From assembly GCA_963667465.2 (NCBI GenBank), contig CAXXDN010000001.1, forward strand, positions 928,001 to 992,000: 64,000 nucleotides of DNA, written 5' to 3'. Shown one piece after another: positions 1 through 64,000 of the stretch; position 1 is the first letter of the stretch; every line of letters starts with the position of its first letter. The position numbers and the translations under genes are program-made. The notes below the pieces were generated by a model, which was not told where the DNA came from, did no database searches, and saw only the letters and a list, made by a program, of their open reading frames with translations. The DNA comes from Dehalococcoidia bacterium. Its GTDB lineage: Bacteria > Chloroflexota > Dehalococcoidia > UBA2979.

Positions 1-1
1 C

Positions 2-715
2 GTGGTGATCGACCCGTTCGCCCCGCGCACGGGCCCCAGCGTCCCCGCGCCCGAGTTCCTGGCCATGCTGCGCGAGTACACGCGCAGCGACGGCAGCCTG
101 CTGGTCTTCGACGAGGTGATCGCCTTCCGGCTGAGCTACGGTGGGGCCCAGGGGCTCTACGGCGTGACGCCGGACCTCACCTGCCTCAGCAAGATCATCG
201 GCGGTGGCCTCCCGATCGGCGCCGTCGCCGGCCCCGCCGACTACATGGACATCTTCGATTCGGCAACCGGGCCGGCGCTCACGTTCGGCGGGACCTACGC
301 GGCGAACCCGATGTCGGCCGCCGCGGGGGCGGCGGCGCTCGAGTTGCTCACTGCGGACGAGGTCGAGCGCATCAACGCGCTTGGCGCCCGGGCTCGCGAA
401 CTGGTGCGTGAGGCCTTCGCGGTCAGCGGCTACCCCGGCCAGGTGCTCGGCGTCGGTTCGCTGTTCCGGCCGCACCTGACGACGCGGTCGATCCGGGGCT
501 ACCGCAGCGCCCGCTGGAACGCCGAGGAGCGAGCGCGCGTGCGGCGCCTCCAGGGCCGCATGCTCAACCGCGGTGTCTCGATCTGGGAGCATCAGGCGCT
601 CTGCTCGATCTCTACGCCCATGGGCGACCCGGAGCTGGAACGGCTCGCCGAGGCGCTCACGGCCTCGCTGCGAGCGATGATTGCGGAGGGTGACGTCCCC
701 GGCGAGGCAGGCTAG
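2..715 (+). CDS. Aminotransferase class III (glutamate-1-semialdehyde aminomutase-like), 5'-truncated by window edge
   Basis: LLVFDEVIAFR, PDLTCLSKIIGGGLPIGA (PLP lysine) and GGTYAANP motifs. Confidence 0.85.
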   Translation: MVIDPFAPRTGPSVPAPEFLAMLREYTRSDGSLLVFDEVIAFRLSYGGAQGLYGVTPDLTCLSKIIGGGLPIGAVAGPADYMDIFDSATGPALTFGGTYAANPMSAAAGAAALELLTADEVERINALGARARELVREAFAVSGYPGQVLGVGSLFRPHLTTRSIRGYRSARWNAEERARVRRLQGRMLNRGVSIWEHQALCSISTPMGDPELERLAEALTASLRAMIAEGDVPGEAG

Positions 716-1842
716 TCGCGCCGTTCGTCCAGCACGATCGCCGCCTTGATCTCGCGCCACTCGCGCATCCGCTCCAGGGCGACGTTGATCTCCTCGAGCC
801 GGTAGCGATTCGAGATCAGGTCCAGCCACGGGAAGCGCTCCCGGTTGTGCGCGAGGAAGTCGAGCGCGCGCGCGTAGTGATCGACGCCGGCTGAGATCGA
901 GCCGACGACCCTGAGGTGCTTCCCCGTGATGTCGGATGGGCGCACCTCCACCGCCTCGTTGTGCCGCTGGCCAAGCACGAGGTAGCGCCCGCCGCGAGCG
1001 ATCAGGTCGATGCCCTCCGGGAACGCGCTCCGGGCGCCCGAGACCTCGATCACCACCTCCGGGCCACGACCCTCCGTCCAGTCGAGGATCCGGGCGCGCC
1101 GCTCGGACGGATCGGGCAGCTCACCGATGTCGAGGGTGTGCGTGGCGCCCCAGCGGCGCGCGACCGCGAGGCGCTCCGCGGGTCCGCCGATCACGATCAC
1201 GGCCGGCGCGCCCGAGCGGACCGCGAGCGCCGTCGCGAAGAGTCCCAGCGGCCCCGAGCCCTGGATCGCCACGCGGTCCGTGTCGCGGATCCGGCCGAGG
1301 CGATCGAACCCGTGGACCACGGTGCGGAGCGCGCACGAGGCGGCCGAGGCGAGCTCGTCGGGCACGACGTCCGGCACCCGCACGCGTCCGGCCGTGGGGA
1401 AGACGTAGCCGTATTCGGCGAACCCTCCGGTGAGATGGGGGAACTCCGTGCTCAGGGTCTGCGTGTAGCCGCGCCGGTGCTCGCACAGCGTCGGCTCATG
1501 CGCGACGACGCACTGGTAGCACTGCCCGCAGAAGCCGTGCGTGTAGACGATGCGGTCGCCCACGGCGAGCGGGCGGCCCACCGAGTCGTGAGTCACGCCC
1601 TCGCCGAGCCGGACCACGCGACCGACCATCTCGTGGCCGAGGATGCGCGGGAAGCGGTCGTGTGAGGCCTGCGTGTCGCCGTGCTGCACGTGGCCGTCGG
1701 TGGCGCAGATCGTCGCAACGAGGTGACGGACGAGGATCGCGTTCGGCTCGAGCTGCCTCGGGACGGGCACCTCGCCGATCTCGAGTGGCTGGCCGCGCCC
1801 CACCAGCAGCGCGGCCCGGCAGGTCTCGGGAATCTCGGTCAC
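712..1842 (-). CDS. Zinc-binding alcohol dehydrogenase (MDR family)
   Basis: ICATD...GHEMVG catalytic Zn site, CGQCYQC...C structural Zn site, GSGPLG nucleotide-binding motif. Confidence 0.92.
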   Translation of the reverse strand: MTEIPETCRAALLVGRGQPLEIGEVPVPRQLEPNAILVRHLVATICATDGHVQHGDTQASHDRFPRILGHEMVGRVVRLGEGVTHDSVGRPLAVGDRIVYTHGFCGQCYQCVVAHEPTLCEHRRGYTQTLSTEFPHLTGGFAEYGYVFPTAGRVRVPDVVPDELASAASCALRTVVHGFDRLGRIRDTDRVAIQGSGPLGLFATALAVRSGAPAVIVIGGPAERLAVARRWGATHTLDIGELPDPSERRARILDWTEGRGPEVVIEVSGARSAFPEGIDLIARGGRYLVLGQRHNEAVEVRPSDITGKHLRVVGSISAGVDHYARALDFLAHNRERFPWLDLISNRYRLEEINVALERMREWREIKAAIVLDERRD

Positions 1843-1981
1843 TCGCCCGGCCTCCGCCCTTGCGTGCGTTGCCCCGGCGATCGCCCCGGAGGAGCTTGTG
1901 GAGGCCGGGCCCGCTCATGTGATGGGGGGGGTAGCGGAGCGGACGGCACCGCTGTGAGCAGCTGACGTCCGCTCCCTCAGC

Positions 1982-3421
1982 TTACGCGGTGGAAGCAGGA
2001 CCCTCCTCGGTCGGTGCGGCGGTCTCGGCCGCCTCGGGCGGCGCCCCGTTGCCGTCCGGCGCGCCGTTGGTGGTCTGGACGCGTGGCAGGCTCTTGAGCG
2101 TGCCGAGGATGTCGATCCCGGTCAGGCTCTCGACGAGGTCCGGAAGCTGGGACACGACATTGGTGACATCGCCGGTCAGCTTGCTGGCGCCCATGGAGCC
2201 GTCCCCGCTGATCATGACGATCCGGTCCGTCTGACCGAGCGGCTGCGCGACGGCCGCGGCAACTTCCGGCAACGACTCGAGCAGCGTGTCGATGACAGCC
2301 GCCTGACCGTACTCCTTCCAGGCATCTGCCTTTGTTCGCATCGCCTCCGCTTCCGCGAGACCCTTGGCGCGAATCGCGTCGGCTTCCGCCTCGCCGCGGG
2401 CGCGGATTGCATCGGCCTCGCCGTTACCGTTGAGCGTGATCGCTTCGGCTTCGGCTTCGGCCTCGGCGACCACCCGGGTCTTCTCACCGGCCGCGATCGT
2501 TTCGAGGCGGTAGCGCTCGGCCTCGGCCGGGCGCTTCACGCCTGCCTCCAGCTCGCGCTCGCGTCGTGCGATCTCCTGCTGCTCGACCTCGATCTGCTTG
2601 GTGCGCTCGACGACCTCGACCTGGAGCTCCTGCTCGCGGATCTCCTGCTGCGTCATCGCCTCCTGCAGGGCGTAGGCAAGCTCCGCCTCGGCCCGGCGGG
2701 CGTTCGTCTCCTGCTCGTAGCGGGCCTTCTGAACGGCGAAGTCGCGTTCCGCCTCGGCGATCCTGGTGTCTGCGTCGTAGCGGGCCTGCTCCTGGTCGCG
2801 GTTCGCCTGCGCCTCGACGATCGTGGCGTCGCGCTGCGCCTCGGCACGCCGGATCGCCGCGTCTCGGGCGGCCTCGGCCTCGCCGATCTCGGCGTCGCGC
2901 GTGACCTCGGCCGTGCGCTTGCGTCCGAGCGCGTCGAGGTAGCCCTGTTCGTCGCGGATGTCGCGGATCGTGAAGCTCACGATCTCGAGGCCCATGTTCG
3001 CCATGTGCGGCCCGGCCACCTCGGACACGCTTTCGGCGAACGATTCGCGGTCCTGGTAGATCGCCTCGACGGTCATCGTTCCGAGGATCGCGCGCTGCGC
3101 GCCCTCGAGTGTCTGGAGGGCGACCTGCGCGATCTCGGACTCGCGCTTTCCGATGAATTGCTGTGCGGCCGTGCGGATCGCTTCCTCCGCCCGCGCCACC
3201 TTGACCTGCGCCACCCCGTCCACGGTGACGGCGACGCCCTCTTTCGTGTAGACGTTCGCCGTCTCGACAGGCAGGGTCATGACCTCGAGTGAGATGCTCT
3301 GCGCCTTGTAGAAGAACGGGACGACGATGACGCGGCCGCCGACCGTCACCTTCGGTCGGGAGCCGCCCCCCGACCTGATCACGGCCTCGTTGGGCCCTGC
3401 TACCTTGATGATTGGAGCCAT
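1982..3421 (-). CDS. Flotillin / SPFH domain protein
   Basis: PNEAVIRSG N-terminus, SPFH core (QTLEGAQRAILGTMTVE, MGLEIVSFTIRDI), AEA-rich coiled coil; SD GAGGAG upstream of ATG 3421. Confidence 0.92.
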   Translation of the reverse strand: MAPIIKVAGPNEAVIRSGGGSRPKVTVGGRVIVVPFFYKAQSISLEVMTLPVETANVYTKEGVAVTVDGVAQVKVARAEEAIRTAAQQFIGKRESEIAQVALQTLEGAQRAILGTMTVEAIYQDRESFAESVSEVAGPHMANMGLEIVSFTIRDIRDEQGYLDALGRKRTAEVTRDAEIGEAEAARDAAIRRAEAQRDATIVEAQANRDQEQARYDADTRIAEAERDFAVQKARYEQETNARRAEAELAYALQEAMTQQEIREQELQVEVVERTKQIEVEQQEIARRERELEAGVKRPAEAERYRLETIAAGEKTRVVAEAEAEAEAITLNGNGEADAIRARGEAEADAIRAKGLAEAEAMRTKADAWKEYGQAAVIDTLLESLPEVAAAVAQPLGQTDRIVMISGDGSMGASKLTGDVTNVVSQLPDLVESLTGIDILGTLKSLPRVQTTNGAPDGNGAPPEAAETAAPTEEGPASTA

Positions 3422-3463
3422 ATGCACTTCTCCTCACGTTGCCGGTCACCCAGCGAGTGCCGG

Positions 3464-4894
3464 TTACTTGTTTCCTCGTTTGATTATCCTGCGGATCCGG
3501 TCCGCCACCGCCGACACTAACACTCGCGTTCTCGATCCCGATTCCGGGAACGAGTCCGACACCTTGATCACCCCGCCGCTGTAGACGCTGATCACGCGCA
3601 CGTCCTGGCCGGCGCTGATGCTCGTCCATTCCTCGGTGGTGGCGGACCATTCCCGGTCGCCGATGCGGACCGTGCCGGACGGCGCCAGATCGGAGAGCGC
3701 GACCCCGCGCGCGCCGATCATCGCTTCGTCGGGCGTGCCGACGAAGGCGTCGGCCGACCCTCCCTCTCTCGCGAGGTTGAACAGCGTGAACAGCGCTCCG
3801 GCAAGCACCACCGTCATGGCGCCGATCAGCCAGCGGTCCACCTCGACCGCCGGCTCCGGGATCACCGACGACTCGAAGAACCCGCCGAAGATCAGGAAGG
3901 AGCCGACCAGGAACGAGACCACGCCGCCGGCGCCAAAGGCGCCGATGCCGGGCGCCTGCAGCTCGAAGAAGAACAGGCCCATCGCGAACAGGATGAGCGC
4001 CACGCCAACCCAGCTGACCGGGAGTTGCCCGAACGCGACGAAGGCGAGCAGCAGCGCGATCACTCCGACCACGCCCGGGCCGAACACGCCGGGGCTGAAG
4101 AACTCCGCCAGCAGCGCCAGGCTCCCAAGGCTGAGCAGGAGGTAGGCGATGTTCGGGTCGGCGATCAGTCCCAGGAAGCGCTCGAGCATCGTCTTCCTGA
4201 CTTCGCGGACGGGCAGGTCGGTCGGGCTCACCACAACGGTCCCGCTGGCGGTCTCGGCCGTACGGCCATCGACCTGGTTCAGCAGGTCGGCCATGTCGGT
4301 GGCGATCAGGTCGATGATCCCGAGGGCGATTGCCTCGTCCGCCGAGTAGGCGAGTGCTCTCGTGACCGTGTCCTCAAGAGCGGCGGCGTTGCGATTCCGC
4401 TGTTCCGAGATTCCCCTGATGAGCGCGCGGATGTCCTCGTTGACCTTGTCCCTCAGCGTTGGGGGCAGTTCCCCACCCGACGAGCTCACCGGCGACGCAG
4501 CGCCGATGTTGGTGGCGGGGGCCATCACGGCGAAGTTGGCGGCGACCGTAATGAACGTGCCGGCCGACGCCGCCTGCGCACCGGCAGGCGAGACGAAAAC
4601 GGCCACGGGCGTCCGGGACCCGAGGATCGCCTCGATCATGTTGCGCATGGAGTCGGCGCGCCCTCCGGGCGTGTCGAGCTCGATCACAATCAGCGCGGCG
4701 CCGTCGTCGGCAGCCTTGTCGATCGCCCTCGAGAGGTAGCGCTCGCTGACGGCGTCGATCACGCCGTCGAGCTTGATGAGGGCGACGTGATCGCCGTCCG
4801 CGCGTGCGGACCCGGGCCAGTGCGCAAACAACAGCAGGAGCAGGCCCGCAGCCACAGAGGCGAGGCCTATGCCGCGCGCTGTGCCTCTGGTCAT
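3464..4894 (-). CDS. nfeD: Long-form NfeD membrane-bound ClpP-class serine protease
   Basis: Signal peptide, LDTPGG and AASAGTFI motifs, NIGAASPV, TM block, C-terminal OB domain; immediately upstream of the SPFH gene. Confidence 0.9.
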   Translation of the reverse strand: MTRGTARGIGLASVAAGLLLLLFAHWPGSARADGDHVALIKLDGVIDAVSERYLSRAIDKAADDGAALIVIELDTPGGRADSMRNMIEAILGSRTPVAVFVSPAGAQAASAGTFITVAANFAVMAPATNIGAASPVSSSGGELPPTLRDKVNEDIRALIRGISEQRNRNAAALEDTVTRALAYSADEAIALGIIDLIATDMADLLNQVDGRTAETASGTVVVSPTDLPVREVRKTMLERFLGLIADPNIAYLLLSLGSLALLAEFFSPGVFGPGVVGVIALLLAFVAFGQLPVSWVGVALILFAMGLFFFELQAPGIGAFGAGGVVSFLVGSFLIFGGFFESSVIPEPAVEVDRWLIGAMTVVLAGALFTLFNLAREGGSADAFVGTPDEAMIGARGVALSDLAPSGTVRIGDREWSATTEEWTSISAGQDVRVISVYSGGVIKVSDSFPESGSRTRVLVSAVADRIRRIIKRGNK

Positions 4895-4950
4895 GCGATA
4901 GGGGCTCGGCTCAGCTGGACGTGATAATTCGGTAACATCGAGTGCATATC

Positions 4951-4979
4951 AGTATATACGAATGTTCGTAGGGGCGCCA
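4951..4979 (-). promoter_or_regulatory. Putative sigma70 promoter of nfeD-flotillin with palindromic operator
   Basis: Minus strand TGGCGC-N17-TATACT; inverted repeat TACGAA-tg-TTCGTA at 4957-4970 in the spacer; locally AT-rich. Confidence 0.45.
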
Positions 4980-5018
4980 GTGAGACAGGTTATGGCGCAC
5001 CGAGGCTGCAACGGGCAG

Positions 5019-5093
5019 TGGAGCGGGAGATGGGATTCGAACCCACGACCCTCTGCTTGGGAAGCAGATGCTCTACCCCTGAGCTACTCCCGC
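5019..5093 (-). tRNA. tRNA-Gly(CCC)
   Basis: Reverse complement folds as a cloverleaf: GCGGGAG acceptor stem, TCTGC-TT-CCC-AA-GCAGA anticodon arm, GGTTCGAATCC T arm, encoded CCA end. Confidence 0.97.
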
Positions 5094-5257
5094 ATCGCTG
5101 CTCCGGCAGGGGCACCATTAAGCGCCGCGCGCCATCGCGCGTCAACGCGCGCCTCGAGGCGAGCCGAACGCGGCAGCCGCTGCCATCGGCTACCATCGCG
5201 CTCGGCACGAGCACCGAACGCCCTCCGAGGGCGGGCATGGCCGAGCGGAGGTGAGCG

Positions 5258-6190
5258 ATGAAGTTCGGCGCGTACCTGATCAACCCGCCGAATCTGCCCT
5301 ATGCCGCCGGCGGCGCCTCCGCCTCCGACTACGGCGAGGCCGACAGCGTGACCTCGCCCGGCTACCTGCGTGAGTGCGCCCGTCACGCCGAGGAGCTGGG
5401 CTTCGACTCGATCTGGTTCCCGGATCACGTCGTCATCCCCGCCTCCTACAGCTCGCGCTACCCGTACCAGGAGTACGAGGGCGGCGAGTACCGCCGCTAC
5501 CCCTACGACGAGACCGCGTTCCCGGAGCCGATGACCGCCCTCGCCTACGTCGCGGGCGCCACCGACCGCATCAAGCTGCGCACCGGCGTGCTGATCCTCC
5601 CGGAGCGCAACCCCGTGCTCTTCGCCAAGGAGCTGGGCACCCTCGACGCGCTCTCCGGCGGCCGCGTCGAGCTGGGCATCGGCATCGGCTGGCTGCGCGA
5701 GGAGTTCGAGGCGCTCGGCATCTCCTGGCCGAACCGCGGCCGCCGCTGCGACGAGTACATCGAGGCGATGCAGGAGATCTGGAACAACGAGGTCGCCAGC
5801 TACCATGGCGAGTTCGTTTCGTTCTCGGAGATCCGCTGCGACCCGAAGCCGGTCCAGCCCGGCGGGGTGCCGCTGATCGTTGGCGGCCACACGAAAGCGG
5901 CGGCCGTCCGCGCCGGGCGCTACGGCGCCGGCTACCTGCCGCTCGGCTACCACCAGGCCAGCGACGGCTTCGAGTTCATGGACGCGATGCGCGAGGCCGC
6001 CGAGCAGGCCGGCCGCGACCCCGACGCGATCGAGCTCTCGGCCGGCGGCGCACCCGACCCGGACTACCTCGAACAGCTCGCCGAGGCAGGCATCGACCAT
6101 GTCTTCCTGCAGGCCTGGCAGCCGACGATCGAGGCAGTGAAGGAAGGCCTGCAACGGATCGCCGAGGACATCATCCCCAGGTTCCGCTAG
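5258..6190 (+). CDS. LLM-class (probably F420-dependent) oxidoreductase
   Basis: AEELGFDSIWFPDHV, LDALSGGRVELGIGIGWLREEF, PKPVQ motifs; SD GGAGGTG. Confidence 0.9.
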   Translation: MKFGAYLINPPNLPYAAGGASASDYGEADSVTSPGYLRECARHAEELGFDSIWFPDHVVIPASYSSRYPYQEYEGGEYRRYPYDETAFPEPMTALAYVAGATDRIKLRTGVLILPERNPVLFAKELGTLDALSGGRVELGIGIGWLREEFEALGISWPNRGRRCDEYIEAMQEIWNNEVASYHGEFVSFSEIRCDPKPVQPGGVPLIVGGHTKAAAVRAGRYGAGYLPLGYHQASDGFEFMDAMREAAEQAGRDPDAIELSAGGAPDPDYLEQLAEAGIDHVFLQAWQPTIEAVKEGLQRIAEDIIPRFR

Positions 6191-6246
6191 CGAGGATCCG
6201 CGAACGGCCTCGGTGTAAGGGAGTGCGTGTGACGGACGGTGAGGCC

Positions 6247-7497
6247 ATGGACCACCATCAGCGCTGGATCGAGTGGCGCGAGCAGACGCCCGCGCTGCGC
6301 GAGTACGCCTACATGAACTCCGGCTTCGCCGGGCCGGAGCGCATCGCGGTGCACGCCGCGATGCGCCGGCGCTTCGACCTCGAGTTGCTGCATGGCTCGA
6401 CGACGCGCCAGGCCCTCGACGATCGCTACGAGCTCGCCGACCGCTACCGCACCGTCATGGGGCAACTGCTCGGCGGCGCATCGCCGGACGAGATCGCGAT
6501 CACCGGTAACACCTCCGAGGGCATCAACATCGTCGTCAACGGCCTCGGCATGCAGGCCGGTGAGTGCCTCATCACGACCGGAGTCGAGCATGGCTCGGGC
6601 ATCGTGCCCGCCTACTACCAGCGCGCGCGCCATGGCTGCGAGCTGGCGATCGTGCCGATCGACGCGCAGGACTCGCCCGGGCAGCAACTGGAATCCTTCG
6701 TCGGGGCGCTCGACAGCGCGGAGTGCCCAATCAAGCTGGTCATCCTCTCCGAGATCTCGTACTCGACGGGGCAGCTCCTGCCGCTGAACGCGATCGTCGA
6801 GGAGACGCACCGCCGGGGCGGCCTCGTGCTCGTCGACGGTGCGCAGACGGCCGGGCACATCCCGATCGACGTGCGCGCGAGCGGCGTCGACTTCTATGCG
6901 ATCCCCTCGCACAAGTGGCTGTGCGGCCCGGACGGTCTCGGCGCGCTCTACGTGCGCGAGGACCTGATCCCGCTGGTCGCACCCACGAAGGTCTCGGGCC
7001 GCGCCGCCGCGGAGTACGACCTCGAGGGCGGCTTCGAGCCGGAGCGCGAGAAGATCACCAAGTACGAGCTGACGACGACGGCGACGGCGCTGATCGCCGG
7101 CACGATCGAGGCGGCCGAGTGGTACCTCGAATCGGGGCCCGAGGCCGTCTTCGAGCGGACGCGCGGGCTCAACCGCTACGCGGACGAGCGCTTCAGCCGC
7201 ATCGAGGGCGTCGAGGTGGTCAGCCCGCACCACGACGCGACACGTACGGGGCTGTTCTGCTTCACGGTCGACGGCCTCGAGGCGGCCGACGTGAATGCCT
7301 TCCTGCAGCAGGAGGGACGGGTCGTCTGCCGCTCGGTCGCGCAGTTCAACAGCGTCCGGCTCTCGCTGCACGCCTTCAACACCGAGGCCGAGATCGACCG
7401 GACCGCCGAGACGGTGGAGCGCGCCATCCTCGAGGGCATCCCCGACGACGTCGAGCCCGCGATTCCGCCGCAGCTCATGGCAGGCGGCGCGCCGTAG
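6247..7497 (+). CDS. Aminotransferase class V PLP enzyme (cysteine desulfurase / isopenicillin-N epimerase-like)
   Basis: NTSEGIN, EHGS, VDGAQTAG, PSHKWLCGP, RLSLHAFNT; start moved from the long ORF to ATG 6247 (GTG 6229 is an alternative). Confidence 0.87.
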   Translation: MDHHQRWIEWREQTPALREYAYMNSGFAGPERIAVHAAMRRRFDLELLHGSTTRQALDDRYELADRYRTVMGQLLGGASPDEIAITGNTSEGINIVVNGLGMQAGECLITTGVEHGSGIVPAYYQRARHGCELAIVPIDAQDSPGQQLESFVGALDSAECPIKLVILSEISYSTGQLLPLNAIVEETHRRGGLVLVDGAQTAGHIPIDVRASGVDFYAIPSHKWLCGPDGLGALYVREDLIPLVAPTKVSGRAAAEYDLEGGFEPEREKITKYELTTTATALIAGTIEAAEWYLESGPEAVFERTRGLNRYADERFSRIEGVEVVSPHHDATRTGLFCFTVDGLEAADVNAFLQQEGRVVCRSVAQFNSVRLSLHAFNTEAEIDRTAETVERAILEGIPDDVEPAIPPQLMAGGAP

Positions 7498-7512
7498 CGC
7501 GAGCGTTCGCGG

Positions 7513-9084
7513 CTATGGCCGCACGCCGCGGCGGCGCTTCGGGCCGCCGCCGAGCTCGTGCGGGAGCACGCGGTAGGCGTGCTCCACGAAGCGCTCGAGG
7601 TGGGAGCGCGTCTCGCGCGGGTCGATGATCTCCTCGACGCCGAAGGCCTCGGCGGTGCGGAAGATGTTGCTCATCCGCGCGAACTCCTCCTCGAGCTCCT
7701 GGCGGCGGGCGTCCGGGTCCGGGGACGCCTCGATCTCGCGGCGGTAGGCGGCCTCGACGCCGCCCTCGATCGGCAGGCTGCCCCACTCGCCGCTCGGCCA
7801 GGCGATGCGATAGCGGAGCCGCGAGTCGCCGGGGACCATGCCGCCCATGCCGTAGCACTTGCGCACGATGATCGTGATCGCCGGCACGGTGGCCTGCATC
7901 CCCGCCCAGGCAGCGCGGATGCCGCGGCGCAGTGTGGCCGCGCGCTCGGCCTCGGGGCCGATCGCGAAGCCGGGCGCGTCGACGAAGAAGACGAGCGGGA
8001 TGTGGAAGTAGTCGCACAGATCGACAAAGTGCGCCTGCTTCTCCGCCCCGTCGCCGTCGAGGGCGCCCCCGTAGGCGAGCGGGTTGTTGGCGATGACGCC
8101 GACGGGGTGGCCGTTGATGCGTGCGAAGGCGGTGATCAGGCTGAGGCCGTAGTGCGGCTTGATCTCGAAGATCGAGCCTTCGTCGAGCGTCGATTGGAGG
8201 ATCTTGTGCATCGAGTAGGGGCGACGGCGGTCGCGCGGCACGATCTCGGCGAGTGGCTCGGGGTCGGGCCGGGCGCCGTCGAACTCGGCGACCGGGGGTA
8301 GTTCGTGGACGTTGGAGGGCATGTAGGAGAGGAAGGCGCGGATCTGGCGGAACGCGTCTTCTTCGTCGGCGGCCTCGTTGTCGATGATGCCGGATTGGCG
8401 CACGTGGATCTGCGCGCCACCGAGCTCGCGCGGCGTCACCTCCTGGCCCATCGAGCGCCGGACCAGCGGAGGTCCGGCGGCGAAGACCGCCGCGGTCTCC
8501 CTCGTCATCACGCTCCAGTGCACGAGCTGCGAGCGCCCTGCCGGGCCGCCGGCGGCGTAGCCGAGAACGGCTCCGACGACGGGCACATGGAGCATCGCCT
8601 CGACGGCTTCCTGGAACTGGTAGTTGCCGATGACGAGCTGCGGGGCGCCCTCGGTAGCCATGGTCTGAACGCTGCCGCCGCCGCCCTCGATGAGCAGGAC
8701 GAGCGGGACGAGGTACTCGCGCGCGACGTCCTCGGGGAAGCCGCCGGTGTCGCCGCCCTTGTCGCGCTGCTTGAACTGCTTGGCGGAGCCGCCGCGGATC
8801 GTGAAGTCCTCGCCGCCGATCGCGACGTGCCGCCCATCGATCTTGCCGAGCCCCATCACGTAGGGCGCGGGCGTGAAGTCGGTCAGCCGCCCGTCCTCGT
8901 ACTCCCCCGCCCCGGCGAGCACGCCGACCTCGTGGAAGGAGCCGGCGTCGAGCAGCAGGTCGAGGCGCTCGCGGATCGTGTACTGGCCGCGCGAGTGCTG
9001 CCGCGCGATGCGGTCCGGCTCCCCGCCGGCGCGCGCCAGCTCGGTGCGCTGCGTGATCTCGTCGAGCCTGTCCTGCCAGACCAT
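7513..9084 (-). CDS. Acyl-CoA carboxylase/decarboxylase carboxyltransferase subunit, copy 2
   Basis: EDFTIRGGS, FVDAPGFAIG, RKCYGMGG, IIDPRETR; 523 aa. Confidence 0.9.
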   Translation of the reverse strand: MVWQDRLDEITQRTELARAGGEPDRIARQHSRGQYTIRERLDLLLDAGSFHEVGVLAGAGEYEDGRLTDFTPAPYVMGLGKIDGRHVAIGGEDFTIRGGSAKQFKQRDKGGDTGGFPEDVAREYLVPLVLLIEGGGGSVQTMATEGAPQLVIGNYQFQEAVEAMLHVPVVGAVLGYAAGGPAGRSQLVHWSVMTRETAAVFAAGPPLVRRSMGQEVTPRELGGAQIHVRQSGIIDNEAADEEDAFRQIRAFLSYMPSNVHELPPVAEFDGARPDPEPLAEIVPRDRRRPYSMHKILQSTLDEGSIFEIKPHYGLSLITAFARINGHPVGVIANNPLAYGGALDGDGAEKQAHFVDLCDYFHIPLVFFVDAPGFAIGPEAERAATLRRGIRAAWAGMQATVPAITIIVRKCYGMGGMVPGDSRLRYRIAWPSGEWGSLPIEGGVEAAYRREIEASPDPDARRQELEEEFARMSNIFRTAEAFGVEEIIDPRETRSHLERFVEHAYRVLPHELGGGPKRRRGVRP

Positions 9085-9365
9085 GCGCCGCCTCCCGGCG
9101 TCCGCGATCCCTCGTGCGCCCGCGGGTCGCCGAGAGGGTAGCGCGTCGGGGGAGGGCGCGTGGCGCTAGTGGACGGTGGGCAGCTCGTCGGCGTTGGCCG
9201 GGTGCGGGATCTCGATACCGCTGACGGCGGCGCCAGCGTCGATGGTCCGCGTAGATCTGCAGCGTGCTTCGCGAGCTGCCGCCAGTAGTCGACGCAGGAT
9301 CCGTCGCTGGCGTGCGCGGCGGTCGGAGAACGCGCCAGAACAGTCCGCAGGCGCCCGCGCCGCGC

Positions 9366-10937
9366 CTACGGCCGCACGCCGGGGCGCGACTTCGGGCCGG
9401 CGGCGACCTCGTGCGGGAGGACGCGGTAGGCCATCTCCACGAAGCGCTCGAGGTGGGAGCGGGTCTCGCGCGGGTCAATGATCTCCTCGACGCCGAAGGC
9501 CTCGGCGGTGCGGAAGATGTTGCTCATCGCCGCGAACTCGTCCTCGAGCTCGCGACGGCGTGCCTCCGGGTCGGGCGAGGCCTCTATCTCGCGGCGGTAG
9601 GCGGCCTCGACGCCGCCCTCGATCGGCAGGATGCCCCAGTCCGCGCTCGGCCAGGCGATCTTGTAGCGCAGCCGCGAGTCACCCGGAACCATGCCGCCCA
9701 TGCCGTAGCACTTGCGCACGACGATCGTCAGCGCGGGCACGGTGGCCTGCATACCCGCCCAGGCGGCGCGGATGCCGCGCCTGAGCGTCGCCGCGCGCTC
9801 GGCCTCGGGGCCGACGGCGAAGCCGGGCACGTCGACGAAGAAGACGAGCGGGATGTGGAAGTAGTCGCACATGTCGATGAAGTGCGCCTGCTTCTCCGCC
9901 CCGTCGCCGTCGAGGGCGCCCCCGTAGGCGAGCGGGTTGTTGGCGATCACGCCGACCGGGTGCCCGTTGATGCGGGCGAGGGCGGTGATCAGGCTGAGCC
10001 CGTAGTGCGGCTTGATCTCGAAGATCGAGCCCTCGTCGAGCGTGGAGCGCAGCACGGTGTGCATCGAGTAGGGGCGGCGCCGGTCGCGCGGGATGAGGTC
10101 GGCGAGGCGCTCGGGGTCCGGTGGCGCGTCGTTGAACTCGGCGACGGGTGGCAGCTCGTAGACGTTGGAGGGCATGTAGGAGAGGAACGCCTTGATCTGG
10201 CGGAAGGCGTCCTCCTCGTCGGCCGCCTCGTTGTCGATGATGCCGGACTGGCGGACGTGGATCTGCGGACCGCCCAGCTCGCGAGGCGTGAGCTCCTGGC
10301 CCAGCGCCCGGCGCACGACGGGCGGCCCGGCGGCGAAGACCGCGGACGTCTCCTTCGTCATCACGCTCCAGTGCACGAGCTGCGAGCGGCCGGCCGGTCC
10401 GCCGGCGGCGAAGCCGAGCACCGCGCCGACGACCGGTACGTACATCATCGCCTCGACGGCGGGCATGAACTGGTGGTTGCCGGCGAAGAGCGGCGGCGCG
10501 CCCTCTGAGGCGATGCGCTGGACGTTGCCGCCCCCGCCCTCGATCAGCAGGACGAGCGGGACGAGGTACTCGCGGGCGAGCTCCTCGGGGAAGCCGCCAA
10601 CGTCGCCGCCCTTGACGCGCTGGGAGAAGTGCTTGGCGGAGCCGCCGCGGATCGTGAAGTCTTCGCCGCCGATGGCGACGTGCCGCCCGTCGATCTTGCC
10701 GAGGCCCATCACGTAGGGCGCGGGCGTGAACTCCGTGAGCTTGCCGTCCTCGTAGAGCCCGGCGCCGGCGAGCGCGCCGACCTCGTGGAAGGAGCCGTCG
10801 TCGAGCAGGATGTCGAGGCGCTCGCGGATCGTGTGCTGGCCGCGCGCGTGCTGGCGTTCGATGCGGTCCGGCTCGCCTCCGGCTTGCGCCAGCTCGGTGC
10901 GCTGCTTGATCTCGTCGAGCCTGTCCTGCCAGACCAT
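9366..10937 (-). CDS. Acyl-CoA carboxylase/decarboxylase carboxyltransferase subunit, copy 1
   Basis: Same motifs and length (523 aa) as 7513-9084; tandem paralog. Confidence 0.9.
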   Translation of the reverse strand: MVWQDRLDEIKQRTELAQAGGEPDRIERQHARGQHTIRERLDILLDDGSFHEVGALAGAGLYEDGKLTEFTPAPYVMGLGKIDGRHVAIGGEDFTIRGGSAKHFSQRVKGGDVGGFPEELAREYLVPLVLLIEGGGGNVQRIASEGAPPLFAGNHQFMPAVEAMMYVPVVGAVLGFAAGGPAGRSQLVHWSVMTKETSAVFAAGPPVVRRALGQELTPRELGGPQIHVRQSGIIDNEAADEEDAFRQIKAFLSYMPSNVYELPPVAEFNDAPPDPERLADLIPRDRRRPYSMHTVLRSTLDEGSIFEIKPHYGLSLITALARINGHPVGVIANNPLAYGGALDGDGAEKQAHFIDMCDYFHIPLVFFVDVPGFAVGPEAERAATLRRGIRAAWAGMQATVPALTIVVRKCYGMGGMVPGDSRLRYKIAWPSADWGILPIEGGVEAAYRREIEASPDPEARRRELEDEFAAMSNIFRTAEAFGVEEIIDPRETRSHLERFVEMAYRVLPHEVAAGPKSRPGVRP

Positions 10938-11168
10938 CGCGCCGCTCCTCCGTGTCCGCGCGCCCTCGTCTGCCCTCGGCGGGGCGGGGGCAGGGTAGCG
11001 CGTCGGGGGCGGGGGCGTACGGGTGTCGGGTGCGTCGCCTGGCCCTCGGTGTCAGCTCCCCAGCAGGCGACGGCGCCGCCGCCAACTGCCGCGGCGCCCA
11101 GGCCGACCGACCAACCGGGCGTGCGATGTGTGCAATGGCAGCCCGGGAGGTTTCCCTACCCTAACGCG

Positions 11169-12365
11169 CTACCCCCTCGGCAGCGCGAGGCCGCGGGTGG
11201 CGATGATGTTGCGCTGGATCTCGCTGGTGCCGCCGCCGATCGTCGAGGAGACGGCCTGCAGGTAGCGCTGAGACGCCGCGCCGTGCTGACCTTCCTCGCG
11301 GTGCTCGTCCCAGAGGTTGCCGTAGAGCCCGATCAGCGACATGTGGAGCTGCGCGATGCGCTGGGTCATCTCCGAGTTGAACAGCTTCGCGACCGAGGCC
11401 TCCATGTTCGGGACCAGACCCTGCACCTGCATCGTCATGATGCGGAACGAGAACAGCATCCCCACCTCCGCCTCGATCGCGCGATCGGCGAACTGAGCGC
11501 GCAGCATCGGACGCTCGCTGAGATGCGTCTCCTCGTCGGGCAACTCGTTCGCGAGGTCGACGATGCGATTCACCAACTGGCTCGCGCCGATTGAGTTACC
11601 GATGCCCGAGCGCTCGAAGTCGAGCAGGGTGGCGGCGGCGTACCAGCCGCGGTCCTCCTCGCCGATCATGTTGGCGGCGGGGATGCGCACGTCCTCGAAG
11701 AAGACCTCGTTGAAGCTGTGGCGGTCGGCCATGTTGACCAGCGGGCGGACGCTGATGCCGGGCAGGTCCATGTACATCCAGAAGAAGGAGATGCCGCGGT
11801 GCTTCGGCGCGTCCGGGTTCGTGCGGGCGATGAAGTACATGCCGTCCGCCTTGTGGGCGCGGCTCGTCCAGATCTTCTGCCCGCTGATCACGATGTCGTC
11901 GCCCTCGCGCTTCGCGCGAGTCTGCAGCGAGGCGAGGTCGGAGCCGGCGCTCGGCTCGGACCAGCCCTGGCACCACTCGAACTCGTCCGAGAGGATCTTC
12001 GGCAGGTGCTGCTGCTTCTGCTCCTCGCTGCCGGTCAGGATCAGCGTCGGGCCGAACATCATGACGGCGATGCCGAGCAGCCCGGAGATCCCGCCGACGC
12101 GCCCGGCCAACTCCTGGTTGAGGATGAACTGCTCGGTGACGGTGAGGCCGAGGCCGCCGTATTCCTTCGGCCAGTGCGGCCCCAGCCAGCCGCGCTCGGC
12201 GAGCGCCTTGCGCCAGCGCATGGTCACACCCTCCGAGTCGGAGCCGGCCCGCTCCATCAGCGGGTCGTCGCCGGGGCGTTCGGCGACCGTCGCGGTCTCC
12301 TCGATGAAGTCGCGCACCATGGCGCGGAATTCCGCCTGCTCGGGGGTGTCCGTGAAATCGACCAT
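11169..12365 (-). CDS. Acyl-CoA dehydrogenase family protein
   Basis: WCQGWSEPSAGSDLASL, GQKIWTS, FNEVFFEDV, TIGGGTSEIQRNII. Confidence 0.93.
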   Translation of the reverse strand: MVDFTDTPEQAEFRAMVRDFIEETATVAERPGDDPLMERAGSDSEGVTMRWRKALAERGWLGPHWPKEYGGLGLTVTEQFILNQELAGRVGGISGLLGIAVMMFGPTLILTGSEEQKQQHLPKILSDEFEWCQGWSEPSAGSDLASLQTRAKREGDDIVISGQKIWTSRAHKADGMYFIARTNPDAPKHRGISFFWMYMDLPGISVRPLVNMADRHSFNEVFFEDVRIPAANMIGEEDRGWYAAATLLDFERSGIGNSIGASQLVNRIVDLANELPDEETHLSERPMLRAQFADRAIEAEVGMLFSFRIMTMQVQGLVPNMEASVAKLFNSEMTQRIAQLHMSLIGLYGNLWDEHREEGQHGAASQRYLQAVSSTIGGGTSEIQRNIIATRGLALPRG

Positions 12366-12487
12366 CGCGCGCCTCCTGCAGCCCCCGCGAGCATAGCCGT
12401 CGCCGCAGCTACGCGGGGTGCGAGCCGGCCGAGGCGGTCACGTAGCGCCGCCGGTGCGGTAAGGTGCGCATCCGAGGGAGGCGAGCA

Positions 12488-13666
12488 ATGTCCCGACCCG
12501 AGCGCATGACCTTTGGCGTCTTCATGGCGCCGTTCCACCCGATTAACGAGAACCCCACGCTGGCCTTCGAGCGCGACATCGAGCTGCTCGAGTGGCTCGA
12601 CGCGCTCGGCTATGACGAGGCGTTCATCGGCGAGCACCACAGCGCCGGCTGGGAGACGATCGCCAGCCCCGAGGTGTTCATCGCCGCCGCCGCCCAGCGC
12701 ACGCGCCACCTTCGCTTCGGCACCGGCGTGGTCAGCATCCCCTACCACCACCCGTTCATGGTCGCCGACCGCATGGTGCTGCTCGACCACCTGACGAGGG
12801 GCCGCGTGATCCTCGGCGTGGGGCCGGGGGCGCTGGCGACGGACGCCTACATGATGGGCATCGACCCGGCGCGGCAGCGCGAGATGATGGACGAGGGCCT
12901 GGGGGTCATCAAGCGGCTCTTCACGGAGACCGCGCCGTTCAGTGTGAAGAGCGACTGGTTCGAACTGAACGACGGGATGCTCCAGATCCGGCCCTACCAG
13001 TACCCCTCGATCCCGCTCGTGGTCGCCTCCGTGCAGACGCCCGCGGGCGTCACGACGGCGGGCAAGCACGGCGCGGGGGTGCTCTCGCTGAGCACGCCGC
13101 GCGGCATGGTGCGCGAGACCTCGCTCAAGGAGCTGTGGTCGATCGCCGAGCAGACCGCCGCCGAGCACGGCAACGAGATGCGCCGCGAGGAGTGGCGGCT
13201 CTCGATTCCGATCCACCTCGCCGACAGCCGCGAGGAGGCGATGGCGGACGTGCGCCGCGGCCACCGGAACGTGACCCGCGAGTACTTCGACAAGACGCTC
13301 GGCCACGCCTCGCCGAACGTGCCGGACGACTGCCTGCTCGAGTACGTGATGGAGCGCCACGGGGTGATCGTCGGCACGCCCGACGACATGATCGAGGCGA
13401 TCGAGCGGCTGCAGGAGATCAGCGGCGGCTTCGGCGGCATGCTCGTGCGCGTCGAGGACTGGGCGCCGCGCGAGAAGATCCTGCGTAGCTACGAGCTGCT
13501 GGCCCGCTACGTAATGCCGCACTTCCAGGGCTCGGTTGCCTCCATCCAGCGCTCCAACAAGTGGGCGCAGGAGAACCGTGACCCGATCCACGAACGCCGT
13601 GTGCTGGGCGTGCGCACCGCCACCGAGGCCTACTTCGGGGGCAACTCCTCCGGCGACGGCTCGTAG
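12488..13666 (+). CDS. LLM-class flavin-dependent monooxygenase (limonene 1,2-monooxygenase-like)
   Basis: FGVFMAPFH, IGEHHSAGWE, LPYHHP-type motif, LDHLTRGR. Confidence 0.88.
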   Translation: MSRPERMTFGVFMAPFHPINENPTLAFERDIELLEWLDALGYDEAFIGEHHSAGWETIASPEVFIAAAAQRTRHLRFGTGVVSIPYHHPFMVADRMVLLDHLTRGRVILGVGPGALATDAYMMGIDPARQREMMDEGLGVIKRLFTETAPFSVKSDWFELNDGMLQIRPYQYPSIPLVVASVQTPAGVTTAGKHGAGVLSLSTPRGMVRETSLKELWSIAEQTAAEHGNEMRREEWRLSIPIHLADSREEAMADVRRGHRNVTREYFDKTLGHASPNVPDDCLLEYVMERHGVIVGTPDDMIEAIERLQEISGGFGGMLVRVEDWAPREKILRSYELLARYVMPHFQGSVASIQRSNKWAQENRDPIHERRVLGVRTATEAYFGGNSSGDGS

Positions 13667-13826
13667 CCAGCGAGGCCACGTCCGCGCGCCGCGATCGCGG
13701 CGCGCGCAGGGCGCGCGTTGCCGCGTCTCCCGTGCTGCGCCAGAATGCCCGGAGCGCGCGGCCGCACGGCGGGCCGCGCGCCCGGAGACCGATGACCCGA
13801 GGACCGGCGAGACGACAGGCGGGGCG

Positions 13827-14738
13827 ATGAGCGAGACCTGGTACATCGACGACGAGAGCCAGTACGTGAAGGTGATCAAGGAGGCGCCGGTCGCGCAGGT
13901 CGTCCTCAACCGGCCGGAGCGCCTCAACTGCTGGCTGACCGGCCAGGAACTGGAGATCGCGAGGGCGTTCGAGCAGCTCAACGGCAAGGAGCACGAGGAC
14001 GTCAAGGCCGTGATCTTCCGCGGCGAGGGCCGCAGCTTCTCCAGCGGCTACGACGTGACCGAGCTGGGCACGCAGTACTGGGAGCCCGGCGAGGACACGA
14101 AGAGCCGCCCGACGCAGCGTCGCCGCCTCAACGTCGACGCCGAGGGCCGCAACGTGCTGCGCGCCGTATTCCAGTCGAGGAAGGCGGTGATCGGCGAGCT
14201 GAAGGGCTATGTCCTCGGCGGCGCCTTCGAGTTCGTGCTCGGCTGCGACATCCTGATCGCGGCGGAGGGCACCATCATCGGCAGCCCGCCCGCGCGCATG
14301 GTCGCGGCGGCGGGGATGAGCAGCAGCTTCAGCATCCTCCGCCTCGGCCCCGCGCTCTACTCGGAGATGATGCTGCTCGGGCGCTTCATCAGCGCCGAGG
14401 AGGGCTACGAGCGCGGCCTCATCAACCGCGTCGTCCCGCTCGAAGACCTCGAGGAGACGACGCAGGCGGCGGCGGACCTCGCCAGCCTGATCCCGACCGA
14501 CGGCATCGCGATCCACAAGCTGCAGTCGCGGCTCGCCTACAACACGCTCGGCTTCGAGTCGACGCTGGCCGCCTCCAACATGTCGCACACGCTGCAGGTG
14601 CAGCAGCGCCTCGGCGAGCACGACTGGAACCTCTTCACCGAGCGGCGCGACCACGGGGCGAAGGAGGCCTACCGGCGGCGCGACCAGCGCTTCCGCGACG
14701 CCATCGAGCGCTTCAACCCGCGCGGCCCGATCATCTAG
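13827..14738 (+). CDS. Enoyl-CoA hydratase/isomerase family protein
   Basis: LNRPERLN, GRSFSSGYD, GYVLGGAFE...CD; start set at ATG 13827. Confidence 0.87.
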   Translation: MSETWYIDDESQYVKVIKEAPVAQVVLNRPERLNCWLTGQELEIARAFEQLNGKEHEDVKAVIFRGEGRSFSSGYDVTELGTQYWEPGEDTKSRPTQRRRLNVDAEGRNVLRAVFQSRKAVIGELKGYVLGGAFEFVLGCDILIAAEGTIIGSPPARMVAAAGMSSSFSILRLGPALYSEMMLLGRFISAEEGYERGLINRVVPLEDLEETTQAAADLASLIPTDGIAIHKLQSRLAYNTLGFESTLAASNMSHTLQVQQRLGEHDWNLFTERRDHGAKEAYRRRDQRFRDAIERFNPRGPII

Positions 14739-14751
14739 CCGGCGCAGCGAG

Positions 14752-15921
14752 GTGAGCGACCACTTGGACGGTCCGGTCGCCGGCGAGGCGCGCGGACAGA
14801 ACACGCGGCTCTCGGACATCGTCGCGGTCGAGCTGGGCGAAGGCCTCGCGGCGGCCTACTGCGGGCGCTGGCTGCGCCTCCACGGCGCGACCGTGATCAA
14901 GGTCGAGGATGCGACGACGGGCGGCGATCGGCTGCGGCGCGAGGACCTGACGCCGGACGGCTGGCGCCGCACCGAGCGCCGCTCGATGTTCGCCGCGCTG
15001 CATGCCGGCAAGGAGAGTGTCTCGCTCGACTACTCCAGCGACGAGGGCCAGTCCGAGCTGCACGATCAACTCTTCCGCGCGGACGTCGTCATCTCCAGCT
15101 TCACGCGCGACGAACTGCTGGAACGCGGGCTCAGCGAGGTGCTGTTCGACCTGCCCGGCGATCGCGTCGCCGTCTCCTGCACGCCGTTCGGCCTCGATGG
15201 GCCGTACGCGGACTACCAGGCGACGGACGAGGTGCTGCTCGCCTATGGCGGGTCGATGAGCACGCTCGGCCAGTCGAAGGGGCCGCCGCGCCACGTACGC
15301 GTGCCGATGGCGGACTTCGTCGGCGGGGTCTTCGGCTTCCAGTCGGCGCTGCTCGGGCTGCTCAACCCGGCGGCCGGGCGCTGCTTCGACGTCTCGGTCG
15401 CCGACTGCCTGGCGGCCAACCTCGAGCGGGTGACGATGTTCTACTCGCACCTCGGGCTGATCCACCTGCGAGGGCACGGCATGCACCGTCACTTCGCCGG
15501 CCACCCGGGCGGGCTCTACCCCTGCAAGGACGGCTACGTGATGGTCGCGATGGCCGGATCGCCGATCCAGATGATGGCCCTGCTCGTGGAGCAGCCGGAG
15601 CTCGAGGAGCACCCGCTCTTCCAGGACCGCCTCGAGCGGCACCGCCGCCCCGACGAGTTCGACGAACTGATCCTGCCCTGGTTCCTCGAGCACGAGGCCG
15701 GGGAGATCGTGACGAAGGCGCACGAGCTGCGCATGCCGTTCGGCTACGTGCTGCGGCCCTCGGAGCTGTTGACGGACGCACAGCTCGCGCACCGCCAGAG
15801 CCTCGTCGAGGTGGCCGTGCCGGGCCTCGCTGAACCCGTCCGGATGCCGGGCTTGCCCTACCGCTACCGCGAGTTCGACGCCGAGGGCGTCGCGCTTGAC
15901 CCGCTGGAGACGCCCGGATGA
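14752..15921 (+). CDS. Class III CoA-transferase (CaiB/BaiF family), subunit 1
   Basis: GATVIKVE, GKESVSLD, TPFGLDGPY, MADFVGG, YPCKDGY. Confidence 0.87.
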   Translation: MSDHLDGPVAGEARGQNTRLSDIVAVELGEGLAAAYCGRWLRLHGATVIKVEDATTGGDRLRREDLTPDGWRRTERRSMFAALHAGKESVSLDYSSDEGQSELHDQLFRADVVISSFTRDELLERGLSEVLFDLPGDRVAVSCTPFGLDGPYADYQATDEVLLAYGGSMSTLGQSKGPPRHVRVPMADFVGGVFGFQSALLGLLNPAAGRCFDVSVADCLAANLERVTMFYSHLGLIHLRGHGMHRHFAGHPGGLYPCKDGYVMVAMAGSPIQMMALLVEQPELEEHPLFQDRLERHRRPDEFDELILPWFLEHEAGEIVTKAHELRMPFGYVLRPSELLTDAQLAHRQSLVEVAVPGLAEPVRMPGLPYRYREFDAEGVALDPLETPG

Positions 15922-17312
15922 CCGACGAAACGGTGACGGACGAGACCATGAGTGAAGAGCCGATCTACCAGCCGCTCGCCGGCGTGCGCGTACTCGACCT
16001 CACCGGGCAGTACGCGGGCTCGCAAATCACGCGCATCCTCGCCGACCTCGGCGCCGAGGTGAACAAGGTCGAGGCGGCGCGCCACATGGACATGGTCTCG
16101 CGTGGCCTCGTGCCGACCGACAACCGGCCGACGAACCATTGGTGGACGCGCACCGCCTACTGGGCGGAGCGCAACATCAACAAGCGCGGCATCACCGTCG
16201 ACCTGACGACGGACGAGGGCAAGGAGGTCTTCTACGACCTGCTCGATGTCTCCGACATCCTCGCGGAGAACTACACGCCGCGGGTGATGCGCCACTTCGG
16301 CTTCGAGTACGAAACACTGAAGGCGCGCAAGCCGGGGCTGATCCACATCTCCCTCTCCGGCTACGGCCAGGAGGGCCCGCTCGCGAACGCCCCGGCCAAC
16401 GCCTTCGGCATGCTCGCTGCCGCCGGACTCGCCTACGCGATGGGCGAGCCGGGCCCCGCGCCCTACCTGCCGACGACCTCGCTGGCGGACATGTACGCCG
16501 GCATCAGCGCGGCCACCTCGATTCTCGTGGCCCTGCGCCGCGTGCGCCTGACCGGCGAGGGCGAGCGCATCGACATGGCCGGCCGCGAGGGTGGGATGGC
16601 GATGGGCTCCGGCTTCGTGCTCGGCTCGCAGCTCCCCCCGGACCAGCCGGGCGAGCGCGTCTACTCCACCGTGATCCTCGGCTGCGCCGGCGACGAGGAG
16701 TGGCTGGTCGTCTGCTACCGCGACGCCGAGGAGTGGGCGCAGCTCTGCGGCGTGCTCGGCATCGAGGATCCGCCCGACCCGCCCGCAGACCCGGACGACC
16801 CGCCCGAGGAGGTCGTGCGCGCGGCCGCCGCGGCCGACCGCCACGCGGTCGCCGCGGCGCTCCAGGCCGCGGGCGTCGCCGCCGCACCGGTGCAGACCGG
16901 GCGCGACATCCTGCTCGACCCGCACTTCGAGGAGCGCGACGTCTACGCCCTCTGCCGCCACACCGACCCGGAAATCGGCGCGCGGCCGTTCGGGCGCGCC
17001 TTCCCCGTGCGCGTGCTCGGCGCGCGCGGCACGGAGCTGCGCGACCCACCGCGCGACCTCGGGCGTGACAACCGCGAGGTCTTCCGCGAGGTTCTCGGCT
17101 ACTCCGACGAGCGCATCGACGCGCTCTACGAGGCGGGTGTCGCGGCGGATGGGCCGAGCACCCGCTTCGGCCGCGCCTGGGCGACGCCGCTCGACACCGA
17201 GGCCATGATCCACGACGGCGGCGCGCTGCCCGCGCCCGACTACCTCGACGTGCTCAGCGAGCGCTTCGGCGAGCGCGTGGGCCCGCTGCGCTGGCCCGAG
17301 GAAGGGTCGTAG
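15918..17312 (+). CDS. Class III CoA-transferase (CaiB/BaiF family), subunit 2
   Basis: PLAGVRVLDL, LADLGAEV, NKRGITVDL, ENYTP, SGYGQEGP; ATGA overlap with the upstream transferase. Confidence 0.88.
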   Translation: MTDETVTDETMSEEPIYQPLAGVRVLDLTGQYAGSQITRILADLGAEVNKVEAARHMDMVSRGLVPTDNRPTNHWWTRTAYWAERNINKRGITVDLTTDEGKEVFYDLLDVSDILAENYTPRVMRHFGFEYETLKARKPGLIHISLSGYGQEGPLANAPANAFGMLAAAGLAYAMGEPGPAPYLPTTSLADMYAGISAATSILVALRRVRLTGEGERIDMAGREGGMAMGSGFVLGSQLPPDQPGERVYSTVILGCAGDEEWLVVCYRDAEEWAQLCGVLGIEDPPDPPADPDDPPEEVVRAAAAADRHAVAAALQAAGVAAAPVQTGRDILLDPHFEERDVYALCRHTDPEIGARPFGRAFPVRVLGARGTELRDPPRDLGRDNREVFREVLGYSDERIDALYEAGVAADGPSTRFGRAWATPLDTEAMIHDGGALPAPDYLDVLSERFGERVGPLRWPEEGS

Positions 17313-17317
17313 CGGCG

Positions 17318-18115
17318 ATGCCCTTCGCGGAGTCAGCGGGCGCGCGCCTTCACTGGGAGCGGCACGGCGAGGACGGGCCGCCGCTCGTGCTCTCGACGGG
17401 GCAGGCGGTGCCCGCGTCGCTCTGGGGCGCGCTTGCTTCGTTACTGGCGGCGCGCTTCCGCCTCGTGACCTACGACCAGCGCGGCATCGGCGAGAGCGAG
17501 GCACTGTCCGAGAGCTGCACGATGGAGGACGCGGCCGACGACCTCCAGGCGGTGATCGGAGCCGCCTTCGGCGACGAGCGGGTGATCTCGCTGGGCCACG
17601 CCTCGGGCGGCTGGGTCGCCGCCGCCCACGCCATCAACCACCCGGAGGCGGCGCGCGCGCTGGTGCTCTGCAGCGTCGTCGGCATCTTCGCCCCGCCGCC
17701 CGGCTTGCCGCAGCAGGGCCTGCGGATCAACCCGAAGCAGGTCGAGTACGAGGAGTACAAGGCGCAGCTCGGCCCGCTCTACACCGGCATGGGCTACGCC
17801 GACACGCCCGAGGGCGATGCCTTCCTGCGCGAGTACTACGCCGCTGGCCGTGCCCGCAGCGGTCCCAGCTGGCACGGCTACGCGATGCGCGACGTGGATC
17901 GCATGCGCTACTGGGCGAAGTGGACTCAGCCCACGCTGTTGCTCTACGGGACGCACGACCGCCTCGGGGTGCCGGAGCACGGCTTCGAGCTCGATCGCGT
18001 GCTTCCGGAGTCGGAGCTGCACTGGTTCTACCCGGCGGGCCACTTCCTGCCGCGCGAGCAGGCCGGCCCCGTTGCCGAGCGCATCATCGACTGGGCCAGC
18101 CGCCTCGAGGGCTGA
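17318..18115 (+). CDS. Alpha/beta fold hydrolase
   Basis: YDQRGIGES, LGHASGG nucleophile-elbow position (non-canonical), GTHD, AGHF. Confidence 0.82.
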   Translation: MPFAESAGARLHWERHGEDGPPLVLSTGQAVPASLWGALASLLAARFRLVTYDQRGIGESEALSESCTMEDAADDLQAVIGAAFGDERVISLGHASGGWVAAAHAINHPEAARALVLCSVVGIFAPPPGLPQQGLRINPKQVEYEEYKAQLGPLYTGMGYADTPEGDAFLREYYAAGRARSGPSWHGYAMRDVDRMRYWAKWTQPTLLLYGTHDRLGVPEHGFELDRVLPESELHWFYPAGHFLPREQAGPVAERIIDWASRLEG

Positions 18116-18129
18116 CGAGCGCACGTCTG

Positions 18130-18241
18130 CTGTGGGGGGCTGCGCCCCCCACGCCCCCATCCGGACGAGCACGCTGCGCGGCTCCGGCCCACCCACCCGC
18201 CCTCGGAATTTCCTTATGTGGGGGCTACGCCCCCACGCCCC
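18130..18241. repeat. Two copies of a GGGGGC-nnn-GCCCC hairpin repeat (second REP-like family)
   Basis: TGTGGGGGGCTGCGCCCCCCACGCCCCC at ~18131 and TGTGGGGGCTACGCCCCACGCCCC at ~18217. Confidence 0.65.
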
Positions 18242-18249
18242 GCCGGAGG

Positions 18250-18520
18250 TTTCGAGGGCGCACCCAACTCCCGATGCGGGTCCGGCCCCCTCTCCCCTTG
18301 CGGGAGCGGGCCGGGGATGAGGGGCGAGAAGCGGCGGCCGGCGCGAGCTTTCGAGGGCGCAACTCCCGATGGCGGATCCGGCCCCCTCGCCCCTTGCGGG
18401 AGCGGGGGGGGGTGAGGGCGAGAAGCGGCGGCCGGCGCGAGCTTTCGAGGGCGCAACTCCCGATGGCCGATCCGGCCCCCTCGCCCCTCGCCCCTTGCGG
18501 GAGCGGGCGGGGGTGAGGGG
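18250..18520. repeat. Three tandem ~95-bp units, each carrying a REP-like palindrome (BIME-like cluster)
   Basis: Units start TTTCGAGGGCGCA at 18250, 18349 and 18443; each contains CCGGCCCCCTC.CCCCTTGCGGGAGCGGG...TGAGGG; lies between convergent genes. Confidence 0.85.
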
Positions 18521-18553
18521 TTCCGCCGCGCCCGGGCGCGGGGAGGGCCGACC

Positions 18554-19342
18554 CTAGCGCTGCCCGAGCCCGAAGCCCCCGAGGACGGAACCTTCGCCCT
18601 GAGAGCTGCCACCGGCCCTCGGCGCGTTCTCGATAATGCGGTTGGCCAGCCGCGAGAAGGGCAGCGACTGCAGCCAGACGCGCCCGTGCCCGGAGAGGCT
18701 CGCGAGGAACAGGCCCTCACCTCCAAACAACTGCGACTTGAGGTTGCCCGCCCGCTCGATCTGGTAGTCGACCCCTCGCTCCAGCGCCACGAGGCAGCCG
18801 GTGTCGACGAGCAGCTTGTCGCCCTCGAGGCGCTTCTCGACCACGGTGCCGCCGACGGACAGGAACGCCATGCCGTCGCCCTGCAGGTGCTGCAGGATGA
18901 AGCCCTCGCCGCCGAACAGCCCGACGCCGAGGTTGCGCCGGAAGGCGATGTCGATCTTCGTGCCGAGCGCGGCGCAGAGGAAGGCGTCCTTCTGGGCGAC
19001 GATCTCGCCGCCCATGTCGGCGAGGTCGATCGGCACGATCTTGCCGGGGAACTCGGCGGAGAAGGACACCACCTGCTTGCCTCGGCCAGTGTTCGTGAAG
19101 TGCGTGATGAACAGCGACTCGCCCGCCAGCGCGCGCTTGCCGGCGTCCTTGAGCTTGCCGAACAGCCCCTTCTCCGGCTCCGCGCCGTCGCCCATCTTCG
19201 TCTCGAACGTGATCCCGGATTCGAGGAACATCATCGCCCCCGCCTCGCCGATCACCGTCTCGCCGGGGTCCAGCTCCACCTCGACGAACTGCAAGTCGTC
19301 GCCGTGGATCCGGTAGTCGACCTCGTGACTGCGCTGCGCCAT
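18554..19342 (-). CDS. TIGR00266 / AIM24 family protein
   Basis: GDDLQFVEVELDPGETVIGEAGAM, GESLFITHF, QKDAFLC, GLFGGEGFILQ, VWLQSLPFSRLA. Confidence 0.9.
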   Translation of the reverse strand: MAQRSHEVDYRIHGDDLQFVEVELDPGETVIGEAGAMMFLESGITFETKMGDGAEPEKGLFGKLKDAGKRALAGESLFITHFTNTGRGKQVVSFSAEFPGKIVPIDLADMGGEIVAQKDAFLCAALGTKIDIAFRRNLGVGLFGGEGFILQHLQGDGMAFLSVGGTVVEKRLEGDKLLVDTGCLVALERGVDYQIERAGNLKSQLFGGEGLFLASLSGHGRVWLQSLPFSRLANRIIENAPRAGGSSQGEGSVLGGFGLGQR

Positions 19343-19452
19343 CGCCGTACGTCCTCTCCCGATCGCCTGGCCCCCGCGATCCATTGTCGCGCACGACGGC
19401 CCGCCGTGCGCGGCCGCGCGCGACTGAGCGGCATCGCGCGTACCATCGCGCG

Positions 19453-20106
19453 ATGCGCATCGCCGTCCTCTCCGACACCCACCTGCCGAGCACGATCCGC
19501 CACCCCGGCCTGCTGGGCGGCACGCTCGAGGAGCACCTCGCCTCGGCGGACCTGATCCTGCACGGCGGCGACGTGACAGAGCCCGCGGTGCTCGACTGGT
19601 GCGAGCAGTTCGCGCCGGTCCGCTGCTCGCTTGGCGCGCACGACCACTTCGAGGACGCGCGCTGCGCCCCCGTGCAGCTCGTCGAGCACGCCGGCTGGCG
19701 GATCGGCATGGTCCACGACGTGGAGGCGATCCCGCGCAGCATCGAGACGCCTCGACAGCTGGCGAGCGCGATCTACGGCGACGCCGAGCTCGACGTGCTG
19801 ATCGCCGGCGACTCGCACTACGAGCGGCTCGAGTACCGCGACGGCGTGCTGCTGCTCGATCCGGCCAGCCCGAGCTTCCCGCACCACCGCACGACGCGCC
19901 TCGGCGCGATCGCGCTGCTCGAGCTGGAGCCGGACCTGCTGCGCGCCTCGATCGTCCCGATCGGCGAGACGCCGGGCGCGCCCAATCCCTGCACCGCCGC
20001 CTCCGTCGCGATCGGGCGCGACGGGCTCGTCGAGGCCTCGCTGGCCGGCGAGCGCGTCGAGGCGATGGCATGGCGTCCGGCGGGCGCGCCGCCGCTGCGG
20101 GTGTAG
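19453..20106 (+). CDS. YfcE-type metallophosphoesterase
   Basis: LSDTH, HGGD, GAHD, GDSH, DPASP calcineurin-like motifs. Confidence 0.82.
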   Translation: MRIAVLSDTHLPSTIRHPGLLGGTLEEHLASADLILHGGDVTEPAVLDWCEQFAPVRCSLGAHDHFEDARCAPVQLVEHAGWRIGMVHDVEAIPRSIETPRQLASAIYGDAELDVLIAGDSHYERLEYRDGVLLLDPASPSFPHHRTTRLGAIALLELEPDLLRASIVPIGETPGAPNPCTAASVAIGRDGLVEASLAGERVEAMAWRPAGAPPLRV

Positions 20107-20184
20107 GCCGCGCCGTGCCGCCCGCAGCCACGCCGCTTGCTATCCTCCACGCGCCCGTAAGGGCAGAGCCGGCGAGGAGGCCTG

Positions 20185-21411
20185 ATGCGCGCTGAGATCG
20201 TTTCCATCGGGACCGAGATCATGCTCGGCGAGATCGTCGACACCAACGCAGCCTTCATCGCGTCGCAACTTCCGGAGTTCGGCATCGACCTGCTGCACGT
20301 CTCGCAGGTCGGCGACAACCCCGCGCGGCTGCGCGAGGTCTTCGCCCGTGCTTGGGAGCGCTCGGAGCTGACGATCGCCAGCGGCGGCCTCGGCCCCACC
20401 GAGGACGACGTGACGCGCGAGGCCGTCGCCGCCGTCCTCGGCGAGGAGGTCCACGTCGACGACGAGCAGCGCGCGCTGCTGGAGCAGCGCTTCGGCCACC
20501 GCGGGGCCGCGCTCGTCGAGCGCAACATGAAGCAGGCCTGGCTGATCCCCTCGTCGATGGCGATCCCCAACCCGCGCGGCACGGCGCCCGGCTGGTGGGT
20601 GGAGCGCGATGGCCACGCGATCGTGCTGATGCCCGGTCCGCCCCAGGAGATGACCTTCATGTGGGAGCAGCAGGTCGCGCCCCGCCTCGAGGAGCGGGCG
20701 AGCGCGATCCTCGTCTCGCACACGATCAAGACCGCCACCCTCGGCGAGTCGCAGGTCGACCAGATGCTGGCCGACCTGCTGGACACCACGAACCCCTCGA
20801 TCGGCATCTATGCGCGCCGCGACGGCATCCACGTGCGGCTCAGCGCGAAGGCGCCGACGCGCGAGGATGCGTGGCGGCTGATCCACCCGCTCGCCGAGCA
20901 GGTGCGCGGCATCCTCGGCCCCACCGTCTGGGGCGAGGACGAGGACACGCTGCAGGCGGGCGTTGGCCGGCTGCTGAGCGACCGCGGCCTGACGCTCGCG
21001 GTGATGGAGTCGGCGACGGGTGGGGCGATCGCGAGCGCGATCACGGACGTGGCGGGGTCCTCGGACTACTTCCGCGGCAGCCTGGTGACGTACGCGACCG
21101 AGGCGAAGATCGCGCACGGCGTACCCGCCGAGGTGCCGCTGCTGCACGGCGTGATCTCGCGCGAGACGGCGGAGGCGATGGCGGCGGCGGCGCGCGAGCA
21201 GCTCGGCGCGGACCTCGGTCTCGGCCTCACGGGCATCGCGGGCAGCGACGAGGTGGAGGGCCAGCCGCCGGGCACGATGCACATCGCGCTGACGGACGGC
21301 GAGCGCACCGAGTACCAGACGTACTCCTACTACCAGGGCCGCGACGCCGCCAAGCGCCGCGCCACCACGGTCGCGCTGGACCTCGTGCGGCGCTGGCTGT
21401 TGGGGAGTTGA
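20185..21411 (+). CDS. cinA: CinA competence/damage-inducible protein (MoCF-like domain + NMN deamidase PncC)
   Basis: IGTEIMLGEIVDTNA, GGLGPTEDD, GTAPG, ESATGG...YATEAK. Confidence 0.93.
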   Translation: MRAEIVSIGTEIMLGEIVDTNAAFIASQLPEFGIDLLHVSQVGDNPARLREVFARAWERSELTIASGGLGPTEDDVTREAVAAVLGEEVHVDDEQRALLEQRFGHRGAALVERNMKQAWLIPSSMAIPNPRGTAPGWWVERDGHAIVLMPGPPQEMTFMWEQQVAPRLEERASAILVSHTIKTATLGESQVDQMLADLLDTTNPSIGIYARRDGIHVRLSAKAPTREDAWRLIHPLAEQVRGILGPTVWGEDEDTLQAGVGRLLSDRGLTLAVMESATGGAIASAITDVAGSSDYFRGSLVTYATEAKIAHGVPAEVPLLHGVISRETAEAMAAAAREQLGADLGLGLTGIAGSDEVEGQPPGTMHIALTDGERTEYQTYSYYQGRDAAKRRATTVALDLVRRWLLGS

Positions 21412-21420
21412 GGCGAGCGG

Positions 21421-21684
21421 CTACACCGCCCTGGAGTCGAGGGCGCTGAGCGCTGTGGCGAACTCGTCCCAGCCCACATCGCCCTCGCGGTACTCGCAGT
21501 CCCACAGCTCGAGGCTGCCAATCAGGTCTGCGACGGCGGGCGGTGGCCGGACGGCTTCGGACCAGTCGACGGCGGCGAGGAAGTCAGGCAGGCGGTACTC
21601 GCCCGGGCCGCCCGCGAGGGTCTGGCGGACGGCTTGCAGCACGTCGGCTTGAGTTGGAGGCTGTGTGGCGATGAGGGTCGTCAT
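21421..21684 (-). CDS. Small acidic hypothetical protein (~87 aa; start uncertain)
   Basis: Open frame with GC3-biased codons (LPDFLAAVDWSE...LELWDCEYREGDVGWDEF); no family recognised. Confidence 0.5.
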   Translation of the reverse strand: MTTLIATQPPTQADVLQAVRQTLAGGPGEYRLPDFLAAVDWSEAVRPPPAVADLIGSLELWDCEYREGDVGWDEFATALSALDSRAV

Positions 21685-21956
21685 CGAAGCCGTACCATTC
21701 GCCGAACTCGACGCACTTTGGGCCGCGAACGAGGTGGATCGCAAGCGCGCGTCGGGCATGCTCCTCGAATCCATCGTACACAGCCGCCCGGAATCCGCGC
21801 CGGGTCGATGGCGAGGAGCGAATCGTGAAGCTGATCACAGCGAACGGCCAGCACATCGGAACGGTGCATGAGGTCGTGATGACCGCGGGCGATGTGGTCC
21901 ACTGCCATCCGAAGGACTACACGCGACGTGACTGCTCGCGTGTCCGCTCCACATGA
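21671..21956 (+). pseudogene. Frameshifted small hypothetical gene
   Basis: SD GGAGG at 21656; MRVVIEAVPFAELDALW... switches frame near 21800 to VDGEERIVKLITANGQHIGTVHEVVM...HCHPKDY...*, whose TGA overlaps the next ATG. Confidence 0.4.
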
Positions 21957-22987
21957 CTGACCCGCTCCCCCTCCCCCTCGGCGACAACGCGGCCTACGCG
22001 CTGCCGCTCGCCGAGGGCGGCGTGCTGCTCGTCGACGCGGGGCCGGACATACCGGGCGACGGGGACTCCGAGGGCGACACGAACGCTGAGGGCGGGACGT
22101 GGGGGGAGATCGTCGCACTGCTGGCGGCGGGCGGGTTCGCGCCCGGCGACGTGCGTGCGGTGCTCGTCACGCACTGGCACCTCGACCACTGCGGGCTCGC
22201 CTGGCGCTGGGCCGCCGAGGGCGCGCGCATCCTCGCCGGCGCGGCCGATGTCGAGGCGATCACGACCGGGCAGCTCTGGAACGACTCCCGTGTCGAGACG
22301 CGGCTGCGCACGCTGATCGAGCACGGCTGTCCGCCCGAGCTCGCCGCCCGCTTCAGCCAGCCGACGCGGCGCAGGCCGCCTGCCTACCGCTGGCGGGCCT
22401 GCCCGCGTGAGGCCGTCGAGGCGGTCGCCGATGGCGCGGAGTTCGCCCTCGAGGGCGGTACGCGCCTGCGGGTTGTCGCCGCGCCGGGGCACACGCCCGG
22501 CAACCTCGTCGCCTTCGTCGAGGCGACGGGCGACCTCTACTCCGGCGACACGCTGCTGCCGCACACGACGCCGACGCCGGGGCTGCATTTCCCCGCAGCC
22601 GGTGGCCCCTCGGCGGCCGATGGCGCGCCGGGCGAGCGCTGGCCCTCGCTGCCGCCGTTCGTGGCGTCGGTCGAGCGGCTGCGCGGGCTGGGCGTGCGGC
22701 GCGTGCTGCCGGGCCACGGCGCGCCCGTCGAGGGCGAGGCGGCGGAGCGCCTGTTCGTGCGCTTTGAGCGCCACCACGCGCGCCGCCAAACGCTGGTGCG
22801 CGGGCTGCTCGAGGAACAGCCGGACAGCGCGTACGGCCTCGTGCGGCGGCTCTTCCCGCACCTCCCGGACTCGCGCAGTGCGCAGGCGCTGACGGAGCTG
22901 ATCGGCCAGCTCGATGTCCTCGTCGCCCGCGGCGACGCGGCGTGCGAGCCGCGCGACGGCGTGCTGCTGCACCGCCTCACGCGGTAG
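21953..22987 (+). CDS. MBL-fold metallo-hydrolase
   Basis: LVDAG, THWHLDHCG (HxHxDH), PGHTPG, SGDTLL, LPGHG. Confidence 0.9.
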   Translation: MTDPLPLPLGDNAAYALPLAEGGVLLVDAGPDIPGDGDSEGDTNAEGGTWGEIVALLAAGGFAPGDVRAVLVTHWHLDHCGLAWRWAAEGARILAGAADVEAITTGQLWNDSRVETRLRTLIEHGCPPELAARFSQPTRRRPPAYRWRACPREAVEAVADGAEFALEGGTRLRVVAAPGHTPGNLVAFVEATGDLYSGDTLLPHTTPTPGLHFPAAGGPSAADGAPGERWPSLPPFVASVERLRGLGVRRVLPGHGAPVEGEAAERLFVRFERHHARRQTLVRGLLEEQPDSAYGLVRRLFPHLPDSRSAQALTELIGQLDVLVARGDAACEPRDGVLLHRLTR

Positions 22988-23003
22988 TGCCTCGAGGGCC
23001 CCG

Positions 23004-24878
23004 CTACTCCTCGAGCCGCACGCCGTCGGAGTGCCAGCGCAGGTACTCGGCGCTCGCCCAGCCCTCGAGGCCGTCGTCCGTGCGGAGGTGCAGCCAGGGT
23101 TGCGGGTAGAGGACGAAGTCGTCCGTTTCGGCGACGGCCCCGTTCGGGAGGCAGGCGAGGGTCGGCGCGTCGAGCGAGGCCTTCTCGCGGAGGTTCAGGC
23201 ACGGATCGGCGACGACCTCGACCAGGAGCTGGTCGTCGAAGGGCGGCTGCTCGATTATTGGCGCGAGTGGCAGAGGCGGATACACGTTGAGACCTTCCTG
23301 CGAGTGGAAAAAGGTCGTTCGCACAAGCAGAGTGCCGCCGGTGGCGCCCAGCGCGGCGCGTTCCTGCCGAGCGAGGAACGGCTGCCAAGGAGGATCGGGG
23401 ATGGGCGCGCTGGGATCCCCGAAGGAGATGGATGCGAGCACATCCCCGGCCCGATTCACAACCTGCGGGGGGTAAAGGGAGAAGAAGCGGTCTCGGTCGT
23501 CCGGGGAAGGCCATCCAGGCGCCTGCTCCCATGTCCCCCGGAGCGTGGCGATTCGTGGGCCGCGGTGCGTGCCTACCACGATTCCGGAACTGCCGGCGAG
23601 CCACACGCCAGCCACGTCACCATGAACTCCGAACTCGGCGAGCCCGAATGAATAGACGCTCTTGACTCGCAGGATCTCCTCGCCCGTCGTTGCGTCGAAG
23701 ATCGACGAGATCCTGTCGTCGGCGAGCACGCTCGATGTCGCGGCAGCAAGCATGCGCCCGTCCGCAGAAATCCGCGGGAAGAGGCCTCCCCACGATCCAG
23801 GGATCGGACTCAGGCACCGTATCGTACTGTCGGACAGGAGCGTGCCCCTGAGGTCATAGCGAACCACGCGGCAGGTCACATTGCCGGTATCGGCGATGAA
23901 TGCAACGAGGTCGTCCAGGGGATCGACTTGATAGAGGATTTCCCCTGTCTTGTGAGCCGGGACCGTCTTCCACGGAAGTACCCACGAGTGGACCTCGGGG
24001 TTGGCCTCGTCCTCGAGGTTCACGAGGTGAAAGCGATCGCCCGGCTCACACTCGACGCACTCACGGACGAGGATGTAGCCGCCGCTGGGGCTGGTGAAGC
24101 GCTAGCCGGCCGGAAGATCGAGCTGCGCCACGGGCCGCAACTCGGCGTCCATCGCCACGAAAGCGCCGGAGCTCGCGAGGCGGAAGAGCAGCCGCTCGTC
24201 GGGTCCGGTTCCCCACCATAGATCGAACTCAATCCTGCTCCGATCCCACGTGTACGTGCGCCCGGTCTGCCGGTCGTGCAGGACTCCCTGGCCCGCCCAA
24301 CTCACGAAGCGATTGCTCGGCGAGGCATCGAGGTCGTCGGCGGCGTTCCGGGCTGCTTCGCGCTCCCTCTCCGGCAGGGCGGCGAGCGAGCGCACCCACG
24401 CCTCCACTTCGCCCGTCGCCACGTCGAGCAGGAACAGGCCAGGGTCCCACGGCGCCTCCTCGCCTGCCTCGTAGCGAGCGTGCGTGAGGCCGGCCGCCGC
24501 CAGCGCCTCGGCGGTGTTGACCTCGCGGATGCTGAGGTCCTCGGCGGTGATCAGCGGCGCCGGGGTTGCGGTCGGCGTGGGCGACGGAGTTGGCGAGGGC
24601 GTCACGGCTGGTGTCGGTGCGGGCGCGGGCGTTGTGGTTGGCGTGGGAGTGGCTGCCGGCGATGCGACGGTCGTCGGAGTTGGCGAGGGCGTCGTGGTGG
24701 GAGTCGGAGCTGGAGGTGCCTCGGGCGTGGGTGTCGGCGTCGCGGCGGGCGAGGCTGCCGCGGGCGGCGGGGGCTCCTCGGGCCCGCCGTCGCACGCCGC
24801 CAGACCGGCCGCGAGCGAGAGCGCGAGGACGGCCGCGAGCAGGGGTGGCAGCGAGCGTCGCGTGCGGTGTACGAGCAT
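23004..24878 (-). pseudogene. Surface lipoprotein with Pro/Thr-rich linker and C-terminal SH3b-like domain, interrupted by one in-frame TAG (24102-24104)
   Basis: Lipobox LAAC, PT repeats; ORFs 24102-24878 and 23004-24023 share a frame and join through PAG*RFTSPSGGYILVR...; C-terminus CLNLRE...W.HLRTDDGLEGWASAEYL. Confidence 0.75.
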
Positions 24879-24983
24879 CGCGGTCCCCTCCCCGGCTACC
24901 TGAGGTTAGACGACTGTCTCGGCGTGATGGTTCCGGCGAGCGGCAGGGTTCGTCCCTCAGGAGCCTGTCGTGGGTTCGGCGAG

Positions 24984-25001
24984 CCCCCTCACCCCCGCCC
25001 T
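24984..25001 (+). repeat. Left half of a REP-like element split by IS110
   Basis: CCCCCTCACCCCCGCC-CT; the stretch CCCCTCACCCCCGCCC is identical to the reverse complement of the third tandem unit (~18505-18520). Confidence 0.85.
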
Positions 25002-25009
25002 AATGGGGT

Positions 25010-25205
25010 TCGACCGGACCCTGGAGCGATCTGGGAGACTGGTCTTGGACCGGCCGGCCGGTGAGCACTGCCCCTCCCCGAGACACTGCGATCTCCAGGG
25101 AGAGACCGTGCCCCGGCTGGTGCGTCCGGGTGGTCCACAGCACTCCTGGGGTGTCGTGCCCGAGAGCACTGGTCCATTAGGCCGTCGCAGGACCAGCCCG
25201 GCAGG
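25010..25205 (+). ncRNA. Bridge RNA (target-binding loop ~25047-25127, donor-binding loop ~25126-25201); ends approximate
   Basis: Guides CCCCTCCC (25071-78) and GGGAGAG (25098-104) match the target; GGGGTGTC (25148-55) and CCATTAG (25174-80) match the donor junction; each pair flanks an inner hairpin and is closed by outer stems. Confidence 0.85.
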
Positions 25206-25244
25206 TCGCAAACAGCAGCACGAAGCGCAGGAAAGCGAGGCACG

Positions 25245-26468
25245 ATGACCCTCTACGTCGGTGACGACTGGTCCGAAGACCACCACGATGTCCAGCTCAT
25301 GAACGAGGCCGGCGAACGGCTCGCCGCCAGGCGGCTGCCCGAGGGCGTCGCGGGCGTCGCCGTGCTGCACGAACTGGTTGCCGAGCACGCCTCAGACCCG
25401 GGCGCGGTCGTGGTCGGCATCGAGACCGACCGCGGACCCTGGGTCACGGCCCTGCTCGCGGCCGGCTACCGCGTCTACGCGATCAACCCCCGCTCGGCGG
25501 CGCGCTACCGTGAGCGTCACCACCTGGGCGGCGCCAAGTCCGACGCCGCCGACGCGAAGCTGCTCGCCGACCTCGTGCGCACCGACCGCCACAACCACCG
25601 TCCGCTGGCCGGCGACAGCGACGAGGCTGCCGCGGTGCGCATCCTCGCCCGCGCCCACCAGCAGCTGATCTGGGACCGCGTGCGCCAGACCAACCGGCTG
25701 CGCAACGCCCTCAGGGAGTATTTCCCGGCTGCCCTGCAGGCCTTCCCCAGCCTCGCGCACGGCGACGCCCTGGGCGTGCTGGCGCGGGCGAGCGAGCCGC
25801 GCGAGGCGGCGCGCCTGAGCACGTCGAAGATCCGCTCGGCGCTGCGCCGCGGCGGACGTCAGCGCAACCTCGAGCGGCGCGCCGCCGCGGTGCGCGACGC
25901 GCTGCGCTCCCCGCAACTCGAGGCGCCGCCTGCCGTGAGCCGGGCGTTCGCCGCGAGCACCCGCGCGGCGGTCGCGCAGATCAGCGAGATCAACCGTCAG
26001 CTTACGGAGCTCGAGGCCGCGCTCACGAGCCATTTTGAGCAGCACCCGGACGCCGCAATCTACCGTTCCCTGCCCGGTCTCGGTGTCGTGCTCGGCGCCC
26101 GGGTGCTCGGCGAGTTCGGGGACGACCCCGAACGCTACGAGTCGGCGAAGTCCCGCAGGAACTACGCCGGCACCTCGCCGCTCACCGTAGCATCGGGCCG
26201 CAAGCGCAGCGTGCGCGCCCGCTTCGTGCGCAACCGCCGGCTCGCCGACGCCGTGGACCGCTGGGCGCTCTGCTCGCTGCAGGCGAGCCCCGGCTGCCAT
26301 GACTTCTACCACCGCCGCCGCGCCGCGGGCGACCTCCACCACCAGGCGCTGCGCGCTCTCGGCAACCGCCTCGTCGGCTACCTCCACGGCTGCCTGAAGG
26401 CACGTCGCCCCTACGACGAGGCCACCGCCTGGGCGCACCGCCACGACCGCGAACAGCTCGCCGCTTGA
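25245..26468 (+). CDS. IS110 DEDD recombinase/transposase
   Basis: YVGDDWSEDHHD, VGIET, KSDAADA (DEDD RuvC-like domain); SLPGLG, YAGTSP...SG (Tnp-domain catalytic Ser), ALGNRL. Confidence 0.95.
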   Translation: MTLYVGDDWSEDHHDVQLMNEAGERLAARRLPEGVAGVAVLHELVAEHASDPGAVVVGIETDRGPWVTALLAAGYRVYAINPRSAARYRERHHLGGAKSDAADAKLLADLVRTDRHNHRPLAGDSDEAAAVRILARAHQQLIWDRVRQTNRLRNALREYFPAALQAFPSLAHGDALGVLARASEPREAARLSTSKIRSALRRGGRQRNLERRAAAVRDALRSPQLEAPPAVSRAFAASTRAAVAQISEINRQLTELEAALTSHFEQHPDAAIYRSLPGLGVVLGARVLGEFGDDPERYESAKSRRNYAGTSPLTVASGRKRSVRARFVRNRRLADAVDRWALCSLQASPGCHDFYHRRRAAGDLHHQALRALGNRLVGYLHGCLKARRPYDEATAWAHRHDREQLAA

Positions 26469-26491
26469 CGCCTTAGCACCCTGGGGTGTCT
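26465..26491 (+). promoter_or_regulatory. -35 half of the IS110 circle-junction promoter
   Basis: TTGACG (26465-70) overlaps the transposase stop; joined to the left end it gives TTGACG-N18-TCTAAT upstream of the bridge RNA. Confidence 0.65.
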
Positions 26492-26513
26492 CTCCCCCGG
26501 GAGAGGGGGCCGG
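26490..26513 (+). repeat. Right half of the REP-like element split by IS110
   Basis: CT-CTCCCCCGGGAGAGGGGGCCGG matches the right half of other REP copies in the window. Confidence 0.85.
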
Positions 26514-26641
26514 AGAGGGGAGGCGGCGGCCGGGTGCGGCGATGTGACTTCAGGAGCCGGTCGTGGGTCTGGCGCACGCGCAGCGCGTAGTATCGGAGCG
26601 CTGGCTGGCGGCGCGCGACGGACGTGGCGAGGAACGGCGAG

Positions 26642-28939
26642 ATGACGACAACCGAACGACCCCCGGTGAGCAGCGGCTATGCCGTCGTCGGCACGCGGCC
26701 GGTGCGCCACGACGGCTCGGAGAAGGTCACCGGCGAGGCCCGCTACGGAGCCGACATCCGGCTGCCCGGCATGCTCCACGGGAGAATCCTGAGGAGCCCG
26801 CACGCCCACGCGCGCATCAGGTCCATCGACACGAGCCGGGCGGAGGCGCTCCCCGGCGTGTTCGCCGTGATGACCTCGGCAGACGTCCCGATCATCGGCG
26901 ATCAGGCTCTCGACCTGGCGCTCGTTCGCGGAAACATGCGGTTGATGGCCGAGCACGTCATGGCCCACAGGACGGCCCTGTACAAGGGCCACGCGGTAGC
27001 GGCGGTTGCTGCGAATAGTCCCCACGTCGCCGAGGACGCCCTGGCGCTGATCGAGGTGGACTACGAGGTGCTCCCGGCGGTCCTTTCGCTGGCCGAGGCC
27101 ACGGCCGCCGGCGCGCCGATCATCCACGAGGACCTGACGACCTTCTTCAGGCTCGCGCGCTTCGCCCGGGGGGACGACACCGGGGTGCGCGGCAATGTCG
27201 CCTCCCACATCCAGCACAAGCTCGGCGATGTCGAGGAGGGCTTCCGGCAGGCCGATGTGGTCGTGGAGCGGGAGTTCTTCACGGAGACCGTCCACCAGGG
27301 CTACATCGAGCCGCACGCGGCCACGGCCACCTGGGCGCGTGACGGCCGCCTCACCGTCTATACCTGCACGCAGGGGGCCTTCCCGATCCGCGCGGCCACG
27401 GCCGCGATGTTGGACCTGCCCGAGTCGATGGTGAAGGTCGTGCCGACCGAGATCGGCGGTGGGTTCGGGGCCAAGCTCGTGGCGTACGTGGAGCCCGTCG
27501 CCGCGATCCTCTCCCGCAAGAGCGGCCGGCCCGTGCAGGTGGTGATGACCCGCAAGGACGTGTTCGAGGGCACCGGACCTGCCTCGGCGACCCAGGCGCG
27601 CACGAAGATCGGCGCGACCCGGGATGGCAGGATCACCGCCGCCCAGGTCACGCTGACCTTCGAGGCCGGCGCCTTCCCCGGCTCGGCCGTCGGCGGGGGC
27701 ACGCTCTGCGCCACCGGTCCCTACAACATCGAGAATCTCCTTGTCGACGGCTACGACGTGGTGGTCAACAAGAACAAGACGCAGGCCTACCGCGCGCCGG
27801 GACAGCCGCAGGGCGCCTTCGCCGTCGAACCCGTCATCGATGAGCTCGCGGAGCTGCTGGGCATCGACCCCCTCGAGTTCCGGCTCCTGAACGCCGCCAG
27901 ACAAGGCGACCGCATGCCCAACGGTGTTATGCACCTCCGCCTGGGCATCGAGGAGCTGGAAGCGGCGATGAAGGCCCACGACCACTACAACGCGCCGCTC
28001 GGCGGCCCCAACCGCGGGCGAGGCGTGGCCGTCGGCTTCCGCTGGCAGGGAGGTCAGAGCTCAGCGGCGACGATCCACGTGAACAGCGATGGCACGATCA
28101 ACCTCGTCACCGGCTCGGTGGACATCGGAGGCTCACGCACCGCCGTGGCGATGCAGGCCGCCGAGGTGCTGGGCCTGAGCGCCGAGGATGTGACGCCCAC
28201 GGTGGTCGACACCGACACGATCGCGCTCACCGGCGCCACCAGCGGCAGCCACACGGCCTTCGACACGGGCCTCGCGGCGATCGAGGCGGCGCAGGAAGTG
28301 ATCCGGCAACTGGGCACGCGGGCGGCGGCGATCTGGGAGGTCGACGAGCGAGACGTGACCTTCGAGGACGGCACGTTCAGCTGCGCCGGGAATCCGGCGC
28401 TGAAGTTGACGTTCAGGGAGCTGGCGGCCGAGTTGCCGGGCAGCGGCGGCCCGGTGACCTGCTCGGTCTCGGTCCCGACCACGGGCGTCGGCCCCGTCAT
28501 CGCGGGCAACATCGTGGACGTCGAGGTCGACCCTGCGACCGGCAAGGTGCAGATCCTGCGCTACAGCGCGTTCATGGACGTGGGCACGGCGGTGCATCCC
28601 AGCTACGTCGAGGGCCAGATCCAGGGCGGCACCGTGCAGGGTATCGGCTGGGCGCTGAACGAGGAGTATTGCTACGACGCCGAGGGGGCGATGCTGAACA
28701 GCAGCTTCCTCGACTACCGGATGCCGACCACGCTGGACATCCCGATGATCGATGCGGTCATGATCGAGGTGCCCAACCCCCAGCACCCGTTCGGCCTGCG
28801 CGGCGTCGGCGAAGCCTCGATCATCCCGCCGCTCGCCGCCGTCGCGAACGCGGTATCGAACGCCATCGGCGTGCGCATCAACCGGCTGCCGATCACCCCC
28901 GGCGCGGTCCTCGACGCGATTGAGTCGAAGGACGGCTAG
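26642..28939 (+). CDS. Xanthine dehydrogenase family molybdopterin-binding large subunit
   Basis: KVTGEARY, RSPHAHARI, HQGYIEPH, IGGGFGAK, AYRAPG, VEGQIQGGTVQGIG, RGVGE. Confidence 0.92.
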   Translation: MTTTERPPVSSGYAVVGTRPVRHDGSEKVTGEARYGADIRLPGMLHGRILRSPHAHARIRSIDTSRAEALPGVFAVMTSADVPIIGDQALDLALVRGNMRLMAEHVMAHRTALYKGHAVAAVAANSPHVAEDALALIEVDYEVLPAVLSLAEATAAGAPIIHEDLTTFFRLARFARGDDTGVRGNVASHIQHKLGDVEEGFRQADVVVEREFFTETVHQGYIEPHAATATWARDGRLTVYTCTQGAFPIRAATAAMLDLPESMVKVVPTEIGGGFGAKLVAYVEPVAAILSRKSGRPVQVVMTRKDVFEGTGPASATQARTKIGATRDGRITAAQVTLTFEAGAFPGSAVGGGTLCATGPYNIENLLVDGYDVVVNKNKTQAYRAPGQPQGAFAVEPVIDELAELLGIDPLEFRLLNAARQGDRMPNGVMHLRLGIEELEAAMKAHDHYNAPLGGPNRGRGVAVGFRWQGGQSSAATIHVNSDGTINLVTGSVDIGGSRTAVAMQAAEVLGLSAEDVTPTVVDTDTIALTGATSGSHTAFDTGLAAIEAAQEVIRQLGTRAAAIWEVDERDVTFEDGTFSCAGNPALKLTFRELAAELPGSGGPVTCSVSVPTTGVGPVIAGNIVDVEVDPATGKVQILRYSAFMDVGTAVHPSYVEGQIQGGTVQGIGWALNEEYCYDAEGAMLNSSFLDYRMPTTLDIPMIDAVMIEVPNPQHPFGLRGVGEASIIPPLAAVANAVSNAIGVRINRLPITPGAVLDAIESKDG

Positions 28940-28994
28940 CGCCGGACGCTCCCGCGCCCGGGGCGGTGCTGGCGACCCCCAGTCGGCACGTTCT

Positions 28995-29067
28995 TCCCCA
29001 GGAGAGGGGGCCGGACGGGAGCGAGCGCCCTCTCCCCCGTCCGCTCCCCAGGAGAGGCGGCCGGAGG
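28995..29067. repeat. REP-like pair between convergent genes
   Basis: TCCCCAGGAGAGG.GGCCGGA occurs twice; same family as the IS110 target REP. Confidence 0.7.
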
Positions 29068-29068
29068 G

Positions 29069-32000
29069 CTACTCGGTGGCGAGGACGCGGTAGAGGGAGG
29101 TGAGGCGGCGGGGGAGGGACTCGATGTCGGCGACGACCTCGTAGCCGACGTCGTCGCACATCTCCTTCAGGTAGTCGTGGCCCTCCTTGTCGACGGTGAT
29201 CAGGAAGGGCGTGATGCCCAGCTGCTTCGCCTCGACCAGCGACTGGTGCGTGTCGTGCACCGCGTACTCCTTCTCCGTGCGGTCGCGCCCGTACCCATGG
29301 TCCTGCGGGCGGCCGTCGGAGACGAGGATCAGGAGCTTCACCTTCGCGTCGTAGGCGTCGAGCTTGCTGATCGTGTGGCGGATCGCCGGGCCCATGCGCG
29401 TCGACCGGATCGGCTGGATCTTGTCGATGCGCCGCCGCGTGCGGTCGCCGAAGGTGTCCTGCAGGTCCTTGATGACGTGGAACTCGACGTTGTCGCGGCC
29501 GTAGCCGGAGAAGCCGTAGATGCCGTACGCGTCGCCGATCGCCTCGAGCGCCTCGACGATCAGCACCAGCGACTCGCGCTCGAGGTCGATGATGCGCTTC
29601 GGCGGCTCGGCGGTGAAGCGCGCGCGGCGCTCGGCGAGCCACTGGAAGTACTTGCGCGGGTCGTCGTCGAAGTCGTCGTCGCTAGGCTGGTAGCTGGTCT
29701 GCGGCTTGTCGATCTCCTCGTCGGTCGAGGCCGACATATCGAGCAGGAAGGCGACCGCGACATCGCGCTCGACCTTGTTGCGCCGCCAGTAGACGCGCCC
29801 GAGGGGTCCGACACCGGCGCGCTTATCGATGATGAAGGAGATCGCCTCGTCGAGGTCGACGTCCTCGCCGTCCTCGAGGCGCTTGATGCGGCGGAAGTGC
29901 TCCGGACGCAGCAGCTCGAACTGGCGCCGCGTCTCCGTGACGAGGCCGTGGTGGCGGCGCAGCGTCTCCTCGTAGTAGTCGAGCTCGCCCTCCTCGCCAC
30001 GGCGCTCGCCGACGCGGCACCAGCGAGGGCGGTAGTCGCCGGCGCGGAAGTCCCACTCGTCGTAGTAGGTCCACGAGATCTCGATCGGCAGCTCCTCCAT
30101 CACCTCGCCTTCGCCGGAGGAGTCGCCCGCGTCGGCGCCGTCCGGCACCTGGCCGGGCGGGCCCTGCCTGGCGTCCAGCGCCTCGCGCTCGAGGTTGGTG
30201 AGGAACATGCCCATCGAGGACGCGAGATCGCCCTCGGCGATGTCGGAGATCGTGATCTCGACGGACTTCTCGAGCAGCGCCTGCAGCTGCTCCTGGGTGA
30301 GCGGCGCGCCTGCCGGGTCGGCGCCGTCGCGCTGCTCCTGGAGGCGCATCATCAGCTGCACCAGCTCCGGCTTGAAGTCGCCGCGGAACTCGGGCTGCGG
30401 CGGCGTCTCGAAGTCGATCTCATCGCCGGATGGCATCTCCGCGCCGGGCCCGCCTGAGACGTCCGGGTTGACCTCGATCAGCTCGTCGCCGAGGGCTTCC
30501 CAGTCCACGGCTTCGTACGTGCCCTGGACGTTGGGGATGCGCTCGGCGATCGCGTAGATCGCCGCCGCCGCCTCGGCCGAGTCCTGCACGGTCGCGACGC
30601 GCTCGCCGACGGCCTCGAGGTGGCCGAGGCCCTCGCGCAGCAGCGGCATCAAGTCGGCGGGGTAGCGGATCGTTTGCGGCTGGCCAAGCGAGGCGCGCAG
30701 CAGGTTCTCGAGGTAGGCGGCGCGCAGGCCCAGCTCGGCCGGGCTGCGCCGGCTTTCCGCCTCGTGGGCCTGCATGCGCTGCAGGGCGGGGCGGATGCCG
30801 CCGTACTCGCGGGCGATGCAGGCGTCGACGCGCGCGTCCTCGACGATGGTGAACAGGCCGGAGATCAGGGTGCGGTCCGCGAACAGGTCGAAGTAGCGCT
30901 CCATCGGCGTGGTCGGGGCGGTCTCCGTCGCGCCGTTCCCGCCGTCCAGGTTGCCGTCGCCAGTGCCGTCGCCGGCGCCGTTGACGTGCGCGGCCTCGCG
31001 CTCGTCCATGGTCGACGCGAGGTAGGCGCCGGGTGCGCCGAAGATGAAGCGGAACGAGCCGAACTCGATGCGGCCGGTCTGGTGCGTGGTGAAGACCTTG
31101 TAGCTCGCGAAGTTCTCCGGCTGCTCCGGGAAGGTGCCGACGTAGGGCGGCAGGTAGATTGCGTTGCCCTCGGTGGTCGCGACCGACTCCTGGACCCAGC
31201 CGATGCCGGCGTCGACCAGCTCCTCGGTGGAGCGGATGGCGATCTGCTCGCCGGTCAGAGCCTTCGAGTAGAGGCGAAGCGTGTTGCTCACGTCGCGCAG
31301 CTCGACCCGGGCGGAGAGGTTGCCGAGCATCTCCTCGGCGCGCGCCGACTCGAGGCGGAAGTAGGCCTCGGCGCCCTCGACGTTGCCCTGCTCAAAGAGC
31401 AGTTCCCAGCCGGTCTGCAACCAGCGTTCGAGCTGGTCGCCGGTGAGCCGGGTGAGCACGTGCGGCGAGGAGCGCAGGAACGCCATCGCGGCGGCGGGGC
31501 TGCCCGTCGCGAGCCGCGAGGACAGCTCGAGCAGTGTGCCGTGGTAGGTGGGCTGCACCTCGGCGAGCGCCTCGGCGGCCTCGACGAAGAGCGGGTAGCC
31601 CTGGCGTCCGGTCTCGCCGGCCACATCGGCGGCGAGCCGGAGGAAGGCGCCGCGCTCGTCCTGCGCGATCGGAGCCAGCAGCCCGGGGCCGCGCTCGAAG
31701 TAGAGCCGCGTGTCCGCCCACGAGGCCTTCGCCACGGCGCCGGCGAACTCCAGGAAGGGCCGCCGGTCCGGCGGCGCCAGCCCGGCGAACAGCTCGCCCG
31801 AGCGCTCCAGGCAGGAGGCCGCGAGCTGGTACGAGCGCTCCGAGAGGCGATCGACGATCTCGACCAGGTCGCGGACGGCGTCGAGGGGCAGGGAGTGCAG
31901 CAGGGCCGGGCTCTGCTCGAAGAAGGAGGCGGCGAGCGCGACCGACTTCCAGTTGCCTCGGGCGAGGCGCCGTCCGAGGGCGGACCAGGGCCGGATCTGC

Positions 32001-32401
32001 TCGCCGGGGCGGCCGATCCACTCGCCCATGATGCCGAGATCCTTGTCGTCGGCGCCTTGCAGCGGTTGCAGCACCTCCGGCGTCGCGCGCAGGAAGGCGG
32101 CCGCGATCATCGAGGACTGTTCGGACAGCTCGCGCGCGACGGCGGCCCAGTCCAGCAGTTCCTCGAAGGAGAAGGCGGGCAGCAGCCGGGGGCTGGCGCG
32201 GAAGTACTCGGCCGCCGCCTCCCACGAGCGCAGCGAGTGGCGCGAGAGTGCGACGCCGGCATTGGCCCACTCGCCGAGCTCCTCCTCGCTGAGCCGCCCC
32301 TCGAGGGCGCGCGCGCCGTTCGCGAGGTCGTCGGCCAGGGTGGGGCCGTAGCCGCGCAGCTCGGCGTCGTAGCGAGCGGAGACGTCCGCGGCGGCGCTCA
32401 T
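29069..32401 (-). CDS. NorD/CbbO-like VWA-domain protein with long helical N-terminal region (~1110 aa)
   Basis: YDEWDFRAGDYRPRWC, EDGEDVDLD, LLDMSAST (MIDAS), TRMGPAIRH, SDGRPQD; start ATG 32401 overlaps the upstream stop. Confidence 0.88.
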   Translation of the reverse strand: MSAAADVSARYDAELRGYGPTLADDLANGARALEGRLSEEELGEWANAGVALSRHSLRSWEAAAEYFRASPRLLPAFSFEELLDWAAVARELSEQSSMIAAAFLRATPEVLQPLQGADDKDLGIMGEWIGRPGEQIRPWSALGRRLARGNWKSVALAASFFEQSPALLHSLPLDAVRDLVEIVDRLSERSYQLAASCLERSGELFAGLAPPDRRPFLEFAGAVAKASWADTRLYFERGPGLLAPIAQDERGAFLRLAADVAGETGRQGYPLFVEAAEALAEVQPTYHGTLLELSSRLATGSPAAAMAFLRSSPHVLTRLTGDQLERWLQTGWELLFEQGNVEGAEAYFRLESARAEEMLGNLSARVELRDVSNTLRLYSKALTGEQIAIRSTEELVDAGIGWVQESVATTEGNAIYLPPYVGTFPEQPENFASYKVFTTHQTGRIEFGSFRFIFGAPGAYLASTMDEREAAHVNGAGDGTGDGNLDGGNGATETAPTTPMERYFDLFADRTLISGLFTIVEDARVDACIAREYGGIRPALQRMQAHEAESRRSPAELGLRAAYLENLLRASLGQPQTIRYPADLMPLLREGLGHLEAVGERVATVQDSAEAAAAIYAIAERIPNVQGTYEAVDWEALGDELIEVNPDVSGGPGAEMPSGDEIDFETPPQPEFRGDFKPELVQLMMRLQEQRDGADPAGAPLTQEQLQALLEKSVEITISDIAEGDLASSMGMFLTNLEREALDARQGPPGQVPDGADAGDSSGEGEVMEELPIEISWTYYDEWDFRAGDYRPRWCRVGERRGEEGELDYYEETLRRHHGLVTETRRQFELLRPEHFRRIKRLEDGEDVDLDEAISFIIDKRAGVGPLGRVYWRRNKVERDVAVAFLLDMSASTDEEIDKPQTSYQPSDDDFDDDPRKYFQWLAERRARFTAEPPKRIIDLERESLVLIVEALEAIGDAYGIYGFSGYGRDNVEFHVIKDLQDTFGDRTRRRIDKIQPIRSTRMGPAIRHTISKLDAYDAKVKLLILVSDGRPQDHGYGRDRTEKEYAVHDTHQSLVEAKQLGITPFLITVDKEGHDYLKEMCDDVGYEVVADIESLPRRLTSLYRVLATE

Positions 32402-33000
32402 GTGGATCTGATGCCCGGCCGCAGCGGGTCGTCGAAGATGTCGAAGGTGACCTCGCCGCTCTGCGTGTCGAGGATCGCGTAGGAGACGCGGAAGCCGTTG
32501 GAGGGGTTGCGCGGCTGCCCTGTGGAGCCGGGGTTGATCACCAGCGTGCTGTTCACGCGGTGCAGCAACTCGTAGTGGGTGTGGCCGTAGACGACGTAGT
32601 CCGCGCCCAACTCGCCAAACTCCTTGATGCGCGGGCTGTCGGCGTAGATGTACTCGTAGGGCGGCTCGTCCGGGCAGCCGTGGAACATCGCGAACTTCTT
32701 GCCGCCGATCACGGTGTCGATGCGCCGCGGCTGCTCGGAGAGCCACTTCAGCAGCTCCGGGTCGGTGGTGTGGTGCGCGCGCACGCGGTCGCCGAGCGGG
32801 CCGAGCACGACGTCCTCGTGGTTGCCGAGGACCATGCGTGCGCCTACCTCGCGGAGGCGGCTGATCACATCGTTGGAGAAGCGGAACTGGAAGATCGCGT
32901 CACCCGCGCAGAGCAGCTCGTCGACGTTGCCCATGCGCTCGATGGCGATGTCCAGCGCCTCAACGTTGCAATGGATGTCCGAGACGATCCCGAGGCGCAC
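32398..33000 (-). CDS. Calcineurin-like metallophosphoesterase
   Basis: SDIH, AGD, LGNHE, FHG, GHTH, NPGSTGQPR. Confidence 0.9.
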   Translation of the reverse strand: MRLGIVSDIHCNVEALDIAIERMGNVDELLCAGDAIFQFRFSNDVISRLREVGARMVLGNHEDVVLGPLGDRVRAHHTTDPELLKWLSEQPRRIDTVIGGKKFAMFHGCPDEPPYEYIYADSPRIKEFGELGADYVVYGHTHYELLHRVNSTLVINPGSTGQPRNPSNGFRVSYAILDTQSGEVTFDIFDDPLRPGIRST

Positions 33001-33011
33001 CGGCTGCTTCC

Positions 33012-33887
33012 CTACTCCGGGAAGATCGAGGTCACGACCTCTTCGATGGAGCGCTGGACCTCGAATTCGTCGGTGAGCCCCCAGACGACCGCCGTCTGGC
33101 AGGCGCGCCGGGGCGCGATGCCGCGGCTGACCAGCCGGCCGGCGTAGACGAGCAGGCGGGTCGAGACGCCCTCGGCGAGGCCGTGTTCCTTGAGGTTGCG
33201 GACCTTCTCGCCGAGCTTGGCGAGTTCCATGGCGTCCTCGGCGCTGCAGTTCGACTCGCGGCGGATGATCTCCGCCTCCTGGTCGCGCGGCGGGTAGTTG
33301 AACTCGATCGCGACGAAGCGCTGCCGCGTGGAGTGCTTGAGGTCCTTGAGGGCGGACTGGTAGCCGGGGTTGTAGGAGAGCACCAGCAGGAAGCCCGCGG
33401 CCGCCTCCAGGAGCTCGCCGCGCTTGTCGAGCGGCAGCAGCCGCCGGTAGTCGGTGAGCGGGTGGATGAGGACGGTCGTGTCCTTCCGCGCCTCGACGAT
33501 CTCGTCGAGGTAGCAGATCGCTCCGGCCTTCACGGCGCGCGTGATCGGCCCGTCGATCCAGACCGTCTCGTCACCCTCCAGGAGGTAGCGTCCGACGAGG
33601 TCGGAGGCGCTGAGGTCCTCGTGACAGGCGACGGTGATCAGCGGGACACCCTGCGTCTCGTCGCCGAGGTGCTGGTGCAGCCGCCACGACATGTACTCGA
33701 CGAAGCGCGTCTTGCCGCAGCCGGTCGGGCCCTTGAGCAGGACCGGGATCTGCTCCTCATAGGCGATCTCGAAGAGGTCGACCTCGTCGGCGACGGGCAG
33801 GTAGAAGGGCTCTTCGGTGAGCCGGAACTCCTGGACCTCGATCTGCTTGTAGTCGGAGTCGGTGGTGCGGGCCTCGCTTGTGGTCAC
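33012..33887 (-). CDS. CbbQ/NirQ/NorQ family AAA+ ATPase
   Basis: GPTGCGKT Walker [24 protein letters not shown] Walker B, YNPGYQ, STRLL. Confidence 0.93.
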
Positions 33888-33891
33888 CGGG

Positions 33892-34572
33892 CTATCCGCC
33901 CTCGGCGGCAGCGGCGGCGGCTGCTTCGGCCTCGCGGCGGGCCTGGGCGCGGGCGCGCCCTTCCGCCTGCTTGATGCGGCGGTGGAGGCGCAGCCACTCG
34001 TGATCGATCTGGTCGCGGAACTGCTTCTGGGTTCCGGAGTTGTCGATGTAGACCTTGGCGTGCCTGCGCCGCTCCCGGTTGGTGAGCTGCGAGTCGAGGC
34101 GCGCCTGGGCCTGCTCTGCGTTGAGGCCGTTACGATCCTTGAGGCGCTTGATTGCCGTCGCGGGCTCGGTGGCGATGACCCAGACCTCGTCGCAGAGATC
34201 CTGCCACTCGGCCTCGATCATCACGGCTGCCTCGAGGCAGATGACCGTCTCCGGGTCGCGATCGCGCAGCTCGGCGATCTCCTCGGCGGCAATGCGCCGG
34301 ATCTCCGGCCAGACGATGTCCGTGAGGCGGTCCATCTTCTCCGGATCGCCGAAGACCTTGCCGCCGAGGATGCGGCGGTCGATCTCACCGTCCTCGCCGA
34401 CGATGTCATGGCCGAACTCGTTGACCACGGCGTGGAAGCCCGGCGAGTCCGGCTCGTAGACGCGGTGCCCGTAGCGGTCGGCGTCCAGCACGATTACGCC
34501 CAACTCCTTGAGTTGGGCAGCCGCAGTTGATTTGCCGGAGGCGATCCCTCCGGTCAGTCCGAGAACGCGCAT
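33892..34572 (-). CDS. coaE: Dephospho-CoA kinase
   Basis: [26 protein letters not shown]. Confidence 0.93.
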
Positions 34573-34632
34573 GGATCCTCCAAAAACGCGTATCGCCCGC
34601 GGGCTGTGGCGCTGGAATCTGGTTGTCGGGCG

Positions 34633-34661
34633 ATTGTAGGTACCGTCCAGAGGGGGCGCAA
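34633..34661 (-). promoter_or_regulatory. Putative sigma70 promoter upstream of coaE-cbbQ-MPE-cbbO
   Basis: Minus strand TTGCGC-N17-TACAAT, overlapping a GGGGCG/CGCCCC hairpin after etfA. Confidence 0.6.
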
Positions 34662-34687
34662 GAAACGCCCCTGACGCCGCTCGCCCG

Positions 34688-35665
34688 CTACTCCAGGTTC
34701 TTGACGGCCTCGATCAGCGGCGGCAGCACTTCCTTGTAGTCGCCCACGATGCCGTAACGGGCGGCCTTGAAGATGTTGGCCTCCGGGTCCTTGTTGATCG
34801 CGATGATCGTCTTCGACCCGCTGCAGCCGGCCATGTGCTGGCTGGCCCCGGAGATCGCGATCGCGATGTACAGATCGGGTGTCACCACTTTGCCCGTCAG
34901 CCCCACCTGCTGGCTCGGCGGGTACCAGCCGAGGTCGCACGCGGCGCGCGAGGAGCCGACGGCCGCCTTGTCCGTGCCGATCGCCTCGGCCAGCTGCTCG
35001 ACCATTTCAAAGCCCTCGGGAGCGCCGAGCCCGCGTCCGCCGGAGACGACGATGGGGGCGTCCTGCAGCTGCAGGCCCTCGGCGACCGCCGCCTCGCGGC
35101 CGACGATCTCGGCGCGGCTCTCGCCTGCGCCGGACAGCTCGACCACCTCGCCGCCCGCGCCATCGCGCGGCGGGTCGAGCGGCTCCTGCGACTTCGCGCG
35201 CACGGTCGCGATCGCCGGCGAAGTCGCGAAGGCGTATGTCGCCTGGGCGTTGCCGCCGTAGCAGGGGCGTGTCGCCTTGAAGGCTCCGCCGCTGTCCTCG
35301 ATGCTCACGCAGTCCATCGCCACGGCGGTGTCGCGGCGGAACGCGAGCCGCGGCCCGAGGTCGCGGCCGACGATCGACTGGGCGATCAGGATCACGTCCG
35401 GGGCGGACTGGTCGATCGCCTCCTCGGCGGCGGCGACCCACTGGTCGGAGCGGAAGTCGTCGTAAGTCGTGTCATCGTTGACGAAGGCGCGGTCGGCGCC
35501 GGCGGCGAAGGCCGCGTCCGTCTGCCCGCTCGCGCCGGCGCCGGTGAGGGTCACGGAGACCTGCCCGCCGTCCGCAAGGCGACTGGCGCCGCCCACCAGC
35601 TCGGCAGTGGTGCTGGACAGCGCGCCGCCGTCGAGTTCGCCGATCACGAGGATGTTTCTGGCCAT
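34688..35665 (-). CDS. etfA: Electron transfer flavoprotein alpha subunit
   Basis: VVSGGRGL, SRAACD, QVGLTGK, ISGASQH, AINKDPEANIF. Confidence 0.95.
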   Translation of the reverse strand: MARNILVIGELDGGALSSTTAELVGGASRLADGGQVSVTLTGAGASGQTDAAFAAGADRAFVNDDTTYDDFRSDQWVAAAEEAIDQSAPDVILIAQSIVGRDLGPRLAFRRDTAVAMDCVSIEDSGGAFKATRPCYGGNAQATYAFATSPAIATVRAKSQEPLDPPRDGAGGEVVELSGAGESRAEIVGREAAVAEGLQLQDAPIVVSGGRGLGAPEGFEMVEQLAEAIGTDKAAVGSSRAACDLGWYPPSQQVGLTGKVVTPDLYIAIAISGASQHMAGCSGSKTIIAINKDPEANIFKAARYGIVGDYKEVLPPLIEAVKNLE

Positions 35666-35751
35666 CGTTGCTTGCCTCCCGCCCGGTCCGCGCAGGCCCT
35701 CGAGGGGCCCCGGGACCGGCTATGCAGCTCTCAGGGACCGCCCGCGGCGGC

Positions 35752-36555
35752 CTACAGGACCTTCGCTTCGCGGAGCGTCGTGGCGAGGTTCTGCGCCTGC
35801 TCTTCGGCGCTCTCGCCCTCCATGATCTCGACGTCGCCGCCAAGCTCGGGGATGAACAGCCGCTCCAGCTTGAGCCGCGCGCCTGCGTCGCCCACGGTCG
35901 CAGGGTCGAGCCCCAGCTCCTCGGCGCTCCAGCGGTTCACGGTCTTGCGTGCCGCGCGCATGATCTGCTGCAGCTTCGGGTAGCGCGGGTCGCCGATCTC
36001 GTTGGAGATGGTGACCACCGCCGGCAGCGGCAGCGCGACCGTCTCGAAGCCGTCCGCGAGCACGCGCTGGACGTGCAGCTTGCCGTCCTCGATCTGCACG
36101 TCCTTGGCGATGATCGCCGAGGGCCAGCCGAGCAGCTCGGCCAGGCCGAGGCCGACCTGCCCCATGTCCCAGTCGGCGGCCTGGCGCCCGCAGAACACGG
36201 CGTCCACGTCGCCGAGCTTCTCGATCGCCGCCGCGAGGGTGCGCGCGGTGGTGTAGGAGTCGCCGCCCTGGAGGGCGTCGTCCTCCAGCAGGATGCCCTC
36301 GTCGGCGCCCATGGCGAGCACCTGCTTGATGGCGGCCTGCGCGCTCTCCTGGCCGAGCGAGATGACGGTGATCTTGCCCTCGCCGGCCGCCTCGACGATG
36401 CGCAAGGCTGCCTCGGCGGCCATGCCGTCGAACTGGCTGAGCACCGGCGAGATGCCCGGCGCCGGGATCACCTCGTTGTTCGCCTCGTCGATGCGGAACG
36501 CCGACGGCGGCGTCTCCGGGTCCGGAATCTGCTTGGCGCAGACGACGAAATGCAT
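35752..36555 (-). CDS. etfB: Electron transfer flavoprotein beta subunit
   Basis: VCAKQIPD, LAMGAD, GRQAADWDMGQVG, PRYP. Confidence 0.95.
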   Translation of the reverse strand: MHFVVCAKQIPDPETPPSAFRIDEANNEVIPAPGISPVLSQFDGMAAEAALRIVEAAGEGKITVISLGQESAQAAIKQVLAMGADEGILLEDDALQGGDSYTTARTLAAAIEKLGDVDAVFCGRQAADWDMGQVGLGLAELLGWPSAIIAKDVQIEDGKLHVQRVLADGFETVALPLPAVVTISNEIGDPRYPKLQQIMRAARKTVNRWSAEELGLDPATVGDAGARLKLERLFIPELGGDVEIMEGESAEEQAQNLATTLREAKVL

Positions 36556-36628
36556 GGTTACCCCCTCAACAGCGAGCCGGCCAACGGTCGGCCGAGCCCG
36601 CGCCGATCTTCAGACTACTACGCCCCGA

Positions 36629-38890
36629 CTACGAGGTCGCGGCGGGTGTGCTGTTGCTGCTCGCTCCGTTCTCGCCGAGCACGGAGCGCTCGATCAGTTC
36701 GGCGATATCGAAGGGGCGGATCCGCCCCTCTTCCTCCGGCTGGATGGCGGGCACGCCGTCCTCGAACATCTGGATGCAGAACGGGCAGTTGGAGACCACT
36801 TCCGAGGCGCCCGTGCCCACGGCTTCCTCGGTCCGCACGTGGTTGACGCGGCGCTCGCCGACCTCTTCCTGCCACATGTTGCCGCCGCCCGCGCCGCAAC
36901 ACAGGCCCTTGCTGCGGCTCCGCCGCATCTCGGTCAGGTCGACGCCCGGGAGCAACTCGATGATCTGGCGCGGCGCGTCGTAGACGCCGTTCATCCGCCC
37001 CAGGTAGCAGGAGTCGTGGTAGGTGACGCTGGAGTCGAGCGAGTGCTTCGGCGTGAGCGAGCCGTCTGCGAGCGCCTGCTCGAGGAACTCCGTGTGGTGG
37101 AGCACCTCGAAGCGGCCATCGAACTGCGGGTACTCGTTCTTGAACGTGTTGAAGCAGTGCGGGCAGTTGGTGATCACGCGCTGCACGTTCTTCGCCTTGA
37201 ACGTCTCGATCAGTTGCTCGGCGAGAATCTGGTAGAGGTACTCGTTGCCGAGGCGCCGCGCCGGGTCGCCGTTACAGGTTTCCTCCTGCCCCAGCACGCC
37301 GAAGCTGGCGCCGGACTCGCGGAGCAGCCGGAAGACGGACTGCGTGACCGGCAGGTTGCGCTCGACGAGCGAGCCCGAGCAGCCGACCCAGTAGAGATAG
37401 TCCTGCGAGCCGTCGAAGACCGGGACGTCCTCGAACCCCTCCATCCAGGACTCGCGCGTGAGGTTCGTGCCGCGCCAGGGGTGGCCGCGCATCTCCATGT
37501 TCTCGAGGGCGGTCTGGGCGGTGGCGGGGACGCGCGCCTCGTCCATCACCAGGTAGCGGCGCATGTCCACGATGGTGGGGACGTGCTCGATCATCACCGG
37601 GCACTCCTGCACGCAGGCGCCGCAGGTGCGGCAGGCCCAGAGCGTCTCGTCCCTGATCACCTCGCCGACCAGCTCCTGCTGCGCGACCTCGCGCACGTCG
37701 CCTCCGAGGTGGCCGCGCCGCTGGACCTCCGGCCCAACCGAGGCGAGGTGCGCCTTGAGGTCCTGGATGAGGTGCATCGGCGAGAGCGGCTGGCCGGCGA
37801 GGTCTGCGGGGCAGACCTCGGTACAGCGCCCGCAGCGCACGCAGGCGTCGAGCTCGAAGAGCTGCTTCCAGGTGAAGTCCTGGATCTGGCCGACGCCGAA
37901 GACCTCTTGCTCCTCGATGTCCTCGATCTTGGAGAGGCGGCCGGGGGCGTCGGTGCGCAGCAGGAAGGCGTTGACCGGAGCGAAGATCATGTGGTCGAGG
38001 CGCGTGAAGACCAGCAGCCCGAGCCAGGCGAAGGCGAGGATCACGTGGATCCACCACAGCCAGGTGTGGCCAGCCAGCACCTGGTCCTGCGTGAGGTCGA
38101 GGATGCCGAGTCCCTCGGCGATGACGTAGGAGACGAAGGACCAGCGCGCCCAGTCCGGGTGCGCGTCGAGCACCGTGCCGTCCTCGAGGATGAAGCCGTT
38201 CAGCTCGGTGACGCTGATCCGCGCCGCCTCCACGCCAAAGCCGGTCAGGAGGATCAGGCCGAGGCCCCAGATGATCGCGTGGTCCTCGATGCGCTCGTCC
38301 CAGCGGATGCGGTGGAAGTCGTCGAAGTAGCGCCGGTAGAGCGCCATGCCCACGCCGATCAGCCCGATCAGGCCGAACAGGTCGCCGTAGAAGGAGAAGA
38401 AGAGGTAGTAGTCGCCGTGCAGGAAGCTAAGCGGCGTGTCGTCCTCGAGCGCGACCTGCGCCGTCACCGCCGTGAGCACGATGATCGAGGAGAAGATGCA
38501 GAAGTGCATGATCCCGGCGTAGCGGTCGCGCCGCACCTTCTCCTGGCCGAGGCCGAGCCGCAGCGCGTTGCGCGCGCGCATCGGGATCTCGCGCAGGAGA
38601 CCGGGCGTGGGTTTGCCGACGGTCCAGAGGGTTGCGTGGCGGGCGAAGCCGTAGACCAGGAGGCCGGTCAGTGCGGCGAGCAGGATGTAGACGATCCAGG
38701 GCTGCTGGACGTTGAAGAAGACCTCGCGGCCCGCGTTGGTGCGCTCCAGCTCGATGGCGGAGATGAGGCCGAGGCCGCTGAGGCCCACGGCCGGCGCCCA
38801 CCAGGCGCCGGTGAGCCGGACCGGGCGGGGCTTGCCCCGGCGCCCGGCAGGGTGGGCAGGCGCCGCCGAATCCCGCTCTGAGACGCTCAT
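36629..38890 (-). CDS. Membrane Fe-S oxidoreductase (FadF / ETF:quinone oxidoreductase-type; NarI-like TM + 2x[4Fe-4S] + CCG domains)
   Basis: His-containing TM helices, CVRCGRC...CP, CRTCGAC...CP, CNGD, YHDSCYLGR, CCGAGGG, NCPFC; adjacent to etfBA. Confidence 0.88.
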   Translation of the reverse strand: MSVSERDSAAPAHPAGRRGKPRPVRLTGAWWAPAVGLSGLGLISAIELERTNAGREVFFNVQQPWIVYILLAALTGLLVYGFARHATLWTVGKPTPGLLREIPMRARNALRLGLGQEKVRRDRYAGIMHFCIFSSIIVLTAVTAQVALEDDTPLSFLHGDYYLFFSFYGDLFGLIGLIGVGMALYRRYFDDFHRIRWDERIEDHAIIWGLGLILLTGFGVEAARISVTELNGFILEDGTVLDAHPDWARWSFVSYVIAEGLGILDLTQDQVLAGHTWLWWIHVILAFAWLGLLVFTRLDHMIFAPVNAFLLRTDAPGRLSKIEDIEEQEVFGVGQIQDFTWKQLFELDACVRCGRCTEVCPADLAGQPLSPMHLIQDLKAHLASVGPEVQRRGHLGGDVREVAQQELVGEVIRDETLWACRTCGACVQECPVMIEHVPTIVDMRRYLVMDEARVPATAQTALENMEMRGHPWRGTNLTRESWMEGFEDVPVFDGSQDYLYWVGCSGSLVERNLPVTQSVFRLLRESGASFGVLGQEETCNGDPARRLGNEYLYQILAEQLIETFKAKNVQRVITNCPHCFNTFKNEYPQFDGRFEVLHHTEFLEQALADGSLTPKHSLDSSVTYHDSCYLGRMNGVYDAPRQIIELLPGVDLTEMRRSRSKGLCCGAGGGNMWQEEVGERRVNHVRTEEAVGTGASEVVSNCPFCIQMFEDGVPAIQPEEEGRIRPFDIAELIERSVLGENGASSNSTPAATS

Positions 38891-38988
38891 GCCAGTCCTT
38901 CCGGAGTCCGGCGCGAGCCTATCACCGCTTCGCGCTGTGGGCTCCCCCGGACAGCGCCGCCCTCACGCGGCCGTCCGGCCGCCTGTGA

Positions 38989-40563
38989 TCAGGACGTCGC
39001 CGCGGTGGCGGCCCCCCAGCGATCGCGGATGTCGTTCTTGAGCAGCTTGCCCATGTGGTTGCGCGGCAGCGGCTCTTCCACCCACTCGTAGAGCGCGGGC
39101 GCCTTGTAGGAGGCGAGCCGCGACTTCACGTAGCCCGTCAGGTCCTCGTCGGAGGGGCGGTCGCCGCCCTCGGTGCAGACGACCACGGCCTTCACGATCT
39201 CGCTCCACTCGACGTCGGGGACGCCGATCACGGCGGCCTCGGCGATCTCCGGGTGCTCCTCGAGCACGCCTTCGACCTCGCCGGGCGAGATGTTCTCGCC
39301 GCCGCGGATGATCAGGTCCTTCAGCCGCCCGGTGATGAACAGGTAGTTGTCCGGGTCCAGGTAGCCGACGTCGCCGGTGTGCAGCCAGCCGCCGCTGATC
39401 GCGGAGGCGGTCTCCTCCTCGCGCTTCTGGTACTCGCGCATGATGCGGTCGCCGCTGATGCAGATCTCGCCCTCTTCGCCCTGCGGCTGCGGCTCGCCGT
39501 TCGGCTTGAGGATGCCGACCTCGATGTCCGGCATCGGCCGGCCCACGGAGCGCAGGCGCTTGAGCTTCAGCTCGTTCTCCTCGGGCGTCCCGTCCAGGCG
39601 GTGGTCGTCCGGCCCCAGGTAGCTCATCGTCGAGGTCGACTCGGTCTGGCCGTAGGCGTTCATCAGCCCGCAGTCGAAGACCTCGACGGCCTGGCGCACC
39701 ACCTCGTACGGCATCGGGGCGGCGCCGTAGGTGATGAGCTGCAGCGAGGAGATGTCGTACTTGTCGAAGTCGTCGACCTCCATCACGCGCTTGAGCATCG
39801 TCGGGACGACGAAGGCGTGCGTGACGCGCTCGCGCTCGATCGTGTCGAGCCAGGCGGCGGGGTCGAACTGCGGCAGGATCGCGAGCTTGCGGCCGGCCCA
39901 GAGCGAGCCAAGCATCGTCGTCGCGCCCGCGACATGGAAGAACGGCACGGAGACGAGTATCACGTCCTGCTCGGCCGTCGGGTCCACGGGGTTCTGCGTG
40001 TTCACCACGTAGGCGGTGAGGGCCTTGTGGGTGAGCACCACGCCCTTCGGCAGCGCGGTGGTGCCGGAGGTGTAGATCACCATCGCCGGGTCGTCGTCGT
40101 CGACGGCGGCGAAGAACGGCTCATCGGCGCCGCTGGCCAGCAGCTGGTCGTACGTCTCGTGGCCGCTCGCCTCGAAGCCGAGGGTGTAGACGTGCTCCAC
40201 CTTGGGCAGCTGGCTGCGAATCTCCTGGAGGATCGGCCAGTAGCGCTCGGAGCAGAAGAAGACGTTCACATCGGAGACGTCGGCCATGTACTGGAGCTCT
40301 TCCGTCTTGGCCCGGAAGTTGAGCGGGACGAAGGTGGCGCCGACGCTGGCCGTCGCGTAGTAGAGCTCGACGAACTCGTTGGCGTTGACCGACATGATGC
40401 CGACGTTCTGGCCCTTGCCCACGCCGATCGCGCTGAGCGCGTGCGCGAGGCGATTGACCCGCGACTGCAGCTCCATGTACGTCACGCTCGAATCCAGGTC
40501 GGATACGGCCACGCGGTCCGGCACCATGCTGCCGGCAATCATCAGGATGTCTGCGGTATTCAT
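38989..40563 (-). CDS. Long-chain fatty acid/acyl-CoA ligase (AMP-binding)
   Basis: YTSGTTALPKG, YGQTE, LHTGDVG, GRLKDLIIRGGENI, LPRNHMGK. Confidence 0.92.
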   Translation of the reverse strand: MNTADILMIAGSMVPDRVAVSDLDSSVTYMELQSRVNRLAHALSAIGVGKGQNVGIMSVNANEFVELYYATASVGATFVPLNFRAKTEELQYMADVSDVNVFFCSERYWPILQEIRSQLPKVEHVYTLGFEASGHETYDQLLASGADEPFFAAVDDDDPAMVIYTSGTTALPKGVVLTHKALTAYVVNTQNPVDPTAEQDVILVSVPFFHVAGATTMLGSLWAGRKLAILPQFDPAAWLDTIERERVTHAFVVPTMLKRVMEVDDFDKYDISSLQLITYGAAPMPYEVVRQAVEVFDCGLMNAYGQTESTSTMSYLGPDDHRLDGTPEENELKLKRLRSVGRPMPDIEVGILKPNGEPQPQGEEGEICISGDRIMREYQKREEETASAISGGWLHTGDVGYLDPDNYLFITGRLKDLIIRGGENISPGEVEGVLEEHPEIAEAAVIGVPDVEWSEIVKAVVVCTEGGDRPSDEDLTGYVKSRLASYKAPALYEWVEEPLPRNHMGKLLKNDIRDRWGAATAATS

Positions 40564-40632
40564 CGCTCGGAGTCCCCCTCTGCGCTGTGGGCGCGTGCGG
40601 CGCGTTCCGCGCGCCGCGGTCCTGGCCGCGCC

Positions 40633-41133
40633 CTAGTCTACGTCCGCCGGTTCGCCTGCGAGATCGATCTTCCCGTCCTCGCCTCGCTCCAGCGGGAGGC
40701 GCCGGAGATCGAGGCCATCGTCGCCCAGTCCCCGGCCGCTGATGTCATACAGCGCCCCGCTGCAGATGTCGAAGAACCGTCCGTACCCGTCCGTTCCCGC
40801 GAGGTCCGGGCGAAACGACACCCGGCACTCGCCACCCGGCGGATTATGCGGATCAACATCGGAAAGCGCGATCACCTCGCCGTCCGGCAGCCGCACCACG
40901 AACAGCCCGTCCGTGCTGCGATACACAACCGACGCGAGAGCATAATCCTCCACGTAGCCGAGATCGATCCCCCCACCCCGCAGGCCCGACGCGCCGTAGG
41001 CGATCCCGACGACGAGCCCTATGACGATCAGGACGAGGCCGACGAGGCAGCCGGGCCGGACGCCGGTCGGCTCGGTGCCGTGCTGACCCCAGGTCCGCGG
41101 TGGATTCCGGGGCCCGTCGTCCGTGGCATGCAT
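40633..41133 (-). CDS. Membrane-anchored Rieske-fold protein with degenerate cluster motifs
   Basis: One TM helix, then IALSDVDPH...C and FFDICSGALYDISG aligning to Rieske boxes I/II. Confidence 0.65.
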   Translation of the reverse strand: MHATDDGPRNPPRTWGQHGTEPTGVRPGCLVGLVLIVIGLVVGIAYGASGLRGGGIDLGYVEDYALASVVYRSTDGLFVVRLPDGEVIALSDVDPHNPPGGECRVSFRPDLAGTDGYGRFFDICSGALYDISGRGLGDDGLDLRRLPLERGEDGKIDLAGEPADVD

Positions 41134-41153
41134 GACTGGTTCGCTCTCGCTGC

Positions 41154-41687
41154 TCAGGGCGCCTCGGTGGCGTTCGGGTCGGGGCGGCCGATCACCTCGA
41201 CCTCGATCAGCGGGCGGTCCTGGGCGTCGACGGGCTGCGGGCGCGTGATGCGGAAGGTGCGCAGCGGCGAGGCGGTGCCGTCGATCGCCTCGCCGCCCAG
41301 CGCCCACACGCCGGCCGAGCAGGGGTCGGTGTAGACCCCGTTACGGCCGAGCGGGTTGCGCGCGGCGCCCCGCGGGTCGTCGGGGCGCAGCTCGATCGTG
41401 CAGCCGGTGCCGCGCGCGATCGCGTCGAGGGCGCGGATCATTCTCCGCTCGCCGTCGTCGTCGATCGCGATCACGAAGATGCGCACCTCCGGGAACCAGA
41501 CCGGCTCGCCGACCTCGAAGTGCTCTGCCGGCCCGGCGTCGAAGAGGAACACCTCCGGCTGCGGGTTGATGACGAAGCGGCCCCAGAGGATCGCGGCGGC
41601 GCCGATGGCGACGATCGCGAGCAGCGCGATCAACCCGAACGGCCGGCCGGGCGGCCGCGGCTGCGCCGCTGGCTGCTCCTCGCTCAT
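41154..41687 (-). CDS. Membrane-anchored Rieske-fold protein with degenerate cluster motifs
   Basis: One TM helix, RALDAIARGTGC, YTDPCSAGVWALGG, GTASPL. Confidence 0.65.
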   Translation of the reverse strand: MSEEQPAAQPRPPGRPFGLIALLAIVAIGAAAILWGRFVINPQPEVFLFDAGPAEHFEVGEPVWFPEVRIFVIAIDDDGERRMIRALDAIARGTGCTIELRPDDPRGAARNPLGRNGVYTDPCSAGVWALGGEAIDGTASPLRTFRITRPQPVDAQDRPLIEVEVIGRPDPNATEAP

Positions 41688-42403
41688 GAGCCCGCGACCG
41701 CCGCCGCGAGCCGCCGCTCGAGGGCGAGCCCGGCCGCGAGCGGCTGGTCGAGGCCGTCGCGGACCGCGCGTTTGGCCGCGCGCAGCGCCGCCGGATCGCG
41801 ATCGGCGAGCGCCCGCGCCCACTCGCGCGCCGCCGCGTCGAGCTCCTCGCGCGGCACGACGCGCTGGACGAAGCCGAGGTTGTAGGCCTCGCGGGCGCTG
41901 ATCGGTTCGCCGCTGGTGGCCATGCGCAGCGCCTCGCTGGAGGCGATGTGGCGGGGGACGGTCTGCGTGCCCCCGGCGGAGGGGATGTAGCCGAGCGTCA
42001 CCTCCGGAATCGCGAAGCGGGCGTCCGCGGAGGCGACGCGCAGGTCGCAGTAGAGCGAGAGCTCGAGGCCCGCGCCGTAGGCAAAGCCCTGGATCGCGGC
42101 GATCAGCGGCAGGTCGAGGCTCGCCATCAGGCCCCAGAGATCGCGACGCACGCGCGCGTCGCGCGCCTCCAGGTAGGAGGGCGCGGTGCCGAACTCGGTG
42201 ATGTCGGCGCCGGCGCTGAATGCGCGATCGCCGGCGCCGCGGAAGACGGCGGCGCGGACGGAAGGGTCGTCACGCAGCAGTTCGAGCTGCATCCACAGCT
42301 CATCGCGCAACTCCAGGTGGATCGCGTTGAGCCGCTCCGGGCGGTTGAGCGTGAGCCAGACGATGTCGCCCTCGCGCTCGGCGAGGACGAAGGGGCCGCT
42401 CAC
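41684..42403 (-). CDS. Enoyl-CoA hydratase/isomerase
   Basis: LNRPERLNA, AFSAGADI, GAGLEL...CD, PEVTLG. Confidence 0.9.
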   Translation of the reverse strand: MSGPFVLAEREGDIVWLTLNRPERLNAIHLELRDELWMQLELLRDDPSVRAAVFRGAGDRAFSAGADITEFGTAPSYLEARDARVRRDLWGLMASLDLPLIAAIQGFAYGAGLELSLYCDLRVASADARFAIPEVTLGYIPSAGGTQTVPRHIASSEALRMATSGEPISAREAYNLGFVQRVVPREELDAAAREWARALADRDPAALRAAKRAVRDGLDQPLAAGLALERRLAAAVAGS

Positions 42404-42458
42404 GGGGCGGCCTCGCGAGATCCGTGCGCGGGCTTGCCCATGTCGGCTTCGCTGCCGA

Positions 42459-42695
42459 TCAGGCCCAGTCTGGCTTGACGATGCCGGTCCTGAGGCTGCT
42501 GTCGTGCGCGTGCTGCAGCTCGCTGTTGACCTTCTCCGTCAGCAGCTTCATCTCCGGGGAGGTGGCCGTCACCCGGTCGTTGCGCCAGCGCCGGAGCGTC
42601 GCCGCGTCCTTGCGGCTCAGTCCGGCCTCGTCGATCCCGTTGAGGATCGCGCCCGCCATCACCAGGACCTCGTCGATCGAGAGTTCTACCTTCAT
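42459..42695 (-). CDS. Small hypothetical protein (78 aa), paralog of 42692-42961
   Basis: ATGA-coupled to the upstream gene; shares the LS...RxWRxxRV motif. Confidence 0.7.
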   Translation of the reverse strand: MKVELSIDEVLVMAGAILNGIDEAGLSRKDAATLRRWRNDRVTATSPEMKLLTEKVNSELQHAHDSSLRTGIVKPDWA

Positions 42696-42961
42696 GCTCG
42701 CGCCCGCTCCTCCGCCGTGCCGCGGGTCACGCGCCCGCGCTTGACGTAACGCCGTGTGGTTGACTCCTCGATGAAGGTCATCAGCGCCTCGTTGAAGTCG
42801 TCCGCGAAGTCCTCCAGGCCCTCGCGGCCGGGCACCCGCTCCGTGCGCCACGTGCGAATGGCGTCCTTGCCCTCGTCGCTCAACTCGACTCCGTCGAGGA
42901 TCTGCGCGGTGAACAGCGAGACCACCGTCGCCACCTCGTTCGGATTGAGGATGATGTTCAT
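42692..42961 (-). CDS. Small hypothetical protein (89 aa)
   Basis: SD GGAGG before ATG; strong GC3 bias. Confidence 0.72.
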   Translation of the reverse strand: MNIILNPNEVATVVSLFTAQILDGVELSDEGKDAIRTWRTERVPGREGLEDFADDFNEALMTFIEESTTRRYVKRGRVTRGTAEERARA

Positions 42962-43111
42962 CTTCCCTCCGTCTCCGTCGTGTTCGCCGCGCATCGGACC
43001 CTGTCTCGATGCGCCCTCTGATTGATTGGTCGCCGCGGAGAGCCGCGGGCGCAGCGGTACACTTTACCGCGCGTGCGGCGCTCGGTCGCGTCCGGCTCCG
43101 ATTGCGCCGAT

Positions 43112-43876
43112 TCAGCGTCCCTCGAACTGCGGGTCGCGCCGCTCCACGAAGGCGCGCACGCCCTCGGCGCGGTCCTCCGTCGTCTGCAGCAGCACGGTCA
43201 GTTCGAGTTCGAGGTTCAACCCCTGATCCAGCGAGAGATCCATGCCGCGCCGGATCGCCTCCTTGGCGAAGCGCGTCGCCAGCGGGCCGCGCGCCGCGAT
43301 CGTACGCGCGATCTCGTTCGACGCCTCGATCTCCCCGCCGTCCGCCACCACCGAGGAGACGAGGCCGATGCGCTTCGCCTCGGCGGCGTCGATCGCCTCG
43401 CCGGTGAGCAGCAGGCGCAGCGCCTGCGCGCGGCCGACGGCGCGCGGGAGGCGCTGCGTGCCGCCGCCGTGCGGGATCCGCCCGGCGCCCGTCTCCGGGA
43501 GCGCGAAGCTCGCGCCCTCAGCGGCCACGCGGATGTCGCAGGCGAGCGCCAGCTCGAGGCCGGCCGAGTGCGCGCGCCCGCCGATCGCGGCGACGAGCGG
43601 CTGCGGCAGCGCTGCCAGCGCGTCGAAGGCAGCGCCCGCCGGGGCGATCAGCGCTGCCACGCCCGCGGAGGCGGCGAGCGCGTCCGTGCTCCAGCCCGCG
43701 CCGAAGTCCGGCCCCACGCTCGCCACGACCACGGCGCTGATCTCCGGGTGGCGCGCCTCCAGCTCCGCGGTCGCGGCCGCGATTCCGTCGAGCAGCGCGC
43801 GGTCGTAGCCGCCCTCGGGCGGGTCGATGGTCAGCGTGGCGACGGAGCCGGCGAAGGAGAGGGCAGTCAGCGACAT
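43112..43876 (-). CDS. Enoyl-CoA hydratase/isomerase
   Basis: AGLELALACD, PETGAG, GGTQRLPRAVG, EDRAEGVRAF. Confidence 0.88.
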   Translation of the reverse strand: MSLTALSFAGSVATLTIDPPEGGYDRALLDGIAAATAELEARHPEISAVVVASVGPDFGAGWSTDALAASAGVAALIAPAGAAFDALAALPQPLVAAIGGRAHSAGLELALACDIRVAAEGASFALPETGAGRIPHGGGTQRLPRAVGRAQALRLLLTGEAIDAAEAKRIGLVSSVVADGGEIEASNEIARTIAARGPLATRFAKEAIRRGMDLSLDQGLNLELELTVLLQTTEDRAEGVRAFVERRDPQFEGR

Positions 43877-44031
43877 GCCACCTCGGGGGCGAGCAGCGGG
43901 TGTGTGGGCTCGTGGATGCCTGTAGATCGCTGCGAGGGCCTCATTGGAGCAGTGTACCCCGCCCCGCCCCGCCGGGCCGCTGGACGGCGCACCCCCTGGC
44001 TGCGATCCTCGGCGGCGAGGGGAAAGGCGCG

Positions 44032-44790
44032 ATGGACCTCGAACTGGCCGGGCGCTCCGTGATCGTTACCGGCGCAAGCCGCGGCATCGGCCTTTCGATC
44101 GCCGGGGCGTTCGCCGCCGAGGGTGCACGTGTCACGATCTGCGCTCGCGGCGCCGAGGGCGTCGAGGCCGCCGCTGAGAGCCTGCGCGCCGCCGGCGCCG
44201 AGGCGCAGGGCGTCGCCGCCGACGTAACCCGTGACGAGGAATGCGCGCGTGTCGTGGAGGCGGCCGTGGCCGCTTACGGGGGCGTCGACGCGCTCGTCAA
44301 CAACGCCGGCGGCTCCATCCGCGAGGGTGATGTCGAGGGCCGGATGCGCGCCTCGCTGGACGCGAACCTGCTTTCCGCGCGGCTGATGTCGGAGCAGGCG
44401 CGCCCACACCTGGCCGCCGCCGGCGGCGCGATCGTCAACATCTCCTCGATCTTCGGGCGCGAGAGCGGCGGAGCCGTCGAGTACAACGCCTCCAAGGCCG
44501 CGCAGATCGCGATGTCCAAGGCGCTCGCCCGCGAGTGGATCGGCGAGGGCATCCGTGTCAACAGCGTCGCGCCCGGCTCGATCGCCTTTGAGGGTGGCTC
44601 CTGGGGCAACCGGCTGCGCGACGACCCCGAGGGCATGCGCGTCTTCGTCGAGCAGGAGATTCCCGGCGGCCGCTTCGGGCGTCCCGAGGAAGTCGCGGCG
44701 CTCGTCGTGTTTCTCGCCTCGCCGCGAGCCTCGTGGGTGGTGGGGGCGACGCTGAACGTTGATGGCGGCCAGTCACGCTCTAACATCTAG
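44032..44790 (+). CDS. Short-chain dehydrogenase/reductase
   Basis: TGASRGIG, NNAG, YNASK, VAPG, VDGG. Confidence 0.92.
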   Translation: MDLELAGRSVIVTGASRGIGLSIAGAFAAEGARVTICARGAEGVEAAAESLRAAGAEAQGVAADVTRDEECARVVEAAVAAYGGVDALVNNAGGSIREGDVEGRMRASLDANLLSARLMSEQARPHLAAAGGAIVNISSIFGRESGGAVEYNASKAAQIAMSKALAREWIGEGIRVNSVAPGSIAFEGGSWGNRLRDDPEGMRVFVEQEIPGGRFGRPEEVAALVVFLASPRASWVVGATLNVDGGQSRSNI

Positions 44791-44814
44791 GCGGACGGCG
44801 CAGGAGGGCGCTCG

Positions 44815-45237
44815 ATGCGATTCTCACGATCTGACTTGCCCGGCATCGCGATCGCCCTGGTCGCCGGGCCGGCGCTGATGCTGCTCTTCCTCGCCGCGAG
44901 CGAGACCTGGGGGCACAAGGGCACGCCGCTGCTTGGCTTCATGGCGGGAAACCTCGGCCTCGCCGCCGGCCTCGCGGCGCTGTTCTCGCGCTTCATCCTC
45001 AAGTGGGACGTGCCGCTCAGCGCGGTCCTCGCGATTCTCGCCGTTGTCGGCGCGGTGAAGTGGCTGCAGATCAGCGGCAACGACGGCACGAGGCTGGCCA
45101 CGGGCGTGAAGTGGGCCGGCGTGATCGCCTTCGTCGTGCTCAACGTCGCTGTGCTCTGGCAGCTCGTGACCAACGGCCTGGTCCCGCTGCTCGACCGCTT
45201 CGACGAGTGGCGGGCGCGGCGGGCCGCCGAGCGCTGA
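44815..45237 (+). CDS. Hypothetical membrane protein (4 TM)
   Basis: Four hydrophobic segments; SD GGAGG. Confidence 0.75.
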   Translation: MRFSRSDLPGIAIALVAGPALMLLFLAASETWGHKGTPLLGFMAGNLGLAAGLAALFSRFILKWDVPLSAVLAILAVVGAVKWLQISGNDGTRLATGVKWAGVIAFVVLNVAVLWQLVTNGLVPLLDRFDEWRARRAAER

Positions 45238-45262
45238 CGCCCATCACCCGCCTGCGACTCCC

Positions 45263-46261
45263 GTGAGCGACGACGCACCCACCGACGCCGACGCCGCGGC
45301 GGCGCGCGCCCGCGCCGTCACGACCTCGCTCGTCGCGGCCTGGATGGGCGAGCGCTACTACCGCACGTTTCGGCCGATGGACCCCGGCGAGAGCGCCTTC
45401 GACGCGCTGTTCCAGCAGCGCGATCGCCGCATCGGCGTCAGCTGCGGCCTGCTCTGGGACGGCGGCGGGCCGCCCGGCGCGACGGATCTTGCTTCGCTGA
45501 TCGAGGACGACCTCGAGGGCGACGAGGGCGGCTACGTGGTCTGGATCCCGCCCGGAGGCGAGCTGCCTCCCGCCGAACCGAAGCAGTCCGCGCTACGCCT
45601 CGCGCTCGCACGCGCGCTCGGCGGCCTCGAACCGGGCGAGCGGCGCGAGGTGCGGCTACCCGTGACGCTGCCGCTGGCGAAGGTGGACGCCGAGGGCGCC
45701 TACATGTCCGTCAGCGGACCGCTCGCCAGCGAGTGGACGACGCTCTCCGAAGGCATCGGAGGCGCGTTCCACCTCGATGGCCGCTCGCTGCGGCGGCTGC
45801 CCGAGGAGCGCGCCGAGCTGGAGATCGTGCTGGCGCAGATCCGCGACCGCGCGGCGTTGCTGGAGCAGGGCGAGGTGACGGCGGTGGACGCGCACGACTA
45901 CTGGCTCGTCTCACGCCTCCCCGCGGACGAGCCTCGAGGCGTCACGGTGTTCGGCGCACCGCCGGCATTCGACGCTGGCGACGGCGCCTGGGTGCGCCGC
46001 GGCCTGCGCGCGCACCTGCGCCGCGCCGTCGCGCAGCGTGAGGCCGCCGAGGCTGCAGGCGAGGCGATCGAGCTGAGCGTGCTTGCACTCGGTGCGTCGT
46101 TGGCGCACATCGGCGAGGAGATGGCAACGGCGGCGCTGCGCGGGATGAGTCCGGCCACCTACGGCGGGGTCGACCTCGTGGCGCTGGTTGCGGACGGCCA
46201 GGTGCGGCAGTTGCTGCAGCCGCGCTCGCTGCCCTGGGCCCCGCCGCCGCCGGGGCGCTGA
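45263..46261 (+). CDS. Hypothetical protein
   Basis: 332-aa ORF with GC3 bias, co-oriented with the upstream genes; no confident family. Confidence 0.7.
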   Translation: MSDDAPTDADAAAARARAVTTSLVAAWMGERYYRTFRPMDPGESAFDALFQQRDRRIGVSCGLLWDGGGPPGATDLASLIEDDLEGDEGGYVVWIPPGGELPPAEPKQSALRLALARALGGLEPGERREVRLPVTLPLAKVDAEGAYMSVSGPLASEWTTLSEGIGGAFHLDGRSLRRLPEERAELEIVLAQIRDRAALLEQGEVTAVDAHDYWLVSRLPADEPRGVTVFGAPPAFDAGDGAWVRRGLRAHLRRAVAQREAAEAAGEAIELSVLALGASLAHIGEEMATAALRGMSPATYGGVDLVALVADGQVRQLLQPRSLPWAPPPPGR

Positions 46262-46264
46262 GCG

Positions 46265-46852
46265 CTACGCGCGAACCACGAATGTCCCGGAGAGCTTGTC
46301 GTGCCAGGCCTGGGCGTAGCCCTCGGCGAGCGGGCGCTCGGCGTCCGAATCCCAGGCCGCCCAGGCGTAGCTGAAGCCGAAGGTGAGCGGGACCAGCAGC
46401 GACGCAACGGTGCGCGAGAAGCCGCGCATCGCGCCGGGCGGGGCGCCCTCGGCGGTTACGATCCGCACGCGCAGCATCTGCTTGCCGGGGGAGAACCCCG
46501 CGCTGTTCCAGATCCAGAAGTAGAAGAACGGCGCGACCAGCGAGATCAGCCCGGTTGCCTGGAAGATCCGCTCCTCGCGGGTGCCGGGGGCGGGCTCCTC
46601 GCCGACGCCGGCCATCGCCAGCGCGACGCTCGTCAGCACGAGCACGATGCCCCAGGCGAGCGCCTGGTCGATCGCGAAGCAGCTCAATCGCCGCCGTAGC
46701 GAGCAGGGCGCCAGCAGTTCCGTTCGCGCGGCGAGGATGCTCGCTGCAGCGGCGGCCGGGCGCTCGGCGGCGTCGCCTCGCCAGCTCGGTCCCGGCCGTC
46801 CGATCGGGTCGGCGATGCCCAGGCGATCGGCGCCCGTTGCCTCGCTGCTCAC
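46265..46852 (-). CDS. RDD family membrane protein
   Basis: RRLSCFAID, SPGKQMLRVRIV, QAWHDKLSGTFVV; GTG start overlaps the upstream stop. Confidence 0.85.
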   Translation of the reverse strand: MSSEATGADRLGIADPIGRPGPSWRGDAAERPAAAAASILAARTELLAPCSLRRRLSCFAIDQALAWGIVLVLTSVALAMAGVGEEPAPGTREERIFQATGLISLVAPFFYFWIWNSAGFSPGKQMLRVRIVTAEGAPPGAMRGFSRTVASLLVPLTFGFSYAWAAWDSDAERPLAEGYAQAWHDKLSGTFVVRA

Positions 46853-47478
46853 GATGCCGCACCGTCCGCGCCGGATCGCAGCCGGGCGAGCAACTGTTGC
46901 GGCTCCGCCTCGTCGAGCCACGCGACGGCGACTCCGCTCTCCGCCCACTCCGCCGCCAGTCCCTCGCACAGTCCCACGACGGCGGCGCGGGCCGCGCGCA
47001 GCGGCGCTTCGGAGCGCGCCTCCGGCTCCGGCGGCAGCACCGCCGCGATCAACCCCGTGTGGCGCGAGACCATCGAGGGCCCGACCGCGCGCGCCAGTAC
47101 GAACGCGGGCGTCGCGCCCGCCTCGATCGCCGCGCTCCAGTCGCCGGGCGCGCCGTCCGCTGCCGAGGGCGGCGGCGCGTCGAAGGCGAGGCTGACGAGC
47201 AGGTCGATCGGCGCGAGCTCCTCCTCCAGTTGCACGAACGCAGCGACGACCGCTTCGAGGTCCGTCAGGTCCACTCGCAGCGCCCGCCCCTCGCGCCCGT
47301 GGCTCCAGCACTCGTTGAGGATCGAGTTCGCTGTTACCTCCTCGGCGAGGTCGTCATGCCGCGTGGTGACGGAGACGTTGGCGCCCGCCGCCGCGAGCCC
47401 GGTTGCGAGGTCGCGGCCGAGCCCCTCGGCGACCCCGGCGACGAGGGCGTGCCGCCCGGCGAGGTCGTTGCCGCTCAC
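46849..47478 (-). CDS. Atypical SDR-fold protein (no YxxxK)
   Basis: AGVAEGLG, VDLTD, IDLLV; LRAAR at the catalytic position. Confidence 0.72.
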   Translation of the reverse strand: MSGNDLAGRHALVAGVAEGLGRDLATGLAAAGANVSVTTRHDDLAEEVTANSILNECWSHGREGRALRVDLTDLEAVVAAFVQLEEELAPIDLLVSLAFDAPPPSAADGAPGDWSAAIEAGATPAFVLARAVGPSMVSRHTGLIAAVLPPEPEARSEAPLRAARAAVVGLCEGLAAEWAESGVAVAWLDEAEPQQLLARLRSGADGAAS

Positions 47479-48293
47479 GATGCGCCGCTTCCACCGGTAG
47501 CCGCCGGGGTGGCGAGCGCGGCGGCGTCGAGGGCGGAGAAGATTCGCCCGTGTATGGCCCTGGGCGGGGCCGTGGCGAGGGCGCAAGCGAGCCGGCCGAG
47601 CGCCTGGGCCTCGGCGGCGTCGGTTTCCGCCAGCGCCTCGCGCAGGTCTGCCGCCGTGGCGTCGGCGTCCTCTGGCAGGCTCGCGCCGCGCAGCAGGCCG
47701 GCGGCGGCGACCTCGCCGCCCGCGTGCTCGAGCGCGAGCGAGCGCAGCAGCCCGAGCGCCGCGGCGGCCGCCATCGAGGTGGCGACGGCGCCCTCGGCGG
47801 CGCGCTCCCCGAGGGCGTGCGTGACGAGGATGAAGGCGCGCGGGCCGTCGCTCTGTCGCTGGAACTCGCCGAAGGCGGAACGTGCGGCGTAGGCGTGCGC
47901 GTAGCCGTTGAGCGTCATCGTCTGCGCGAGCTGCGCGTCCGAGGTCTGCGCGAGCGACGCGAGGAACGCCTCGTCCGGCGCGCTGACCACGAGGTCGAGG
48001 CCGCCCAGTTCCTTCGCGACCTGGCGCGTGGTGACTTGCACGTTGCGGCCGAGCGTCACGTCCATCGCGTAGGTCAGCGCCTGGCGGCCGCGATCACGCA
48101 GCTCGCGCTGCAGCCTGCGCGCGACCAGGACGCCCTCGTCCGGGCGCAGCACCGCCAGCGCCACGTCCGCGCCCGCCTCGCCGAGGGCGCGGGCGATCGC
48201 CCGGCCGGTTGTGGTTTCGGCGCCGATCACCAGCGCGCGGCGGCCGATCAGGCCGTCCGCGTCCGGCATCGCAAGGCTGTCGAGGTCGCTCAT
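47475..48293 (-). CDS. Atypical SDR-fold protein (no YxxxK)
   Basis: IGAETTTGRAIARAL, MDVT, GGLDLVV, LLRSLALE. Confidence 0.72.
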   Translation of the reverse strand: MSDLDSLAMPDADGLIGRRALVIGAETTTGRAIARALGEAGADVALAVLRPDEGVLVARRLQRELRDRGRQALTYAMDVTLGRNVQVTTRQVAKELGGLDLVVSAPDEAFLASLAQTSDAQLAQTMTLNGYAHAYAARSAFGEFQRQSDGPRAFILVTHALGERAAEGAVATSMAAAAALGLLRSLALEHAGGEVAAAGLLRGASLPEDADATAADLREALAETDAAEAQALGRLACALATAPPRAIHGRIFSALDAAALATPAATGGSGAS

Positions 48294-48341
48294 CGATTCC
48301 CCCGCCGTCGTGCGGTCGCGCGCCGATGGTAGCCCGCGGCG

Positions 48342-49166
48342 CTACAGCACGCCCGTGGCGACGGCGGCGAGCACCGCGATACCGGCCGCGAGGCGATACC
48401 AGACGAAGACGGCGAGGCTGTGACGGCGCACGAAGGCGAGCAGCCAGCGGATCACCACCATCCCGGCAAGCGCGGCGACCAGCGCCCCGAACAGCAGCGG
48501 GCCCCAGGCGATCTCCTCGCCGCCGAGGATCGCCTCGCCCAGCAGCGCGACGGCCGCGCCGACCACCACCGGCGCGGAGAGCAGGAACGAGAAGCGCGTC
48601 GCCGCCTCGCGGCGCAGCCCGAGCGCTCGCCCGGCCGCGATCGTCGCGCCGGACCGCGAGACGCCCGGCACGAGCGCCGTCGCCTGCGCCACGCCGATCA
48701 GCAGCGCCCCCGGCGCGCCGAGGTCGCGCAGCCCTCGTGACTGCGCCGCCCGATCGAGCGCCCAGATCACCAGGCCGACGGCGATCAGCATGACGCCGAC
48801 CAGCAGCGGCTCGCGCAGTCCGTCCTCGAGCGTGAGGGCGAAGGCGGCGCCGATGGCGAACGCCGGCACGGAGCCGAGCGCGATCAGCAGCGCGAGCCGC
48901 GAGCGCGGACGCCAGCGCCCGACGCTGCCTCCGTGCGCGCCGAGGTCACGCCAGAGGCTCGCGCCGAACAGCACCCAGTCGCGGCGGAAGTAGAGCAGCA
49001 CGGCGAGCGTCGTGCCGAGGTGCAGGCCGACATCGAAGGTCAGGTCGTTGAGCTCGTCGCCGAACAGCTCGGAGGCCACCACGAGGTGGCCCGAGGAGGA
49101 GATCGGCAGGAACTCGGTCAGCGCCTGCACGAGGCCGAGCAGCGCAGCCCTCAGGTATTCGTCCAC
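48342..49166 (-). CDS. uppP: Undecaprenyl-diphosphate phosphatase
   Basis: QALTEFLPISSSGHL, PGVSRSGATI, FSFLLSAP, FVWYR. Confidence 0.95.
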   Translation of the reverse strand: MDEYLRAALLGLVQALTEFLPISSSGHLVVASELFGDELNDLTFDVGLHLGTTLAVLLYFRRDWVLFGASLWRDLGAHGGSVGRWRPRSRLALLIALGSVPAFAIGAAFALTLEDGLREPLLVGVMLIAVGLVIWALDRAAQSRGLRDLGAPGALLIGVAQATALVPGVSRSGATIAAGRALGLRREAATRFSFLLSAPVVVGAAVALLGEAILGGEEIAWGPLLFGALVAALAGMVVIRWLLAFVRRHSLAVFVWYRLAAGIAVLAAVATGVL

Positions 49167-49228
49167 CGATCGAGGCTAGCAGCCCGGCGAGCAAGGGGCG
49201 GCGAGCGCCTCTCCCACCTCCGAGGATT

Positions 49229-49266
49229 CCGGCCCCCTCTCCTGGGGGAGCGGTCGGGGGTGGGGG
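49229..49266. repeat. REP-like element (IS110 target family)
   Basis: Reverse complement CCCCCACCCCCGACCGCTCCCCCAGGAGAGGGGGCCGG closely matches the reconstituted IS110 target. Confidence 0.75.
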
Positions 49267-49349
49267 AGGTGTGCGCCGGAGTTCCGAGGGGCAACGAGCG
49301 TTCGCCGCGCGCCGCCTACCCGTCCCGCTCCGCGTATTAGGATGGAGCC

Positions 49350-50648
49350 ATGCCGCGCAACATCCGCCTCGCTTACGGCCGCACGGGCCTCGATGTCGCG
49401 TTTCCGGACGCGGCCGAGGTGATCGCGCCCCACGAGCAGCCGCCGCTCGCCGACCCGCCCGCCGCCGTCCGCGCGGCGCTTCGCGATCCGATCGCCGGGC
49501 CGCCGCTCGCCGACCTCGCCGCGCCCGGCCGGCGGGTGGCGATCGTGACCTCGGATCTGACGAGGCCGGTGCCGAACGAGCTGCTGCTGGACGCGCTGTT
49601 GGAGACGCTCCACGCGGCCGGCGTCGCTGTCGAAGACGTGCTGATCATCAACGGCACGGGGATGCACCGCGGCAACACGGACCAGGAGCTGGCGGAGATG
49701 TACGGCGAGGAGATCGTCCGCCGCTACCGCATCGTCAACCACGACTCGCGCGAGACCTCGGCGCTGCGCCAGATCGCGACGGACCCGCGCGGCGAGCCGG
49801 TGCTGATCCGGCGCGACTACCTCGACGCCGACCTGCGCATCGTCACCGGCTTCATCGAGCCGCACCTCTTCGCAGGCTACTCGGGAGGCGGCAAGGGGGT
49901 GATGCCGGGCATCGCCGGGCGCGAGACGGTGATGTCCAACCACTCAGCCTCGATGGTCGGCCACCCCAACGCGACCTTCGGGATCAGCGAGGGCAACCCG
50001 ATCTTCGAGGAGATGCGCCGCTTCGGCCTGCTCGCCGGGCCGTGCTTCCTGCTCAACGTGACGATGGACGCCGAGCAGCGCGTGACGGGCGTCTTCGCCG
50101 GCGAGCTCGTCGCCGCGCACGACGCCGGCATCGAGCACTGCCGCCGCCAGTCGATCGTCGAGATCGACGAGCCCTACGACATCGTGGTGACGAGCAATGG
50201 CGGCTACCCCGCCGACCTCGACCTCTACCAGTCGGTCAAGGGCATTGCCGTCGCTGCCCGGGCGCTGCGCCCGGGCGGCCACCTGATCCTCGCCGCCGAG
50301 TGCGTCGAGGGCGTCGGCCACGGCGAGTACGGCGCGCTGCTCGCGAGGCACGGCAGCCACCTCGAGTTGCTCGAGGCGATGCGCGGCAGCGCCTGGACGA
50401 CGGTCGAGGAGCAGTGGCAGGCGCAGCTGCAGGCGCTCGCGCAGGAGCGCGGCACGGTCTGGTTGCACTCCTCCCTCGACGAAGCGGGGACGCGCGCGAC
50501 GCACCTGCGCTACTGCACCGATGTCGGCGAGACGGTCGCCGCGCTCGCCTCGGAGATCGAGACGCACGAGGGGCGCCCGGCGAGCATCGGCGTACTGCCG
50601 TACGGGCAGCAGGCGGCGCCGGTGGTGCGCGCGCTGGCGCTCGCGTGA
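49350..50648 (+). CDS. larA: Nickel-pincer-dependent lactate racemase family (LarA superfamily) protein
   Basis: DLTRP, GTGMHR, NHD, IEPHLFAGYSGGGK, GGYPADLDLYQSVKG; substrate not assignable. Confidence 0.88.
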   Translation: MPRNIRLAYGRTGLDVAFPDAAEVIAPHEQPPLADPPAAVRAALRDPIAGPPLADLAAPGRRVAIVTSDLTRPVPNELLLDALLETLHAAGVAVEDVLIINGTGMHRGNTDQELAEMYGEEIVRRYRIVNHDSRETSALRQIATDPRGEPVLIRRDYLDADLRIVTGFIEPHLFAGYSGGGKGVMPGIAGRETVMSNHSASMVGHPNATFGISEGNPIFEEMRRFGLLAGPCFLLNVTMDAEQRVTGVFAGELVAAHDAGIEHCRRQSIVEIDEPYDIVVTSNGGYPADLDLYQSVKGIAVAARALRPGGHLILAAECVEGVGHGEYGALLARHGSHLELLEAMRGSAWTTVEEQWQAQLQALAQERGTVWLHSSLDEAGTRATHLRYCTDVGETVAALASEIETHEGRPASIGVLPYGQQAAPVVRALALA

Positions 50649-51268
50649 GTTCGCCCGCCGCTGTGCCGGCGGTGCGCCGGGCTCGCGAGGCCGACATCGC
50701 GACGGTCTCGCTGATCCTCGCGGCTGCGTTTGACGACGACCCGGTGCTCAACTGGTTCGTTCGCCAGGACGAGCGGCACGGCGCGGCAATGGAGCTGCTG
50801 CTCGGGCGGGGCGCGGAGCGCGCCGTGCGTGCGCACGGCGAGTGCTACCTCACCGAGGACCGGCGCGGCGCGGCGGCGTGGCAGCCCCCGGGCTTCGAGG
50901 GGCCTCCGCCCACGCCCGAGCAACGCGAACGCGTGGCCTCCGAGGTCTGCGACACGCCGGAGGGTCGCCGGCGCTTCGCGCAGTTCGTGGAGTTGATGGC
51001 GGAGCACCACCCCGCCGAGCCGCCGAACTTCTACCTCGGCGCGATCGGCGTGCTACCCGCGGTGCAGCGGGGCGGCCTCGGCTCGCTGCTGATTCGCGCC
51101 GTCCTCGATCGCTGCGATCGGGAGGGGATTCCGGCGTCCCTGATCAGTACGAGGGAGCGCAATCTTCCGCTCTACGAGCGGCACGGCTTCGTTGTCAGCG
51201 CCCGCGTCGAGCTGCCGGACGGCGGCCCCTCGATGTGGCCGATGTGGCGCGAGCCTCGGCCTGAGTAG
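50645..51268 (+). CDS. GNAT N-acetyltransferase
   Basis: AFDDDP, YLGAIGV.P..QRGGLGS, NLPLYERHGF. Confidence 0.88.
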   Translation: MSSPAAVPAVRRAREADIATVSLILAAAFDDDPVLNWFVRQDERHGAAMELLLGRGAERAVRAHGECYLTEDRRGAAAWQPPGFEGPPPTPEQRERVASEVCDTPEGRRRFAQFVELMAEHHPAEPPNFYLGAIGVLPAVQRGGLGSLLIRAVLDRCDREGIPASLISTRERNLPLYERHGFVVSARVELPDGGPSMWPMWREPRPE

Positions 51269-51298
51269 CTCGCTGGCTGTAGTTCGTGCGTCGGGCGT

Positions 51299-53641
51299 TC
51301 AGTTGTCGGGCTGGTTCGCGGCGCCCGGGGTGGGATTCCCCACGGTCTGGAAGTCGCCCGCGCCGTCCGGCAGCCGAGCGTAGCTCGTGCCCTCGTCGGC
51401 CTGACCCTCGTCCCAGTCGACGTGGGCGACCAGCGTGCCGCCGTCCGTCCAGATGCCCAGCTCCTCGTCCCTGCCGAGGGCGAAGCCCGGCCAGCCGTCC
51501 TTGTCGAGCTGCACCTGGAGGTGCCCGCCCGGCGGGATCACCAGATCCGGGGGCAAGGCGACCCGCTTGCCGGCGTCCGCCAGGTCGTCGGCTACGACGA
51601 AGTTGGCGAGGACGAGGTGGGAGTCGGACGAGTTGTAGAGCTCGAACCAGTCAAGCGGATCTCCCTGGGCGGCGATCTCGTTGATCACCAGTCCGACGTC
51701 CGCTGGGGAGGCGCCGCTGCTCGCCCCGTCCCTGCCGGCGTCCTCCGGCGGCAAGGGGGGAGGGATGCCCCCGAAGACGCCGGAGAAACTGCCGGAGACC
51801 GTCGCGCCCACTTCGGCGCTGGCCTCCGACAGCGTCAGCACGCCCTCGCTGAAGGGGGTGAAACTGTCGAGGGTCGAACCCCCGGCCGGAATGGACCACA
51901 CGCCTCCGGCGATCCGGTCTTCGCCGATGGTCAGCGTGGCGCCGTCCGTCAGCCGGGCAATGGGCAGCACGACGGTGAAGCCCTCCACGGAACCGTCGGG
52001 CTGCACGCTGATGATGGCGAGCGAGGCCGCAGCCCTGATGCCGAACCCCGCGGTCTCCTCGGCGCTGGCGTGACCAATGACCACTCCCAGGTCGGCGGCG
52101 GGAAGCTCGGTTCCGTCCACCGCGAGGTAAGAGATCGCGCCCGCTGAGCGCGGATCCGGGTTCGTATTGCTTCGCCAGCTCGTCTCGAAGCGCACCTCGA
52201 CCGTGCCGGCCTCGAGTCCGTCCGAGCCCGTGGCGGCCTGATCGGGAGCGGGCCACTCGGGAGGTTGCGGCGTCAGGTCGTCCAGGATTTCCGCGCGGCG
52301 CTTGAGGATGAACTGGCGCGCGCGCTCGGTGTCCGCCGCCGCCGCCGGCCGCTGTGCCGGCAGGGCGTGCTGCTGCACGACCGCCGCCAGCTCGTCGACG
52401 CTCGCCAGCAGCTCGTCCTCGTGCCAGACGCTGTCGAGCAGCTCCTTGAGGCGGGCGACGTACCTCGCTCGCCACTGCTCGTCGCCGTACAGCCGGCTCG
52501 GGATGGCCGCGAGCGCCAGCACCGAGGGCGGGGGGTTGCTGATGTTGTCGAACGGATTGGGATCGTCCTTCAGGTGGAACGCCTCGTCCACGCCCCACGG
52601 CATGAACACGAAGCGGCCGTCCGGTTCCCGGTAGAAGCGGTAGTTGTTGCGGTTGCCGCTGTAGCCGTCCCAGTGGCCGAGCAGCACCTCCAGCGCCCAG
52701 AACGTGAGGAACCGATCGAGGTCGACGGAGTCCGCCAGCGCCGCCAGGCCGGCCCTGGAGGGGTCTTGCAGCGCGGCGACCACGGCGTCCACGTCCGACC
52801 AGTCAGCGGCGTCCTCGTTGGTCTTCTTCTCGAGGGTGCCGCGGTACTCGGGGGTGAAGTCGCTGACCGTTCCCTCGTAGAGGTTGCCCTCGGTGCTCGC
52901 GAAGTGGCGCGCGAGGAAGGGCGGCCTAATCTCCTCGACGTGGATGTAGAGGCCGAGGTCCTTCCCGTTCACCGTGACCGTGGCGAAGCTGCAGCGCGGG
53001 GTCGGCACCCCCGCGAGGGCGAAGACCTGGTGAGCCAGGCAGGTGTTGATCAGCGAGGGGTCCTGGCGGCTGTTGTTCAGGGTCATGCGCTCCATGACGC
53101 CGCCCAGGGCCTGGCTGTCCACGTACTTGTCGAAGCGGAGCTTGAGCGAGGGCCGGGTGTCGCTCTGCGAGCCGATGAACCCCTTCTTGCGGACGCCGAC
53201 CTCGGAGTGAGTCTCGCCGTCCACCGTGACCGTGGCCGGGAACCAGGTGTAGATGTCGGCGAATGGCCGGGAGAGGCCGTATTCCGCGATCTCGGCCAGC
53301 AGATCCTCGAACGTGCGGGTCTGGTGACGCAGCGTGTCCCAGTGCACGGGCGCGATCTCGATGGCGATGTCCAGCACGCGCTGGAGGTCGAAGTAGGCGG
53401 CGCCTGGGTGGGTGGGGCCGGACTCGGTTGGCGCCGGCGCGGGGGCGGGCGTCTCGCTGGGTAGGGCGGCTGCTGTCGGACTTGCGGTCGGCGGCGGCAT
53501 CGCGGGCGCTGCGTCCCGCGAGCTGCACGCCGCCGCGAGCATCGCGAGCGCCACCAAGCCCGCCGCGACCATCGACCGCCACGACGGGCATCCGTCCGAG
53601 CAGCTGCGCCGCGTGAGCGTTCGCCCGGGGCTACGGTTCAC
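51299..53641 (-). CDS. CotH kinase family lipoprotein with C-terminal lamin-tail domain
   Basis: Lipobox LAAAC, VGVRKKG, LKLRFDK, WDGYSGNRNNY, PWGVD; VINEI...DWFELYN...PTPGAAN. Confidence 0.87.
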   Translation of the reverse strand: MNRSPGRTLTRRSCSDGCPSWRSMVAAGLVALAMLAAACSSRDAAPAMPPPTASPTAAALPSETPAPAPAPTESGPTHPGAAYFDLQRVLDIAIEIAPVHWDTLRHQTRTFEDLLAEIAEYGLSRPFADIYTWFPATVTVDGETHSEVGVRKKGFIGSQSDTRPSLKLRFDKYVDSQALGGVMERMTLNNSRQDPSLINTCLAHQVFALAGVPTPRCSFATVTVNGKDLGLYIHVEEIRPPFLARHFASTEGNLYEGTVSDFTPEYRGTLEKKTNEDAADWSDVDAVVAALQDPSRAGLAALADSVDLDRFLTFWALEVLLGHWDGYSGNRNNYRFYREPDGRFVFMPWGVDEAFHLKDDPNPFDNISNPPPSVLALAAIPSRLYGDEQWRARYVARLKELLDSVWHEDELLASVDELAAVVQQHALPAQRPAAAADTERARQFILKRRAEILDDLTPQPPEWPAPDQAATGSDGLEAGTVEVRFETSWRSNTNPDPRSAGAISYLAVDGTELPAADLGVVIGHASAEETAGFGIRAAASLAIISVQPDGSVEGFTVVLPIARLTDGATLTIGEDRIAGGVWSIPAGGSTLDSFTPFSEGVLTLSEASAEVGATVSGSFSGVFGGIPPPLPPEDAGRDGASSGASPADVGLVINEIAAQGDPLDWFELYNSSDSHLVLANFVVADDLADAGKRVALPPDLVIPPGGHLQVQLDKDGWPGFALGRDEELGIWTDGGTLVAHVDWDEGQADEGTSYARLPDGAGDFQTVGNPTPGAANQPDN

Positions 53642-54915
53642 GAGCCTGCTCCTCGCTGCAACGGGTTGCCCGTGGCAGCTACGTAGAGTGCCCAGGCGCC
53701 GGCGAGGAGCGCGGCTGCGACGAGGAACCCTCCCTCGAAGCCGATTCTAGCGGCGATCAGGAATCCCGCGAAGGGGCCGAGCGCCGCCCCCAGGTCCAGC
53801 CAGGTCGAGTACCTGCCCAGCACGGCGGCGCGCGCCACGGCGGGTGACGTTTCGCCTATGGCCGCATCGAGCGCCACGTTCACTCCCACCGAGGCGATGA
53901 ACAGCAGCGGTATCCCGGCGACAAGAGCGACGACCGAATCGAGTGCGACCGCCAACACCAGCGCCGCGAGCATCGCGGCCATCCCGCAGGCGACCGACAG
54001 CCGCCTGCCCACGCGGTCCGAGAGGTACCCCAGCGGCACCGCCAGGCCGAGGTCGGACAGCCATCTGAACCCGACCAGCAGGCCCGCGAGGGTCACCACC
54101 GCGAGTGACCCTCCGAGTACGTTCCCATCCTCGTCGGCGAACTCGGCGAGGTAGGGAGCGACGGTGGCGATGACCAGACCGTTACCCGCGAACGCCGTGG
54201 CGAACCGCATCAGGCTGATCGAGAGCAGGTGGACCCGCAGCTTGCGGCCGTAGCCCGGCAGGGTGGAGATGGCGAGGTTCCAGGGGCTGAGGCGGCCTCG
54301 CAGGCCGCCGGCGGAGGAGCTCGCGCGTTCGGGCCTGAGGTTGGGGGCCCGCGTGGCGATCACCATGCCGAGCAGTCCCACCCCGGCAAGGGCCGCGAAC
54401 GTAACCTCCCTCGAGGTGAGCTGGAACAGCGTCGCGCCAGCGGTCACCGCGACCAGGCTGCCGAGCCGCTGACCGGAGTTGAAGAACCCCATCAGCCTGC
54501 CGCGCATCGCGGTTGTGCCCGCTCCGAACGCCGTCAGCTGTGCCGCGAGTCGCATGTGCGAGTACGACACGCCCCAGAGCGTGCGGGCCAACAGCAGCAC
54601 CACGAGACCACTGCCCAGGCCGTAGGCGAGCGTCGTGAGGGAGCCGGCGGCAATCGAAGCAACGAACGGCCAGCGCATCCCGAACCGCTGGTAGACCGAG
54701 GCGGCGAGGGCGTTGCTGATGAGGCGGATGAAGCGATTGATGCTGAGGGCAAGCCCGATCCAGAAGGACGCGGCGAGGCCGAACTGGTCGGCTATCCCGA
54801 ACTCGATCGCCGCCACGGGCAGCACGACGTACATCAGGGAGTCGCCCATGATGACCGCGGCGGTCGGAGCCACCGCGTACACCATTCCCGCCGGGATGAG
54901 CTGCCTCATGCGCAC
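53638..54915 (-). CDS. MFS transporter
   Basis: About 12 TM segments, GYLSDRVGRR motif, DLGAALGP. Confidence 0.88.
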   Translation of the reverse strand: MRMRQLIPAGMVYAVAPTAAVIMGDSLMYVVLPVAAIEFGIADQFGLAASFWIGLALSINRFIRLISNALAASVYQRFGMRWPFVASIAAGSLTTLAYGLGSGLVVLLLARTLWGVSYSHMRLAAQLTAFGAGTTAMRGRLMGFFNSGQRLGSLVAVTAGATLFQLTSREVTFAALAGVGLLGMVIATRAPNLRPERASSSAGGLRGRLSPWNLAISTLPGYGRKLRVHLLSISLMRFATAFAGNGLVIATVAPYLAEFADEDGNVLGGSLAVVTLAGLLVGFRWLSDLGLAVPLGYLSDRVGRRLSVACGMAAMLAALVLAVALDSVVALVAGIPLLFIASVGVNVALDAAIGETSPAVARAAVLGRYSTWLDLGAALGPFAGFLIAARIGFEGGFLVAAALLAGAWALYVAATGNPLQRGAGS

Positions 54916-55061
54916 TCCTGGAGCGCGGCTTCGTCGCCGCTACGCTGACGCGCGCTTCCCGCACACTGAGTCCCCAGCGAAGTCGTGACCGTCATCACCA
55001 CCGCCCGCCGGGACACTCACCTGCGCGCCGGGGCTCCAGGGGAAGACGACCGCCGTTGGCC

Positions 55062-55245
55062 GTGCAATCGAGGTAGCCCGAGGCTCCCGAACTGGCCGTC
55101 ACGCGCTGGTTCAACCGCCGGCAGCCCGACGCTGGCCGCCCTCAGGGGCGAAGTCGCGGTCATCGAGGCGTTTCAGCTGCTCTGCCCCGGCTGCGTCTCC
55201 CACGGGCTGCCGCAGGCCCAGCGCATCCAGCAGGCCTTCACCGTG
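55062..55245 (+). pseudogene. Redoxin/peroxiredoxin-like gene fragment
   Basis: APELAVTRWFN in one frame, then TLAALRGEVAVIEAFQLLCPGCVSHGLPQAQRI in another; early TAG and C-terminal truncation. Confidence 0.7.
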
Positions 55246-55265
55246 GGCCTCGCGGCTGCTCCCGG

Positions 55266-56093
55266 CTAGCCCTGCTGCAGCTCCTGGACCACGCCGCGCA
55301 TGTACTCGGCGTCGTGGAAGCGGGGGGTGCGCCGCTCCGAGAAGGCGCGCACCGCCTCGCGGTGCTCGGGAGTCTGCAGCGCGGCGTCGAACTCCACGCG
55401 CGAGTTCTGCTCGGTCGCATCCAGGGTGGGCGCGAACAGGTCGTCGAACGTCATCTTCTTGACCGTGCGCAGCGTCGAGGCGGGGTTCGCGGCGATCTCC
55501 TGGCCGAGCGCGATCGCCTCGGGCAGCAGCTGGTCGGGCTCGACCAGGCGGTGCACCAGGCCCAGCTCGAGGGCGTCCTGCGCGCTGTAGATCCGGCCCG
55601 TCAGCATCATCTCCTTCGCGTTGTGGAGGCCGATCACCCGGGGCAGCATCCACGAGGAGCTGACCTCCGGCGTCAGCCCGATCGCCGCGAAGCGCATCGA
55701 GAAGCGCGCCTCCGTCGACGCCACGATCGCGTCGTACCAGAGGATCGAGGTCAGCCCGATGCCGAGCGCGATCCCGTTGACCGCGGCGATCAACGGCTTG
55801 CACTCGACAGCGAGGAACTCGGGCGTCCAGGGGTGCGCGCCCGGCGGCCGCTGCTGCGGGCGGTCGAAGTCGCCGGCCATGCGTGCGCTCAGGTCGGCGC
55901 CGGAGCTGTACGCGCGGCCGTTGCCGGTCGTCACGATCGCGCCGATGCCGGGGTCTCCGTTGAACTCCTCAAGCGCCTCGCGGATCTCGCCGGCGAGCTC
56001 GGCGCCGAAGGCGTTCATCCGCTCCGGCCGGTTGAAGCGCACGATGCCGACGCGCCCTTCGCGTGCTACCTCGATGAACTCCCAGTCGGCCAT
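55266..56093 (-). CDS. Enoyl-CoA hydratase/isomerase
   Basis: FNRPERMNA, AYSSGADL, KPLIAAVNG, GLTPE, EHREAVRAF. Confidence 0.9.
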   Translation of the reverse strand: MADWEFIEVAREGRVGIVRFNRPERMNAFGAELAGEIREALEEFNGDPGIGAIVTTGNGRAYSSGADLSARMAGDFDRPQQRPPGAHPWTPEFLAVECKPLIAAVNGIALGIGLTSILWYDAIVASTEARFSMRFAAIGLTPEVSSSWMLPRVIGLHNAKEMMLTGRIYSAQDALELGLVHRLVEPDQLLPEAIALGQEIAANPASTLRTVKKMTFDDLFAPTLDATEQNSRVEFDAALQTPEHREAVRAFSERRTPRFHDAEYMRGVVQELQQG

Positions 56094-56286
56094 GTCGGGC
56101 TCCTCTCTCGCCTCTGCGGTAGCGCGCATCATGCCACGCCGCCTCGGGGGCCGGGCCGGCCCTCGGAAGGTAGTATGTGCGCGTCGGCGGTCTTCGCGGC
56201 CGGTGACGATCGTCTCGTCGCACGGGAACGAAGTCAGGAATCGGCGCCGCACCAGGGGCGCCGTCCGGAGCACGCCGGGAGGCTCG

Positions 56287-57396
56287 ATGCGCGCACTCGT
56301 CATCGGCGGCACCGCGGCCACCGGCCCGCCGGTCGTGCGGCGGCTGCTCGATCGTGGCTACGACGTGACCCTCTACCACCGCGGGCTGCACGAGGCCGGC
56401 TCTCTCCCGGACGACCTCGAGCACATCCACGGCGAGCCGCACTTCGAGGAGACGATTGCGCGCGACCTCGCGGGTCGCAGCTTCGACCTGGTCGTGGCGA
56501 CGTATGGCCGCATCCGCTACCTGGCCGAGGCCCTCGAGGGCAAGACGCCGCGCCTGATCACGATCGGCGGGTTCCCCGTCATGAAGGGCTGGATGCACGT
56601 CCGCGATCCGCACAACGCCGAGCATGACGGCCCGGTGCTGACTCCGGGGTTCGAGGAGAACGAGTTGGAAGAGGCCGGCGTCGACGCCTTCGTCGATCGC
56701 ATGATCGAGACGGAGCGCGCGGTCATGGACCGCCACGCGGCCGGACACTACGAGGCGACGCACTTCCGTTATCCGTACGTCTACGGGCCACACAGCATCG
56801 TCTCGAGCGAGTGGCGGATCATCAAGCGAGTCCTCGACGATCGGAAGCGCTTCATCATCCAGGGCGGCGGGCTCACGCTCAGCACGCGTTGCGCCTCGGA
56901 GAATGTCGGTCACGCCATCGCGCTGGCGATCGATCAGCCCGAGAACTCAGCCGGGCAGATCTACCACCTCGCCGACGATGTGCAGTTCACCGCGCAGCAG
57001 TGGGTCGAGTTGATCGCCGGGATCCTCGGCTACGAGTTCGAGTTCGTCGAGATTCCGTGGAGTATCGCGCCGCCGGGGCGGACGTTCGTGCCGCTCAGCG
57101 GGCAGCCGTTTCACCGGCTGATGAGCAACGCCAAACTGCGCGGCGACCTCGGCTATCGGGACGCCGTGCGGCCGCAGGACTGGGTGCGGACGACGGTCGA
57201 GTGGTGGCTGGAGCATCCACCGGCGGTGGATGGAGAAGGCAACAGCATGAAAGCGCGCGACTTCGACTACGAGGGCGAGGACCGGCTGCTCGCGGCCTGG
57301 GACGAGTTGCTGGCCAGCGCGCCCGATGTCTTCTCCGAGCGCGTCTACTTCCGGCACCCGTACCCGCACCCGAAGCAGCTCGGCGACCTGCTCTAG
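56287..57396 (+). CDS. NAD-dependent epimerase/dehydratase family protein
   Basis: MRALVIGGT, RYPYVYGP, GQIYHLAD. Confidence 0.8.
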   Translation: MRALVIGGTAATGPPVVRRLLDRGYDVTLYHRGLHEAGSLPDDLEHIHGEPHFEETIARDLAGRSFDLVVATYGRIRYLAEALEGKTPRLITIGGFPVMKGWMHVRDPHNAEHDGPVLTPGFEENELEEAGVDAFVDRMIETERAVMDRHAAGHYEATHFRYPYVYGPHSIVSSEWRIIKRVLDDRKRFIIQGGGLTLSTRCASENVGHAIALAIDQPENSAGQIYHLADDVQFTAQQWVELIAGILGYEFEFVEIPWSIAPPGRTFVPLSGQPFHRLMSNAKLRGDLGYRDAVRPQDWVRTTVEWWLEHPPAVDGEGNSMKARDFDYEGEDRLLAAWDELLASAPDVFSERVYFRHPYPHPKQLGDLL

Positions 57397-57457
57397 CCGC
57401 TCCGCCGCCGCGCAGCTTCGCGGCTGCCGGGCCGGATCGGCAGGCGGGAGGGACACG

Positions 57458-58480
57458 ATGCGGGTCTACGCCTCGACCGACCCGAACATGCCGCTGGAGG
57501 AGGTTGGCGCCTACGCACGGCGCGTGGAGCGCATGGGCTTCGACGGTCTGCGGGTGCCGGAGACAGTCCACGACGGGCTCATGGTCTCGCTGCTCGCGCT
57601 CGAGCACACGACGCAGCTGCACGTGCGGAGTTCGGTGATCCTCGCCTTCCCGCGCAGCCCGATGGTGGTGGCTTATGCGGCATGGGACCTCCAGCGCATG
57701 TCGGGCGGGCGCTTCGGGCTGGGGCTCGGCACGCAGATCCGCGCCAACATCGAGGGGCGGTTCTCCGTGCCCTGGCGCGCGCCGGTGGCGCGCATGCGCG
57801 AGTACCTGCAAGCGCTGCAAGCCATCTTCGCCGCCTTCCAGGACGGCGCCGCCCTCGACTTCCAAGGGGAGCACTACCGCTTCACGCGCCTCCAGCCCTA
57901 CTTCAACCCTGGCCCGATCGAGGCGCCGCCGCCTCCGCTCCTCCTCGGAGCGGTGAACCGCCACCTGAGCGAGGTGGCGGGCGAGCTCTGCGCCGGCCTT
58001 GTCACCCACCCGACGAACTCCAGCCCGCGCTTTCTGCGCGAGGTCACGCGACCGGCGCTGGCCGCGGGCGCCGAGCGCGGCGGACGCAGCCTCGAGGAGA
58101 TCGAGCTCGTCGCCGGAACCTCGATCATCACCGGGCGCGATGCGGCGGAGCTGGCGGCGGCGCGCGACCCGGCGCGGCGGATGCTCGCCTTCCTCTACTC
58201 GACGCCGCTGTACTGGCCCACGCTCGAGACGCACGGTTGGGGAGACCTCGGGCAGCGCTTGCGCGAGCTCACGCGCGAGGGCCGCTGGGACGACCTTCCC
58301 GCCCTCTTCGGTGACGAGGTGCTCGACGCGCTTGTGCCGCAGGGGACGTACGGCGAGATCGCGGACGTGCTGCTCGAGCGCTACCGGGGGTTGGCGGACG
58401 GCCTCGGGCTCGCTCCGCCGGAGAATCCGGCGCACGACGACGAGGTCGCGGCGGTGATCCGGCAGCTGCAGGCGGGGTAG
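57458..58480 (+). CDS. LLM-class F420-dependent oxidoreductase (TIGR03617-like)
   Basis: ETVHD, AFPRSPM..AYAAWDLQRMSGGRFGLGLGTQIR, FLYSTP.Y. Confidence 0.88.
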   Translation: MRVYASTDPNMPLEEVGAYARRVERMGFDGLRVPETVHDGLMVSLLALEHTTQLHVRSSVILAFPRSPMVVAYAAWDLQRMSGGRFGLGLGTQIRANIEGRFSVPWRAPVARMREYLQALQAIFAAFQDGAALDFQGEHYRFTRLQPYFNPGPIEAPPPPLLLGAVNRHLSEVAGELCAGLVTHPTNSSPRFLREVTRPALAAGAERGGRSLEEIELVAGTSIITGRDAAELAAARDPARRMLAFLYSTPLYWPTLETHGWGDLGQRLRELTREGRWDDLPALFGDEVLDALVPQGTYGEIADVLLERYRGLADGLGLAPPENPAHDDEVAAVIRQLQAG

Positions 58481-58563
58481 TCTGGGCCGCCGTCGTCGTA
58501 CGATTGGCGCGCGCCGTGCAGCGCGCCGCCAGGCGGGCCCGCCGCGGGTGAGGAGCATGTCCG

Positions 58564-59766
58564 ATGGCAGCGCCCCTCGATGAGATTCGTGTGCTCGAGG
58601 TCGCGAACTGGCTGGCCGCGCCGGCCGCCGCGGCCCTCATGGCCGACCTCGGCGCCGACGTCGTCAAGGTTGAGCCTCCCGGAGGCGATGCCTTCCGCGG
58701 GGTGCTGCAGGCGCACGCGCCGGACGCACAGCTCCTGCCGGGCTTCGAGCTCGACAACCGGGGCAAGCGCTCCGTCGCGGTGGACCTGGAGCGTTCCGGC
58801 GGCCCCGATCTCGTTCGGCGACTCTCCGTCGGCGCCGATGTCTTCATCACCAACCTGACTCGCCATCGCGTCGAGCGCTACGGCCTCGGCTTCGAGGAAA
58901 TCCGCGCCATCAACCCCCGCGTCGTGTACGTCGCGTTTAGCGGCTACGGGTCGAGCGGCCCCGACGCCGACCGCGGGGGCTTCGACTACCTCGCGTTCTG
59001 GGCGCGCTCCGGGATCATGGGCGCGCTCGGCGAGTCCGGCGACGCGCCGGTGATGGCGCGCGGCGGACAGGGCGACCACACCACCTCGCTCAACATCCTC
59101 GCCGCCACGCTCGCCGCCTTGCGCCTCCGGGACCAGACCGGCGAGGCGCAACGCGTCGAGGTGACGCTCCAACTGACCGGAATGTGGACCATCGGCACGG
59201 ACGTGCAGAACGCCCTGCAGTCGGCCGAGCAGCCGGCGAAGGTCGACCGGCGCTCGCCCCGGAACGCGCTCGCCAACAGCTACCCGACGCGCGACGGCCG
59301 CTGGCTGCTGCTGATGATGCCGCAGGCGGAACGCTATTGGCCGCGCCTCTGCGAGGCGATCCGCGAGCCCGGCTGGGCCACCGCCGAGCGCTACGACTCG
59401 ATCGCGAAGCTGCTGGCTCACGGGCCGGAGCTGGCCGAGGCGCTGGAGCAGCGTTTCCTGGGTGAAGACCTCGCTACCTGGAGAACTCGCCTCGACGAGG
59501 CTGGCTGCCTCTGGGCGCCGGTCGCGGATCTCCCCGAGGTGGTCGACGACCCGCAGCCTCGTGCGATGGGCGCCTTCGCCACGGTCGATCACCCGCGCGA
59601 GGGGCCATTCCAGATCCTCAACGCTCCGTTCCGGATCGACGGCGCGGACATCGCGGTTCGCGGGGCCGCGCCGGACATCGGCGCCCACACGCACGAGGTG
59701 CTGCGGGAGGCGGGCCTCAGCGACCAGGAGATCGCACAGCTCGCCGCCGGCCGCGTCCTCGGGTAG
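58564..59766 (+). CDS. Class III CoA-transferase (CaiB/BaiF)
   Basis: MADLGADVVKVEPPGGD, NRGKRS, GYGSSGPD, GDHTT. Confidence 0.9.
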   Translation: MAAPLDEIRVLEVANWLAAPAAAALMADLGADVVKVEPPGGDAFRGVLQAHAPDAQLLPGFELDNRGKRSVAVDLERSGGPDLVRRLSVGADVFITNLTRHRVERYGLGFEEIRAINPRVVYVAFSGYGSSGPDADRGGFDYLAFWARSGIMGALGESGDAPVMARGGQGDHTTSLNILAATLAALRLRDQTGEAQRVEVTLQLTGMWTIGTDVQNALQSAEQPAKVDRRSPRNALANSYPTRDGRWLLLMMPQAERYWPRLCEAIREPGWATAERYDSIAKLLAHGPELAEALEQRFLGEDLATWRTRLDEAGCLWAPVADLPEVVDDPQPRAMGAFATVDHPREGPFQILNAPFRIDGADIAVRGAAPDIGAHTHEVLREAGLSDQEIAQLAAGRVLG

Positions 59767-59905
59767 CGCGCAGGCCGCGCCCGTCGCCGGCGCTCCCGGG
59801 CACGCCGCCGCCGCCCTCCGCTATCGCCTGCGCCGCCCGCGTGCTCAACTGGTCGGAGCGCCGTTGACCCGGCACTCCCAAACCTGATCTCACCCGGAGC
59901 CCGTT

Positions 59906-61783
<1,878 letters not shown>

Positions 61784-61877
61784 CCAACAAGTCCCTCGCA
61801 GGCTTGCAGTATGCTTCCGGCGCTTCGCGTGACGGGCGGGCGCCGTACGTCCGCTTGAGGAAAGCGAGGGCCGGCCG

Positions 61878-63077
61878 ATGGCCGATCGCAGCGAGCCCCT
61901 GAAGTTCGGGATCTTCGCGCAACCCTTCCACGAGCCCGGCGAACATCCGACCGTCGCCTACGAGCGCGACATGGAGGTGATCGAGCTCCTCGACCGCCTC
62001 AACTTCGACGAGGCCTGGATCGGCGAGCATCACAGCGCCGGCTGGGAAACCGTCGGCGACCCGGCGCTGTTCATCGCGGCCGCCGCCCAGCGCACGAGGC
62101 GCATCCGGCTCGGCACGGGCGTGGTCAGCCTGCCCTACCACCACCCCTTCACGCTGGCCCATCGCATGGTCCAGCTCGACCACCTGACGCGAGGCCGCAT
62201 CAACTTCGGCGTCGGCCCCGGCGCGCTCTACTCCGACGCCTACCAGCTCGGCATCGAGCCGACGACGCAGCGGCGGCGGATGAGCGAGGCGCTCGACGCG
62301 ATCATGCGCCTGCTCCGCGGCGAGGTGGTGACGGAGCAGACGGAGTGGTACGAACTGCGCGACGCGCGCCTGCAGCTGGCCTCCTACCAGCAGCCGCATG
62401 TCCCGGTCTTCGTCGCGCATGCCACCTCGCCCGCCGGCGCGCAGGCGGCCGGGCGGCAGGGCGTGGGAATGCTCTCCGTCGCCTCCTCCGAGCTGGCCGG
62501 CGGCCTCGGCACGATGTCCCAGGCCTGGGACTGGGCCAGCGAGGAAGCCGGGCGCCACGGCAAGGAGTTCGATCGCCGCAACTGGCGCGTCACCATGACC
62601 ATGCACCTCGCCGACTCGCGCGAAGAGGCGCTCGCGGACATCCGCGAGGGCGTGCTCGCCCTCAACCGCGGCTACTTCGGCACGCTCGGGATCCGTTTCG
62701 AGGATGGTCACGACAGCGTCGACTGGCTCGCGCAGCAGTCCGGCGCGGCGATCGGCACGCCCGACGACGCGGTGGCCGCGATCGAGGAGGTCCTCGAGGC
62801 CTCCGGGGGGGTCGGCGGCATCCTCATCAACCATCGCGAGTGGGCGCGCACGACCGGGCGGATGCGGCGCAGCTACGAGCTCTTCGCCCGCCACGTCATG
62901 CCGCGCTTCCAGGGCCAGGCGCAGCCCTTCGAGGACAGCCTCGAGTGGGCGCGCGAGGGGCATCGCACGCTCTTCCGCCCGGTGCGCGCCGCGCAGCGCC
63001 AGGCCTTCGTCGACGCCGGCATCGAGGTGCCGGACGAGCTGCGCCCGCGCGGCCGCACCCCGGAGCCGGAAGGCTAG
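61878..63077 (+). CDS. LLM-class flavin-dependent monooxygenase
   Basis: WIGEHHSAGWE, SLPYHHPF, LDHLTRGR; paralog of 12488-13666. Confidence 0.88.
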   Translation: MADRSEPLKFGIFAQPFHEPGEHPTVAYERDMEVIELLDRLNFDEAWIGEHHSAGWETVGDPALFIAAAAQRTRRIRLGTGVVSLPYHHPFTLAHRMVQLDHLTRGRINFGVGPGALYSDAYQLGIEPTTQRRRMSEALDAIMRLLRGEVVTEQTEWYELRDARLQLASYQQPHVPVFVAHATSPAGAQAAGRQGVGMLSVASSELAGGLGTMSQAWDWASEEAGRHGKEFDRRNWRVTMTMHLADSREEALADIREGVLALNRGYFGTLGIRFEDGHDSVDWLAQQSGAAIGTPDDAVAAIEEVLEASGGVGGILINHREWARTTGRMRRSYELFARHVMPRFQGQAQPFEDSLEWAREGHRTLFRPVRAAQRQAFVDAGIEVPDELRPRGRTPEPEG

Positions 63078-63233
63078 CGGAAGCGCGGTCGCGGTCCTCC
63101 AGCCGGCGGTGGGCGACCCGGAAGCGGGAACCAGCGACGGCGGGCGATGGCGAGCGGAGACCCTATACTCCAGCTGCATGCCGCGCTCGCTTCTCTCAGC
63201 GACGAAGGTGGCACGACGAGAGGCGGATGAGCG

Positions 63234-64000
63234 ATGCCGAACGAGGTTCTGATCGACGAGCGCGGACCGGTCACGGTCGTCAAGATCAACCGGCCCGAGC
63301 GGCTCAATGCCTGGAGCCGCGACGTGACGGCGCAGCTCGGCGAGTACCTCGCCAGCCTCAACGAGGGCGAGTACGGGACCCGCTGCATCGTGCTCACGGG
63401 TGAAGGGCGCGCCTTCTGCTCGGGCGCCGATGTCGGCGGGCTCGCCAACAGCGCCCAGGGCGGCCGCCCGGCCTGGCGCCCACCGCACACCGACTACCAC
63501 CCCGCCGATCTGCTGCGGCGTTGCGACGTTCCGATCGTGGGTGCGATCAACGGCTATGCGATCGGCATGGGCTTCGGGATCGCCCTCGCGACCGATATCC
63601 GCATCGCCGCCGATGACGCGCGCTTCCAGGTCACGCAGATGAAGCGCGGCCTCTTCGCGGACGGAGGCCTCGGTCACCTGCTGCCGCAGGCCGTCGGCGA
63701 CCAGCGCGCCCTGGAGCTGATGTATACGGCGCGGATGGTGGAGGCCGAGGAGGCGCTGGAGCTGGGGATCGTGCTGAAGGTCGTCCCGCGCGAGGAGCTC
63801 ATGGACGCCGCGCTCGAGCTCGCCGGGCAGATCGCGGCCAGTGGCCCGATGGGGCTCGCGGCCTCCAAGCGTGTCGTCTACCAGCGCACCGAGGAGCCCT
63901 GGCAGCGCTCGCAGGAGTTCACGGGCCTCGTGATCGAACGGTTCTTTCTCACCGAGGACTTCAAGGAAGGCGTCCAGTCCTTCGTCGAACGCCGCGAGCC
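63234..64000 (+). CDS. Enoyl-CoA hydratase/isomerase, 3'-truncated by window edge (absent from ORF track)
   Basis: Manual translation MPNEVLIDERGPVTVVKINRPERLNA...AFCSGADV...AINGYAIGMG...TEDFKEGVQSF, open to the window end. Confidence 0.87.
   Translation, partial: MPNEVLIDERGPVTVVKINRPERLNAWSRDVTAQLGEYLASLNEGEYGTRCIVLTGEGRAFCSGADVGGLANSAQGGRPAWRPPHTDYHPADLLRRCDVPIVGAINGYAIGMGFGIALATDIRIAADDARFQVTQMKRGLFADGGLGHLLPQAVGDQRALELMYTARMVEAEEALELGIVLKVVPREELMDAALELAGQIAASGPMGLAASKRVVYQRTEEPWQRSQEFTGLVIERFFLTEDFKEGVQSFVERRE

Follow-up and report, generated by a model that had tools for sequence, protein, structure and literature searches.

The interval 25000-26491 of the 64-kb window (the window being the whole stretch of DNA analysed) is very probably an insertion sequence of the IS110 group, intact and autonomous, with a 407-aa DEDD/serine bridge recombinase and, in its left end, a bridge RNA that runs from about 25012 to about 25201 and is some 190 nt long. 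The RNA-guided bridge recombinase system to which it belongs was described in 2024; the element adds a new member to this system, is not a new kind of system, and leaves the known mechanism unchanged. Its features are collected in Table 1.

Table 1. Coordinates of the element, its guides and its target site in the window
Feature	Position	Strand	Remarks
Left half of interrupted REP-like repeat	24981..24999	+	Ends in the left target (LT) CCCCGCC, 7 nt, 24993-24999
Whole IS110-group element	25000..26491	+	1492 bp, CT core at both junctions counted
Core dinucleotide CT, left junction	25000..25001	+	Direct read; all 10 copies
Right donor (RD) AATGG	25002..25006	+	Direct read
5' stem-loop, outer stem GACCGG/CTGGTC	25012..25044	+	Helices 1-2; RNAalifold agrees
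Target-binding loop module	25054..25120	+	Outer stem 25054-68/25108-20; inner hairpin 25080-95
Left target guide (LTG)	25071..25079	+	CCCCTCC 25071-77, core positions CC 25078-79
Right target guide (RTG)	25098..25106	+	GGGAG 25098-102, core complement AG 25103-04, target-loop handshake guide AC 25105-06
Donor-binding loop module	25126..25201	+	Outer stem 25126-36/25190-201; middle 25140-43/25184-88; inner hairpin 25156-69
Left donor guide (LDG)	25148..25155	+	GGGGTGT + core C, identical to element end 26483-90
Right donor guide (RDG)	25174..25182	+	CCATT 25174-78, core complement AG 25179-80, donor-loop handshake guide GC 25181-82
Bridge recombinase gene, 407 aa	25245..26468	+	RuvC-like DEDD domain, long coiled coil with extra helical insert, Tnp domain with S317 (predicted)
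-35-like TTGACG (candidate)	26465..26470	+	Overlaps stop codon
Left donor (LD) GGGGTGT	26483..26489	+	Direct read and relatives
Core dinucleotide CT, right junction	26490..26491	+	Direct read; all 10 copies
Right half of REP-like repeat	26492..26514	+	First 5 nt CTCCC (26492-96) are the right target (RT); holds palindrome arms

Boundaries, genomic copies and natural target

The 2.97-Mb genome carries 10 full-length copies of the element, nine of them identical and one with a single substitution. The flanking DNA differs from copy to copy, every one of the 10 lying in a separate copy of a REP-like palindrome, and identity among them ends precisely at CT on the left as well as on the right. Since all 10 full-length copies share these sharp CT edges, the element boundaries are independently fixed. 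The CT bounds, the CCCCGCC / CTCCC target and the GGGGTGT-CT-AATGG donor had been proposed in an earlier, sequence-only reading of this DNA, and direct reading bore out each coordinate given for them.

Terminal inverted repeats are absent, the junctions of the 10 copies sharing the 2-nt CT core alone, and short subterminal inverted repeats around the donor that were picked out by eye (ACCC at 26478-81, GGGT at 25006-09) lack convincing covariation in relatives. Assignment to the IS1111 group, which belongs to the same recombinase family and in which a long right end is described as carrying the bridge RNA and the subterminal inverted repeats as measuring 7-17 bp (PMC11208160), was rejected because the right end here extends only 23 nt past the stop codon and the structured RNA is encoded by the left end, which measures 245 nt. 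The motif CTAATGG is found in 77 of 78 left ends of the element and its relatives, the exception being L127 with TTAATGG.

The natural target is a REP-like repeat. In the genome, 40 empty sites carry the exact sequence CCCCGCCCTCTCCC (CCCCGCC-CT-CTCCC), with the sequence of 24981..24999 on their left. Amongst the 10 occupied sites the left flank reads CCCCGCC five times and CCCAACC, CGCCCCC, CCCCCCC, CCCCTCC and CCCCACC once each; the right flank is CTCCC in nine, the remaining copy having AACCC (3/5 match).

From the pattern of copies, the element appears to have been recently active and to have expanded to 10 copies in the 2.97-Mb genome. We consider it very improbable that it is no longer mobile and that the copies represent an old burst or a segmental duplication. 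Such a reading would accommodate the observation that, in the contigs of X1, X2, X6 and X9, the joint of right end to left end expected of a circle is not listed and an empty site specific to this locus is not seen, but nine of the 10 copies are identical over 1492 bp, with the ORF intact and each copy in its own flanks, and other genomes of the genus contain multi-copy variants of their own (85-92% identity). Contig joints of the type 'skips 1491' were rejected as excision at this locus; their shorter side is 23-24 nt with an extra letter, and they are read as other REP copies.

The host genome has about 70% GC. Records of the relatives are labelled as Dehalococcoidia MAGs, the stretch itself is present in runs labelled as sponge metagenome, and related elements occur in Actinomycetota as well. 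Among the 21 listed runs containing the stretch (Logan contigs), none is an RNA run.

A recombinase of the IS110 family

Profile searches and a structural model place the protein in the IS110 recombinase family, with its predicted catalytic DEDD residues and serine kept. Both IS110 Pfam domains are detected, PF01548 (DEDD_Tnp_IS110) over the full profile length at residues 5-161 (6.9e-38) and PF02371 (Transposase_20) at 7.1e-11, and D8, E60, D100, D103, S317 and G318 do not vary in an alignment of 15 sequences with 29-100% identity, from which L114 and L127 had been left out for their in-frame stops. The sequence-only reading, in which the 407-aa recombinase was intact and retained the DEDD residues and the Tnp serine, thus agrees with the domain matches, the alignment and the ORF at 25245-26468.

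A phmmer search of the PDB with the single protein gave no IS110 match even at E <= 10, and the 15-sequence profile was therefore needed; it detected IS621 (8wt6_A, E 1.8e-18) and ISCro4 (9t56_A, 9.2e-18). In the profile alignment D8, D100, D103 and S317-G318 share columns with the catalytic positions of IS621, S317-G318 aligning with ESG. The catalytic residues of IS621 are reported to be D11, E60, D102 and D105, and HMMER puts this glutamate as an insert beside E60 of our protein, one gap placement off its column. The AlphaFold model has a pLDDT of 86.9, and its top 10 PDB structure matches are all chains of ISCro4 or IS621 (TM 0.68-0.72 on target length), the best match to each having an E of about 1e-12 and a TM of 0.71-0.72 on target length. 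ISCro4, or IS622, of Citrobacter rodentium (Perry 2025 preprint; PDB 9T56), the best structural match (E 1.3e-12, TM 0.71 on target length), is a close relative of IS621, distant in sequence from the 407-aa protein, and its activity in human cells has been shown (Perry 2025 preprint).

Despite the common fold, identity to IS621 is only about 18% in the structural alignment, and the protein has 407 aa here as against 326 aa in IS621, with about 90 extra residues between the two coiled-coil helices. This extra segment corresponds to profile positions 155-247, which are unaligned to IS621, and the model has helices at 161-220.

Guides and structure of the predicted bridge RNA

The left end contains the two bipartite loops described in the sequence-only reading, and direct reading found all the inner and closing stems that it had named. 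Loop 1 has CCCCTCCC at 25071-78, an inner stem GAGA/TCTC (25080-83/25092-95) and GGGAGAG at 25098-104, and is closed by GCAC/GTGC (25065-68/25108-11) and CCGGCCGG/CCGGCTGG (25054-61/25113-20). Loop 2 has GGGGTGTC at 25148-55, the stem GTGC/GCAC (25156-59/25166-69) and CCATTAG at 25174-80, and is closed by CCGGGTGGTCC/GGACCAGCCCGG (25126-36/25190-201) with one bulged G. The right donor guide together with its core complement is the reverse complement of CTAATGG at 25000-06. A donor-loop pattern (8-mer, 10-30 nt, 7-mer) occurs a single time in the 64-kb window, at 25148-25180, with a match in none of 100 shuffles, and the target-loop pattern likewise occurs once, at 25071-25104, with 0.04 expected (4/100 shuffles).

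Compared with the element's own 10 insertion sites, the left target guide matches at 7/7 positions once, at 6/7 seven times and at 5/7 twice. At position 5 it has T where the commonest target has G, and its core positions are CC, not CT. The right target guide was kept at 5 nt because the flanks vary at target positions 15-16; a longer guide, which would predict T and G there, was rejected.

These comparisons were extended to relatives. Of 243 relatives 80 were kept, and 78 left ends remained after exclusion of L113 (3' part of the gene only, at a contig start) and of L050 and L056 (without a recognisable left end) and addition of the window's own copy. Both flanks were available for 66 of them, representing 20 distinct target loops; amongst the 12 omitted, eight had no detected right end (L071, L074, L078, L106, L108, L117, L120, L126) and four had a flank cut by the contig end (L121, L122, L124, L125). 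In these alignments the guides covary with the flanking target and with the element ends. The left flank matches its own guide at 5.05/7 positions on average and non-own guides at 2.65/7, the corresponding means for the right flank being 4.69/5 and 2.00/5. With 14 representative target loops, 134.2 of 168 positions match against 61.4 on permutation (sd 7.4, maximum 102.7), and none of 100000 permutations reaches 134.2, a count that is not to be read as a probability because the relatives are related sequences. In register, L091 and L092 are outliers with 1/7 matches and L103 with 2/7.

The donor loop and the element ends are nearly constant and the target loop varies with the flanks. Where the ends do change, they change with the guide: Actinomycetota relatives have GGGATGT in donor guide and right end together (G -> A), except L127. 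In 74 of 76 copies position 1 of the donor-loop handshake guide is paired with position 7 of the target, the other two showing a wobble, and this guide position becomes C where the target carries G; the target-loop handshake AC is complementary to positions 7 and 6 of the donor in 61 of 70 copies, with one wobble in each of the other nine. Natural reprogramming is in effect visible in the sequences, since diversification affects the target loops and leaves the donor loop fixed.

Every one of the 10 insertions falls in the same repeat family, whose palindrome adjoins the core, and at the commonest site the left target guide has a mismatch; a stem-loop in the target has been reported as an additional, second determinant for ISPpu10. 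These observations could suggest that a real IS110-family element finds its REP-like target through recognition of the palindrome by protein or DNA structure, the loop-flank matches being a by-product of C-rich sequence. We regard this as very improbable, because relatives with other target loops occupy unrelated sites that match their own guides, as with TCGGTTC/TTCTT, a guide found beside six different flanks that have only the guide positions in common, and because the observed guide-flank match was not reached by permutation. The REP segment folded as single-stranded DNA, moreover, shows the palindrome with a stability not unusual against shuffles (z = -0.35). Guide-directed targeting is the reading that we retain.

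The stems of the left end are likewise preserved through compensatory changes. Across 37 distinct left ends and 42 pairs, 93.9% of cells are paired, against 26-46% with slid partners, and both sides change in 18 of the 42 pairs, against 5-10 with slid partners; the observed covariation score was reached by none of 500 shuffles. In the 5' stem-loop, helix 1 has 95.7% of cells paired and changes on both sides in 2/5 pairs. The target module has helix 3 (98.1% paired, both-side changes in 5/13 pairs) and helix 4 (100% paired, 3/4 pairs), and both of its stems were recovered independently by RNAalifold. In the donor module helix 5 is paired in 81.7% of cells with both-side changes in 7/11 pairs, helix 6 changes from A-U to G-C in six sequences and helix 7 is invariant. 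Many G-U pairs are found only on the + strand.

Of the checks proposed with the sequence-only reading, covariation and folding were carried out, and they differed in outcome. Covariation across homologues came out in favour of the RNA stems and of the guides with their flanks, whereas the minimum free energy fold of 25010-25244 was not more stable than shuffles (z = 0.09) and paired the two target guides with each other, so that thermodynamics alone lends no support to the structure and the support comes from covariation. A search of the left end against Rfam 15 gave no family at E <= 1; the sole Rfam match above gathering score, Ms_AS-4, is antisense and falls within the ORF.

That the guide-like segments are double-stranded DNA sites, such as subterminal recombinase-binding repeats, and not RNA is hardly credible even though the bridge RNA is here a prediction from sequence and the promoter scan found no sigma-70-like site in the integrated element, since compensatory changes and G-U pairs preserve the stems, those G-U pairs would become A-C mismatches if the opposite strand were read, internal pairing is needless for DNA sites, and the layout is that of the IS621 bridge RNA, whose RNA appears in solved complexes.

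Relation to known systems and proposed mechanism

Bridge RNAs have been predicted for thousands of IS110 orthologs since 2024 (PMC11208160), and the closest described parallel is IS621 of E. coli (Durrant 2024, PMC11208160; Hiraizumi 2024, PMC11208158; PDB 8WT6). The two have in common a three-domain recombinase with DEDD and Ser-Gly, and a left-end RNA ordered as 5' hairpin, target loop and donor loop, in which the four guides agree in order and strand sense (PMC11208160), a layout that the sequence-only reading had recognised. They further share the CT core, a 14-nt target (7 + 2 + 5), handshake guides of two bases and a natural target of REP type; the candidate promoter split across the circle junction would be a further likeness. 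Besides the differences in the protein, the right target guide beyond the core has 5 nt as against 4 in wild-type IS621 (PMC11208160), the left target guide has CC at its core positions, and the host is of about 70% GC. ISPpu9 and ISPpu10 of Pseudomonas putida are likewise multi-copy elements with all copies in a repetitive palindromic intergenic element, a likeness taken from their published descriptions.

Neither Durrant 2024 nor the Perry 2025 preprint contains 'Dehalococc' or 'Chloroflex' in its main text; their supplementary ortholog tables may list the element or a near relative, and among the literature matches listed on IS110, sponge and Chloroflexi none concerns this element. Being compact and very distant from IS621, with native target and donor readable, a 5-nt right target guide and exact handshake guides, the element is a candidate for ortholog screens, and may be of practical interest as a high-GC ortholog.

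On the model of IS621, the element would excise as a circle in which right and left ends are joined at one CT, and a -35 box of the right end, brought beside a -10-like hexamer across the joint, would drive both the RNA and the recombinase. [quoted passage not shown] Tetramers of the recombinase would exchange strands at the CT core, after which the two-base handshake guides (AC, GC) would pair with the partner DNA. We infer transcription, circle formation and catalysis by this analogy, and on the same homology the element may be reprogrammable.

It may be, although we consider it unlikely, that imperfection of the left target guide is deliberate in the clade targeting the REP-like repeat. The guides CCCCTCC, CCTTGCC and CCTCGCC all depart from the dominant CCCCGCC site, and in this clade the second core position of the left target guide drifts between A, C and T, with exact matching retained in the right target guide and in the two handshake guides. 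The neighbouring palindrome could supply part of the specificity, as a structure gate of the kind reported for ISPpu10; alternatively, selection could have favoured the mismatch as a brake on transposition in a small symbiont genome. In both cases, at least 14 natural target specificities on one nearly constant donor would provide a ready test set for guide rules at high GC.

As for the candidate promoter, TTGACG and the hexamer TCTAAT (26489-91 plus 25002-04), with an 18-nt spacer, would come together as a promoter only once the circle junction is made. At position 2 the hexamer does not have the canonical A, and it would fail the promoter scanner's own rule; the motif TTGnCn is found 17-18 nt before the junction hexamer in all 27 distinct right-end types, long right ends included.

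Guide segments and the DNA they match

Direct reading of window 24700-26800 bore out all coordinates of the sequence-only reading, from the CT junctions and target flanks to the element termini (start CT-AATGG, finish GGGGTGT-CT), the recombinase ORF and the two bipartite loops with their closing stems. In the 64-kb window both loop patterns occur only once; for the donor loop any match was seen in 0 of 100 shuffles, and for the target loop 0.04 occurrences were expected.

Features of the element and its neighbourhood (window coordinates)
Feature	Position	Strand	Remark
Left neighbour, 258-aa protein ORF	24102-24878	-	no Pfam family; signal-like N-terminus and long Pro/Thr/Ala-rich stretch
Left target flank	24993-99		CCCCGCC
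Left CT junction	25000-01
Target-loop handshake guide	25105-06		AC
Donor-loop handshake guide	25181-82		GC
Recombinase ORF	25245-26468	+	407 aa
Rfam Ms_AS-4 match	26069-26150	-	antisense to recombinase gene
-35-like box	26465-70		TTGACG, overlaps stop codon
Junction hexamer TCTAAT	26489-91 + 25002-04		would-be circle junction
Right CT junction	26490-91
Right target flank	26492-96		CTCCC
Right neighbour, molybdopterin oxidoreductase gene		+

The species-representative collection contains 243 stretches that code for a relative, of which the best 80 were retained. The donor side is near-constant: guide TGGGGTGTC occurs together with right end GGGGTGTCT, guide CCATTAG accompanies left end CTAATGG, and the Actinomycetota relatives carry GGGATGT in guide and right end alike, with the exception of L127. 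The target loop is variable and the flanks change with it. Both flanks were available for 66 of 78 left ends, giving 20 distinct target loops, whose guides matched their own left flank at 5.05 of 7 positions versus 2.65 for non-own flanks, and their own right flank at 4.69 of 5 versus 2.00. In a set of 14 representative loops that differ at no fewer than 4 of 12 guide positions, 134.2 of 168 positions matched. Permuted pairings reached 61.4 (sd 7.4) with 102.7 as the highest value, and none of 100000 permutations scored as high as the observed pairing. Poor left matches were found in relatives L091/L092 (1/7 in register) and L103 (2/7), and AACCC right flanks (L048/L049 and one copy in the own genome) matched at 3/5.

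In the published IS621 layout (PMC11208160) the first loop reads the target and the second the donor, with the 5' side in the sense of the top strand and a complementary 3' side; the predicted guides of the element agree with this model in loop order and strand sense, as had been claimed. In the same model the two bases that follow each core complement on its 3' side pair with non-cognate DNA positions 7 and 6 after strand exchange. At donor positions 7 and 6 stand T and G, the complement of the target-loop handshake guide, and among relatives both pairs form in 61 of 70 copies and one pair plus one wobble in 9. In 74 of 76 copies the first base of the donor-loop handshake guide pairs with target position 7 (wobble in 2), and it becomes C in L118, L120 and L126, where target position 7 is G.

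Structure and predicted expression of the left end

Covariation across homologous elements, proposed as a check in the sequence-only reading, was found both in the stems, which compensate over 37 distinct left ends, and in the target guides, which track the flanks over the 14 loops. Both stems of the first loop, outer and inner, also emerged independently from RNAalifold. Counting over 42 pairs (5' hairpin; target-loop outer and inner stems; donor-loop outer, middle and inner stems) gave 93.9% of cells paired versus 26-46% with partners slid by 1-3 columns, 18 pairs changed on both sides versus 5-10, and 82 cells with such changes versus 10-21. The covariation score was equalled in 0 of 500 shuffles, a count which is not a probability since the left ends are related. 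Pairing is poorest in the donor-loop outer stem (81.7% paired), and the donor-loop inner stem is invariant, hence uninformative on covariation. The thermodynamic fold of 25010-25244 is not better than shuffles (z 0.09), and therefore energy alone is uninformative on left-end structure. As G-U pairs are frequent on the plus strand only, the alignment points to a predicted RNA read from that strand.

A scan of the integrated element detected no sigma-70-like promoter and no intrinsic terminator. IS621 is known to rebuild a promoter when its ends are joined in the circle (PMC11208158 and one further text). In the circle the -35-like box of the element would lie 18 nt before the junction hexamer, and all 27 distinct right-end types have a TTGnCn box (TTGAC in 26, TTGCC in 1) 17-18 nt before it, a spacing kept even with right ends of 41-105 nt where the box is no longer coding. 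We infer that a promoter would be rebuilt across the circle junction of the element, and do not put it more strongly because position 2 of the hexamer is not the canonical A.

The match to Ms_AS-4, an Actinobacteria sRNA (65.1 bits against a gathering score of 50), overlies the conserved segment of the Tnp domain and could be either a genuine antisense RNA or no more than an effect of conserved coding sequence.

The recombinase and its classification

The protein contains DEDD_Tnp_IS110 (6.9e-38) and Transposase_20 (7.1e-11), and the DEDD residues and Tnp serine are indeed retained: 15 aligned sequences (29-100% identity) show no variation at D8, E60, D100, D103, S317 or G318. A single-sequence search of solved structures with the 407-aa protein found no relative; a profile search detected IS621 (8wt6_A, 1.8e-18) and ISCro4 (9t56_A, 9.2e-18), covering both domains. 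In the profile alignment D8, D100, D103 and S317-G318 share columns with the IS621 catalytic residues, their roles being taken from PMC11208158, and E60 is one gap placement off the catalytic E. The AlphaFold model (pLDDT 86.9, pTM 0.79; serine loop 313-328 of low confidence) has an extra helical insert separating the two long coiled-coil helices. Chains of ISCro4 or IS621 account for all ten of its best PDB matches (E about 1e-12, TM 0.68-0.72 on target length, 18% identity), and TIGR-Tas and Nop5 proteins come next.

The element has every sequence-level character of the IS110 group and is a further member of it, its RNA production, circle formation and catalysis being predicted only. Assignment to the IS1111 group was rejected, the defining characters of that group being absent. 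It differs from IS621 in its very low sequence identity, longer coiled-coil region, high-GC host, right target guide of 5 nt and left target guide, in which the core reads CC and position 5 is mismatched to the commonest target. The lineage is unmentioned in the main texts of Durrant 2024 and the Perry 2025 preprint.

Copies, insertion sites and distribution

The own genome (2,966,484 bases, 2 contigs, about 70.5-71% GC) carries ten full-length copies of the 1492-bp element, nine identical and one carrying a single substitution (element position 124) that does not touch the guides; in every copy identity ends precisely at the CT, left and right. The left flank is CCCCGCC in five copies and otherwise CCCAACC, CGCCCCC, CCCCCCC, CCCCTCC and CCCCACC, once each; right flanks are CTCCC (9/10) or AACCC (1/10). 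An eleventh, partial copy (G000 C2:1903831-1904564) is broken off by the end of contig C2; its right flank is that of the copy at C1:3265-4756 and the neighbouring REP sites repeat too. It may represent an assembly overlap; probably an IS copy is where the two contigs meet or overlap.

The insertion site belongs to a palindromic, REP-like repeat about 45 nt long, of which it is the 5' arm. The fold of this repeat as single-stranded DNA is not more stable than that of shuffled sequences (z -0.35). Forty exact CCCCGCC-CT-CTCCC sites are empty in the own genome; the guide-exact CCCCTCC-CT-CTCCC has no empty copy there, its sole site being occupied. The repeat family comprises at least 40 exact 14-nt cores, often with GCGA as palindrome loop, some in short arrays at 80-97 nt spacing (e.g. 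0-based starts C1:120721/120801 and, minus strand, C2:917200/917297/917393). The copy at C1(-)197571 has a second target-like site, CCCCCCC-CT-CTCCC (C1 minus strand, 0-based 197548), directly upstream of its left end.

Matches at E <= 1e-30 were found in 10 of 40 other genomes sampled around the own genome. Eight of 18 same-genus genomes have a match, seven of them with full-length copies at 85-92% identity, mostly many per genome. Among the best 80 of 243 relatives, the majority come from records titled 'MAG: Dehalococcoidia bacterium', and those from Actinomycetota (67-71% identity) belong to Smaragdicoccus niigatensis and to MAGs labelled Mycobacterium, Pseudonocardiaceae and Acidimicrobiales. 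The Actinomycetota relatives L114, L117-L119, L121-L125 and L127 (67-71% protein identity; in-frame stops in L114 and L127) have the same donor ends, which suggests transfer across phyla. The protein database gave at least 8000 matches (8000/8000 candidates scored), the named ones being 'IS110 family transposase', and sequencing runs containing the stretch are labelled sponge metagenome or are of coded organisms.

Copies within a few kilobases of one another in congeneric genomes (G017:C4:1226-2446 and 2914-4134; G014:C4 around 1151648-1171017) are insertion clusters at dense REP sites. In one Dehalococcoidia MAG (L073-L078) the left flank is identical over 14 nt in 5 of 6 copies, as is the right end in the 3 of those 5 where it was found, and this relative therefore seems to sit within another repeated sequence.

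What the first reader, a model, noticed from the sequence alone, without database searches (positions are those of the whole stretch)
24984..26513. IS110 targets a host REP-like repeat, and only the CT-core variant is occupied
Removing the IS restores CCCCCTCACCCCCGCC-CT-CTCCCCCGGGAGAGGGGGCCGG, a member of the repeat family also found at 18280-18520 (3 copies), ~29028-29064 and 49229-49266. All five empty full-length copies have CG at the position equivalent to the core (e.g. CCCCTCACCCCCGCC-CG-CTCCC), while the occupied copy has CT. Inference: the element uses intergenic REPs as safe landing sites, as IS621 does in E. coli, and core-variant REPs are poor targets. This could reflect repeat-versus-guide coevolution.
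Basis: partly seen in the sequence, partly recalled or inferred. Interest (0 to 1): 0.7.

Follow-up and report, generated by a model that had tools for sequence, protein, structure and literature searches.

The report
Bridge-RNA insertion sequence in host repeats
This is an ordinary, recently active IS110-type mobile element that uses its own guide RNA to land in a short host repeat; the contrast between CT and CG repeat copies that drew attention comes from looking at only one window.

Summary
A 1,488-bp IS110-family element (window 25002-26489) sits between two CT dinucleotides inside a REP-like palindrome, and an IS-free sister genome carries the same repeat uninterrupted, with a CT core, at the same locus. 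All 10 full copies in the genome are flanked by CT, and 9 of 10 copies are identical. Eight of them split the repeat's left arm, one its other arm, and one sits beside a repeat.

The left end encodes a bridge RNA. Its target loop (LTG CCCCUCC-CC, RTG GGGAGAG) fits the repeat, and both guides change together with the flanks across related elements.

The CT-versus-CG contrast does not hold genome-wide:
- Of 148 repeat copies, 120 have a CT core (111 of them empty) and 23 have CG.
- Zero CG hits among the occupied copies is what chance would give (P about 0.2).
- Occupancy instead follows match to the LTG: 9 of 98 sites with 5 or more matches are occupied, against 0 of 396 with 4 or fewer.

That CG-core copies are poor targets is expected from work on IS621, but it is not shown here. 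Coevolution of repeat and guide is not supported.

One point remains unexplained. CG copies are derived, and 21 of the 23 lie on one contig.

Verdict: a new member of a known kind, of low interest.

The parts
24983..24999 (+). Left half of the split REP-like repeat. The last 7 bases (24993-24999, CCCCGCC) are the left target (LT).
   Evidence: nhmmer hit on the IS-excised genome, 41.6 bits. Continuous with the right half in G001.
25000..25001 (+). Left copy of the CT core dinucleotide
   Evidence: CT flanks all 10 copies on both sides, and all 44 related copies read at both ends.
25002..26489 (+). IS body, 1,488 bp. With one CT core, the element is 1,490 bp.
   Evidence: 10 full copies of identical length. 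Nine are identical and one differs by 1 base.
25002..25244 (+). Non-coding left end (243 nt) that encodes the bridge RNA
   Evidence: Alignment of 19 distinct left-end variants. Consensus fold, with paired positions that change together.
25071..25079 (+). Left target guide (LTG), CCCCUCC + CC, on the 5' side of the target-binding loop. It has the same sense as LT plus the first core base.
   Evidence: Changes together with the left flank across variants. Occupancy of 494 candidate sites follows its complementarity.
25080..25095 (+). Inner stem-loop of the target-binding loop (GAGA / UCUC)
   Evidence: 0 non-pairs in 19 variants. Two of the 4 pairs show compensatory changes.
25098..25104 (+). 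Right target guide (RTG), GGGAGAG. It is complementary to the top strand CT+CTCCC.
   Evidence: Changes together with the right flank: CACGAAG with CT-TCGTG, ACGUAG with CT-ACGT, AUGAAG with CT-TCAT.
25145..25155 (+). Left donor guide (LDG), CCUGGGGUGUC. It has the same sense as the IS right end plus the first core base.
   Evidence: 11 of 11 bases match 26480-26490. The base at -9 (A or C) agrees with the right end in 11 of 19 variants.
25156..25169 (+). Inner stem-loop of the donor-binding loop (GUGC / GCAC)
   Evidence: Invariant in 19 variants, so it is uninformative for covariation.
25174..25180 (+). Right donor guide (RDG), CCAUUAG. It is complementary to CT+AATGG of the left end.
   Evidence: Read from the sequence. 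Invariant in 19 variants, as is the left end.
25245..26468 (+). Recombinase gene, 407 aa
   Evidence: PF01548 at 6.9e-38 and PF02371 at 7.1e-11. NF033542 scores 185.8 bits against a cut-off of 140. Intact in all 10 copies.
26465..26470 (+). TTGACG, a candidate -35 box overlapping the stop codon. In the circular form it lies 18 nt upstream of TCTAAT, which spans the junction. This is inferred.
   Evidence: Read from the sequence. TTGAC is kept in 43 of 44 related copies. No sigma-70-like site is found in the integrated state.
26490..26491 (+). Right copy of the CT core dinucleotide
26492..26515 (+). Right half of the split repeat. RT is CTCCC (26492-26496), followed by the loop and the 3' arm GGGAGAGGGGGCCGGA.
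18281..18520 (-). Array of three empty repeat copies, all with a CG core
   Evidence: The positional orthologues in G001 have CT.
29026..29066 (+). Weak empty repeat copy with a CG core
   Evidence: 19.3 bits and 12.6 bits.
49227..49268 (-). Empty repeat copy with a CG core
   Evidence: 24.7 bits. The same intergenic gap in G001 holds six CT copies.

Best explanation
Window 25002-26489 is one of ten nearly identical copies of an IS110-group insertion sequence.

What it encodes:
- A DEDD/Tnp recombinase.
- A bridge RNA with two internal loops, in its 243-nt left end.
- The donor loop (LDG CCUGGGGUGUC, RDG CCAUUAG) matches the element's own joined ends.
- The target loop (LTG CCCCUCC-C, RTG GGGAGAG) matches CCCCNCC-CT-CTCCC. 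That sequence is the 5' arm of an abundant intergenic palindromic host repeat.

How it moves: recombination at the shared CT core inserts the circular form and leaves CT on both sides. The circle itself, its junction promoter (TTGACG, 18 nt, TCTAAT) and the strand-exchange chemistry are inferred from IS621, not shown here.

Which repeats are occupied: this is set by complementarity to the guides, and by the fact that only a small share of good sites has been hit so far (7 of 49 strict sites).

CT versus CG: CT is the normal core of this repeat. The CG copies are a derived minority. They are expected to be refractory, but they are too few for their emptiness to count as evidence.
For: Family:
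- Pfam PF01548 and PF02371.
- NCBIfam NF033542, 'IS110 family RNA-guided transposase', above its cut-off.

Copies:
- 10 full copies, all 1,488 bp and all flanked CT...CT.
- Nine identical, one with 1 substitution. ORFs and guides are intact in all.

Empty site: G001 has the uninterrupted repeat with a CT core at the orthologous locus.

Guides, from 19 distinct left-end variants of 45 copies in 9 genomes:
- The RTG changes with the right flank in 4 specificities: GGGAGAG/CTCTCCC, CACGAAG/CTTCGTG, ACGUAG/CTACGT, AUGAAG/CTTCAT.
- The LTG changes with the left flank: CAACAAC-CU/CAACAAC-CT, and UGGCUCC-CU/CGGCTCC-CT. The second of these is the other arm of the repeat.
- The stems around the target loop pair in all 19 variants and show compensatory changes.

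Prediction test, on 494 sites reading N7-CT-CTCCC in the IS-excised genome. Occupancy by LTG match:
- 7 matches: 1 of 1.
- 6 matches plus a wobble: 1 of 3.
- 6 matches: 5 of 45.
- 5 matches plus a wobble: 1 of 5.
- 5 matches: 1 of 44.
- 4 or fewer: 0 of 396.
- Other-arm sites 0 of 58, against left-arm sites 7 of 49, p = 0.003.

Host repeat:
- 141 of 148 hits lie outside a crude coding mask that covers 71-75% of the contigs.
- G001 has 99 sites without the IS.

Core: all 54 copies read at both ends have CT on both sides.
Against: - No RNA data: no RNA run holds the stretch, so the bridge RNA and its ends are predicted.
- phmmer found no solved relative, IS621 included. The catalytic residues D7, E60, D100, D103 and the SG motif were placed by eye only.
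- The LTG mismatches the majority repeat at position -3 (U against G). The base opposite the second core position is not complementary in the LTG or the LDG, unlike the IS621 description.
- One of the 10 sites (C2:1583213) has CT-AACCC on the right and is not itself a repeat hit.
- The LE fold of a single sequence is no better than shuffles (z = -0.54). Support for structure comes from the alignment only.
- The donor-loop outer stem is weak: 13 and 3 non-pairs at its two outermost pairs.
Confidence: 0.85

Rival explanations
1. One reading: the host repeat and the IS guide coevolve. CG-core copies are escape variants that spread because they cannot be hit.
For: - CG copies are never occupied: 0 of 23.
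- They are derived. All 15 repeat hits in the syntenic 80 kb of IS-free G001 are CT (14) or TT (1), including the three positional orthologues of the window array.
- Their share is higher in G000 (11 of 60 strict sites) than in G001 (3 of 102) or in five IS-bearing relatives (11 of 193, p = 0.006).
Against: - Zero hits is what chance gives (P = 0.20-0.22).
- Five relatives that carry 8-11 copies of the same IS family have CG counts at the level of the reversed-pattern control.
- 21 of 23 CG copies sit on one contig, although IS copies are split 5 and 5. This fits local gene conversion better than selection.
- Selection per site from a rare insertion event should be very weak (inference).
- 111 CT copies remain empty.
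Confidence: 0.05
2. The core plays no role in site choice. CG copies would be used as readily as CT copies and are empty only by chance.
For: - Counts are compatible with this (P about 0.2).
- In this clade the LTG and LDG do not pair with the second core base.
Against: - The RTG and RDG pair with both core bases in all 19 variants.
- All 54 copies have CT at both junctions. By the IS621 cleavage geometry, an insertion into a CG site should leave CG at one junction (inference from passages of PMC11208158).
- In IS621 the second core T is nearly invariant and is contacted by the protein.
Confidence: 0.08
3. The recombinase recognises the repeat hairpin directly, as a protein-DNA or structure match, and the left-end loops are incidental.
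For: - The target lies in the 5' arm of a hairpin.
- A preprint reports that a target stem-loop adds specificity for ISPpu10 (abstract and section 7 of 10.64898/2026.03.19.712850).
Against: - Related elements with other loop sequences sit in non-repeat targets that match those loops (G015, G012, G022).
- Within the repeat, the arm used follows the LTG.
Confidence: 0.02

Closest known systems
IS621 of Escherichia coli (IS110 family, IS110 group)
   Same: - DEDD plus Tnp recombinase.
- Long left end carrying a bridge RNA with target and donor loops.
[quoted passage not shown]
- CT core on both sides, and a REP target.
- A -35 box in the right end, so that a promoter forms only at the circle junction.
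For IS621 these points come from passages of PMC11208160 and PMC11208158.
   Different: - Too distant for phmmer to link to the solved IS621 chains.
- The RTG is 7 nt, against 4-7 in IS621.
- The LTG and LDG are not complementary to the second core base.
- The host repeat is unrelated, and the host genome has 71% G+C.
ISPpu10 and ISPpu9 of Pseudomonas putida (IS110 family)
   Same: - Multiple copies, all in REP sequences.
- Targets almost all intergenic: 97.1% reported for ISPpu10, and 141 of 148 here.
- The target is part of a stem-loop.
Sources: section 7 of 10.64898/2026.03.19.712850; for ISPpu9 only the search listing of PMC12288879.
   Different: - In ISPpu10 the stem-loop lies 5' of the core and involves LT. 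Here the core and RT form the 5' arm of a hairpin that lies 3' of the core.
- No role of the hairpin was tested here.
IS1111 group of the IS110 family
   Same: The same recombinase family and site-specific insertion.
   Different: From recall, not from a call: the IS1111 group carries its guide RNA in the right end and has subterminal inverted repeats. Here the right end is 21 nt and the guides are in the left end.

Membership tests
IS110 family insertion sequence | [quoted passage not shown] | tested here: met
   E = 6.9e-38, residues 5-161, full profile length.
IS110 family insertion sequence | C-terminal Tnp domain (PF02371) with a conserved serine | tested here: met
   Domain at E = 7.1e-11, residues 273-356. 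NF033542 scores 185.8 bits against a cut-off of 140. The serine (ASG motif) was placed by eye only.
IS110 family insertion sequence | No long terminal inverted repeats. Flanked by a short core (CT) rather than a longer target duplication. | tested here: met
   The ends read AATGGGGTT... and ...CTGGGGTGT, which are not inverted. CT is on both sides in 10 of 10 copies, and in 44 of 44 related copies.
IS110 family insertion sequence | Bridge RNA with a target-binding and a donor-binding loop whose guides match the flanks and the ends | tested here: met
   Covariation across 19 variants, stems and the occupancy gradient. Expression was not tested.
IS110 family insertion sequence | Circular intermediate with a junction promoter | not testable with these tools
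   Only candidate hexamers were found (TTGACG, 18 nt, TCTAAT across the junction). Contigs laid from four runs gave no circle junction.
IS110 group (as opposed to IS1111 group) | Guide RNA in a long left end, with a short right end | tested here: met
   Left end 243 nt holding both loops, right end 21 nt. The criterion itself is recalled.
REP (repetitive extragenic palindromic) sequences | Short imperfect palindrome, more than 100 copies, intergenic, often in arrays | tested here: met
   148 hits of about 45 nt. 141 of 148 lie outside the coding mask. Arrays have spacings of about 95 and about 143 bp.
REP (repetitive extragenic palindromic) sequences | Associated RAYT (Y1 transposase, PF01797) in the genome | tested here: not met
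   No match in G000, which is 93.6% complete. The control search found the family in 6 of 14 named genomes. Hence 'REP-like'.

The most novel reading that the evidence does not exclude
In this lineage a T-to-G change at the core-equivalent position has spread directionally through repeat copies on one replicon.
- 21 of the 23 CG copies lie on contig C1.
- At all five places in the window, the IS-free sister genome has CT.
- The resulting copies should be refractory to an IS that has just burst to ten identical copies.

If the spread is driven by the IS, this would be a natural case of a host repeat escaping an RNA-guided recombinase. The drive could be selection. It could also be conversion that favours repeat copies the IS cannot split.
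Probability: 0.05. Interest if true: 0.6.

Novelty: new member of a known kind. Interest (0 to 1): 0.25.

Why it matters
It matters little as a discovery. That IS110 elements land in REPs, that bridge RNAs set the site, and that the core is CT are all in print for IS621 and ISPpu10.

It has some use as a natural data set. One genus holds at least five guide specificities of one IS lineage, with their sites. This includes a switch between the two arms of the same palindrome, and an occupancy gradient that follows guide match within one genome.

The replicon-biased CG variant of the repeat is a small open question about how such repeats evolve.

Tried and rejected
- Rfam search of 24900-26600 at E up to 1 found no bridge-RNA family. 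It found only Ms_AS-4 antisense inside the ORF and a sub-threshold guanidine-II hit.
- The single-sequence fold of the left end was no better than shuffles, so I used the alignment instead.
- PDB sequence search found nothing at E = 0.001 and only chance hits at E = 10. Catalytic residues were therefore not mapped formally. I did not build a deeper profile.
- Sequencing runs: no RNA holder was listed.
- Contigs of X1, X2, X5 and X6 laid on 24800-26700 gave 'joints' across the IS with sides of only 23-24 letters and extra letters between them. These are other repeat copies, not an empty allele. In X1, X2 and X5 contigs run from the flank into the IS at the left junction. In all four runs they do so at the right junction. 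No circle junction was seen.
- I rejected the idea that the repeat derives from the IS: the ends of the IS do not resemble it, and G001 has 99 sites without the IS.
- I rejected the idea that CG copies are excision scars. By the IS621 cleavage geometry a scar would alter LT positions 6-7, not the core (inference).
- The CT-AACCC right flank: I looked for the orthologue of the G000 case. G001 had no match, and the flank proved to be the end of another multi-copy element (5 places in G009). This is unresolved.
- Position -3: sites with a non-G base are occupied 3 of 5, against 4 of 44 for G (p = 0.017). This is suggestive, but the numbers are small and the test is post hoc, so I make no claim.
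- Supplementary files of the papers were not opened. Supplementary tables of PMC11208160 may list this element or its guides.
- One literature search for repeat escape or coevolution found 9 papers holding at least 3 of the 4 terms, of which 8 were listed. None treats core-variant REPs. I made no wider search.
Full report
**What is at the coordinates.** The window reads ...GAGCCCCCTCACCCCCGCC-CT up to 25001. A 1,488-bp insert follows, running from AATGGGGTTCGACC... to ...CCCTGGGGTGT (25002-26489). Then comes CT-CTCCCCCGGGAGAGGGGGCCGGAG. The insert has one long ORF (25245-26468, 407 aa). That ORF carries both IS110 domains: PF01548 at 6.9e-38 and PF02371 at 7.1e-11. It also passes NCBIfam NF033542, 'IS110 family RNA-guided transposase', with 185.8 bits against a cut-off of 140. 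I could check it directly. The sister genome G001 has flanks 83-93% identical at this locus and no copy of the IS. At the orthologous place it has the repeat uninterrupted...GAGCCCCCTCACCCCCGCC-CT-CTCCCCCAGGAGAGGGGGCCGGAGG.

**Copies.**
- The window lies in a 2.97-Mb genome of two contigs with 71% G+C.
- It holds 10 full copies, each 1,488 bp and each flanked by CT on both sides.
- Nine are identical and one differs by one base. All ORFs and all four guide segments are intact. The spread is therefore recent.
- An eleventh copy is cut by the end of contig C2. It lies in a 3.8-kb, 99.6% identical duplicate of C1:4027-7802, so it is not an independent insertion.

**The repeat.** I removed the ten copies (plus one CT each) in a script and searched the genome with a profile of the repeat.
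- This gave 148 non-overlapping hits at E up to 0.01. The consensus is GGCCCCCTCACCCCCGCC-CT-CTCCCGCGAGGGGAGAGGGGGCCGGA.
- 141 of the 148 lie outside a crude GC3-based coding mask that covers 71-75% of the contigs. All ten insertion points lie in non-coding gaps of 227-2,177 bp.
- The repeat occurs in arrays.
- It does not depend on the IS. G001 has 99 perfect 14-mer sites and no IS, while G006 and G013 have neither.
- No RAYT gene (PF01797) was found in this genome, which is 93.6% complete. 'REP-like' is therefore the right word.
- Eight insertions split the 5' arm of the repeat in the orientation of the model. One (C1:862860) uses the equivalent CT on the other arm. One (C2:1583213) lies 60 bp from a repeat, at the end of another multi-copy element.

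**The CT/CG claim.**
- In the window the five empty copies do read CG and the occupied one CT.
- Genome-wide the picture reverses. There are 120 CT copies (9 of them occupied, counting the other-arm case, and 111 empty), 23 CG, 2 CC, 1 TT and 2 with a gap.
- The chance that nine insertions thrown at random on 143 CT or CG copies all fall on CT is 0.20. With the strict 14-mer CCCCNCC-NN-CTCCC it is 0.22: 49 CT, of which 7 occupied, and 11 CG.
- In five relatives that carry the IS, empty CT sites number 30, 35, 41, 40 and 36. CG sites number 0, 5, 1, 4 and 1. That is no more than the reversed-pattern control, which gave 4, 4, 2, 1 and 5.
- Multiplying the G000, G009 and G014 probabilities gives 0.055. 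This is post hoc and the genomes are related.
- So 'only the CT variant is occupied' is true (10 of 10 here, 44 of 44 related copies read at both ends). But it is what both the majority rule and the mechanism predict. The window was an unrepresentative sample.

**The guide RNA.** I fetched 45 loci with related copies (81-92% identical) from eight genomes.
- Three copies lacked an end anchor and were dropped (L062, L073, L075).
- The remaining 44 copies plus the window copy gave 19 distinct left ends.
- The alignment shows the architecture described for IS621 in passages of PMC11208160: two internal loops, each with a 5' side of the same sense as the left half-site and a 3' side complementary to the right half-site.
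- In the window the LTG is 25071-25079 (CCCCUCC+CC), the RTG 25098-25104 (GGGAGAG), the LDG 25145-25155 (CCUGGGGUGUC) and the RDG 25174-25180 (CCAUUAG).
- The RTG changes with the right flank: CACGAAG with CT-TCGTG in G015, ACGUAG with CT-ACGT in G012, and AUGAAG with CT-TCAT in G022.
- The LTG changes with the left flank: CAACAAC-CU with CAACAAC-CT. UGGCUCC-CU goes with CGGCTCC-CT in G011, G012 and G017, which is the other arm of the same palindrome.
- The stems around the target loop pair in all 19 variants, and four pairs show changes on both sides.
- The inner stem of the donor loop is invariant. Its outer stem is only partly supported.

**A test of the guide reading inside this genome.** Among 494 sites that read N7-CT-CTCCC (a perfect RTG match), occupancy falls with LTG match.

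| LTG match (of 7) | Occupied / sites |
|---|---|
| 7 | 1 / 1 |
| 6 plus a wobble | 1 / 3 |
| 6 | 5 / 45 |
| 5 plus a wobble | 1 / 5 |
| 5 | 1 / 44 |
| 4 or fewer | 0 / 396 |

The 58 other-arm sites are all empty, against 7 of 49 left-arm sites (p = 0.003). This explains which repeats are used far better than the core does.

**Is a CG core a poor target?** I expect so, on three grounds, none of them a test.
- The RTG and RDG pair with both core bases in all 19 variants, so G at the second position would face an A.
- For IS621 the second core T is 'almost invariant' and is read by a main-chain amide. Pairing to the CT core is strongly preferred (passages of PMC11208158 and PMC11208160).
- The IS621 cuts fall after T9 on the top strand and between 9* and 10* on the bottom strand. 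With those cuts, an insertion into a CG site should leave CG at one junction. None of the 54 copies shows this. This is my inference.

**Differences from IS621.**
- The base after the first core position is G in every LDG, and C, U or A in the LTGs. The 5'-side guides therefore seem to pair with only the first core base.
- The LTG of this genome's element has U at -3 where most repeats have G. Relatives have G there.

**Promoter (inferred).**
- TTGACG (26465-26470) overlaps the stop codon.
- In a circle it would lie 18 nt before TCTAAT, which is made of the last base of the IS, the core and the first three bases of the IS.
- TTGAC is kept in 43 of 44 related copies.
- No sigma-70-like site is found in the integrated arrangement.
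- IS621 likewise forms its promoter at the junction.

**Coevolution.** The guide clearly differs between related elements and follows the repeat. I found nothing that shows the repeat responding. There is, however, an unexplained pattern.
- The CG state is derived. All 15 repeat hits in the syntenic 80 kb of G001 are CT or TT, including the three positional orthologues of the array at 18281-18520.
- It is over-represented in this genome: 11 of 60 strict sites, against 3 of 102 in G001.
- 21 of the 23 CG copies lie on contig C1, while CT copies split 61 and 59 (p = 0.0002). The IS copies split 5 and 5.
- The G001 array copies pair a CT left arm with a GGGAGCGGG right arm, and the G000 copies show the reverse combination.
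- This looks like a T:A / G:C polymorphism of one stem pair shuffled by conversion. I think local gene conversion is the likelier cause.

**Verdict.** This is an IS110-group bridge-RNA element in its usual kind of landing site. It is well supported, newly described as far as I can tell for this lineage, and mechanistically ordinary.

Noticed in passing
Genome-wide; window 18281-18520, 29026-29066, 49227-49268: CG-core repeat copies are derived relative to sister genome G001. 21 of the 23 lie on contig C1, while CT copies split 61 and 59. The array copies in G001 and G000 carry opposite mixed states of one stem pair (T with C, against G with A).
   Followed up: partly
G000 C2:1583213-1584700; L031, L038, L050: Four of 54 insertion sites read CT-AACCC instead of CT-CTCCC to the right of the IS. 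AA is also the first two bases of the IS left end. No empty site of that form exists in G000. The G000 case abuts the end of another element that has 5 copies in G009.
   Followed up: partly
window 26069-26150 (-): Rfam Ms_AS-4 ('Actinobacteria sRNA') matches at 65.1 bits (gathering score 50), antisense and inside the recombinase ORF. Many model pairs are non-standard, so the family probably captures a conserved coding stretch of IS110 recombinases.
   Followed up: no
G000 C1:1-8000 and C2:1885000-1904564: Both contig ends are dense in repeats and IS copies. They share a 3.8-kb, 99.6% identical inverted duplicate that includes part of an IS copy, so the assembly may break here for that reason.
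   Followed up: partly
L066-L071 (G015): Five of six copies of the G015 variant share near-identical flanks on both sides. They appear to sit inside another repeated unit rather than at independent sites. The sixth (L068) has a different left flank that fits the LTG better.
   Followed up: no
window 25071-25079 against genome sites: Strict sites with a base other than G at position -3 are occupied 3 of 5, against 4 of 44 with G (p = 0.017). The only site that matches the LTG perfectly (CCCCTCC) is occupied.
   Followed up: partly
window 24102-24878 (-) and 26624-28939 (+): The occupied repeat lies between two divergently oriented ORFs, so the IS sits in a probable promoter region rather than at gene ends.
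   Followed up: no
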